Below are positions 1-42,840 of a DNA stretch of 42,840 bases, piece after piece. How positions within the stretch are numbered: the first letter of the stretch is position 1; every line of letters starts with the position of its first letter. Made by a program: the position numbers and the translations under genes. The DNA is taken from positions 1 to 42,840 of the forward strand of contig CACFGR010000002.1 in assembly GCA_902565955.1 (NCBI GenBank). Direction: 5' to 3'. The notes under the pieces are model-generated. The model saw nothing but the letters and a program-made list of their open reading frames with translations. It was not told the DNA's origin and ran no database searches. Source of the stretch: an uncultured Pelagibacteraceae bacterium. Its GTDB lineage: Bacteria > Pseudomonadota > Alphaproteobacteria > Pelagibacterales > AG-422-B15.

Positions 1-2
1 CC

Positions 3-713
3 TTGGCGGGTCTGGGACTTTTAGCAGGTAATTTTATTGTGGGTTTATTTACTAAAGGCTCAGTATTTCTAGCCTATGTTTATCTCTATCAGTTCAGAAT
101 AATTACGATTGACGAAGTACTCCCCGGATGGATGGTATGGATACTGACTTTTATCATTGTGGATTTTGTCTATTATTGGTACCACCGATGCTCTCATAGA
201 GTAAGATTTTTCTGGGCGGTACATATGAATCATCATTCTAGTGAGGAAATGAACTTTTCCGTATCATTAAGACAGGCTTGGTTCGGCGGTTTAAATAAAT
301 TTCCATTTTTTGCGATAATCCCCATTATTGGTTTTAATCCTGTTATAACTGCGGTTGCAAGTTTAATTCTAATGTTGTGGGGAGTGACTGGTCACACTCA
401 ATGGATTAAAAAATTAGGACCTTTAGAATATATATTTGTAACGCCATCTCATCATAGAGTACACCATGGAAGTAATGAGGAATACATAGATAAGAATTAT
501 GGCAATTTCCTTATCATTTGGGACCATATGTTTGGAACATTTAAAGAAGAAAGGTGTGAAGTAATTTATGGAATCAGAGAAAATGTTAAGACCTTTAACC
601 CTGTAAAAATTACTTTTATTTTTTGGCAAATTATGATTGCTGACTATAAAAAATCAAAAAATATAAAAGAAAAGTTTTTGAGTTTATTCGGTGCGCCCGA
701 ATGGAAACCTTAA
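3..713 (+). CDS. fatty acid hydroxylase / sterol desaturase family membrane protein (5' partial, open to window edge)
   Basis: The ORF runs from the window edge. It has three histidine boxes typical of the family: HRCSH, HMNHH and HHRVHH. The N-terminal part is hydrophobic. Confidence 0.75.
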   Translation: MAGLGLLAGNFIVGLFTKGSVFLAYVYLYQFRIITIDEVLPGWMVWILTFIIVDFVYYWYHRCSHRVRFFWAVHMNHHSSEEMNFSVSLRQAWFGGLNKFPFFAIIPIIGFNPVITAVASLILMLWGVTGHTQWIKKLGPLEYIFVTPSHHRVHHGSNEEYIDKNYGNFLIIWDHMFGTFKEERCEVIYGIRENVKTFNPVKITFIFWQIMIADYKKSKNIKEKFLSLFGAPEWKP

Positions 714-719
714 GTAAGT

Positions 720-947
720 CTATCTTGGATTATCTAGAATAAATTTTATAAACTTTTCAAGTTCAGTAATTTGACTATCTGGAACATCACTGTAAGACAT
801 GCCAAATTGGTTTTTAATCTCAAGAGCTATGTGGGCATATGGATTGCGTCCTTTTGGGTGTGAAGGGTGTTCTGGCAGTTTTCCTTTTAGCTCGTCACCA
901 GTTTTTTGTATTAGTTTCCATACTTTCTTTTTATTTTCTTCGTTCAT
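720..947 (-). CDS. hypothetical small protein (75 aa), no family recognised
   Basis: Intact ORF that fits tightly between neighbours. The charged, non-repetitive composition is unlike the spurious antisense ORFs elsewhere in the window. Confidence 0.45.
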   Translation of the reverse strand: MNEENKKKVWKLIQKTGDELKGKLPEHPSHPKGRNPYAHIALEIKNQFGMSYSDVPDSQITELEKFIKFILDNPR

Positions 948-1092
948 TAATAAATGCTAATTATTTAAATCAATAAAAACAGTAAGTTATTAATCAATAT
1001 CGTATTATATGCCGCCAAACTGGCAAATAATTATTATTAATTATTATCCATACTATTTAATAATACAATTCAAACTTAATAAGAGATTTATA

Positions 1093-1470
1093 ATGAAAAG
1101 TGAAAAAATTTTTGAGCAAGTTATCAAGCAGATTAAAGTTTTTGAAAGCGCGGGTGACAGGAAAGTTTTTAGCCGTCTAAGTCATTTTCGTCGATCAGTC
1201 TATGGTATTAGAATATGCTATGAGATAATGAGACTATATTTTGACTCAAACGCAAATAAAATTGAATGTACCAAAGAATATTTGACAAAAAATATGTCAG
1301 ACCTTGCATCTAGAGCAACTATAATTAATTTTATTAACGATGAAATAAGTAAAGGGTCGCTGGTTACTCAAGTTAGCTCAAAAGATAAGAGAGTTAAGAT
1401 TATCCAGCCAGCAAGTGAATTAATTGATGAATTCACAATGTGGCTAGATATGATAGATAAAGCAGCTTAA
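1093..1470 (+). CDS. hypothetical protein, possible winged-helix (MarR-like) DNA-binding fold
   Basis: I moved the start to the internal ATG (MKSEKIF...), because the 28-codon upstream extension is low-complexity (IIIINYYPYY). The C-terminal half (ASRATIINFINDEISKGSLVTQVSSKDKRVKIIQPA) resembles an HTH plus wing. This is pattern recognition only. Confidence 0.5.
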   Translation: MKSEKIFEQVIKQIKVFESAGDRKVFSRLSHFRRSVYGIRICYEIMRLYFDSNANKIECTKEYLTKNMSDLASRATIINFINDEISKGSLVTQVSSKDKRVKIIQPASELIDEFTMWLDMIDKAA

Positions 1471-1677
1471 TTATTCTGCTGCTTGTAGATTCACTGCTGA
1501 GACTTTTCCATCTTTTTCCTCAGCGTCATATGATAGTTTTTGGCCTTCATCCAATTTTTTCATACCAGCAGCTTGAACAGCTGTGATATGAACAAAGATG
1601 TCCTTATCACCCTCTTCAGGAGCAATAAATCCATAACCTTTTTTTGGATTAAACCATTTAACAGTACCAGTAGCCAT
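1471..1677 (-). CDS. cold-shock protein, CspA family
   Basis: 68 aa with RNP1 KGYGFI and an RNP2-like IFVHI. The N-terminus [15 protein letters not shown] is typical of the family. Confidence 0.95.
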
Positions 1678-1870
1678 AGTTGTTATTCCTTTTTTATTTA
1701 ATTTAGACTTCGTATCACTCCAAAAAAAAGGAACAAAAACGTAATCTTTAGACGGATCTTATATCTATATATAGACTAAAAGTAAATTGTTTTAATAATA
1801 ATAATTGATTTAAATTTACATTTGGATTTGCAAAATACTCATATCTAAATAGAAGGTATAATTTGATTTT

Positions 1871-3232
1871 ATGGACCTCACTAAAGATAATATTTCAACT
1901 TTAATAAGGCAAATTGCAATACCTTCAAGTATTGGTACTCTTTTTCAAACGCTCTATAACATCGTTGATGTTAAGTTTGCCGGATTAATATCGCCAGATG
2001 CTATCACTGCTATTGCAAAATCATTTCCAATTTACTTCATTATTATTGGATTTACTGCAGGTTTATCCATAGGAGTTACGGCGCTAATTTCAAACGCTCT
2101 TGGTAAAAATGACGAGAAAAAAGCATCGCTTCTTCTTGCGCAGGCTATTCTGACTAGTTTAATTATATCTGTTTTAGTTTCGTTGGTTGGAATTTACGGA
2201 ACAGAACCTATTCTTATATTTTTGAAAACAAATCCTGAAATTATATTCTATGCAAAAGACTATATGAATATAATTTTCATTGGTGCCTCGCTATTTTTCT
2301 TACAATTAACTATTAATGCATTTCTAGTTTCTAAGGGGGATACAAAGTCTCTAAGAAATGTTTTAATTATTTCATTCTTTCTTAATCTAGTTTTGAATCC
2401 AACGTTTATTTATGGGTTTTATTTTGTTCCTGCAATGGGAGTGAAAGGTATAGCCTTAGCAACATTATGTTCACAGCTGTTTGGACTAATTTATATTGTT
2501 ATGAAGGTAAATAAGACAAATTTAAAAAAATTTCTTTATCCACAATGCTTTGTTCCCAAATACGATTTACAAAAGGAAATTTTAACTCAAGCAATTCCCG
2601 CTACAATTTCAATGATGTTTATTGGTTTAGGAGTTTTTGTCTTATTGTTTTACGTTTCAACATACGGAGATTATTCAGCGGGCGGGTACGGTGCAGCGAT
2701 CCGCTTTGAACAACTTTTTCTATTACCTGTATTAGGCTTAAATGCATCTACTCTCGCTTTAGTTGGTCAAAATTTTGGCGCTATGAATTTTAGCAGAATT
2801 CATGAGACTTATAATAGGTCAATTTTTTATGGAACTTTCTTTATGGCTATATGTGGACTGTTTATTTTCTTTTTATCAGACTACATCATGTTCTTTTTTA
2901 GCGATAATAAAGAAATTATTTATTATGGATCAACTTACCTGAAGATCGCTGCATTTGCCGGACCTTGCTATCCGATTTTCTTTATATCGTCAGCATTACT
3001 TCAAGGACTTAAAAAACCAAATTATCAAATGATAATTAATTTAATGAGAATGGTGATATTGCCAGTTTGCGGACTTTCCGTTGCAGTTCTCTATTTAAAA
3101 GTTGAATTTATTACAATGTTTATAGTTATATTGATAATTAACTATGTATTTGCAGCTGCAGTCTACAAATTTTCGACTTACCAAATAAGCTATATACAAA
3201 AAAACTATAATCCAAATTTTGATGCCGTTTGA
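1871..3232 (+). CDS. MATE family efflux transporter
   Basis: 453 aa polytopic membrane protein. The N-terminus (IAIPSSIGTLFQTLYNIVDVKFAG) is typical of MATE/NorM-like proteins. Confidence 0.85.
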   Translation: MDLTKDNISTLIRQIAIPSSIGTLFQTLYNIVDVKFAGLISPDAITAIAKSFPIYFIIIGFTAGLSIGVTALISNALGKNDEKKASLLLAQAILTSLIISVLVSLVGIYGTEPILIFLKTNPEIIFYAKDYMNIIFIGASLFFLQLTINAFLVSKGDTKSLRNVLIISFFLNLVLNPTFIYGFYFVPAMGVKGIALATLCSQLFGLIYIVMKVNKTNLKKFLYPQCFVPKYDLQKEILTQAIPATISMMFIGLGVFVLLFYVSTYGDYSAGGYGAAIRFEQLFLLPVLGLNASTLALVGQNFGAMNFSRIHETYNRSIFYGTFFMAICGLFIFFLSDYIMFFFSDNKEIIYYGSTYLKIAAFAGPCYPIFFISSALLQGLKKPNYQMIINLMRMVILPVCGLSVAVLYLKVEFITMFIVILIINYVFAAAVYKFSTYQISYIQKNYNPNFDAV

Positions 3233-3969
3233 TTGAAAAATCCTTTATTTTTTTGATCTGAAATCCAATGATTTATAAAGTTTATCCATTCTTGATCACC
3301 TCTCGGTAACAAAATTGCGAATAATTTTGCATTTTTGGGCTCATCAATATTTATGATTGATAGCTCTGGATATAAATTGATAAGTTTTAAAGCATCAACT
3401 TTGCTTGTTAATGATACATCAGCTCTTCCTGACAACACTTCTTGATATTCACGTGCAGGAGCTTCAACCATCACAATTTTAGAATCTGGAAAAGATTTTT
3501 TGGCTTCATTTTCAAAGACCGTTCCAAGCGTAACAGCAACTGTTGTATTGGAATTATTGATATTATCCCAGCTTCCAATACTTTCTAGATTCTTAGCCAG
3601 GGTCATTGCTACCGTTCCAGTACCATAATATGAATTTGAATAACCAGCGGTAAGTGCTCTTTTAGTCGTTATTGAGGCGCTGGATGTCATGTGGTATTTA
3701 GAAGCTACCACACCTGAAACAAGATTTTTCCAATCTGTTGCAACAAACTCAATATCAACACCCATGTCTTCAGCTAGTTTTTTTGCTACATCAATATCGT
3801 AACCTTCATATTCATTCGTTTCAGGGTTCATAAAGCTCCAGCCTGGAAAATCACCAGTTGTTCCGACTTTAAGTACACCAGTTTTCATAATTTCATCTAG
3901 TGTTGATGCATGTGATAAAGATGAGATAAATAATGCAATAGAAATTAATAAGGCTTGAATGAGCTTCAT
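3205..3969 (-). CDS. amino-acid ABC transporter substrate-binding protein (family 3)
   Basis: Signal peptide (ALFISSLSHAS), then GVLKVGTTGDFPGWSF...GYDIDVAKKLAEDMGV, typical of polar amino-acid binding proteins. Confidence 0.85.
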   Translation of the reverse strand: MKLIQALLISIALFISSLSHASTLDEIMKTGVLKVGTTGDFPGWSFMNPETNEYEGYDIDVAKKLAEDMGVDIEFVATDWKNLVSGVVASKYHMTSSASITTKRALTAGYSNSYYGTGTVAMTLAKNLESIGSWDNINNSNTTVAVTLGTVFENEAKKSFPDSKIVMVEAPAREYQEVLSGRADVSLTSKVDALKLINLYPELSIINIDEPKNAKLFAILLPRGDQEWINFINHWISDQKNKGFFNQTASKFGL

Positions 3970-4042
3970 ATGATTTTCCTCTTTTTAATATTTTTTAAAA
4001 ATTATACGTTTATATTTAAATAATATAATTATATTTTTTATC

Positions 4043-4801
4043 ATGAATTTCAACATAGCTGGAAAAATCAATGTCTTCCTAATGCTTTTGTCTTTATTAG
4101 TATTAGCAGGATGTTCATCGAATTATCAATGGGGTTGGTATGTAATTCTGCCAAATAATAAGATTGGACTATCAAATATAGAATTCTTAATTGGTGGTTT
4201 AGGCTACACTATAATTCTATCAGTAATTTCAATTATAATTGCAATATTTTTGGGCTTAATTGTATCTGTTGCAAGCATTTCAAGATACAGAGTTCTTAAC
4301 TACATAAATGTTGGCTATACAGAGATAATTCGAGCAATACCAGTTTTAGTCATGATTTTATGGGTTTACTATGGATTACCTGTTTTGCTGAACCTAAATT
4401 TTACTGCATTTACTGCGGGGATCATCGCATTAAGTATCTGTGAGAGCCCATTTATAGCAGAGATTTTCAGATCTGGTATCCAAGCCGTGCCTAAAGGTCA
4501 AAAAGAAGCCGGTTCATCTATGGGTATGAATTTTTTTCAAATTTTCTATCACATCACATTACCTCAAGCAGTTCGAATAATTTTACCTGCATTAGGCAAT
4601 CAATTTGTTTACATGCTCAAGATGTCATCCCTTGTATCAATCATTGGTCTGAATGAGTTAACAAGAAAAGCTAATGAGCTCGTAGTGAGTCAGTATCGAC
4701 CTTTGGAAATTTATACATTTTTAGTATTAGAATATTTAGTCCTCATTTTAGTAGTTTCTTTTTTAGTAAGACGTCTTGAGAAGAGACTTAAGGTTTATTA
4801 A
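4043..4801 (+). CDS. amino-acid ABC transporter permease (HisM/GlnP-type) with N-terminal lipobox-like extension
   Basis: Contains an EAA-loop region (ESPFIAEIFRSGIQAVPKGQKEAGSSMGM) and several TM segments. The N-terminus carries LLVLAGCSS. Confidence 0.85.
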   Translation: MNFNIAGKINVFLMLLSLLVLAGCSSNYQWGWYVILPNNKIGLSNIEFLIGGLGYTIILSVISIIIAIFLGLIVSVASISRYRVLNYINVGYTEIIRAIPVLVMILWVYYGLPVLLNLNFTAFTAGIIALSICESPFIAEIFRSGIQAVPKGQKEAGSSMGMNFFQIFYHITLPQAVRIILPALGNQFVYMLKMSSLVSIIGLNELTRKANELVVSQYRPLEIYTFLVLEYLVLILVVSFLVRRLEKRLKVY

Positions 4802-6258
4802 GTCCCACAAAAAGTTTTATAGGGAATATTTGTTTTAGTTGGTGTTTTCAAATATTTGATGTTTACTTTTTTTAACTGGTAAGGTGAAGAAATTATTTCG
4901 TTAAGCTCATTAAACTTATCAAGCTTTCCATCTATTTCGGCTTCGCTGAGTGCCTCTTCAACCAAATAATTTCTTGGAATTAAAATTGGATTACAACTCA
5001 TCATCACATCTAAATATTCCTTACTTTTAACTCTTTTTTTCCATTCTCTTTTCCAATTATTAAACTCATCATCTTCAAACTCTTTATCGTCTGCATGATC
5101 ATAATTCATTAGATTGCAAAATGTATTTGTAAAATCCGGTTTTTTTTGTTGCATCCATTTGATTAAGTTGTTGATGAGTTCTTCGTCATCTTCGCTTTGA
5201 TCTTTAATACCTAGTTTTTTTTTCATCATTTGAAGCCATCTGTCCTTAAACAATGAACTAAAAGTGTTTAAAAGATTTTGAGCAATTTCAATTGATTTTT
5301 TCTCGTTTTCATCGATGAGTGGTAATAAGCACTCTGCTAGTCTCACTAAATTCCATTGAATTATTGAGGGTTGATTGGCAAAAGAATATCTTCCTTGAGT
5401 ATCAATTGAGCTAAAAACTGTATTGGCATCATAATGATCCATAAAAGCGCAAGGTCCATAATCAATTGTCTCTCCTGATATTGTTGAGTTATCAGTATTC
5501 ATGACTCCATGAATAAATCCAACACGCATCCATTCTACAATTAAGTTTATCTGATTTAGCATGACAGCTTTTATGAATTCAATCGCTATATTTTCGGAGA
5601 ATTTTAGATCATTGAAATGTCTTTTTATTGAGAAATCTAGAAGAGATTTCATGCTCTGATAATCTTTGTGTGCTGCTAAAAACTGAAAAGTACCAATTCT
5701 TATGTGGCTGCTTGCTACTCGTGTTAAAATAGATCCTTTTAATGGAACTTCTCGGTAGACTTTTTCTCCGGTCTCAACAACTGCTAAACTTCTTGTAGTT
5801 GGAATACCTAAATAATACATTGCTTCACTAATTAAATATTCACGTAACATCGGTCCCAATGCAGCCTTACCATCTCCACCCCTTGAATAAGGTGTTCGTC
5901 CCGAACCTTTGTACTGAATATCAAATATTTCACCCTCTGGAGTCTTTTGTTCACCGACAACGTGGGCTCTACCGTCACCAAGAATTGTAAATTGCCCAAA
6001 TTGATGCCCTGCATAAGCCTGCGCAAATGGCTTTGCACCATGGGGCAATTTATTTCCTGAAAATAAATTTGATAGGTCTTTTTCAGAGAACCCATTTAAA
6101 TTTAGACCAAGTTTTTTAGCCAGCTTGTGATTAATAATGACGGTGCTTGGATTATTGACTGCATCTGGTTTTAATTCTGAGAAAAGTCTGTCAGATATTT
6201 GGGTATAACTATTTTGTAAATTCCACCCTGTGTCAGAAAGAGATACATTATTCTTCAT
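4798..6258 (-). CDS. selO: protein adenylyltransferase SelO (YdiU family)
   Basis: 486 aa with the motifs AYAGHQFGQF, LGDGRA and GVMNTDN, and with SelO-family length and architecture. Confidence 0.9.
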   Translation of the reverse strand: MKNNVSLSDTGWNLQNSYTQISDRLFSELKPDAVNNPSTVIINHKLAKKLGLNLNGFSEKDLSNLFSGNKLPHGAKPFAQAYAGHQFGQFTILGDGRAHVVGEQKTPEGEIFDIQYKGSGRTPYSRGGDGKAALGPMLREYLISEAMYYLGIPTTRSLAVVETGEKVYREVPLKGSILTRVASSHIRIGTFQFLAAHKDYQSMKSLLDFSIKRHFNDLKFSENIAIEFIKAVMLNQINLIVEWMRVGFIHGVMNTDNSTISGETIDYGPCAFMDHYDANTVFSSIDTQGRYSFANQPSIIQWNLVRLAECLLPLIDENEKKSIEIAQNLLNTFSSLFKDRWLQMMKKKLGIKDQSEDDEELINNLIKWMQQKKPDFTNTFCNLMNYDHADDKEFEDDEFNNWKREWKKRVKSKEYLDVMMSCNPILIPRNYLVEEALSEAEIDGKLDKFNELNEIISSPYQLKKVNIKYLKTPTKTNIPYKTFCGT

Positions 6259-6302
6259 TGTTGTTGTAAACTTAATTTAATTTTACATATATTTACATCA
6301 AA

Positions 6303-6725
6303 ATGTTAATTCAAAAAGAACTTGAAATAGTAGTTGAAGGAAAAGGGCTCTATAATATTACAGATATTATAAATCAAGCTATTAGCAAACATAGAATATC
6401 AAAAGGTATCTGCACTATTTTTATCAAACACACATCCGCATCTCTAATTATTCAGGAAAACGCAGACCCTAACGTCCTTAAAGATTTAGAAAATTACTAC
6501 GACAAAATAGTACCCGAAAACGATAATTATTTACATAGTGAGGAAGGTCCGGATGATATGCCTGCGCATATTAAATCTTCTCTGACCAACACAACACTGA
6601 GCATTCCAATTAAAGAAAAAAAACTTGATCTTGGCATATGGCAAGGAGTGTATTTATTTGAACACCGATATAAGAACAATGATCTTGGAATAAAAAGAAT
6701 TATTTCAATGACGGTGATAGCCTAG
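6303..6725 (+). CDS. YjbQ/UPF0047 family protein (secondary thiamine-phosphate synthase family)
   Basis: 140 aa with the motifs HTSASLIIQENADP and DDMPAHIKSSL, characteristic of the YjbQ family. Confidence 0.85.
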   Translation: MLIQKELEIVVEGKGLYNITDIINQAISKHRISKGICTIFIKHTSASLIIQENADPNVLKDLENYYDKIVPENDNYLHSEEGPDDMPAHIKSSLTNTTLSIPIKEKKLDLGIWQGVYLFEHRYKNNDLGIKRIISMTVIA

Positions 6726-7174
6726 TGGGGCATTCTAAATTTATCATGGCATGCTTTACAACTTGACCAAATTAAATTCTTTTGAGCCTCTTTTAATTCA
6801 TCTCCTGTAAGGCTAGCAGCAATTTGAGTAAATTTTTTAACTTTGTCTGAAGTTTCAGTCATCAAAGCGTTAAATTCATCTTTTTGAAACCAAATAGTGG
6901 GTAATGCTTCAGTATCATAACCTGTTTTTGAATTGTCAGGAAAAAGATCAATGAGTTTATCGTAATTTGCGCTCATTTTTTCAGAGATCTCTATGACTTT
7001 ATCATTATTACCTTTTGCTATTTCTGCAGACATTTTTTTTGCATGGCTATAATTTTGCTTAAATAATGATTTTCTTTCTTTTATAATTTTTCCATGGTCA
7101 TCGGCATAACCAATAAAAACAAAAAATAGAGAAGCTAAAATTGATGAAAGCAGTATTTGAAAAATTATTCTCAT
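6722..7174 (-). CDS. class II cytochrome c (cytochrome c'/c-556-like)
   Basis: Signal peptide, helical body and a single C-terminal haem motif CKACH a few residues from the end. Confidence 0.8.
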   Translation of the reverse strand: MRIIFQILLSSILASLFFVFIGYADDHGKIIKERKSLFKQNYSHAKKMSAEIAKGNNDKVIEISEKMSANYDKLIDLFPDNSKTGYDTEALPTIWFQKDEFNALMTETSDKVKKFTQIAASLTGDELKEAQKNLIWSSCKACHDKFRMPH

Positions 7175-7190
7175 ATTTTAAATATATATT

Positions 7191-7718
7191 ATGAAAATTA
7201 AAAATGACAATAGTACTTATGGTGTTCTTGCTCGACTCTTTCATTGGCTCACTTTTTTAATCCTATTATTTCAATTACCTTTAGGACTTTATTTAGACAA
7301 TTTGGAGTTCTCTGAATTTAAATTAACAGTTGAAAATATACATATTATAATTGGTGTAAGTATTTTTTATTTAACATTACTCAGATTGATTTGGAAATTT
7401 TTGAATCCAAAGCCAATAACTTCAACTGTAAATAAATTACAATTAATAGCGTCAAAAGCAGTACATGGACTTTTTTATATTACTCTTCTTTTCATTACAA
7501 TCAGCGGAATCTTAAAACTTTTACTTTCTGGCGAGGAAGTAAATTTTATAATTTCCAAGGTGTACATTGACTATTTTAACTATGAGCTTGCAGACCAATT
7601 CCACACTGTTCATGTTATTTCAGCTTATTTTTTAGTACTTCTTTTCACTATTCATTTAGGGGCTGTTGTGTATCATCATCTCATACAAAAAGACCCAATA
7701 TTAAAAAAAATGCTGTAA
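7191..7718 (+). CDS. cytochrome b561 family protein
   Basis: 175 aa with four TM segments. Conserved histidines sit in TM1 (LFHWLT), TM2-TM3 (AVHGL) and TM4 (HLGAVVYHH). Confidence 0.8.
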   Translation: MKIKNDNSTYGVLARLFHWLTFLILLFQLPLGLYLDNLEFSEFKLTVENIHIIIGVSIFYLTLLRLIWKFLNPKPITSTVNKLQLIASKAVHGLFYITLLFITISGILKLLLSGEEVNFIISKVYIDYFNYELADQFHTVHVISAYFLVLLFTIHLGAVVYHHLIQKDPILKKML

Positions 7719-7724
7719 TCAACG

Positions 7725-9242
7725 ATGACCGATAATCCTAATTTGTCTCAATTTCTTGATAGACTAGAAAAATTAACTGATGAAACTCGAACTGAAGCAA
7801 AAAATAAAAGGCACAAACTTGGATTAAGAACAGCGCGAGAAAATCTCGATCACTTGGTTGATGATCAAAGTTTTTTAGAGTACGGCGCTTTTGCAGTAGC
7901 GGCTCAAAGAAATAGAAGAAAGTATGAAGATCTCCAAGTTGATACCGCAGCAGATGGTATCATTACTGGATTTTGTAAAATCAATTCCGATCTTATTGGT
8001 GAGGAAAAATCTGATGCGGTCAGTATAGTTTACGACTACTCAGTGTTGGCAGGTACTCAAGGTTTTTTTCACCACATGAAACTTGATCGTATCTGTGAAA
8101 AAGCAAAAGAGTTTAAACTTCCAATAGTCATTTATACTGAAGGTGGAGGTGGAAGGCCTGGAGATACAGATGTAACAACATCTGTTGCTGGTTTGCATGT
8201 CCCATCTTTCGCACTCTGGGCAAGTTTGTACGGTAGATGTTTGAGAATTGCTATAAATAATGGATTTTGTTTTGCTGGCAATGCAGCTCTTTTTGGAAGT
8301 GCTGACATCAGGATTGCTACAAAGAATTCTTGGATTGGAATGGCAGGTCCTGCAATGATTGAAGGTGGCGGACTTGGAAAGTTCGATCCAAAAGAAATAG
8401 GACCGTCAGACATTCAAAAAAATAACGGCGTAATTGACTATGTTGCTGAAGATGAAAAAGAGGCAACTATTATTGCTAAAAAAATACTCTCATACTTTCA
8501 AGGAGACATTAAAGATTGGAAAGCTGATGATCAGAAGAAGCTAAGCAATATTATGCCCAAAGATAGACGATGGTCTTATCCAGTAAGAGACATTATAAAA
8601 ATTATTTCTGATATTGAAGAATTTACTGAAATAAAACCTGAATATGGAAAAGGAATTGTTACGTGCTTTATTAGAATAGAGGGAAAGCCTTTTGGGTTAT
8701 TGGCAAATGATAGTCAACATTTAGGAGGCGCAATTGACTCCGAAGGAGCTGACAAAGCATCTTCTTTTATTGAAATGTGCAGTGAATATGGTTTGCCGCT
8801 TATTTCACTGGTTGATACGCCTGGATTTATGGTGGGACCAAACAGTGAGAAAGAAGGGGCTGTTAGAAGAATGTCAAATCTTTTTAAGATAGGATCTAAA
8901 GTAAAAGTACCTTTAACAGCAATTTTTTTAAGAAAAGGATATGGACTTGGAGCTCAGGCAATGGTTGGCGGTAGTCTTCATGAACCAGTATATACGGCCG
9001 CCTGGCCAACAGGTGAGTTTGGAGCAATGGGGTTAGAAGGAGCTGTAAAGCTTGGGTTTAAAAAAGAGCTAGAAAAGATTGAAGATAATTCAAAAAGAGA
9101 GGAATTATTCAATAGTCTAGTCGAAAAACTCTATGATAAAGGAAAAGCCATAGAAGCTGCTGCTCACCTTGAAATCGATGCGGTAATTAATCCATCTGAA
9201 ACACGAATTGTTATCTTAAAATCACAAAAGGCCTTTGTATGA
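7725..9242 (+). CDS. acyl-CoA carboxylase carboxyltransferase-domain protein (PccB/MmdA-like)
   Basis: 505 aa with two crotonase-like halves. Diagnostic stretches are YDYSVLAGTQGFFHHMK, TEGGGGRPGD, and DTPGFMVG with a GAVRRMS-type second half. Confidence 0.85.
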   Translation: MTDNPNLSQFLDRLEKLTDETRTEAKNKRHKLGLRTARENLDHLVDDQSFLEYGAFAVAAQRNRRKYEDLQVDTAADGIITGFCKINSDLIGEEKSDAVSIVYDYSVLAGTQGFFHHMKLDRICEKAKEFKLPIVIYTEGGGGRPGDTDVTTSVAGLHVPSFALWASLYGRCLRIAINNGFCFAGNAALFGSADIRIATKNSWIGMAGPAMIEGGGLGKFDPKEIGPSDIQKNNGVIDYVAEDEKEATIIAKKILSYFQGDIKDWKADDQKKLSNIMPKDRRWSYPVRDIIKIISDIEEFTEIKPEYGKGIVTCFIRIEGKPFGLLANDSQHLGGAIDSEGADKASSFIEMCSEYGLPLISLVDTPGFMVGPNSEKEGAVRRMSNLFKIGSKVKVPLTAIFLRKGYGLGAQAMVGGSLHEPVYTAAWPTGEFGAMGLEGAVKLGFKKELEKIEDNSKREELFNSLVEKLYDKGKAIEAAAHLEIDAVINPSETRIVILKSQKAFV

Positions 9243-9970
9243 GAAATTATGAATTGGATGACAATAAATATTACAAAGCAAGATTAGGATTGATCGTTCT
9301 TCAGAGCGATGAAACTATCGAGCAAGAATTCAGAACCATTCTTGATCAAAGTGTAACAATCAATCACTCACGCATTTACTGCGACAATATTGTAAGTAAT
9401 GAAAATCTTGGACTTATGGAAAAAGAATTGCCAGCAGCATCTGCGTTATTACCTGATATCCGGTATGATAGTATTGGATATGCTTGTACATCAGGTGCAA
9501 CAGTTATTGGCTCTGATAAAATTGAAAAACTTATAAATAAAAAACATAAATCGGCATTTGTAACTGATCCAATAAGAGCTGTAAAAAAAGCTATGAGTAC
9601 GTTAGGCTGTAGAAAAATAAATTTTGTATCACCTTATCAAGAGTCGGTGACAAAATCTTTATGTGATCATTTGCATGCTAATGATTTTATAATTCAAAAC
9701 CAAATTTCTTTTAATGAATCCGATGATAGGAATGTTGCAAGGATCTCAGATAAAGACAGCCTAGAAGCTATAATAGAAGTTGGTAAACAGGATTGTGAAG
9801 CAGTATTTATTTCATGTACTAACCTTAAAACATTTAAAATTATCAATAAAGCAGAGAAAATATTAGATAAACCAGTGATCTCGTCTAATCAGGCGATTAG
9901 CTGGCAAATGCTAAGAGAAGCTGGAATTGATAGTCCGGCTGGCCCAGGAATTCTTTTTTCAAAACATTAG
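9239..9970 (+). CDS. Asp/Glu/hydantoin racemase superfamily protein, maleate cis-trans isomerase-like
   Basis: 243 aa. Two catalytic-type cysteines sit in GYACTSG and FISCTNL contexts. Its start overlaps the upstream stop (ATGA). Confidence 0.75.
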   Translation: MRNYELDDNKYYKARLGLIVLQSDETIEQEFRTILDQSVTINHSRIYCDNIVSNENLGLMEKELPAASALLPDIRYDSIGYACTSGATVIGSDKIEKLINKKHKSAFVTDPIRAVKKAMSTLGCRKINFVSPYQESVTKSLCDHLHANDFIIQNQISFNESDDRNVARISDKDSLEAIIEVGKQDCEAVFISCTNLKTFKIINKAEKILDKPVISSNQAISWQMLREAGIDSPAGPGILFSKH

Positions 9971-10593
9971 CTAAGAGCTAACCAGATACCAACGCCCACC
10001 ATTAAGAAACCTGCTAACCCGTTAATAAGTCTAATATTATTTTGTTTTTTTAACATAATGCCTAAAGCTTGACCTCCAGTTGCGTAAATCATAAGTGAAA
10101 TAAACTCAATTATAAGAATAATTATTACAAGCGCTGACATTTGCGGGATTAAATTTGCTTCGTAATTAATAAATGCAGGGACCATTGCAATAAAAAATGC
10201 CCAACCTTTTGGATTCGCAACAGCAGTTATAAAACCTTGCATTGCTAACTTAAAAAAAGTTATTTCAAATGAGTGTGAACCATCCAAATTTAATGCTAGT
10301 GATCCTCTTGAGTTAATCATCTGATAACCAACAAACATCAAATAAAGACCTCCTCCATATTTGAAAACGGCAAATGCAATTGGAAAAGATGAGATGACCG
10401 CTCCACCTCCTACCACCGCTGTACCTGCCACAATTAAAACTCCTATTAATTCTCCAACCATCATTTTCATTGTATTTTTTACACCTATTGTAATTCCCAT
10501 TGTTAAAGCAAGTGTCATGCATAAACCTGGAGTAATGGATATTATAAAAAAAACTGGTATGAAAAAGTAGAGTAATGAGAAATCAAAGATCAT
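9967..10593 (-). CDS. LysE/RhtB family amino-acid exporter
   Basis: 208 aa with six TM segments. It has the N-terminal ITPG motif and the central NPKGWAFF motif typical of the family. Confidence 0.85.
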   Translation of the reverse strand: MIFDFSLLYFFIPVFFIISITPGLCMTLALTMGITIGVKNTMKMMVGELIGVLIVAGTAVVGGGAVISSFPIAFAVFKYGGGLYLMFVGYQMINSRGSLALNLDGSHSFEITFFKLAMQGFITAVANPKGWAFFIAMVPAFINYEANLIPQMSALVIIILIIEFISLMIYATGGQALGIMLKKQNNIRLINGLAGFLMVGVGIWLALS

Positions 10594-10735
10594 AAGAACG
10601 AGCAGTAGTGTTTAAGAGGGCAAAAAAAACGGGGCGCAACACAAACCCCTAAAGGTCTCCATTCCGCCCCGAAACTCGGCCTCCCGCCGACAAACTCCCC
10701 GAAGGGCTTTCGTTCTTTGTTCGTCCGATGAAAAA
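10594..10735 (-). promoter_or_regulatory. structured GC-rich 5' leader of the LysE-family gene; candidate riboswitch or attenuator, class unassigned
   Basis: G+C is 50 of 80 nt (62%, hand count) in 10631-10710, against about 30% around it. The leader contains a cUUCGg hairpin, a UCGGC/GCCGA hairpin, a terminator stem with U8, and an 8-nt complement to the bases just before the AUG. Confidence 0.6.
10622..10671 (-). terminator. intrinsic terminator inside the LysE leader
   Basis: On the minus-strand RNA, CGGGGCG (10671-10665) pairs with CGCCCCG (10636-10630). The 28-nt loop contains a small inner hairpin, and U8 follows directly (10629-10622). Confidence 0.7.
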
Positions 10736-10744
10736 ATATTAGCA
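10736..10744 (-). promoter_or_regulatory. candidate extended -10 promoter element (TGCTAATAT) for the LysE leader
   Basis: The minus strand reads TGC-TAATAT, with TTTAAA 17 nt upstream. This would place the transcription start near 10729, at the 5' edge of the GC-rich element. Such hexamers are common in AT-rich sequence. Confidence 0.3.
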
Positions 10745-10775
10745 AAAAGGAAAAATAATTTAAATAAGTTTTATT

Positions 10776-10806
10776 AAAAAAACACCTTATACGATGTGGA
10801 TAAGTG
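10776..10806 (-). terminator. weak candidate terminator for the DUF2061 gene
   Basis: The minus-strand RNA forms CACUUAU / 9-nt loop / AUAAGGUG (7 bp, one bulge) followed by U7. The stem is AT-rich and weak. Confidence 0.3.
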
Positions 10807-10811
10807 GATAA
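10796..10811. repeat. tandem direct repeat (GTGGATAA)x2, forming two DnaA-box-like 9-mers
   Basis: TGTGGATAA (10795-10803) matches the DnaA box consensus perfectly on the complementary strand. AGTGGATAA (10803-10811) differs at one position. Confidence 0.5.
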
Positions 10812-10855
10812 ATAGTTTTTACTATAAGAATCAATATTTAATAAAAAATACTTAA

Positions 10856-11080
10856 TTATGATTCCATACCCCAAGATAAAGAATTCCATATTCTTTCATG
10901 AAAATAATAAATAGTTACCTTTGTAATAACTTCCAATGCAGCAATTAAACCGGCAGTTTCAAGAACTGAAAAATCTGATTTTAAAATTACTAAGTAACTG
11001 ATTAAGAATGTATCTGCTGTTGCCGTTACTCTCCAGGTAAGAGCCTTTACTAATGATCTTTTTTTTGAACTGTTTGGCAC
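10856..11080 (-). CDS. DUF2061 family small membrane protein
   Basis: 74 aa with KALTWRV...TF and a C-terminal YYFHERIW, as remembered for DUF2061. Confidence 0.7.
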   Translation of the reverse strand: MPNSSKKRSLVKALTWRVTATADTFLISYLVILKSDFSVLETAGLIAALEVITKVTIYYFHERIWNSLSWGMES

Positions 11081-11157
11081 AATATTTAATTAGTTATCTA
11101 ATAAAGATTTTTCAAATGATAGTATCTTTATATTTGTTTAAAAATTAAACTATTGAT

Positions 11158-12360
11158 TTAACTTGCCATTTTGACTAGTGGTGATTCTTTTATTGGAAAA
11201 TGAACGATTGCAGAAGCAAACCCTAAAATAACACAAGCCCACCACATAATATCATAAGAACCATAGTAATCGTAAAATCTACCACCAAACCATGACCCAA
11301 CAAACGAACCGACTTGGTGAGATAAAAAAGTAAAACCATATAGCATAGACATATACTTGGATCCAAAAATGACTGATATAATTCCACTGGTAAGAGGCAC
11401 TGTAGATAGCCATAGTATCCCAAGAAGTGATGCAAAAATTAAAACAGTAATTTCAGTTTTAGGCAAAAAGATAAATACCAAGAACAGTAAGGCACGTAAA
11501 GTGTATAGAATTACTAGGAGATTTTTTTTGGACCTTAGGTCACCTAAGTGACCGAAAACAAGCGTACCTATTACATTAAATAAACCGATTAGTGCTAAGG
11601 ACCAGGAACCAATCCACATGGGCAACGATAAATCATCAAGATATGCGGGTAGATGTGTTGCTATAAACGATATATGAAAACCACAAACAAAAAAACCAAT
11701 TGTCAGTAAGACATAGCTTTTATTTGCAAAGGCTTCATTTAAGACAGATACTAAAGATCTATTAACTTCATCATCTTTTCCACTTATTGACGAATGCTTT
11801 GTTAAGACAAGAGAAAATAAAATCATAATGAGTGAAATAAAACAAAGATATAAAATTGATCTTTGCCAATCACTCATTTCAATTAAGAAGCCTGTAAGAG
11901 GAACTATTAAAAATTGACCCAGCGAACCTGCAGCCATTACTACACCTAGAGATAATGTTTGATATTTACCTGTTACAGCTTTTCCAACAGCCCCTAATAT
12001 TACAGCTGTACCACATCCAGCGCATCCAAATCCAAAAATTACTTGTGAAATGATTAGAAGGAATGACCCTTCAACAAGTGACATCAAGTAAAGTCCAATT
12101 AAAAAGAAAATTACTCCTAATAGGCCAGCAACCGATGAACTATATTTATCCGCTATAGCACCAAAAATTGGGGATCCAATTCCAATCATTAGAAATTGTA
12201 TTGCAATAGCAAACCCAAATACTTCTCTCCCAGTTTGTATATGCTCAGAAATTGGGATTAAATAAAGCCCGGAAGAATGTCTTATACCAAATGAGACAAG
12301 CAAAAGTATGCAGCCACCAATAATCACTAATGTTGAATATGAATGTCTAAATAACTGCAT
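11158..12360 (-). CDS. MFS transporter
   Basis: 400 aa with about 12 TM segments. It contains a G-x-x-x-D-K/R-type loop (GAIADKYSS) and a second-half LGDLRSKK loop. Confidence 0.85.
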   Translation of the reverse strand: MQLFRHSYSTLVIIGGCILLLVSFGIRHSSGLYLIPISEHIQTGREVFGFAIAIQFLMIGIGSPIFGAIADKYSSSVAGLLGVIFFLIGLYLMSLVEGSFLLIISQVIFGFGCAGCGTAVILGAVGKAVTGKYQTLSLGVVMAAGSLGQFLIVPLTGFLIEMSDWQRSILYLCFISLIMILFSLVLTKHSSISGKDDEVNRSLVSVLNEAFANKSYVLLTIGFFVCGFHISFIATHLPAYLDDLSLPMWIGSWSLALIGLFNVIGTLVFGHLGDLRSKKNLLVILYTLRALLFLVFIFLPKTEITVLIFASLLGILWLSTVPLTSGIISVIFGSKYMSMLYGFTFLSHQVGSFVGSWFGGRFYDYYGSYDIMWWACVILGFASAIVHFPIKESPLVKMAS

Positions 12361-12406
12361 ACTTTAATTTATATACTTCCAACGTCGAATTGATACTATA
12401 AATCAT

Positions 12407-12571
12407 ATGATATTTACAATTGTATACCTTCTGATTTTAGTGATGCTCCTATCCATGGTGATTTATAAACAGGTAAACAAAATTGAAAGTACAAGGGCAT
12501 TTAACGAAAGAACAATGCTTGTCTTATGGCTTGTACTTGGGATGGTAGGTCTAATTACAGGTGGGCTTTAA
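12407..12571 (+). CDS. candidate small membrane protein, 54 aa, two TM helices (not in the supplied ORF track)
   Basis: My hand translation gives MIFTIVYLLILVMLLSMVIYKQVNKIESTRAFNERTMLVLWLVLGMVGLITGGL. It fills an otherwise unusually long 217-nt spacer. Confidence 0.4.
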   Translation: MIFTIVYLLILVMLLSMVIYKQVNKIESTRAFNERTMLVLWLVLGMVGLITGGL

Positions 12572-12577
12572 ATATAT

Positions 12578-13594
12578 TTATCCATTACGGTAGGTATATG
12601 AGTAGCCATTAATAGCTGGAACTCCACCAAGGTGAGCATAGAGTATTTTAGATCCTTTTTTAAAGTAACCTTTCCTGGCTAAATCAATCATTCCTTGCAT
12701 AGATTTGCCCTCATAAACAGGATCAGTTATCATAGCTTCAGTTTTTGCTGCCATACGAATTGCCTCATTAGTTTCTTCGCTCGGAACTCCGTATGCTGGA
12801 TATGCATAGTCAGGAATTATTATTATTTCATCATCTCTAATTGTTCTTCCAAGTTCAACTAAATCAGCTGTATTGTCTACAATTTCTCTTACTTGCTTTA
12901 CTAATTTATCCGGTGTACCCGATCCATCAATGCCTATAACTCTGTGTGCACGATCATCCTCTGCGAACCCAACGATCATCCCTGCCTGAGTTGAGCCAGT
13001 AACTACACACACAATGATGTAATCAAATTTTAATGACATCTCTTTTTCTTGCATTCGAACTTCTTCAGCAAATCCTACGTATCCCAGTCCACCATATTTA
13101 TGCACAGATGCCCCAGCTGGAATTGCATAAGGCTTACCACCGCTATCTTTCACTGATTGAATTGCGTCTTCCCAACTTTTTCTAATCCCAATATCAAAAC
13201 CGTCAGATACTAACCTGCTGTCTGCTCCCATCAAACGCGTCATTAAGATATTACCAACACGATCATAAACTGCATCTTCATGAGGAACCCAACTTTCTTG
13301 AACAACAACACACTTCATTCCGATTTTAGCTGCAGTTGCAGCTACCATTCTAGTATGGTTAGATTGAACACCGCCAATTGAAACTAATGTATCAGCTCCG
13401 GATGCAATAGCATCTGGAACAATGTATTCTAGTTTTCTTAGTTTATTCCCACCCATAGCCAGACCTGAATTACAGTCATCTCTTTTTGCATATATCTCAA
13501 CATCAGCGCCTATTGCTTCAGTCAAACGCGGCAGATACTCAATTGGAGTCGGTCCGTAAGTAAGTGAATATTTCTCAAATTTATCTAAATTCAT
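12578..13594 (-). CDS. acdS: 1-aminocyclopropane-1-carboxylate deaminase
   Basis: 338 aa. By direct counting, Lys51 (GGNK), Ser78 (VQSN), Tyr294-Glu295 (PVYEGKS) and Leu322 (AHLGG) sit at the positions remembered for Pseudomonas AcdS. Confidence 0.85.
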
Positions 13595-13640
13595 AGCTAT
13601 CAGATTATAGAAAAATTTTTCAATGAAAATAACTTTAAAA

Positions 13641-13730
13641 TGGCGGAAAGGATGGGATTCGAACCCACGATACGGTCACCCGCATACACGCTTTCCAAGC
13701 GTGCGCCTTCAACCACTCGGCCACCTTTCC
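13641..13730 (-). tRNA. tRNA-Ser (anticodon GGA), CCA encoded
   Basis: Hand-folded cloverleaf: acceptor GGAAAGG/CCTTTCC, anticodon stem CACGC/GCGTG with loop TTGGAAA, a long variable arm and a GGTTCGAATCC T-loop. Confidence 0.9.
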
Positions 13731-15530
13731 TTATTCAACTTTTAAAGCAGCAATAAAGGCTTCTTGTGGAATATCGACCTTACCGTAAGTCCTAAGTCTC
13801 TGTTTTCCTTTTTTCTGCTTATCAAGTAATTTTCTTTTTCTATCAGTAGCTCCGCCACCATGTATTCTCTCAATAACATTTTTGCGGTAGCCCCTGACAG
13901 TTTCGCGAGCAATAATTTTTCCACCAATTGCTGCCTGGATTGGAATATGGAATTGATGACGAGGAATTAATTCTTTTAATTTTTCACATACTGCTCGACC
14001 TTTTTTTTCGGAAAAGCTTCGGTGAACAATGATAGATAGCGCATCTACTGACTCATCATTTACCAATATGCTTAGTCTTACCAAATCACTTTCAACATAC
14101 TCATCAATCTCATAATCAAAGCTTGCATATCCACTAGAAATCGACTTTAAGCGATCGTAGAAATCAAAAACAATTTCATTTAAAGGTAATTTATAATTTA
14201 GAATTACTCTTGATCCAGAATAAGATAATTCTGTTTGCATTCCTCTCTTATCTTCACAGAGAGATATGATGCTACCTAAATATTCATCAGGACAAATAAT
14301 TGTTGCTTTAATCCAAGGTTCAGAAATACTTTTAATTTTCATAACTTCAGGCATATCTGCTGGGTTATGTAATTCAAGTGAGCTTCCATCATTTAATACT
14401 AAATTGTAAATAACACTTGGAGCTGTGGTTATTAGATCCAAATTGAACTCTCTATCAAGTCTCTCGACAATAATTTCTAAATGTAATAATCCAAGAAAAC
14501 CACATCTAAAACCCATTCCAAGAGCTGCTGACGTTTCTTGTTCGAAATGAAAACTGGAGTCGTTAAGCTTTAACTTTGCTAACGCATCTTTTAAGAATTT
14601 AAAATCTGCAGCATTTGTTGGAAATAATCCACAAAATACTACCGGCTGACTTGGCTTGAAGCCAGGTAAAGGCTCTGTTTGTTTATCGTTAGCTAATAGT
14701 ATTGTATCCCCAACCTTAGTTTGTGCTACTTCTTTTATTGCAGCAGTTATAAAACCTAATTCACCAGTATTGATGTACTCGTTATCAATCATTTTTGGAG
14801 TGAAACAGCCAATTCTTTCAATTAAATGTTTTGTATTAGTTTGATGAAAACGAACCTCCATACCTTTTTTTAGAATTCCATCTATCACTCGAACCAATAT
14901 TACAACACCTAGGTAAGCATCATACCAACTATCTACTAACATTGCTTTTAATTGTTTACTTTCATCACCTACCGGAGATGGTAATTCGTTTACAATATTT
15001 TCTAATACATCTTCAATTCCAAGACCTGATTTAGCAGAAATTTCAAGTACGTTACTGGTATCAATACCTAAAATATCTTCTATTTGTTTTTTTACTCTCT
15101 CGGGGTCAGCTGCTGGTAAATCTATTTTATTTAAAACAGGTATAATTACATGATCATTTTCTACTGCTTGATATAAATTAGCTAATGTTTGAGCTTCAAC
15201 ACCCTGACTAGCATCAACAACTAAAAGTGATCCTTCGCAAGCAGATAATGATCTGTTAACTTCGTAACTGAAGTCAACATGGCCAGGCGTATCAATAATA
15301 TTAAGTGTGTACGTTTCGCCATTTTTCGCTTTATATTTTAATTGTACAGTTTGAGCCTTGATTGTTATTCCACGTTCTCTCTCAATATCCATTGAATCAA
15401 GTACCTGCGCTTTCATTTCTCGTTCAGAAAGCCCGCCACAGAATTGGATCAATCTATCTGCTAAAGTAGATTTTCCATGATCAATATGAGCGATAATAGA
15501 AAAATTTCTTATGTTTTTAGTGCCAGTCAT
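13731..15530 (-). CDS. lepA: elongation factor 4 (LepA)
   Basis: 599 aa with G1 AHIDHGKST and DTPGH. The EF4 length and C-terminal domain are canonical. Confidence 0.97.
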
Positions 15531-15542
15531 AATATTTTTAGT

Positions 15543-17930
15543 TTAGGATCTAACAGTTCCGGAAGTAGACTTTTCCACAGATTCAATAATTTTTGAACTT
15601 ATTTCAGAAATGTCATTTTCGGCAAGGGTTTTTTCGTTAGATTGTAATGTAACCTTTATAGCAATAGACTTTTTGTCTTTTCCCAAACTATCATCTTCAA
15701 ATAAATCAAAGATCTCAACATTTCTAATTAATTCTTTATCCACCTTAAAGGCTGAAGTAATAACTTCATCACCTTTTACTTTTTTATCAATAACAAAGGC
15801 AAAGTCTCTTGTGACAACCTGAAAATCACTTAAGTTTAGTACAGGCTTGTTTGTATTTTTCTTTTCTGTGTTTGGCAGTTCATCAAGATATAATTCAAAT
15901 ATATTCGTTCTATTCTTAATCTTAAATTGTCCTGCAACTCTTGGGTGCAACTCTCCAAAATATCCGACAACAACCGAATTATTAATTTTTATCGAGCCAG
16001 ATCTTCCGGGATGATACCACGAAGGACATTCATTAGAGATTGATATTTTTTTGTTACCTGGAATTAAATGATCAATTAAGGAAGTTAAATCTTGTTTAGC
16101 ATCATATATATCAAATTCTGTCTGCTTATTTTTCCAAGACTTTTCTATCTTAATTCCTGATCTAATTCCACATGCAACGTTCAATTGATCCTCGGGAGAT
16201 GTTGATCTGAACTGACTACCTATCTCAAAAATCGAGAAAGAATCAAAGTTTCTGTTCTTGTTTTTTTTAATTGCTTGAAGAAGATTAGGCAGAAGATTAG
16301 GTCTCAATATGTTCAACTCCTCTGATATTGGGTTTACAATTTTTAATTTATTAATATCGCCAAATACTTCACAATTTTTTGAGTCTGTGAATGAAAATGT
16401 TACTAATTCATCATATCCAATTGAAGCAATGAAGTGTCTTGTTTTCATTAACTTCTTTTGTGCGTAATTTAAGATATTGTGATTAATTTTACTTTTTGAT
16501 CTTATATTGCTTGTCGGAATATTTTCATATCCTTTTATGCGAATAACTTCTTCACTTATGTCGGCTTCTCCATGAATATCTTGTCGCCAAGAAGGTATTG
16601 AACATTTAATAACATCTCCTTTTTGACTCGTCTCAATTCCTAAAGAACTAAGTATTGATATTAATTCTTTGTCTGATACTTCAAAACCAAGTCTTTTTGA
16701 AATATAACTACTAGAAGTTGATACCTCATTTTTATTTTCTTTGATATTTCCAGCCAACTCAACCTCACTGCACTCACCGCCGCATATTTCAAGAATTAGT
16801 TGAGTTGCAAGATCTATCCCTTTTAACGTTGAATTTGGATCAATGCCTCTTTCAAAACGATATCTTGCATCACTGAGAATTGACAAGTTTCTTCCCGTCT
16901 TGGCTGTGTTAACCTCATCAAATAAGGCGGACTCTAGTAAAACGTTTTTTGTCTCAGTACTGCAACCTGTGCTTTCGCCCCCCATGATCCCCCCTAGGCC
17001 TAGTACTTTTTTCTCATCCGCTATTACGCACATACCATTTTTTAGCTGATAATCTTTTTCATCGAGCGCTAGAAAACTTTCTCCATCATTTGCTTTGCGC
17101 ACAATAATTTTGCCGTCTATTTTATCTGCATCGTAAACGTGAAGTGGCCGGTTCTCGTCATACATTACAAAATTAGTAATATCAACCAGCGCAGATATTG
17201 GCCTTAAACCTATTGACTTAAGTTTATTTTTAAGCCATTCCGGGCTTTCATTATTCTTTACATTTCTAAAATATCTTCCAGCAAAGGCCGAGCATATTTT
17301 ATTATCTTTTATTTCAATTTTAATTGGTGATTTAAAGGAACCTTTTTCTCTAGATATTTTTCTCTCTAACAATTCCCCGATACCGGCTGAGGCAAGATCT
17401 CGAGCTATTCCCTTTACACCTAGACAATCTTGTCGATTTGGAGTGATACCAATTTCTATTACAATATCATTAAGGCCATAAATCTCTGAAAAAGATCTAC
17501 CAATAGTTTCTTTTTCTTCGAGTCGAATTATTCCATCATGCTCATTTGAGATACCAAGTTCATATTCTGAACACATCATACCATAGGACTCTACCCCTCT
17601 AATCTTGGCAGCTTTAATTTTCATATGATTAACCGGAATAGTTGAACCAACTGGCGCATAAACCACCTTCATGCCTTTTTCTACATTTGGCGCACCACAA
17701 ACTACATCAACCTTTTCTTTGCCAATATCAACTTTACATAGTTTTAATTTATCCGCATTTGGGTGTTTTTTTTCTTCAAGCACCTGTCCAACAATAAAAT
17801 CCTGGTATGCTTTTCCCGTATCTTGAATATCTTCAACTTCAAGGCCGATAGAAGTGAGTTTCTTTTCAATTTCTTCGAAATGAGCATTTGTCTTAAGATG
17901 CTCAGTTAGCCAAGAATAACTAAATTTCAT
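15543..17930 (-). CDS. pheT: phenylalanine--tRNA ligase beta subunit
   Basis: 795 aa with the N-terminus MKFSYSWL and a tRNA-binding domain. It lies immediately downstream of pheS. Confidence 0.95.
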   Translation of the reverse strand: MKFSYSWLTEHLKTNAHFEEIEKKLTSIGLEVEDIQDTGKAYQDFIVGQVLEEKKHPNADKLKLCKVDIGKEKVDVVCGAPNVEKGMKVVYAPVGSTIPVNHMKIKAAKIRGVESYGMMCSEYELGISNEHDGIIRLEEKETIGRSFSEIYGLNDIVIEIGITPNRQDCLGVKGIARDLASAGIGELLERKISREKGSFKSPIKIEIKDNKICSAFAGRYFRNVKNNESPEWLKNKLKSIGLRPISALVDITNFVMYDENRPLHVYDADKIDGKIIVRKANDGESFLALDEKDYQLKNGMCVIADEKKVLGLGGIMGGESTGCSTETKNVLLESALFDEVNTAKTGRNLSILSDARYRFERGIDPNSTLKGIDLATQLILEICGGECSEVELAGNIKENKNEVSTSSSYISKRLGFEVSDKELISILSSLGIETSQKGDVIKCSIPSWRQDIHGEADISEEVIRIKGYENIPTSNIRSKSKINHNILNYAQKKLMKTRHFIASIGYDELVTFSFTDSKNCEVFGDINKLKIVNPISEELNILRPNLLPNLLQAIKKNKNRNFDSFSIFEIGSQFRSTSPEDQLNVACGIRSGIKIEKSWKNKQTEFDIYDAKQDLTSLIDHLIPGNKKISISNECPSWYHPGRSGSIKINNSVVVGYFGELHPRVAGQFKIKNRTNIFELYLDELPNTEKKNTNKPVLNLSDFQVVTRDFAFVIDKKVKGDEVITSAFKVDKELIRNVEIFDLFEDDSLGKDKKSIAIKVTLQSNEKTLAENDISEISSKIIESVEKSTSGTVRS

Positions 17931-19001
17931 CTAGCTTAAGTCTCCTATGATCGAAGGTATGTTCAAAGGTGAAAAACCATAATGCTTATTCCATCTAAGA
18001 TCACTATCAAAGAAAGTTCTTAAATCACTAATTCCGTATTTGAGCATTGCAAGTCTCTCTATCCCCATACCAAATGCATAACCTTGATATTCATTTGAAT
18101 TAATATTTACATTTTCAAGTACGTTTGGATGAACCATTCCGCATCCTAAAATTTCCAACCAATCTTCACCCTCTCCAATAATTAATTGATTTCCTTTCTT
18201 AGTATATCCAATATCAACTTCTGCAGATGGTTCAGTAAACGGGAAATGACTAGGTCGAAATCTCATATTTAATTTATCAGTCTCAAAAAAAGTCTTGAGG
18301 AATATTTCTAAACAACCCTTGAGGTGGCTCATATTGCTTTCTTGATCTATTACTAAACCCTCAACTTGATGGAACATAGGAGAATGCGTTTGATCATTAT
18401 CACATCTAAATGTTTTTCCAGGAGCAATTAATCGAATTGGTGGTTTTTGCTTTAACATACTTCTTATTTGAACTGGCGAGGTGTGGGTTCTTAGAACATT
18501 TGGCATTCCATCACTCTCAGTTTCTACATAAAAAGTATCATGCATTTGTCGTGCAGGGTGGTGTTCAGAAGTATTTAAAGCAGTAAAATTATTATAATCA
18601 GTTTCAACTTCAGGTCCTTCAGCAACAAAAAAATCTAAGTCGCCAAATATAGTTATAACTTCCTCTATAACCTGACTGATTGGGTGAATAGTTCCGTATG
18701 ACTTTGAAGTAGATAGAGTGATATCTAAAGTTTCAGAGTTAAGTTTTTTTTCTAATTCCTCACTATTTAACTCTTCAGTCTTTGAAGCTATTATTTCTAG
18801 AACAGAGTCTTTAATTTTATTTAATTTTTCAGCATGCTTCTTTCTTTCATCACCAGAAAGACTGGCTAGCTCTTTCATTTCGAGAGAAATAATACCTTTC
18901 TTACCAAGAAATTTAATCCTAAATTCATTTATGCTTTCGATATTTGTAAATTTATCTGAAGCTTTTTTTATTTCAATTTCTAACTCTCTAAAATCTTTCA
19001 T
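17931..19001 (-). CDS. pheS: phenylalanine--tRNA ligase alpha subunit
   Basis: 356 aa with class II motifs (HPARQMHDTFY, FRCD, GFAFGMGIERLAM). Its stop abuts the pheT start. Confidence 0.95.
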   Translation of the reverse strand: MKDFRELEIEIKKASDKFTNIESINEFRIKFLGKKGIISLEMKELASLSGDERKKHAEKLNKIKDSVLEIIASKTEELNSEELEKKLNSETLDITLSTSKSYGTIHPISQVIEEVITIFGDLDFFVAEGPEVETDYNNFTALNTSEHHPARQMHDTFYVETESDGMPNVLRTHTSPVQIRSMLKQKPPIRLIAPGKTFRCDNDQTHSPMFHQVEGLVIDQESNMSHLKGCLEIFLKTFFETDKLNMRFRPSHFPFTEPSAEVDIGYTKKGNQLIIGEGEDWLEILGCGMVHPNVLENVNINSNEYQGYAFGMGIERLAMLKYGISDLRTFFDSDLRWNKHYGFSPLNIPSIIGDLS

Positions 19002-19072
19002 CGTAGAACAACAATATCAGATTTAGTTTTTTCTGTAATAATAATATGCTTGAGAATATGATGCCAACTGAA

Positions 19073-19429
19073 TTATTTGGCTGAGGACTGAACTTGTTTT
19101 GCTAAATGCTCAAAAGAAGTAGGTTCATTCATAGCAAGATCAGCTAAAATTTTACGATCTAATTCGATGTTTAATTTTTTAAGACCATTCATGAAAACTG
19201 AATAAGAAATTCCATGTAATCTAGCTCCAGCATTTATTCTTTGGGTCCAAAGTGATCTAAACTCTCTTTTTTTCACTCTTCGATCACGATAGGCATACTG
19301 CATTGATTTTTCTACAGCTTGCTTTGCAACTTTAAAAGTATTCTTTCTTCTGCCTCTATATCCTTTGGCTTGCTTAATTACTTTTTTATGTCTTGCGTGT
19401 GCAGTAACTCCTCTTTTAACTCTTGCCAT
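19073..19429 (-). CDS. rplT: 50S ribosomal protein L20
   Basis: 118 aa with the N-terminus [16 protein letters not shown]. Confidence 0.97.
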
Positions 19430-19445
19430 TATATCTTCCTATTTA

Positions 19446-19643
19446 TTAAGCGTAGGGTAAAAACTTTTTAACTATTCGGGCATCTTGATCAGATAAAATT
19501 GTAGAACCTCTTTGGTTTCTTATCTGTTTATTTGTTCTTTTAATCATACCGTGTCTTTTTCCACTTTGATATGATTTAACTTTGCCAGAAGCTGTAAGCC
19601 TAAATCTCTTATTAGCGCCTTTTTTTGTTTTTAATTTACTCAT
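19446..19643 (-). CDS. rpmI: 50S ribosomal protein L35
   Basis: I trimmed the start to [14 protein letters not shown] (65 aa), the usual L35 N-terminus. The 14-codon upstream extension in the ORF track is unlikely to be translated. Confidence 0.9.
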
Positions 19644-19721
19644 ATTGAATGAACGGTTTATAGACCCTAGGTAAGAAAAAATCAAAAGTTTTTTATTAAT
19701 GATAAGAATTAACTGCTGCTG

Positions 19722-20270
19722 CTAATTTGCAGTGAAAATCATGGTAAATTGGCGACCTTCAAGTTTTGGCTCTTGCTCGATTTTACTTGTCGTACCCATT
19801 GTTTCTCGAATTCTCTCCATCAAATTTTCAGCAATATCATGATGTTCAAACTCTCTACCTTTAAATCGGATAGTAAATTTTACTTTATCGCCTGCAGCGA
19901 TAAATTTTTGAGCAGCCTTTACCTTGAAGTCGTAATCGTGAACATCAATTCCCGGCCTCATCTTGATTTCTTTAATTGTAATTTCTTTTTGTTTTTTCTT
20001 GGACGTACTAGCTTTTTTTTGGGCCTCATATTTAAATTTTCCAAAATCAAGAATTTTGCACACAGGGGGGTCAACTTGTGGAGATACTTCAACTAAATCA
20101 AGGCCTGCATCTGAAGCTTTTTGCATCGCCTCATCAGTATTAACAACCCCTAAGTTGTTACCTTTTTCATCAATTAATCTTACAGTGGAAGAAGTTATAA
20201 ATTCGTTTATGCGAAACTTTGGACCTTTAGTAGATAGCTGGGCTCTATTATTTTTTCTTTGAAGTGCTAT
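19722..20270 (-). CDS. infC: translation initiation factor IF-3, non-AUG start (AUA at 20270, or AUU at 20276)
   Basis: The track ORF starts mid-protein. My upstream in-frame translation gives IALQRKNNRAQLSTKGPKFRINEFITSSTVRLIDEKGNNLGVVNTDEA, the conserved IF-3 N-domain. AAGGAG lies 6 nt before the AUA. Confidence 0.85.
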   Translation of the reverse strand: MALQRKNNRAQLSTKGPKFRINEFITSSTVRLIDEKGNNLGVVNTDEAMQKASDAGLDLVEVSPQVDPPVCKILDFGKFKYEAQKKASTSKKKQKEITIKEIKMRPGIDVHDYDFKVKAAQKFIAAGDKVKFTIRFKGREFEHHDIAENLMERIRETMGTTSKIEQEPKLEGRQFTMIFTAN

Positions 20271-20285
20271 TTTAATCTCCTTTGT

Positions 20286-22025
20286 CTATTGATGAGACGG
20301 CATCATACATTTTTTTTGAAAAAAATCATTTAATTTTTCAAATTTAATTTTTTCTTGTTTATCATTACCAAACTCCCTCAATGTTACAGTATTGTCTTCC
20401 ATTTCGTTCTTACCTAGGATCAATTGATAAGGTATTTTTTTTAGAGAGTTTTCTCTTATTTTGTAGCTTATCTTCTCATTTCTTAAGTCCTTTTCAACTC
20501 TAATACCTTTGTTTTTAAGAGATAAAAATACTCTCTCTGCGTATTCGTTTATGTCAGATGTAATTGGTGTAACCACAGCTTGTATTGGCGCTAACCAAAG
20601 TGGTAAATTGCCAGCATAATGTTCTATCAAAATTCCTGTAAACCTCTCTAAAGATCCAAACAATGCTCGATGTAACATTACTGGATTATGCTTTTGACCA
20701 TCTTCTGCAACATAATGACCGCCAAGTCTCTCAGGCAAGTTAAGATCAACTTGTAATGTTCCACATTGCCACTCTCTACCAATGGCGTCCTTTAGAATAA
20801 ATTCTAATTTTGGACCATAAAATGCACCTTCACCTGGATTTAAAGTATATTCTAATCCTGTAGCTTCCATTGCCTCACGAAGAGCAGCCTCAGATTTATC
20901 CCATACGTCATCATTACCGACTCTTTTTTCAGGACGGTCAGAAAATTTAATTGATACATTTTCAAATCCAAAATCTTTATAAATACTTAAAACTAAATCG
21001 CATACCTTTTTGCTTTCTTCAGTAATTTGGTCTTCAGTGCAAAATATATGTGCGTCATCTTGTGTAAATGCCCTGACTCTCATTAAACCATGAAGGGCAC
21101 CCGATGGCTCATATCTGTGAACTTTTCCAAACTCAGCAACCCTTAACGGTAAATCTCTATAACTCTTCAGTCCTTGCTTGTATACTTGTACACAACCAGG
21201 ACAATTCATTGGTTTAAGAGCATAAACACGTTCTTCCCTTGCTTCTGTGGTAAACATATTATCACCAAATTTTTCAAGGTGTCCGGATCTTTCCCATAAT
21301 GACTTATCCATAATATCGGGAGTGTTAATTTCTTCATACCCAGCCTCTTCTTGTCGGTGACGCATGTAATCTATAAGTGTCCTGAATAATGTCCAACCTT
21401 TTGCGTGCCAAAAAACTGAACCTGGAGCCTCTTCTTGAAAATGAAATAAATCTAGCTCTTTGCCAAGTTTTCTATGATCTCTTTTTTCTGCTTCCTTTAA
21501 CAAATTCAGATAATTTTCAAGATCTTCTTGTGTTTCCCAAGCTGTGCCGTAAATTCTTTGAAGCATTGGGTTATTTGAATCACCTCGCCAGTAAGCTCCT
21601 GCTACTTTTGTTAATTTAAATGCTTTTCCAATTTTGCCTGTTGACTCTAAATGTGGTCCCTTGCAAAGATCAAACCATTCACCGTGATAATATACTTTAA
21701 GTTCTTCACTTTCAGGCAAGCCTCTAATGATCTCTACTTTATAGTTTTCACCTTTATCGGAAAATAGCTTAATCGCATCTTCCCTGCTCATTACTTTAAA
21801 TGAAGTCTTTTCGTCCCGATTTACAATTTCTTTCATTTTCTTTTCGATCGTTCCGAGGTCTTTTTCAGTAAACGGCTCTTTTCGGTCAAAATCATAATAA
21901 AAACCATTTTCGATTACAGGACCGATGGTAACCTGTGCATCAGGAAATAACTCCTGAACAGCCATAGCCAATACATGGGCTGTATCATGCCTTAAAATAT
22001 CAATAAATGTTTCGTTGTTACTCAT
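20286..22025 (-). CDS. thrS: threonine--tRNA ligase, lacking the N-terminal TGS domain
   Basis: 579 aa. It begins at the editing-domain HxxxH region (RHDTAHVL). Class II motifs and the anticodon-binding domain are present. Confidence 0.95.
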
Positions 22026-22050
22026 AGAGCTTAAGTATTATATCATGTAT

Positions 22051-22974
22051 CTATAAATGAGAATCTATTTTATCGAAGACTTCTTCTATACTTATATTAC
22101 TTATATTCTTGGAAGAAATTGATAAAAAACTGCCTGTTTCAATGCTTACCTTCTCTGGTGTAATATGGCCGCCAAATAATGCTAAACCTCTGCAACCTAA
22201 GTGGGCAGCTAAATGTGCAGGTCCTGTATCATTTGAAATTACATATTTCGCACCTACAAGCAATTTTGCTAGTTGAAAAAAATTTGTTGGCTGATTGTTA
22301 TGTAAACACAACTTTACATTATATTTTCTTGATGCTTTTATTTCCCCTGGTCCTGGAGCAATAACGATATCCATATCAGAAAACTTTAATTTAAACTTTG
22401 AAATGAGCTCTTGATAGTAAGGCCAGATTTTTTGATGGTGTTTAGGAGAGCAAAAAGGAAATAAGACTATGTAGTTTTTTTTGATTTCAGAAGAAATTTG
22501 AAAGTCATTATCAACCATCCAAGAGACTTGTGGTTTTTCTGAAAACTTGGTATCTATTTTTGCTCTTGATAGTTGTATTTTAAATCGCTCTAAGATACTT
22601 TTTTTATCAAAATCTTCTTTTGTCTCGTTCAATCTTAAAATTGTTCTCGAAGAAATCCACTCAGATGATGACAGATACTTTCGATAAAATTCAGTTCGAT
22701 AGGAATTTTGTAAATCAAAAACTCTTTCAAATTTGTATTGAGTGAATAATTGCTTTAACCGATATAAATAGATGAAATTCCATCGAGACTTTCTCTTATC
22801 TAAAATTACTTCATCAACAAAAGGGCACTTACTAAAATAATTATTAAATGCCGGTGTCGTTAAAATGTATATTTTATATTCTGAGTAATACTCTCGGATA
22901 TCTCTTAAACATCCATTTATTTGAATAATATCCCCAAAAGAACCGTGTTTAATGACCAAAATATTTTTTACCAT
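22051..22974 (-). CDS. glycosyltransferase family 9 (heptosyltransferase-like)
   Basis: 307 aa with an N-terminal LVIKHGSFGDI and a C-terminal NDTGPAHLAA motif. Confidence 0.8.
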   Translation of the reverse strand: MVKNILVIKHGSFGDIIQINGCLRDIREYYSEYKIYILTTPAFNNYFSKCPFVDEVILDKRKSRWNFIYLYRLKQLFTQYKFERVFDLQNSYRTEFYRKYLSSSEWISSRTILRLNETKEDFDKKSILERFKIQLSRAKIDTKFSEKPQVSWMVDNDFQISSEIKKNYIVLFPFCSPKHHQKIWPYYQELISKFKLKFSDMDIVIAPGPGEIKASRKYNVKLCLHNNQPTNFFQLAKLLVGAKYVISNDTGPAHLAAHLGCRGLALFGGHITPEKVSIETGSFLSISSKNISNISIEEVFDKIDSHL

Positions 22975-24114
22975 TTAATTTATAACTTCTTCGTAAAAAT
23001 TTATTGTCTCCTCACACATTTTAATTTTTGAATATTTTTCTCTTACATGTGAAATGCATGCTTCTGAAGTCTTATCTGATTTATGTTTTTCATTAGAAAT
23101 TGCATCAATTATTTTTTCACATAGATCCTCAGAGTTATTGTTTTCAAATAAGTAGCCTGTTTCGCCATCTTTCACAGTCTCGACTGACCCTCCATGATTT
23201 GACGCTATTACAAATTTACCCATTGCTTGGGCCTCGACAGAAATTCTGCCAAAAGCTTCTGGATCTGTTGACGCAGATATTACTAAATCAGCCAGACTAT
23301 AAAAATTATTTAAATCATTCCTGGGGCCCACAAAATGAAGAGATTTTGCAAGGTTGTGTTCGTTTGCAAAATTTTTTAATGAAGTCTTAAGTTTATAATT
23401 TTCATCGGGACCAACAAAAATTATCTCGAATTTATGATTTGTTTTTTTAAGAATACTAGAAATCGCTTGAAGAAGAAGTTTATGTCCCTTCCATCCCGTT
23501 AATCTTCCAGCAAGAAGAATCTTAATTGCATCATTATCAATATTGAATTCTTTTATAATTAATTCTACTTCCTGAGTTTTACAGTTACTTGGATCAAAAA
23601 AATCCAGATCTATGCCTCTAGCAATAGTTCTAATATTATAATTTTTAGTTGGGTAACAATTATTTATATGATTATTAATAAATTCTGAAATTGCAATTGT
23701 TCCATTTGTTTTTAACATAATAGAGTTATAGTATTTTTTTAGTGAGTTACTAAAATTGTATGTACCATGAAATGTTGTGATAAATTTTGCGCCAGTTACA
23801 GCACATGCAAAGTATGAGCTCCATGCAGGTGCTCTACTTCTAGCGTGAACAATTGTTATATTTAGTTTTTTAATAAGTTGTATAATTTTAATTGTATTCA
23901 AAAAAATTTTAAGTGGGTTTTTAGAGTTAACGGGGGCATAAAAAACTTTTTCATTAGAGTCTTTTACTTCTATTGATTTAGGCCCTGAATGAGTAAGAAT
24001 ATAAGAATTATAGTTCTTCTCTAACAAAAAATTTGCAACATCAACACATCCTTGAGAAGCACCACTTACATCAAGATTAGGTATTACTTGTAATACGCAA
24101 ATTTTTGATTGCAT
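22975..24114 (-). CDS. glycosyltransferase family 4 (GT-B, group 1)
   Basis: 379 aa with an E-x7-E region (EAFGRISVEAQAMGKFVIASNHGGSVETVKDGETGYL). Confidence 0.85.
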   Translation of the reverse strand: MQSKICVLQVIPNLDVSGASQGCVDVANFLLEKNYNSYILTHSGPKSIEVKDSNEKVFYAPVNSKNPLKIFLNTIKIIQLIKKLNITIVHARSRAPAWSSYFACAVTGAKFITTFHGTYNFSNSLKKYYNSIMLKTNGTIAISEFINNHINNCYPTKNYNIRTIARGIDLDFFDPSNCKTQEVELIIKEFNIDNDAIKILLAGRLTGWKGHKLLLQAISSILKKTNHKFEIIFVGPDENYKLKTSLKNFANEHNLAKSLHFVGPRNDLNNFYSLADLVISASTDPEAFGRISVEAQAMGKFVIASNHGGSVETVKDGETGYLFENNNSEDLCEKIIDAISNEKHKSDKTSEACISHVREKYSKIKMCEETINFYEEVIN

Positions 24115-24154
24115 ATAGTATTTCTAATAGTTAAATGATTAATAGTAAATCATT

Positions 24155-24901
24155 ATGCAAAATAAAATTAATTACATCAATTCTTCTTTTGATGAACAAA
24201 TCGCTTACTCAAAAGATGATCTAAAATCTCAAACAACAATTTTCTTCTTTGGAGGGTACAGCTCAAGCATGGATGGAACTAAGGCAACTGCTTTAAGTAA
24301 ATGGTGCATTGAAAATAAATTGAATTTTTTGAGATTTGACTATTCCGGCCATGGCGTGTCAAAGGGTAGATTTGAAGATGGCGGAATTAGTAAGTGGTCA
24401 ACAGAGGCGAGTGAAATATTTGAAAAATTTAAATCAAATAAAAATATTATTATCGGTTCGAGTATGGGTGGATGGATTTCTTTGATCGTATCTAAGCAAA
24501 AATCAAATTATGTGCATGGTCTAGTAGGCATAGCATCAGCACCAGATTTTGTTGTAGGTGAATGGAATAGGCTAAGTGTTGAACAAAAAAAACAAATTAA
24601 GTCTGAAGGTAAAATTATAATTAATTGGGATAAGTACGCTGAAGATTACACCATAACTTATAAATTTCTTGAAGATGGAAAAAAAAATATGCTCTTAACA
24701 AAGCCAATAAATATCTTTTGTCCTGTAAGGCTTCTTCATGGAAGGAAAGATCAGGTAGTAAGCTTTACAACCTCTGAGAAAATTATTGAATTATTGGAAA
24801 GTAAAAATAAAAAACTAACAATTATTGAAGATGGAGATCATAGTCTTTCAAGAGAAACTGATCTAAATACTTTATACAAAAATATCGAAGAATTATTATA
24901 A
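24155..24901 (+). CDS. alpha/beta hydrolase family protein
   Basis: 248 aa with the nucleophile elbow GSSMGG and a late D...H (EDGDHSL). Confidence 0.8.
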   Translation: MQNKINYINSSFDEQIAYSKDDLKSQTTIFFFGGYSSSMDGTKATALSKWCIENKLNFLRFDYSGHGVSKGRFEDGGISKWSTEASEIFEKFKSNKNIIIGSSMGGWISLIVSKQKSNYVHGLVGIASAPDFVVGEWNRLSVEQKKQIKSEGKIIINWDKYAEDYTITYKFLEDGKKNMLLTKPINIFCPVRLLHGRKDQVVSFTTSEKIIELLESKNKKLTIIEDGDHSLSRETDLNTLYKNIEELL

Positions 24902-25791
24902 TGAATTCAACTCTTAATAATTATTCACTTTTGGTATTTCTTGGTGCTGTTTGGGGAGCCTCTTTTGTAGCAATAAAATTTTGCAACTTTATGTTTAATC
25001 CAATTGAAATAGGTTTTTTTAGAACATTTATTGGGGCGATTTTTCTTCTTTTAGCAGTTATGTATAGAGCAGGAAACCTTCAGCTTTTTAAAGAAAATAC
25101 TTTTACTTACGCAATCATTGGATTATTTAACGCCGCAATCCCTTTCACTTTGATCCCTTACGGATTATTAACTCTGCCTAGCAACATAGGTGTCATTATA
25201 ATGTCAGCTAACCCTTTTCTTGCATTGATATTGGCACATTATTTTACAGATGATGAAAAATTAAACCTTAGAAAAATGATAGGAACTATAATTGGTTTTT
25301 CTGGAGTTGTCTTCGCGGTTGGCGTGCAAGTTTTTGTAACTGATATGTCAAGTTTTATCGGCGCTCTAGCGATTTATTTAGCGGGTTGTTCATATGTGGT
25401 ATCAAATTTAATTATTCGAAAAGTTTCAAACTTGCCTTCCGATATGGTTACGATGAATACGCTCGCATGGGGAAGTATATGGCTTATTCCATTGATGCTA
25501 TTATTTGCTGAACCAATAAATTATGAAATGAATCTTACGGCGATTTCTGCATTGTTTTATTTAGGCATAATTCCAACTGGCCTAGCATTTAGCCTGAGAC
25601 AAATATTGATTAGAACTGCGGGAACTACTTTCATGATGCAGGTGGCATACTTAATTCCTGTTTTTGGAATATTTTATGGCTGGGCATTAATGAATGAACC
25701 ACTGAAATTTTCATTATTAATTGGTGTTATACTTGTAGTAATTGGGATCGCAATTAGTAGATTACAAGTTGAGTCAAATACAGGAATTTAA
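24901..25791 (+). CDS. EamA/DMT family transporter
   Basis: 296 aa with 10 TM segments in two EamA-like halves. Its start overlaps the upstream stop (TAATG). Confidence 0.8.
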   Translation: MNSTLNNYSLLVFLGAVWGASFVAIKFCNFMFNPIEIGFFRTFIGAIFLLLAVMYRAGNLQLFKENTFTYAIIGLFNAAIPFTLIPYGLLTLPSNIGVIIMSANPFLALILAHYFTDDEKLNLRKMIGTIIGFSGVVFAVGVQVFVTDMSSFIGALAIYLAGCSYVVSNLIIRKVSNLPSDMVTMNTLAWGSIWLIPLMLLFAEPINYEMNLTAISALFYLGIIPTGLAFSLRQILIRTAGTTFMMQVAYLIPVFGIFYGWALMNEPLKFSLLIGVILVVIGIAISRLQVESNTGI

Positions 25792-26636
25792 TTATTTAAA
25801 TTAATGATTTGATTATAACCTTCTTTATATGAGGGATATTCTAAATAAATACCAAGTTCTTCTTTGATAAGCCTGTTGCTCACTTTTTTATTTTCAGAAA
25901 AAAAACTTTCTATTTGTTCTTTTTTACTTAACGTTTCATAAAGAACTTCATTGGGTATGATAATTGAAATCTTTTTTGATATATAGTCAATCACATCATC
26001 AAGAGTCGACGGATAGTCGTCAGCAATATTGTATATAGAAATAGGATTCGGTTTGTTCATTGAAGCTAAAATAATATTTGTTAAATCATTGATGTATATT
26101 CTTGAAAAAAAATGTCCCTTTTTTATTATTCTTGTGAAATTTCGAGATTGAATTCTACCAAGAATATTTCTTTCTGGTCCATATATGCCGGCAATTCTAA
26201 AAATATGTAAGGGTAGATTATATTTTTTAGATAACTGACTCCACTGATCCTCTGCAAGCTGGCGGCTAATTCCTCTTTTAGACTTAGTAAGTAATCTTGA
26301 GGTTTCACTCACAAATTGGCCGTCATGATCGCCATAAACACTGGTAGCTGATAAGTAGCCAATCCATTTAAGATTAATTAATTCATGTAAATTAAAATTT
26401 ATATTTTTTAAAAAAATATCACCACTTTGATCTGGTGGCACAGATATAATTAAATGAGTTATTTCATTTTTATATTTATCGAGAATTTTTAGGGTCTTCG
26501 AAGGGTCAATGATTCGAATGTTTTTTTTATTAATTTGTGAACTATTTAGACTTCGAGAAGTGGCAAAAATTTCTTTATCACTTACCATGCTTGCAAGATG
26601 TTTGGCTGTATATCCATAACCAAATATAAAAATCAT
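25788..26636 (-). CDS. NAD(P)-binding Rossmann-fold protein, SDR/epimerase-like
   Basis: 282 aa with an N-terminal glycine-rich beta-alpha-beta (IFIFGYGYTAKHL) and a central Y-x3-K-like region. The family call is approximate. Confidence 0.55.
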   Translation of the reverse strand: MIFIFGYGYTAKHLASMVSDKEIFATSRSLNSSQINKKNIRIIDPSKTLKILDKYKNEITHLIISVPPDQSGDIFLKNINFNLHELINLKWIGYLSATSVYGDHDGQFVSETSRLLTKSKRGISRQLAEDQWSQLSKKYNLPLHIFRIAGIYGPERNILGRIQSRNFTRIIKKGHFFSRIYINDLTNIILASMNKPNPISIYNIADDYPSTLDDVIDYISKKISIIIPNEVLYETLSKKEQIESFFSENKKVSNRLIKEELGIYLEYPSYKEGYNQIINLNN

Positions 26637-26640
26637 AAGT

Positions 26641-27816
26641 TTAATTTAACCATTCTTCTTGGACATTTTTATTTTTTTCAAGAGCGAAATATTTTTTTTT
26701 ATAGTTTTCAATATGATTACTATCAATCACTTGCTTTAATGACCAAACAGCCATTGCTCTTACAGTAGAAGATTCATCTTCTAAAAGTGACTCAATATCT
26801 TTCTTGTATTTTTTTTCTTTACTATTTCCAACTGCGATCAATACGTTTCTTAAAAATCTATCCCTACCAATCCTTTTAATGCTGGATTTAGAAAACTTTT
26901 TTCTGAAATCTTCATCTGTTAAACTTAACAAATCACCTAAATCAGGCTTGATAAGATCATCTCTGGGATAAAAACTAATTTCTTTAGATTTTTTTGCAAA
27001 TTTATTCCAAGGACAAACTGCTAAACAATCATCACAACCATAAATTCTATTTCCAATTAGTTTTCTCATATTTTTATCTATAATTCCTTTATGTTCTATT
27101 GTTAGATATGAAATACATTTAGTAGCATCTAATTTGTAAGGCTCAACAATTGCACTAGTTGGGCATATATCAATACAGTTTGTACATGAACCACAATGAT
27201 CAATTTCTGGATGAGTATTATTTATTTTTTTATCAACAAAAATTGATGAAAGAAATAACCATGATCCAAAGTCTTTTGAAACTAGATTTGTATGCTTACC
27301 TTGCCAACCAATGCCGCCTTTCATAGAAATAGGCTTTTCCATAACAGGAGCTGTATCCACAAAGTATTTAAAACTACAATTAAGCAACTTTGAAATTTCA
27401 AATGAAAGACTTTTCAATTTTTTTTTAATTATTTTATGATAATCAGTATTTCTTGAGTAAACAGAAATTATACCCTTATTTTTTTCAGACAATAACTCAA
27501 GCGAATTACATTCAAAATGATAGTTGATCCCAAGAACAATTATTGACTTAGCTTCATCCCACAAAACATTTGGATTTGACCTAAAATTAGATCTTTTCTC
27601 CATCCATGCCATTTCGCCATGATGATTTTTTTTCAAGAACTCGTTTAACTCTTTTTTAAAATTCAAGTTCGGGTTTATATCAACAACACCAAAAGTATCA
27701 AAACCATGAAGTTCTATTAATTTTTTTAGTTCATTACTCTTATCTAGTTGACCTTCTTCAACTGATTTTTGAAGCTTAATGGCTGAGGAAGAATGTTTAC
27801 TATCTCTTTTGGACAT
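26641..27816 (-). CDS. queG: epoxyqueuosine reductase
   Basis: 391 aa with two 4Fe-4S motifs (CGSCTNCIDICP, CDDCLAVCP) and C-terminal HEAT-like repeats. The only canonical start lies 73 nt inside gltB. Confidence 0.85.
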   Translation of the reverse strand: MSKRDSKHSSSAIKLQKSVEEGQLDKSNELKKLIELHGFDTFGVVDINPNLNFKKELNEFLKKNHHGEMAWMEKRSNFRSNPNVLWDEAKSIIVLGINYHFECNSLELLSEKNKGIISVYSRNTDYHKIIKKKLKSLSFEISKLLNCSFKYFVDTAPVMEKPISMKGGIGWQGKHTNLVSKDFGSWLFLSSIFVDKKINNTHPEIDHCGSCTNCIDICPTSAIVEPYKLDATKCISYLTIEHKGIIDKNMRKLIGNRIYGCDDCLAVCPWNKFAKKSKEISFYPRDDLIKPDLGDLLSLTDEDFRKKFSKSSIKRIGRDRFLRNVLIAVGNSKEKKYKKDIESLLEDESSTVRAMAVWSLKQVIDSNHIENYKKKYFALEKNKNVQEEWLN

Positions 27817-30800
27817 ACGTGTATAAATTTTTGTATTTCAGTTTCCCAGTTGTCTAATATGCTTTTCGCGTGAAGACTTCCCGTATTTTGATAATGTGAA
27901 AGAATAATTTGGTTAAGTTCATTTGTCCAATAATCAGATGCTATAGTATCAAAAATTAGAGTTTCAGCGTTAACTCTCTGATTAAATTTTTTATCCTCAT
28001 CATAAATAAAAGCCATGCCTCCTGTCATTCCCGCTCCGAAATTATCTCCAGTTTTTCCAAGCACAACAACAATGCCGCCAGTCATGTACTCACAGCCGTT
28101 AGAGCCACATCCTTCTACAACTGTAATCGCCCCTGAATTCCTAACGGCAAACCGCTCACCTGCTTGCCCAGCGGCATATAACTCTCCTGAAGTAGCACCG
28201 TAAAGAACTGTATTTCCGATTATTGTATTTTCATTTGTAACTAAATTACTATTCTTATGAGGTCGAATTGAAATAGTAGCACCAGATAAACCTTTACCAA
28301 CATAGTCATTTGAGTCTCCATAAAGATTTATTTTTAGTCCTTTAATAGCAAAAGCTCCTAGCGACTGACCCGCAGACCCCGTTAGATTGATGGTTAAATG
28401 CTCTTTGTTAACTTCTCTATCTTTGAAAGTTCTGTATATAGTCGAAGATAATCTTGTACCAACAGCTCTATCGGTATTTTTAATGGGATAGTTTAGTTCA
28501 GTTTTTTGACCTGTTTGTAAAAATTTAGATGCATCCTCAATAATTTTTTGGTCAAGTGTTGACCCAACGTCATTGATAATGGAGTGGTTAAAGTATTCTA
28601 CGTTTGGATCCTTTTCCGCTTGAATGAGCAATGAATTAAGGTCTAAGTCATCTAAATGAGTTGACCCCCTTGATATTTGATACAAAAGGTCAGTTCTTCC
28701 AATGATTTCGTTTAGGCTTTTGAATCCAAGTTTTGCTAAGATCTCTCTTACCTCTTCAGCTATATAACTAAAAAGGTTAACCACTTTTTCAGGGCTACCT
28801 GAAAATCTCGCCCTTAAGTCCTCATCTTGAGTACAAACTCCAACTGGACATGTGTTTGAGTGACATTGTCTTACCATTATACAGCCCATCGCAACGAGTG
28901 AAGTTGTGCCAACACCAAACTCCTCGGCGCCCATAATTGCAGCAATTACAACGTCACGACCTGTTTTGATACCTCCATCAGTTCTAAGCACAACGTTTTG
29001 CCTTAAGCCGTTAAGTGTCAAAACTTGATTCACTTCTGTTAAGCCCATTTCCCACGGGATACCCGCATATTTAATACTTGTTTGAGGACTTGCTCCAGTT
29101 CCACCATTATGTCCTGAAATTAAAATGACGTCAGCTTTAGCCTTCGCAACACCTGCCGCTATTGTTCCAATTCCAGATGACGCTACAAGCTTTACACAAA
29201 CTCTAGCATCTGGGTTTGCCTGTTTAAGATCATAAATAAGTTGAGCAAGATCTTCTATTGAATAAATATCGTGATGTGGTGGAGGGCTGATTAGTGTAAC
29301 ACCTTCTGTTGAGTGGCGAAGCTTGGCTATCTCAGCAGTTACTTTAAATCCAGGAAGCTGACCACCTTCACCAGGCTTGGCTCCTTGTGCTATTTTAATT
29401 TCTATTTCCTCACAGTTATTTAAATATTCAGTTGTTACACCAAACCTTGCAGAAGCTACTTGTTTTACTCTTGAGTTAGCACTGTCTCCATTATTGAGAG
29501 GCTTCGATCTTTCAATCGATTCACCTCCTTCGCCTGAACAAGAAGCACCTCCGATCCGGTTCATTGCTATTGCTAGTGTTTCATGGGCCTCCTTTGAAAG
29601 TGCTCCATGTGACATACTTCCTGTACCGAAGCGCTTTCTGATAGACGTTATTGATTCCACTTCGCTTAATTCTATTGAACTTTCACTTTCTTTAAACTCG
29701 AGCAAATCTCTAATATTGATTGGAGCAAAGTTGCTCATGGAGTTTGAATATTTTTTAAACATTTCATAAGAGTCATCTGCCACTGCTGTTTGTAAAAGGT
29801 GTATCAACTTTCCTTCATAAGCATGAGTTTCACCACCGTTTCTGTACCGATATATACCACCAATTGGCAATGTTTGTACGCTATCCGAATACGCATAATT
29901 ATGAAGATCGGTTAGTTTTTTTTCAATTCCGGACAAACCAATGCCAGACATACGGCTTTGTACACCAAGGAAATATTCATTAACCATTGAACGGCTCAAG
30001 CCAACAGCTTCAAAATTAAATCCGCCCCTGTAAGCACTGATAACTGAAATTCCAAGCTTAGACATAACCTTGAGTAAGCCTTGGTCTACTGCTTTTTTAT
30101 ATCGCTCGACACATTCCTCGTAAGATAAATTTCCAAACAGTCCTTTTTGTTGTCTTTCATAAATACAGTCCAATGCTAAGTAAGGGTTTACGGTCGTGGC
30201 ACCAACACCAATGAGAACAGCAAAGTAATGAGTATCTAGACACTCTGCAGACCTTACGTGCAATGATACAAAAGATCTTATACCTTTCCGTGTCAAATCT
30301 GTGTGAACAGCGGCGGTGATCAATATCATTGGTAAAGATAATTTGTCATGATCTGCACTAATATCAGATAGTACGATATGAGACTTTCCACTTAATACTG
30401 CAGTCTCTGACTCGAATTGAATACGCTTTATTTCCTCTTTTAAATTAAAGTTACTCTTATGAACTGTGCAATCAATCACAGTAGTGGATTCTTGTCCTCG
30501 AGCAGAAATCTTTTTGAACAATCCATTTGTTATAAATGGACTATCAATTACAAAAACATTTTCTTCATACGGATTAGGAGAAAGAATATCCTGCAAATTC
30601 CCAAATCGAGTTTTTAAGCTCATTCTGCTTTGCTCTCTTAGACTGTCAATTGGAGGATTTGTTACCTGACTAAATTTTTGTCTAAAAAAATGGGACAATG
30701 GTCGATACTTGTCCGATAACACAGCAACAGGAGTATCATCGCCCATGCTTCCAGTAGATTCCTTGGCATCACTTACCATTGGATGAAGAATAAGCTCTAG

Positions 30801-32264
30801 TTCTTCCATTGTGAAGCCAGCCGCAATCATTCTCTTTCTTAATTTTTCAGCTTCTATAACTGTCGTTTCTCTTGAAACTGTTACTCTTTTGTCTAGTCGG
30901 ATTATTTTTTTGACATACTCTTCATACGGAGCTTCTTTCGCAAGATAGTCTTTTAAATCAGAGTTACGATAAATTTTACCTTCCTTCAAATTTATTCCTA
31001 TTATATCTCCAGGGCCCAGCCTGCCTTTTTCAACTATCTTTGACTCATCAACTCTGACCATTCCTGTTTCAGAGCCAACGTATATTATTTTATCATTTGA
31101 TACAGAGTACCGCATTGGCCTTAAGCCATTTCGGTCCATCCCACCAATAATCCAATTTCCATCAACTGCAGCTATTGCGGCGGGTCCATCCCATGGTTCA
31201 ACAATGGCGTTTGAAAACTCATACATATTTCTATGCTCAATTGGCATCAGTTCACTTCTTTTTGACCATGCCTCAGGAATTAGAAGTGTTTTAACAAGAG
31301 GGACTGATCTTCCAGCTCTAACATATAATTCAAACGCAGCATCTAAGGCGGCAGAGTCAGAAACATTTTTTTCTATAATTGGTTTAACTTGTTCACTATC
31401 ATCACCAAAAATTTCTGATGTAATTCTTGTTTGATGATTTCTCATCCAGTTTGTATTTCCGGAAATTGTATTTATCTCGCCATTGTGAGCCAACATTCTA
31501 AATGGTTGCGCCAAACCCCAGGATGGAAAGGTATTTGTGGAATATCTTTGATGAAACACTGCATAAGAAGACACAAAATTATTATTAGCTAAATCAGGAT
31601 AGAATATGGAAAGTTGTTCAGCTAAAAATAGCCCCTTGTAGATGATTGACTCAAAACTTAAAGAGCATACATAAAATCCATTAATTTGCTGTTTTGCTAT
31701 TCTCTTTTCAAGTCGACGTCTTACTAAGTATAATTCTTTTGAATAATCAAAATTACTTTCTCTTTCAATGTTATTAACGAACATAACCTGCTCAATCTCA
31801 GGTCTAGTCGAATTAGCTTTTTCACCAATAACACTGTTATTAATAGGCACTTGTCTCCAACCATATATGTAGTATCCATGATCAAGAAGTTCCGATTCGA
31901 TTATTGTTCGACATTTTTCTAATGCTGCATAGTCGTTTCTTGGCAAAAACATCATACCAATGCCTAGAGGCTCATCTCTTTTTTCATGACCAGTTTTAAC
32001 AATCTCGTCATCAAAGAAGTTTATAGGTATTTGCGTAAGTATGCCGGCACCATCCCCTGTCTTACCATCAGCATCAACGGCACCTCTGTGCCACACAGCT
32101 TTTAGCGCATCGATACCCCCCTCTACAACTTCTCTTCTTTGCTTGCCATCAACTGATGCTACAAAGCCAACACCACATGCATCGTGCTCTTGTTTAGGAC
32201 TATAAAGGTGCCCTTCTTCCAAAACTTGCTTATTTTTTCTGTATCTATTTAAATCTGAGCTCAT
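27744..32264 (-). CDS. gltB: glutamate synthase large subunit
   Basis: 1506 aa with a propeptide followed by CGVGF (Ntn amidotransferase). FMN/3Fe-4S and GXGXG domains are recognisable. Confidence 0.97.
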   Translation of the reverse strand: MSSDLNRYRKNKQVLEEGHLYSPKQEHDACGVGFVASVDGKQRREVVEGGIDALKAVWHRGAVDADGKTGDGAGILTQIPINFFDDEIVKTGHEKRDEPLGIGMMFLPRNDYAALEKCRTIIESELLDHGYYIYGWRQVPINNSVIGEKANSTRPEIEQVMFVNNIERESNFDYSKELYLVRRRLEKRIAKQQINGFYVCSLSFESIIYKGLFLAEQLSIFYPDLANNNFVSSYAVFHQRYSTNTFPSWGLAQPFRMLAHNGEINTISGNTNWMRNHQTRITSEIFGDDSEQVKPIIEKNVSDSAALDAAFELYVRAGRSVPLVKTLLIPEAWSKRSELMPIEHRNMYEFSNAIVEPWDGPAAIAAVDGNWIIGGMDRNGLRPMRYSVSNDKIIYVGSETGMVRVDESKIVEKGRLGPGDIIGINLKEGKIYRNSDLKDYLAKEAPYEEYVKKIIRLDKRVTVSRETTVIEAEKLRKRMIAAGFTMEELELILHPMVSDAKESTGSMGDDTPVAVLSDKYRPLSHFFRQKFSQVTNPPIDSLREQSRMSLKTRFGNLQDILSPNPYEENVFVIDSPFITNGLFKKISARGQESTTVIDCTVHKSNFNLKEEIKRIQFESETAVLSGKSHIVLSDISADHDKLSLPMILITAAVHTDLTRKGIRSFVSLHVRSAECLDTHYFAVLIGVGATTVNPYLALDCIYERQQKGLFGNLSYEECVERYKKAVDQGLLKVMSKLGISVISAYRGGFNFEAVGLSRSMVNEYFLGVQSRMSGIGLSGIEKKLTDLHNYAYSDSVQTLPIGGIYRYRNGGETHAYEGKLIHLLQTAVADDSYEMFKKYSNSMSNFAPINIRDLLEFKESESSIELSEVESITSIRKRFGTGSMSHGALSKEAHETLAIAMNRIGGASCSGEGGESIERSKPLNNGDSANSRVKQVASARFGVTTEYLNNCEEIEIKIAQGAKPGEGGQLPGFKVTAEIAKLRHSTEGVTLISPPPHHDIYSIEDLAQLIYDLKQANPDARVCVKLVASSGIGTIAAGVAKAKADVILISGHNGGTGASPQTSIKYAGIPWEMGLTEVNQVLTLNGLRQNVVLRTDGGIKTGRDVVIAAIMGAEEFGVGTTSLVAMGCIMVRQCHSNTCPVGVCTQDEDLRARFSGSPEKVVNLFSYIAEEVREILAKLGFKSLNEIIGRTDLLYQISRGSTHLDDLDLNSLLIQAEKDPNVEYFNHSIINDVGSTLDQKIIEDASKFLQTGQKTELNYPIKNTDRAVGTRLSSTIYRTFKDREVNKEHLTINLTGSAGQSLGAFAIKGLKINLYGDSNDYVGKGLSGATISIRPHKNSNLVTNENTIIGNTVLYGATSGELYAAGQAGERFAVRNSGAITVVEGCGSNGCEYMTGGIVVVLGKTGDNFGAGMTGGMAFIYDEDKKFNQRVNAETLIFDTIASDYWTNELNQIILSHYQNTGSLHAKSILDNWETEIQKFIHVCPKEIVNILPQPLSFKNQLKKVN

Positions 32265-33700
32265 GATGCTTTAACCTTATTAACCTCTGCCAGTTTTTTA
32301 GCTTCGATATAACTGTGTATTGAATTGGCCACATCTCGACCATCCCTTATTCCCCAAACTACTAATGAAGCACCTCGAACAATATCCCCTGCGGCAAAGA
32401 CTCCATCAATATCAGTCATCATAGTATTGAAACCAACTCTTATTGTGCCCCACTTTGTCACTGGTAAGTCTTTAACATTGAAAAGTGCAGGTAAATTTTC
32501 AGGAGAAAAACCTAGAGCAGCTATGACCATATCAGCCTTCAAATTAAAATCAGATCCATCTATTTGTTGAGGTGTTCTTCTTCCATCGATATCAGGCTCA
32601 CTCAATCTCATTTTGACGCATTCAATTTGGTAACCATTTTTTATGACATTCATATTAATTGGGAGAGATTGCCACATGAATTCGACACCTTCCTCTTCAG
32701 CATTATTTACCTCTCTTGCAGAACCAGGCATATTTTCTTTATCTCTACGATATAAACATTTCACAGATTTAGCCTTTTGTCTTACAGCAGTTCGTACACA
32801 GTCCATTGCTGTGTCACCGCCACCAATGACCACAATGTCTTTACCTTTTGCATCCAACTCACCTTCATCAAATTTCTTAACTTCATCTCCAAGTCCTTTT
32901 CGATTAGATGCGGTTAAGTATTCTAATGCTGGAATTATGTTACTTGTACTTTCACCCAGGATAATTTCTTTGGCTTTATAAACACCTGTAGCTATTAAAA
33001 CTGCATCATGTTTTTTTTGAAGGCCTTCAAATTTTATGTCTTTTCCAATCTCAACATTAAGATGAATATTAATTCCAGAGTCTTTTAAGTATTGCATTCT
33101 CCTTTGAACGATATCTTTTTCTAATTTAAAATTCGGGATACCGTAAATTAATAATCCACCGGCTCTATCGTAACGATCATAAACATGTACCTTGTAACCT
33201 TTTTTTCTAAGCTCTTCTGCTGCTGCTAGTCCTGCTGGTCCTGCACCAATTACACCTATGCTATTTTCTTTTTCTATATTCTTATCAACCTTGAGAGGAG
33301 TAACCCATCCATTCTCAAATGCATTATCTGTTAAATATTTCTCTACTGAGCCAATTGTTACGGATCCATGTCCTGATTGCTCGATTACGCAATTACCTTC
33401 ACATAATCTATCTTGAGGACAGATCCTACCACATATCTCAGGCATATTATTTGTACTTGATGAGATTTCATAAGCCTCTTCCAACCTGTCCTCTGCGGCA
33501 AGCTTTAGCCAATCAGGTATATGGTTATGAAGTGGACAGTGAACAGTGCAATATGGAACGCCACATTGAGAGCATCTGCTAGACTGCTCTTTCGCGCTGT
33601 TTTTAATGAAATTATCATAGATTTCTCGAAAGTCTTTTTTTCTATCTTTTGATAATCTCTTATCAGGATACACTTGATTCAGATCAGTAAATTTAAGCAT
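32261..33700 (-). CDS. gltD: glutamate synthase small subunit (NADPH)
   Basis: 479 aa with N-terminal Cys clusters and GAGPAGLAAA/GGGDTAMDC dinucleotide folds. It overlaps gltB by 4 nt (ATGA), so the gene order is gltD then gltB. Confidence 0.95.
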   Translation of the reverse strand: MLKFTDLNQVYPDKRLSKDRKKDFREIYDNFIKNSAKEQSSRCSQCGVPYCTVHCPLHNHIPDWLKLAAEDRLEEAYEISSSTNNMPEICGRICPQDRLCEGNCVIEQSGHGSVTIGSVEKYLTDNAFENGWVTPLKVDKNIEKENSIGVIGAGPAGLAAAEELRKKGYKVHVYDRYDRAGGLLIYGIPNFKLEKDIVQRRMQYLKDSGINIHLNVEIGKDIKFEGLQKKHDAVLIATGVYKAKEIILGESTSNIIPALEYLTASNRKGLGDEVKKFDEGELDAKGKDIVVIGGGDTAMDCVRTAVRQKAKSVKCLYRRDKENMPGSAREVNNAEEEGVEFMWQSLPINMNVIKNGYQIECVKMRLSEPDIDGRRTPQQIDGSDFNLKADMVIAALGFSPENLPALFNVKDLPVTKWGTIRVGFNTMMTDIDGVFAAGDIVRGASLVVWGIRDGRDVANSIHSYIEAKKLAEVNKVKAS

Positions 33701-33709
33701 AACTTTTAA

Positions 33710-33807
33710 TTATGTCATAATTATTGACATATATAGAATCCTATTAATAAATTAAATTGTCTTATATCACTCTAATAATATATTAATAGTCATTCATTAT
33801 GACATAA
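33710..33807. promoter_or_regulatory. two copies of an 11-bp palindrome TTATG-N-CATAA plus an adjacent half-site; candidate operator pair
   Basis: TTATGTCATAA lies at 33710-33720 and TTATGACATAA at 33797-33807. TGACATA at 33725-33731 forms TATGTCA-N7-TGACATA with the first site. Confidence 0.45.
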
Positions 33808-33862
33808 ATAGAACTTTTGCTTGCCTATTTGGCGTAAAACTCTATTTTTTTTCATATCTGTT

Positions 33863-34660
33863 ATGCATATTTTTCCAGTAGTTATTCTAGCAATTATTCA
33901 AGGAATTACAGAATTCCTGCCAATTTCAAGTTCAGCTCACTTACTTATTACTGCAGAAATGATGAATATAAGAGAAAATTTATCTCTGGATATAAGCCTT
34001 CATTTAGGCACTTTGATGGCTGTATTGATGTATTTTAGAACTGAAGCGCTTAACTTCTTTAAATTTATGATGCCTTTCCTTAAGTCGAACAAATTATCCA
34101 AAACAAAGATGAATCAAAATTTGATTATTGCATCATTGCCAATAATTTTTATTGGTGGCTTAGCTTATATATCTGGTTTTGCTGAAATCTTTAGAAATCT
34201 AAAAATTATAGGTCTATCAACTATAGTCTTTGGTTTAGCACTTTATTTTGCGGATATTAGATCCAATAAGAAAAGTCTTAAAGTGGAAAATCTATCATAC
34301 AAGAAATCTCTTGTTGTTGGTTTTTTTCAAATTTTTGCAATTATTCCTGGTGCTTCAAGAGCAGGTGTAGTTTATACGGGTTCAAGAATAGTTGGTTTAG
34401 ATAGAGTCGAGGCTGCAAAATTTTCAATGCTCTTATCAATACCTGTAATACTAATATCGACCTCAATTCCTGTTATTGAAATAGCGAATGACTCAATTGC
34501 AATAGATTTTTTATATTTATTTTCTGGTTTTATTATTTCTTTCATTACAGCATACTTATCAATAAGTATATTGTTGAATTGGGTAAAAAATAATTCGATG
34601 ATACCATTTGTAATTTATCGAATAATACTTGGATCGATAATTTTGATTTATTTCACTTAA
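33863..34660 (+). CDS. uppP: undecaprenyl-diphosphate phosphatase
   Basis: I moved the start to the ATG giving MHIFPVVILAIIQGITEFLPISSSAHL, a canonical UppP N-terminus. The track ORF begins at an upstream TTG. Confidence 0.9.
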   Translation: MHIFPVVILAIIQGITEFLPISSSAHLLITAEMMNIRENLSLDISLHLGTLMAVLMYFRTEALNFFKFMMPFLKSNKLSKTKMNQNLIIASLPIIFIGGLAYISGFAEIFRNLKIIGLSTIVFGLALYFADIRSNKKSLKVENLSYKKSLVVGFFQIFAIIPGASRAGVVYTGSRIVGLDRVEAAKFSMLLSIPVILISTSIPVIEIANDSIAIDFLYLFSGFIISFITAYLSISILLNWVKNNSMIPFVIYRIILGSIILIYFT

Positions 34661-34661
34661 A

Positions 34662-35567
34662 CTATGAAATATATGTGCTGATAATACTACGTGGCGAACT
34701 TGGTTCAATTCCTAATTTTTCTAGGTTAAATTCAGTATTTGAGATGGTATTGTCTTTTCTTAGAAGTTTTACTTGATCAAACGTTATAAGTGGGGAGGGT
34801 AAGGGCAGCATCATAAATGCAATAAAGTTTGCAAAAGACAATGGAACTGGAACTATTAGCCTTTTAATTTTTAAAGTGTCTAAAATTAATTGGTATATTT
34901 CTTTCAGACTCATTTTTTCTGGTCCACCAAATTCAAAAATCTTACCATTATATTTATCATCCAAAATAAGTCTGTTTATAGCTTTGGCGATATCTTTAAC
35001 ATAAACACATTGGTATTTGTTATTAGCGAACAACGGTACAACTGGTAAACTTTTTAATAATTTGGCTTGAACTGAAAAGAAACCGTCACCAGGTCCAAAA
35101 ACTATTGATGGTCTAATTATTATTGTGTTGGGATAACTCTTTTGAATATTTAGCTCTCCCAAGCCTTTTGATTGTTGATATTTTGAGTCGCTTTCGATAT
35201 CAGCTCCAATAGAAGAAAAATGGATAAATTTCTCAACCTTATTTTTTGCAGACAAATCTGCGATATTTTTAGGCCCTAAAGAATGACAATTTTCGAAAGA
35301 TTGACCACCAGAACTATCATTTAAAACACCTACAAAATTAATGACAACATCTGAGCCTTTTATATATGGCTCTATTGTGTGCTTGAGCATAATGTTACCT
35401 TTTACAATATCTAATTGTTCAATAGGAGCCATCATTCTCAAATGACCTGCCATATGAGGGTTTCTGCATAAAATTCTTAAGTTGTGACCTTCTTTCAGAA
35501 GTTCGGAGATGCAATATTTAGCTAAAAACCCAGATCCGCCAATTAGTGTGATCGTTTTTTTCTTCAT
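34662..35567 (-). CDS. NAD-dependent epimerase/dehydratase, complex I NDUFA9-like SDR
   Basis: I moved the start to MKKKTITLIGGSGFLAKY (glycine-rich NAD fold at the N-terminus). The 31-codon upstream extension is AT-driven. Confidence 0.75.
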   Translation of the reverse strand: MKKKTITLIGGSGFLAKYCISELLKEGHNLRILCRNPHMAGHLRMMAPIEQLDIVKGNIMLKHTIEPYIKGSDVVINFVGVLNDSSGGQSFENCHSLGPKNIADLSAKNKVEKFIHFSSIGADIESDSKYQQSKGLGELNIQKSYPNTIIIRPSIVFGPGDGFFSVQAKLLKSLPVVPLFANNKYQCVYVKDIAKAINRLILDDKYNGKIFEFGGPEKMSLKEIYQLILDTLKIKRLIVPVPLSFANFIAFMMLPLPSPLITFDQVKLLRKDNTISNTEFNLEKLGIEPSSPRSIISTYIS

Positions 35568-35620
35568 ATTTACTAAATATACCTTTATGTACAGAAATGA
35601 AATAAGATAAATATCATACA

Positions 35621-36232
35621 ATGCAAACCATTTTACATAAAAATGATATAAGTTCTGCAATTGAATTTTCTGATATTATTGCTGCAGATTGTGAAATGAT
35701 GGGCTTGCAACCCGCACGTGATCCTCTTTGTTTAATGCAACTATACGATGGATCAGGAGACTGTCACATTATTCAGTTTATTGATAAGTCATTTCAAGCC
35801 CCTAACTTAAAAAATTTATTAAGTAGTAATAAAATGTTTATTTTTCATTACGCCCGACATGACTTAGCGGCGATCAAGCATGATTTAAAAGTCGTAATTA
35901 AAAATGTTTACTGCACCAAAATCAGCTCTAAAATTGCTCGAACGTACTCTCAGGGTCATGGGTATAAAGATTTGTGTAAAGAACTTCTTAATATTGAAAT
36001 ATCAAAAAAACAACAATCAAGTGACTGGTCAAACCCACATTTAACTCAAGAACAAATAAACTATGCAGCTACTGATGTGTTATATCTGCATGAAATTAAA
36101 ATTAAATTAGATGAAATTTTAAAAAGACAAAATAGAGAAAATCTTGTACGGGCTTGTATAGATTTCTTGCCAACTAGAGTTGAGTTAGATTTAAGAGGTT
36201 GGAGTAACGATATCTTTTCCCATTCTAGTTAG
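35621..36232 (+). CDS. 3'-5' exonuclease, RNase D-like DEDDy domain only
   Basis: 203 aa with the motifs ADCE, HYARHDL and YAATDVLYL. It has no room for HRDC domains. Confidence 0.8.
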   Translation: MQTILHKNDISSAIEFSDIIAADCEMMGLQPARDPLCLMQLYDGSGDCHIIQFIDKSFQAPNLKNLLSSNKMFIFHYARHDLAAIKHDLKVVIKNVYCTKISSKIARTYSQGHGYKDLCKELLNIEISKKQQSSDWSNPHLTQEQINYAATDVLYLHEIKIKLDEILKRQNRENLVRACIDFLPTRVELDLRGWSNDIFSHSS

Positions 36233-36241
36233 AAAGAAAAA

Positions 36242-37204
36242 ATGAAAAATTCAATCATCAGAGATGGAAAACAAGTTTTAGATACAGAAATTTTAGGTAT
36301 AAAAAAACTCTATAAAATATTTGATAAGAATTTTAGCAATGTGGTCGAAGCCATATCAAAAACTAAGGGGAAAGTTATAGTCACAGGTGTAGGCAAATCG
36401 GGTCATATAGCAAATAAAATATCAAGCACCTTAAGTTCTACAGGCACTCCCTCACAATTTTGTACTCCTACCGATATGAGTCATGGTGATTTGGGTGTAA
36501 TAAATTCAAAAGATACTCTCATAGTTATTTCAAATTCAGGAAATAGTATGGAGCTTAAAGATCTACTAGATTATTCAAAAAATAATTCTATCAAACTAAT
36601 TGGTATCTCCTCAAATCCAAATAGTGATTTAATAAAGCAGGCGAATATGAGCTTAATTTTGCCAAAGTCTAAAGAGGCATGTTCAATTGGTTTGGCACCT
36701 ACCACATCCACTACTATGACTTTAATTCTAGGCGATGCAATATCGGTATCTTTAATGAAACTCAAAAAATTTAAGTTATCTGACTATAAAAAACTGCATC
36801 CTGGTGGAGCCTTGGGTGTTAGTATGCTTCAAATTAAGGACATTATGCATAAAAAAAATAAGATACCAATTGTAAATGAAAATGAGTCTGCCAAATCTGT
36901 CTTAATAGAGATAACAAAAAAATCTTTAGGCCATGTCGGTGTCACAAATAGTAAGAATGAAATAATTGGAATTATAACTGATGGTGATTTAAGAAGAAAA
37001 ATAAATAAATCTTTTTTAAATCTCAACGCAAAAGAAATTATGACGGCAAAACCAATTCTTATTGAACAAAATAAGTTAATGACTGAAGCTATGAAAATTA
37101 TGAATAGAAGGAAAATTACATGCCTTTTCGTAGTTGATGAATCGAATTTAAAAATACCAATTGGAGTGGTTCACATACACGATTGCTTAAGATATGCCAG
37201 TTAA
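36242..37204 (+). CDS. kdsD: arabinose-5-phosphate isomerase (KdsD/KpsF family)
   Basis: 320 aa with a SIS domain (VTGVGKSGHIANKISSTLSSTGTP) and two CBS domains. It sits upstream of lptCAB. Confidence 0.9.
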   Translation: MKNSIIRDGKQVLDTEILGIKKLYKIFDKNFSNVVEAISKTKGKVIVTGVGKSGHIANKISSTLSSTGTPSQFCTPTDMSHGDLGVINSKDTLIVISNSGNSMELKDLLDYSKNNSIKLIGISSNPNSDLIKQANMSLILPKSKEACSIGLAPTTSTTMTLILGDAISVSLMKLKKFKLSDYKKLHPGGALGVSMLQIKDIMHKKNKIPIVNENESAKSVLIEITKKSLGHVGVTNSKNEIIGIITDGDLRRKINKSFLNLNAKEIMTAKPILIEQNKLMTEAMKIMNRRKITCLFVVDESNLKIPIGVVHIHDCLRYAS

Positions 37205-37688
37205 AATTATACTTAGAACTTGTATTTTTATTATTTTCTTCTGCGTATTTGCAAATGCTAATGAAACAGTAATTGAGATAGAAAATCCTAAGTTTACTGA
37301 AAAAGGTATCAATGAAAAAGTATATGAAATCAAAGCGAGCAAGGGTCTTCAATCTGAAGAAAAAATTGACCTAATTAATATTGAAGGTAAATTTAGAACT
37401 GAAAGTGGTGTTTGGATTTATCTCACAGCAGATAATGGTTTATATAAAAGGGAGCTTAATCAAATTTCATTACAGGAAAATGTTCACCTATATACAGCTG
37501 CGGATGACAGTTTTCACGCAGAAACCGCTGTCATTGATATTGAAATGGATACCATTACGTTCGATAAAAATATTAAACATACCTCTAACAGAGGTGTTAT
37601 TACTGCAAATAAAACCAGGATAACAAGTGATTTTAATAAATTAGTTTACGAAGGTAATGTCAAAACTAAAATTATTGATGTTGAATAA
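37194..37688 (+). CDS. lptC: LPS export protein LptC
   Basis: 164 aa with an N-terminal TM anchor and a beta-rich body. The call rests mainly on its position between kdsD and lptA. Confidence 0.7.
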   Translation: MPVKIILRTCIFIIFFCVFANANETVIEIENPKFTEKGINEKVYEIKASKGLQSEEKIDLINIEGKFRTESGVWIYLTADNGLYKRELNQISLQENVHLYTAADDSFHAETAVIDIEMDTITFDKNIKHTSNRGVITANKTRITSDFNKLVYEGNVKTKIIDVE

Positions 37689-38134
37689 TGATAAGAATTG
37701 CTCTTAATTTTCTTTTGCTTTTATTTTATTCAACCACTAGCTATTCTAGTGAAATAAATATTCTCTCAGACATCCTAGAGGTTGATAAAAAAAATAAAGA
37801 TACTGTTTTTATTGGAAACGTCTACGCTATTCATAATGATCTTGAGATATGGTCTGATAAAGTAACAATTTTTTTTAGAGATGAAAGTGACGAAATAAAA
37901 GAAATAGTAGCGAAAACCAAAGTTAAAATTAAAAAAGGTGATATGGTTGCATTAGGCAACACAGCAAATTATAAGCCGTCTAAAAATATTCTCACTATTA
38001 ATGGTAACGTTAAAGTGCAAGAAAAAGACAATATAATTAATTGTGATGAATTAGTTCTGGATCTTAACAAATCAACCAGTATAATGAGCAGTTACTCATC
38101 GAATCGAGTTAATGCAATAATAATTAACAATTAA
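37688..38134 (+). CDS. lptA: LPS transport periplasmic protein LptA (OstA N-terminal domain)
   Basis: 148 aa with a signal peptide and OstA-like repeats (GNVYAIHNDLEIWSDKV, INGNVKVQEKDNIINCDELVLDL). Confidence 0.8.
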   Translation: MIRIALNFLLLLFYSTTSYSSEINILSDILEVDKKNKDTVFIGNVYAIHNDLEIWSDKVTIFFRDESDEIKEIVAKTKVKIKKGDMVALGNTANYKPSKNILTINGNVKVQEKDNIINCDELVLDLNKSTSIMSSYSSNRVNAIIINN

Positions 38135-38139
38135 AATAT

Positions 38140-38892
38140 ATGTCATTAAAGCCAAAATTAATTTCATCAAATAATGGATTGCTTGTAAAAAATATTAGAA
38201 AGTCCCTATCAAAAAAGCAAATAGTGAGAGATGTAAGTTTTAGTTTGCAAAGAGGTCAAACCGTTGGCTTGTTGGGTCCAAATGGTGCTGGAAAAACAAC
38301 AACTTTCTATATGGTAATGGGACTAATAAATTCTGACGAAGGTGAAATATATCTTGATGAAAAAAATTTAACGTCTCTACCGATGTACAAACGCGCAAGA
38401 TTGGGCCTTGGTTTTTTACCCCAACAGCCCTCAATTTTTAGAGGCATGTCAGTAGAAGATAATTTATTGTCTATACTTGAAACTAAAGGATATCAAAAAG
38501 ATCAAAAGCAAAATATCCTTGAAGAATTATTAACTGAATTCTCTCTTACACACCTTAGAAGAGCAATGCCACACGTTCTAAGTGGTGGTGAAAGAAGAAG
38601 AACTGAGATAGCTCGATGTCTATGCTCAGATCCTAGCATTATATTAATGGACGAACCGACTGCAGGTGTCGATCCAATTGGTATTGATGATATTAAAAAT
38701 TTGATCAGACAATTAATGAATAAGAATATAGGCGTACTCATTACGGATCATAATGTAAGAGAAGTTCTTGATATATGTGACTATTCTTATGTTATGCACG
38801 CTGGTGAAATCATTGCCGAGGGAGATAGCAGTAAGATTTTAGGTGATAAAGAAGTTCGCAAGTTCTACTTAGGCGATTCATTTAGAGTTTGA
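38140..38892 (+). CDS. lptB: LPS export ABC transporter ATP-binding protein
   Basis: 250 aa with Walker A GPNGAGKTT, signature LSGGERRR and Walker B IILMDEP. Confidence 0.93.
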   Translation: MSLKPKLISSNNGLLVKNIRKSLSKKQIVRDVSFSLQRGQTVGLLGPNGAGKTTTFYMVMGLINSDEGEIYLDEKNLTSLPMYKRARLGLGFLPQQPSIFRGMSVEDNLLSILETKGYQKDQKQNILEELLTEFSLTHLRRAMPHVLSGGERRRTEIARCLCSDPSIILMDEPTAGVDPIGIDDIKNLIRQLMNKNIGVLITDHNVREVLDICDYSYVMHAGEIIAEGDSSKILGDKEVRKFYLGDSFRV

Positions 38893-38968
38893 TGGTGGAG
38901 CTAGTCGGACTCGAACCGACCACCTCGTCACTGCCAGCGACGCGCTCTCCCAGATGAGCTATAGCCCC
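38893..38968 (-). tRNA. tRNA-Ala (anticodon GGC), CCA encoded
   Basis: Hand-folded: acceptor GGGGCTA with the G3:U70 identity pair, anticodon loop CTGGCAG and T-loop GGTTCGAGTCC. Confidence 0.9.
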
Positions 38969-38973
38969 TAACG

Positions 38974-39342
38974 CTAATTTTCCTCTATTTCTTCCTCAGA
39001 ATGCTCACTAATACTTAAGTCATCAACTTCTTCATTGATAACAGAAACCTCACTATCACTTTCCTCTAGACTTATTGTGTCGTCATCTATGGCATCTTCC
39101 ATTTCAATATCTTCAATTTCAGCCATTGACTCCGATGCATCACTTCCAACTAAATTACCATCTGATGAAGTATCAACATCATCTGTAAAAACCTGCTTTG
39201 CATTATTTTTATTTACCTCATTTGATGGATCAGTGTACTCAGTATTACAACTTGGACAAATGACAGGTTTTCTATTCAAATCATAAAACTTTACACCGCA
39301 GTTTAAACAAACTACTTTTTTCCCCCACTCAGCTTTTGGCAT
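38974..39342 (-). CDS. zinc-ribbon protein with acidic tail (TIGR02300/FYDLN_acid-like)
   Basis: 122 aa with CLNCGVKFYDLNRKPVICPSC followed by a long D/E/S-rich C-terminus. Confidence 0.8.
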   Translation of the reverse strand: MPKAEWGKKVVCLNCGVKFYDLNRKPVICPSCNTEYTDPSNEVNKNNAKQVFTDDVDTSSDGNLVGSDASESMAEIEDIEMEDAIDDDTISLEESDSEVSVINEEVDDLSISEHSEEEIEEN

Positions 39343-39439
39343 ATTTAAAACTCTAGATAAACTTGGTTAATTTTTGATATATATAAAATAAACAATAAGA
39401 TATAACTTTAAACAAACATTAAAAATTGACAATATAAAA

Positions 39440-40723
39440 GTGATTAAATTACAAGGTTCGCTCAAAATATCAGGCGATAAATCTATTTCTCACAGAGCAT
39501 TAATATTTGCAGCTTTATCAGTTGGCGAGTCAAAAATTAGGAATCTATTAGAATCTCGGGATGTATTTGCAACAATAAATATCCTTAAGGAACTTGGAAT
39601 AAAGATCAGAAAAAAAAGTAACTTTTGGGTTATCAATGGCAATGGTACTGATGGCTTTCTTGAGCCAAATAAAGCACTAAATTGTGAAAATAGTGGAACA
39701 ACAGCAAGATTAATGATAGGCGCTGTTGCATCTAATCCAATTAGTTGCACATTTATAGGTGACAAGTCTCTAAGCAAGAGATCCATGTCAAGAGTAACTA
39801 ACTATTTGGAAAAAATTGGCGCTGAAACGAAATTAACTAAAGAGAACTATTTGCCATTAATGATTACTGGAAGTAATAATTTATTACCATATAACCATTC
39901 ATGCTCTATCCCATCAGCCCAAATAAAATCAGCACTTATTTTGTCTGGCCTTAATATAAAAGGCAAAACTACAATAATCGAAAAAAGAAAAACAAGAGAT
40001 CATACTGAAAGATTAATGAAATATTTAAATTTGAATTTTAAAATAAAAAAATTCAAAAATAAACAGACACTATTAGAGTTAAACGGACCCTACGAAATAA
40101 AATCAAAAGATATAAGTGTTGCAAGTGATCCATCAAGTGCAGCTTTCTTTATTGTTGGAGCACTAATCACACCTGGCTCAAAAATTAAATTGACAAATAT
40201 TGCGTTAAATCCAACACGTATAGAATATATTAAAATATTAAAGAAAATGGGCGGTAATATTAGGATAAAAAAAACAAGAAAACTTTGCGGCGAAGATGTT
40301 GGTACAATTTCAGTTAAATCAAGTAAATTGAAAGGAATAAATATTGACTCAAAATTATCACCTCTATTGATAGATGAGTACCCAATTCTATCTATTGCTG
40401 CAACGCAAGCAAAGGGAGCTATGACTATGAAAGGTCTTGGAGAATTAAGGCACAAAGAAAGCGATAGAATTAAAAGTATTGTTATTAATTTGAACAAATT
40501 GGGTTTTAACGTAGAGGAAAAAAATGACAACATAACAATAAGATATTCAAAAACTGTAATAAAAAATGTAAAAAAAATTAGAACTTATGGTGACCACAGA
40601 ATAGCTATGTCATTTTCAATTCTTAATCTCTTGTATAAAGATAGAATTTTAATTGATGATAAAGATTGTATCGCTATAAGCTACCCAAAATTTTTTCAGC
40701 ATCTCAAACAATTGCAAAAATGA
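39440..40723 (+). CDS. aroA: 3-phosphoshikimate 1-carboxyvinyltransferase (EPSP synthase), GTG start
   Basis: 427 aa with SGDKSISHRALIFAAL, NSGTTARL and a GDHRIAMSF-type C-terminal motif. Confidence 0.93.
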   Translation: MIKLQGSLKISGDKSISHRALIFAALSVGESKIRNLLESRDVFATINILKELGIKIRKKSNFWVINGNGTDGFLEPNKALNCENSGTTARLMIGAVASNPISCTFIGDKSLSKRSMSRVTNYLEKIGAETKLTKENYLPLMITGSNNLLPYNHSCSIPSAQIKSALILSGLNIKGKTTIIEKRKTRDHTERLMKYLNLNFKIKKFKNKQTLLELNGPYEIKSKDISVASDPSSAAFFIVGALITPGSKIKLTNIALNPTRIEYIKILKKMGGNIRIKKTRKLCGEDVGTISVKSSKLKGINIDSKLSPLLIDEYPILSIAATQAKGAMTMKGLGELRHKESDRIKSIVINLNKLGFNVEEKNDNITIRYSKTVIKNVKKIRTYGDHRIAMSFSILNLLYKDRILIDDKDCIAISYPKFFQHLKQLQK

Positions 40724-41397
40724 AAATCATTACAATTGACGGCCCTGCATCTGCTGGAAAGACGGTTATAGCAAAAAAAATTTCTAAATACTTTAATGCA
40801 CCAGTTTTATTTAGTGGGCAACTTTATAGAAGTATTGCTTTACTAATGATCAAAAAAAAAATCAAACTACAAGACAAAGGAAATATTATTAAATGTATTA
40901 ATGAAATAAAAAATTTGGAATTATCACTCCATGATCTTTATACCACAGAAATTGACAAATTATCCTCTACAATCTCAACAAAAAAATACGTAAGGGATAG
41001 CTTATTAAAATTACAACGAGGTTTTCCATTACAGTTTCCAAAAAGAACAAAATTTTGTATTATTGAGGGAAGAGATATAGGAACAGTTGTGTTCCCAGAG
41101 GCAGATCATAAATTTTTTATGTGGGCAAATGCTGATATTAGGGCTAAAAGAAGGCTCGTTCAGTACTTGGAAAATGGTAAAAAAGCAAGATTAAATAAGA
41201 TTTATGAGGAAATTCTTAAACGGGATAGAAAAGACTTTAACAGAAAAATAGCGCCTTTAAAACCAGCAGTAAATTCAGTATTGCTAGATACTAGTTATCT
41301 TGATATAGAACAAGTCTTTAAAGCTATACATGAAGTATTAATAAATAAGATAAATGACAAAAGAGACGATAAATCAAAGCCAATCATCAGAATTTGA
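40720..41397 (+). CDS. cmk: cytidylate kinase
   Basis: I moved the start to MKIITIDGPASAGKT (P-loop at the N-terminus). It overlaps the aroA stop (ATGA). Confidence 0.9.
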   Translation: MKIITIDGPASAGKTVIAKKISKYFNAPVLFSGQLYRSIALLMIKKKIKLQDKGNIIKCINEIKNLELSLHDLYTTEIDKLSSTISTKKYVRDSLLKLQRGFPLQFPKRTKFCIIEGRDIGTVVFPEADHKFFMWANADIRAKRRLVQYLENGKKARLNKIYEEILKRDRKDFNRKIAPLKPAVNSVLLDTSYLDIEQVFKAIHEVLINKINDKRDDKSKPIIRI

Positions 41398-42840
41398 GTC
41401 CTTACTAGCAGACTCAATAAGTAACTCAAAATTAAAAGAAGGCTCAATAATAAAAGGAATAATTGCTGAAATAGAGTCAGATGCAATAATAGTTGATATA
41501 GGAGCAAAAGTGGAAGGTAGAATTTCAAAAAGAGAATTCGCATTTCAAAAAGATCAAAAAGAATTACAAGTAGGTGATAAAATTGATGTTTATCTGGATA
41601 AAATAGAAAATCATAATGGTGAATGTATTCTTTCAAGATCAAAAGCTAAGTCAAAAGAAATTTGGAGTGAGATTGAAAAGTCATATGAGTCAGGAGAATT
41701 AGTCGAAGGCGTCATTACCGGGAAAGTAAAGGGTGGATTGTCATGTGAAATAGGCGTAACCGCATTCCTACCCGGTAGTCAAATTGATACAAGACCAGTT
41801 AGAGATATTTCTCATCTTATTGACGTACCTCAAAAGTTTAAAATTCTAAAAATGGATTTAAAAAGAAACAATATTGTTGTTAGTCGTAGAGCGGTATTAG
41901 AGGAAATGCACAAAGAGGTAAGAGAAGAAAGATTCTTACAATTGAAATTAGGTGACGAAGTTAGTGGTAAAATTAAAGCGATTACGGACTACGGTGCTTT
42001 TGTAGATCTTGGGGGTTATGACTCATTACTACATAGCAGTGACATAACTTACAAGAGAATAGGCCATCCATCAGAAGTTCTTAAAATTGATCAGCAAGTT
42101 AAGGTTAAAATTATCAAAGTTGATCCAGAAAAAAATAGAGTGTCAGTAGGAATGAAGCAACTTGAGGAAGATCCTTGGTCAAAAGTCAAAGAAACTTTTA
42201 AAGTTGATGACAATGTTAGTGGTGTGGTTACAAACGTAACTGACTATGGAATATTTATTGAAATTGAAAATGGTGTTGAAGGATTGTGTCATAAAGATAT
42301 GCTAACCTGGAGTTCTAAACAAAACTCAAAACCTGGCAATTTGTATGCAAGATCTCAGTCTGTAGAATGCAAAATTCTTGAAATAGATCATGAGAAAAGA
42401 AGATTAAGTCTTGGTATTAAACAATTATCACAAAATCCCATAGAATTATTTAATAAAGAAAACCCTGTTGGATCTATCATTGAAAGAAAAATCAATGGTA
42501 TTAAAGATGGAATAATTTTTTGTGAACTTGATAGTGAATTAGATGGAGCATTGTTTAGCAAAGATCTTTCATGGGAAGGAGATCCAAAAGAAGAAATTAA
42601 AAAATATAAAATAGGCGATACTTTGAAGGTTAAAATAATTAGCAACGACAATGATAAGATATCTCTTTCAGTGCGAGAGATTGAAGGGAATCCATTCGAA
42701 GAATTACAAGGTAAGAAAAAGGGTGATACTGTAACTTGTAATGTAGTAGAAACTGCCGATTATGGATTAAAAGTTAGAGTTGGTGATAAGGGTCCTCTTG
42801 CTACGATTAAAAAGAATGAGCTTGCTCTGAGAAAATCAGA
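41354..42840 (+). CDS. rpsA: 30S ribosomal protein S1 (3' partial, runs off window)
   Basis: This ORF is not in the track. My hand translation gives MTKETINQSQSSEFESLLADSISNSKLKEGSIIKGIIAEI..., followed by repeated S1 domains (GKVKGGL, ITDYGAFVDLGG, VTDYGIFIEI). The frame stays open to the window end. Confidence 0.93.
   Translation, partial: MTKETINQSQSSEFESLLADSISNSKLKEGSIIKGIIAEIESDAIIVDIGAKVEGRISKREFAFQKDQKELQVGDKIDVYLDKIENHNGECILSRSKAKSKEIWSEIEKSYESGELVEGVITGKVKGGLSCEIGVTAFLPGSQIDTRPVRDISHLIDVPQKFKILKMDLKRNNIVVSRRAVLEEMHKEVREERFLQLKLGDEVSGKIKAITDYGAFVDLGGYDSLLHSSDITYKRIGHPSEVLKIDQQVKVKIIKVDPEKNRVSVGMKQLEEDPWSKVKETFKVDDNVSGVVTNVTDYGIFIEIENGVEGLCHKDMLTWSSKQNSKPGNLYARSQSVECKILEIDHEKRRLSLGIKQLSQNPIELFNKENPVGSIIERKINGIKDGIIFCELDSELDGALFSKDLSWEGDPKEEIKKYKIGDTLKVKIISNDNDKISLSVREIEGNPFEELQGKKKGDTVTCNVVETADYGLKVRVGDKGPLATIKKNELALRKS

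Follow-up and report, generated by a model that had tools for sequence, protein, structure and literature searches.

A conserved, terminator-bearing leader upstream of a LysE/RhtB-family exporter gene in SAR11 bacteria, a candidate riboswitch-like control element

What is the short GC-rich stretch that lies directly upstream of a LysE/RhtB-family exporter gene in this SAR11 genome, and could it take part in the control of that gene? The gene encodes 208 amino acids (9967..10593, minus strand; Pfam PF01810, 1.6e-20) and lies in the window, by which the whole analysed stretch of 42,840 nucleotides is meant. In NCBIfam it comes closest to the RhtB, LeuE and RhtC families, without reaching the cut-off of any of them. 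An earlier note, made from the sequence letters, had read the region in front of the gene as a structured leader with an internal terminator, and the minus-strand sequence it quoted matches the window exactly at 10594-10735. Its count of 50 G+C in the 80 nt of 10631-10710 was likewise reproduced, with a window average of 33%. The highest 80-nt value of the window (51/80) falls within the candidate leader region, and the two tRNA genes of the window reach a similar range (48 and 50 G+C per 80 nt). The proposed layout, in which a promoter is followed by a structured leader, an intrinsic terminator and the LysE gene, proved to be real and is kept in 31 further copies, 21 from genomes and 10 from metagenomes, all of them confined to three SAR11 sublineages (groups A, B and D). 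The anatomy of the element, its conservation, its linkage to the gene and its lack of a known RNA family are established. The best explanation, held with a little more than even confidence, is that the exporter mRNA begins with this element as its 5' leader, which attenuates transcription in cis.

Promoter, leader and terminator

The extended -10 element claimed by the earlier note (TGCTAATAT) is present on the minus strand at 10744-10736, where it reads TGC-TAATAT, and a predicted -35 hexamer, TTTAAA (10759..10764, minus strand), lies 17 bp upstream of it, within the 16-18 bp spacing applied to predicted sigma-70-type promoters. A simple promoter scan left this site unlisted because 8 of 12 positions match and 9 were required. 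Among relatives the -10 hexamer occurs as TAATAT, TATCCT, TAGTAT, TAAAGT, TAGAAT, TAACAT, TATTGT or TAAGCT, always 6-7 nt ahead of ATCGGA, and T1, A2 and T6 (TAnnnT) are constant in groups A, B and D. For the ATTTAA block of the -35 region the comparison covers groups A and B, and in both its position is conserved. Judged from the position of the -10, transcription would start at the A of AUCGGA (10729, minus strand). The UCGGA that follows is invariant in 28 sequences, and the A itself is replaced by U in one copy (L081).

From this predicted start to the end of the U tract, the leader RNA would measure 108 nt (10622..10729, minus strand). It folds with -43.0 kcal/mol (z = -2.2 against dinucleotide shuffles), compared with only -30.7 kcal/mol for the antisense strand, the sense strand being 12 kcal/mol more stable because of its G-U pairs. 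The 5' part contains two small hairpins, both of which the earlier note had folded by hand and both of which are part of the minimum-free-energy fold. P1 (10691..10712, minus strand) consists of a CGAA/UUUG lower stem, a 2x2 AG/AG internal loop, a CCC/GGG stem and a UUCG tetraloop; its CCC-UUCG-GGG core lies at 10706-10697, and the hairpin also appears in the RNAalifold consensus. C26 of P1 is changed to U in seven sequences with a U-G pair retained, and G19 is changed to C without compensation in L018 and L118. P2 (UCGGC-GGGAG-GCCGA; 10690-10676, minus strand) is closed by a C-G pair in group A and by an A-U pair with one additional nucleotide per strand in group B, where A-C mismatches break the stem in five of the eight distinct leaders. 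The 3' strand of P2 (CCGA) can alternatively pair with the 5'-terminal UCGG (10725-10728) to give helix P0, which 21 of the 22 distinct leaders can form (all but L018).

The 5' domain is followed by a predicted intrinsic terminator, in which a stable GC-rich hairpin precedes a U run on the transcribed strand. The hairpin of 42 nt (10630..10671, minus strand) is invariant in its 7-bp base and at its apex (GAGACCU...GGG), with a middle stem that varies, and its loop letters differ among lineages (UUAG, UUCG or UCAG). The 7-bp CGGGGCG/CGCCCCG stem and the U8 tract (10622..10629, minus strand) stand 28 nt before the ATG at 10593, as had been noted, and are also part of the minimum-free-energy fold; the tract comprises U7-U9 in every copy. 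Folded alone, the hairpin of the window reaches -26.3 kcal/mol, and five folded representatives of groups A, B and D, all 42 nt long, range from -22.8 to -27.8 kcal/mol. A simple terminator scan missed this composite hairpin because its loop limit was 3-8 nt. Between the U tract and the start codon lies a lineage-specific spacer (10594..10621, minus strand), 28 nt long in the window and 28-37 nt across copies, in which no Shine-Dalgarno-like sequence was found. At 28 nt it is too short for a separate LysE promoter.

Two further pairings that had been suggested were not supported. The alternative pairing of GCCCU with GGGGC, which could serve as an antiterminator, is close in energy to the rival fold with P1 in group A (-19.1 vs -18.5 kcal/mol) but falls behind it by about 7 kcal/mol in most of group B (roughly -9 vs -16 kcal/mol), so that it is energetically plausible only in group A. 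A search over column pairs revealed no other conserved competitor, and thus no terminator/antiterminator alternative conserved across members was found. The 8-nt complement between AAGAACGA (10717-10710) and UCGUUCUU (10601-10594) is indeed a perfect match, but it does not represent a conserved pairing that covers the region before the AUG. It is specific to group A, has uncompensated changes even there, and a 5'-3' pairing of the same quality is reached by about 12% of shuffled spacers. A 5'-3' closing helix was rejected, as pairing within groups is no better than across groups or in shuffles.

A leader peptide was likewise rejected because the sole AUG of the leader is not conserved: relatives carry AUA, ACA or ACG in its place, and the reading frames do not survive the indels between groups. 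A G-quadruplex was discarded since only three G-runs are conserved.

Conservation and linkage to the exporter gene

Third codon positions have reached saturation between groups A and B, at 44% identity, yet the leader still shows 79-86%, and so is under strong purifying selection. The flanks are less conserved, with 62-65% identity in the upstream spacer and 46-51% in the spacer after the terminator (10594..10621). Within the upstream spacer, 14 nt (TCCACTTATCCACA) are nevertheless invariant in both groups. Of the 111 alignment columns of the leader, 66 are invariant throughout groups A, B and D, and the 58 nt before the hairpin, like its apical nucleotides, reach about the same degree of conservation as first codon positions. 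The element thus has a conserved, structured 5' UTR domain ahead of a terminator, as in the generic layout of riboswitches.

Covariation, which the earlier note had singled out as a check, is nearly lacking. Although 98.8% of alignment cells at paired positions are indeed paired, 18 of the 28 pairs never vary, and the sole pair of the leader that is changed on both sides belongs to the middle stem of the terminator (columns 69-94, as A-U, U-A or G-C). The 5' domain is consequently without covariation support. A search over all column pairs yielded splits that follow the A/B phylogeny and an isolated coincidence of columns 17 and 94, with no extension into a helix. That the 7-bp base of the terminator is invariant despite saturated neutral sites suggests a constraint on the sequence itself in addition to its pairing.

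The element is found upstream of the orthologous exporter gene in 21 SAR11 genomes, always in the same orientation and 28-37 nt ahead of LysE in all three lineages; lineage D came to light through an over-extended protein call. The exporter is the sole gene under the leader, and its end meets a convergent gene. The association is with LysE and not with the gene upstream, which codes for a DUF2061 protein in group A. Group B has an MFS transporter gene there and no DUF2061 gene, yet it still carries the element, and element, promoter blocks and LysE stay together. A context-blind pattern scan of metagenomes returned 24 loci, of which ten were true copies, all of type A or B and all adjoining LysE. 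The remaining 14 had matched by chance in GC-rich coding regions, and no new gene context emerged. No match was found on viral contigs by the pattern scan, no phage match or phage attachment site was present at the element, and a covariance model of the leader recovered neither an additional copy in the window or in 71 other loci (439 kb in all) nor diverged copies upstream of more distant LysE orthologues. In sister lineages, whose exporters are 81-90% identical, the leader is truncated, different or absent. Such a patchy occurrence would not be expected for a sensor of a core metabolite.

Comparison with known RNA classes

The earlier note had found no known riboswitch class that fitted the element, and Rfam agrees. 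At gathering thresholds, Rfam 15 detected only the two tRNAs in the whole window, and at E<=10 the region 10500-10900 gave rli62 (13.8 bits, cut-off 83) and suhB (12.1 bits, cut-off 41), both of which are noise. There was no match to the yybP-ykoY, guanidine I-IV, glycine, SAM-II/V, fluoride, ZTP, glutamine or thiS classes. A tRNA or tmRNA identity was rejected as well, since neither ARAGORN nor the Rfam tRNA model found a cloverleaf.

The yybP-ykoY Mn2+ riboswitch (RF00080) controls exporters including MntP, a member of the LysE superfamily, and is an ON switch that works via a terminator. The strings GGGGAGU..GUCGG and AGACCUUU recall its conserved 5' and 3' segments as they occur in the L. 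lactis sequence. This resemblance did not survive closer comparison. It lacks covariance-model support, and the P1-like helix that it implies (AAAG:CUUU) has uncompensated changes of U to A in L004 and of U to C in L118. As only about 30 nt separate the two strings, the four-helix architecture cannot fit, and the gene of the present locus is of the RhtB type (PF01810) rather than the MntP type. The leader-peptide attenuators of the trp, thr and leu operons share with the present element a promoter-proximal leader and an intrinsic terminator before an amino-acid-related gene, but differ from it in that the present leader has no conserved open reading frame.

A closer parallel in layout is offered by guanidine-IV (mepA motif), its Gd4v variant and the HMP-PP (thiS) class, in which a short 5' hairpin is followed by a Rho-independent terminator with a highly conserved upper part. 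Guanidine-IV controls efflux genes. It is an ON switch (PMC9788692), and the concept of an aptamer embedded in a terminator can be traced to PMC6478431. The present element, however, has no covariance-model match to these classes at E<=10, and its apical loop letters vary between lineages. Nor was complementarity found between the P1 loop (UUCG) and the apical terminator loop (UUAG, UUCG or UCAG) that would allow a loop-loop pseudoknot of their type.

Within SAR11 itself, a 'rhtB-associated element' has been described in Candidatus Pelagibacter ubique HTCC1062, in the intergenic region 1297623-1297755 by SAR11_1362 (Meyer et al. 2009, PMC2704228). Its consensus is GAUAGUCCUU-CUUAGCCAUCUUUAGCUCCCGGUUUU-AGGACUAUC, and in about half of the examples a hairpin is followed by U6-9 and then by the start codon; its function is undescribed and its covariation weak (PMC2704228). 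Both elements occur in SAR11 directly upstream of a LysE/RhtB-type translocator gene, and in both a TGnTAnnnT-like -10 is followed within a few nucleotides by a long, bulged hairpin whose loop is conserved. They nevertheless show no sequence similarity, and the HTCC1062 region has 28% GC and one hairpin, whereas the present element has 56% GC and an extra 5' domain of 58 nt. The hairpin of Meyer et al. (GAUAGUCCU...CUUAGCCAUC...GGUUUU...AGGACUAUC) is absent from the window, with up to three mismatches allowed, and from 113 loci. Since the gene neighbourhoods differ, the HTCC1062 gene is probably another paralogue. Neither the Stav 2019 paper on HIMB5 nor its supplements refer to LysE, RhtB or DUF2061, and SAR11, RhtB, exporters and efflux go unmentioned in the main texts of the papers on GC-rich intergenic regions (GC-IGRs) of 26 and 50 genomes. 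The strong conservation of the leader, together with the lack of a known RNA family, makes it a plausible candidate for a new riboswitch-like control element.

Possible attenuation and its rivals

From this anatomy we infer a course of events in which the sigma-70-type promoter (-35 TTTAAA, 17-bp spacer, TGn-TAATAT) would start transcription at about A10729. Nucleotides 1-58 would then fold as a small 5' domain, made up of P1 with its UUCG loop and of either P2 or P0 (5' end with CCGA), before the very stable 42-nt hairpin and the U8 tract emerge as an intrinsic terminator. By default, most transcripts would stop there in vivo and leave an RNA of about 108 nt. The exporter would be produced only when polymerase reads through, as a second promoter would not fit into the 28-nt spacer, and some signal would shift the balance toward read-through. 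As the gene encodes an exporter, the leader would most likely be an ON switch. Tentatively favoured as the signal, though at less than even odds, is a small molecule that binds the leader directly, in which case the element would be an orphan riboswitch; a protein that binds RNA, or some other factor acting in trans, is only a little less likely. A more specific possibility, to be held as loosely as direct binding, is a new SAR11-restricted riboswitch class with a small two-module aptamer that senses the metabolite removed by the RhtB-type exporter and turns the exporter on by antitermination. Its proposed modules are similar hairpins of the form CC(C/U)-UUNG-GGG with purine-rich and UUUGU flanks, one of which lies inside the upper terminator, and the sister lineages are proposed to have remodelled the same ancestral leader into a different structured leader (group C).

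The same anatomy could also be that of an independent small RNA gene, in which the promoter-like -35 and -10 elements and the strong terminator delimit a discrete 108-nt RNA that acts in trans while the exporter is expressed through incidental read-through. Small RNAs typically combine a strongly conserved sequence with little covariation, and the long invariant single-stranded stretches AUCGGA, GAGUUUGU and GAGACC could be seed regions. A free-standing RNA gene, however, would hardly be expected to keep one orientation and a distance of 28-37 nt to the same gene in three lineages and in ten of ten unbiased metagenome matches, nor would such an arrangement leave room for a promoter of LysE. 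In lineages that lack the full element, the same leader has been remodelled instead of an RNA gene being kept elsewhere, and a small RNA gene is therefore considered improbable. Terminated riboswitch transcripts can also act in trans, and a small RNA would in this sense be compatible with regulation in cis. Similarly improbable is that the element is an unconditional terminator or insulator, which would end transcripts from the upstream MFS or DUF2061 genes and hold the exporter at a low and fixed level through leaky read-through, with no sensing at all. The pattern scan, with its loop limit of 3-8 nt, found no terminator-like site after the upstream genes, covariation is confined to the terminator, a conserved antiterminator was not found, and sister lineages lose the leader easily, all of which would fit an insulator. 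Yet the conserved promoter that precedes the terminator means that the element's own transcripts would be stopped, and a plain terminator needs neither the conserved 58 nt before the hairpin nor the conserved apical nucleotides. The invariance of the stem also goes beyond what mere pairing demands.

The least probable explanation is a feature at the DNA level or the remnant of a mobile GC-rich insertion. Three TTYGGGG-type repeats, that is, three G-runs after T-rich sequence spaced 25-30 nt apart, are proposed as operator sites of a repressor just downstream of the promoter, or alternatively AAGAACGA and TCGTTCTT as terminal inverted repeats of a miniature element. The 8-nt inverted repeat does flank the element in group A, and the element forms a GC-rich island in an AT-rich genome and occurs patchily among lineages. 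The flanking repeat is missing from groups B and D, however, and the G-run repeats differ in sequence in group D (UUGCGGGG and UUCAGGGG). In addition, the strand asymmetry of folding, which stems from G-U pairs, points to RNA, and the window and 71 loci (439 kb) hold no copy other than the single one per locus that adjoins LysE. A repeat or mobile element of the MITE or REP type was likewise rejected, as every copy found adjoins LysE.

Returning to the cis-acting attenuator, control of an amino-acid-type exporter by an undescribed, strongly conserved leader would suggest that there is a metabolite which SAR11 must expel, and such a metabolite bears on the compounds that SAR11 releases into seawater. 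Should the leader bind its ligand directly, a rare class would be added to the riboswitches and, alongside the rhtB element of HTCC1062, which is unrelated, and the leader of group C, it would show that LysE-family exporters of SAR11 have come repeatedly under the control of RNA leaders. The two-module aptamer with its remodelled counterpart in group C, if true, would make the locus a rare case in nature of the turnover of a riboswitch-like sensor. Were the element merely a leaky terminator, it would be an ordinary feature.

A minor observation concerns the region further upstream. A pattern search found a tandem DnaA-box-like motif, TTATCCAC-TTATCCACA, at 10795..10811 on the minus strand, where the 14 invariant nt of the upstream spacer (TCCACTTATCCACA) also lie. 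A replication origin was rejected, as the window has 16 such sites against 14 expected, which is no enrichment. The tandem motif may be a transcription-factor site of the LysE control region.

The leader and the gene it precedes

Comparative sequence evidence confirms the element as a genuine, selected, promoter-proximal leader that serves a single LysE/RhtB exporter gene and carries a predicted intrinsic terminator. The minus-strand letters quoted in the earlier note for 10594-10745 are identical in sequence, and 50 of the 80 nt at 10631-10710 are G+C against a whole-window mean of 33%. The window maximum for 80 nt (51/80) is located at the leader, and two tRNA genes fall in a comparable range. 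The 108 nt that run from AUCGGA through the U tract (minus strand 10729-10622) have a minimum free energy of -43.0 kcal/mol (z = -2.2 against dinucleotide shuffles), and the hairpins previously folded by hand recur in this fold: CCC-UUCG-GGG (P1, 10691-10712), lengthened by CGAA/UUUG, UCGGC-GGGAG-GCCGA (P2, 10676-10690), and the proposed terminator as a 42-nt composite hairpin (10630-10671) with the base CGGGGCG/CGCCCCG followed by U8. The isolated terminator hairpin reaches -26.3 kcal/mol and was overlooked by a simple terminator scan only because of a loop-size limit. Since many leader pairs are G-U, the antisense strand folds to only -30.7 kcal/mol, and this gap therefore places the RNA reading on the same strand as the LysE gene.

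The LysE-type translocator gene (9967-10593, minus strand, 208 aa) starts 28 nt 3' of the terminator. Its product matches PF01810 (1.6e-20), and the closest NCBIfam models, RhtB, LeuE and RhtC, each remain under cut-off. The leader likely controls this gene alone because the gene end meets a convergent EutA-like gene (Asp/Glu racemase family); the two share 4 bases at their stop codons (9967-9970), which therefore leaves no room for an intergenic terminator between them. A DUF2061 gene (74 aa) and an MFS transporter gene lie 5' of the leader in the same orientation. The remaining window genes are the usual SAR11 housekeeping and transport functions, and the nearest genomes come from single cells of Pelagibacteraceae. 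Directly 3' of an ACC-deaminase-like gene is an 87-nt tRNA whose variable arm is long (13644-13730, minus strand, Rfam 60.7 bits), and a second tRNA is found at 38896-38968. A 99-aa ORF through spacer and leader (10590-10889, minus strand) was rejected as an over-extended gene call; the database proteins P0001 (307 aa) and P0002 (226 aa, starting MAPRFFC), in which this ORF or part of it is fused to LysE, are annotation artefacts.

Distribution, promoter and selection

A search with the LysE protein as query, covering a single genome for each species, gave 80 loci, 21 of which carry the element 5' of the LysE orthologue; all 21 are SAR11. Three sublineages hold the full element: group A, which includes the window (LysE mostly 97-99% identical, element 92-95%), group B (LysE 83-84%, element about 80%) and group D (LysE 89%), with a third variant of the element that was recognised because a database protein starts with MAPRFFC, the translated terminator arm and U tract. 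A metagenome scan with a two-block DNA pattern, blind to context, returned 24 loci, of which 10 are true copies with the same gene downstream in every case and 14 are chance pattern matches in GC-rich coding DNA. A covariance model from 20 distinct leaders, run on the window and 71 further loci (439 kb altogether), recovered no additional copy.

The element is undescribed and belongs to a well-known kind of element. No Rfam family matches at the gathering cut-offs, nor does one when hits up to E<=10 are admitted. No tRNA was detected at the element, there is no phage match for it, and a conserved uORF was rejected, as relatives have AUA, ACA or ACG in place of the internal AUG and their reading frames are interrupted by indels. 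The SAR11 'rhtB element' (PMC2704228), a hairpin GAUAGUCCU...AGGACUAUC with a U tract adjoining another RhtB gene in HTCC1062, is strikingly alike in architecture but unrelated in sequence, and is absent from the window and 113 loci. Later GC-IGR surveys pass over the element: LysE and RhtB are unmentioned in the HIMB5 paper and its supplements, and the 26-genome and 50-genome papers do not refer in their main texts to SAR11, RhtB, exporter or efflux.

Group B is without the DUF2061 gene and has the MFS gene directly 5', while the order of spacer, element and LysE is as in the window; the element thus travels with the LysE gene. A promoter of its own has comparative support, with a predicted start: a -35 TTTAAA (10764-10759), a -10 TAATAT preceded by TG (10741-10736) and +1 at A10729, all on the minus strand. 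Aligned spacers show TAATAT, TATCCT, TAGTAT, TAAAGT, TAGAAT, TAACAT, TATTGT or TAAGCT as the hexamer 6-7 nt 5' of ATCGGA, with T1, A2 and T6 kept in every variant; in group D, too, TAGAAT occupies this position. An ATTTAA block lies 17 bp 5' of it in groups A and B, and TGn is also kept in group A. About 30 nt 5' of the predicted -35 is a tandem DnaA-box-like motif, TTATCCAC-TTATCCACA (10795-10811, minus strand), 14 nt of which (TCCACTTATCCACA) show no variation in groups A and B within a spacer only about 63% identical. By appearance it is a site where a protein would bind to control LysE transcription; a replication origin was rejected, as the rest of the window has no excess of such boxes (16 against an expected 14).

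Between the window and group B, the leader is 79-86% identical, close to LysE first codon positions (83-85%) and above the upstream spacer (62-65%), the 28-37 nt 3' of the terminator (46-51%) and the saturated third codon positions (44-46%). Of 111 alignment columns, 66 are constant in groups A, B and D together, in blocks comprising AUCGGA-type 5' nucleotides, AAAGCC, CGGGGAGUUUGU, CGGGGCG, GAGACCU, GGG and CGCCCCG-U7.

Helices, pairing alternatives and regulatory readings

The RNAalifold consensus holds three helices: P0 (5' UCGG with CCGA), P1 and a 16-bp terminator. Paired cells amount to 98.8% among the 20 distinct sequences. Covariation was found as one pair changed on both sides (columns 69-94, A-U/U-A/G-C, middle stem of the terminator), but 18 of 28 pairs are constant throughout, and a search of all column pairs gave nothing apart from differences that follow the phylogeny of the groups. 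The alignment therefore permits this fold, which outside the terminator stays a prediction. P2 shows a compensatory closing pair between A and B (C-G to A-U) plus a one-nucleotide insertion per strand, and is disrupted in 5 of the 8 distinct leaders of group B, where A-C mismatches occur; P0, which shares its 3' strand, can form in all but one of 22 distinct leaders. Two lineages have an uncompensated G19-to-C change in P1. Support for a sensor structure is thin.

The suggested GCCCU:GGGGC antiterminator is plausible by energy in group A, where it could form around P2 in nascent RNA and would then hold the terminator 5' arm (-19.1 kcal/mol, with the P1 fold at -18.5). Most of group B disfavours it by about 7 kcal/mol. 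The proposed 8-nt pairing with the pre-AUG region did not stand: it is confined to group A, has uncompensated changes there, is matched in duplex energy by 12% of shuffles, and its within-group duplexes are no better than cross-group ones. Neither pairing therefore qualifies as a conserved antiterminator, and the alignment offers no other candidate.

With slightly better than even confidence, the leader would act as a cis-acting conditional attenuator. Direct ligand sensing is a tentative form of this, the exporter type being the sole clue to a ligand, and control by a protein or other trans factor is somewhat more doubtful still. A leader that is simply a leaky, unconditional terminator is improbable: stem letters in a plain terminator could covary, and here they are fixed, which suggests more than one pairing partner or direct recognition. 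A promoter and a terminator would also suit a free-standing small RNA, an unlikely reading beside the same gene downstream of all metagenomic copies. That the conserved stretch is a DNA-level site or mobile remnant is very improbable, considering how unequally the two strands fold.

By eye, the P1 module AAAG-CCC-UUCG-GGG-AG-UUUGU (10691-10712) resembles the terminator apex GAGA-CCU-UUAG-GGG-UUUGU (10640-10660, both minus strand), and in most of group B both are CCUUUCGGGG, which suggests an internal duplication. Also by eye, three U-rich-GGGG runs stand opposite one CCCCG.

Apparent loss and remodelling in sister lineages

LysE orthologues of other lineages (81-90% identity) have no leader (L105, L111/L022, L020/L117), a shorter one (L116, L106), or, in group C (L036, L107-110, L114, L115; LysE 87-90%), a different GC-rich structured leader. 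In a rough neighbour-joining protein tree A+D and B bracket these lineages, so the full element looks ancestral and truncated or lost several times. Such lability counts against sensing of a universally essential metabolite and fits a lineage-specific regulator. Shorter and group-C leaders retain AUCGG...GAGUUUGUUGCGCC...UUUUUAUG without the segment between two UUUGU repeats, and the shorter ones look like deletions between these repeats.

The group-C leader (L036 about 2840-3000, L107 about 560-719; 5' of LysE in L108, L109, L110, L114 and L115) has a UGUCAG...CUGACA hairpin around GGAUG/CAUCC, a long-range ACUUCCC:GGGAAGU pairing (CUC:GAG in L036), three YUCCCC runs and no terminator. Homology to the ends of the A/B/D leader is seen in its 3' part, and it may regulate the same gene as a second kind of leader, at the level of translation. 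In L020 (about 2780-3003) and L117 (242-1552), from another SAR11 lineage, the leaderless LysE orthologue (82% identical) follows an alternative oxidase gene (PF01786) at a distance of 6 nt and is presumably co-transcribed with it. In L017 (3001-3625), from a group-A single-cell genome, the leader is intact and LysE carries a one-base frameshift (93-aa product), so that the gene is a recent pseudogene or else the assembly is wrong here.
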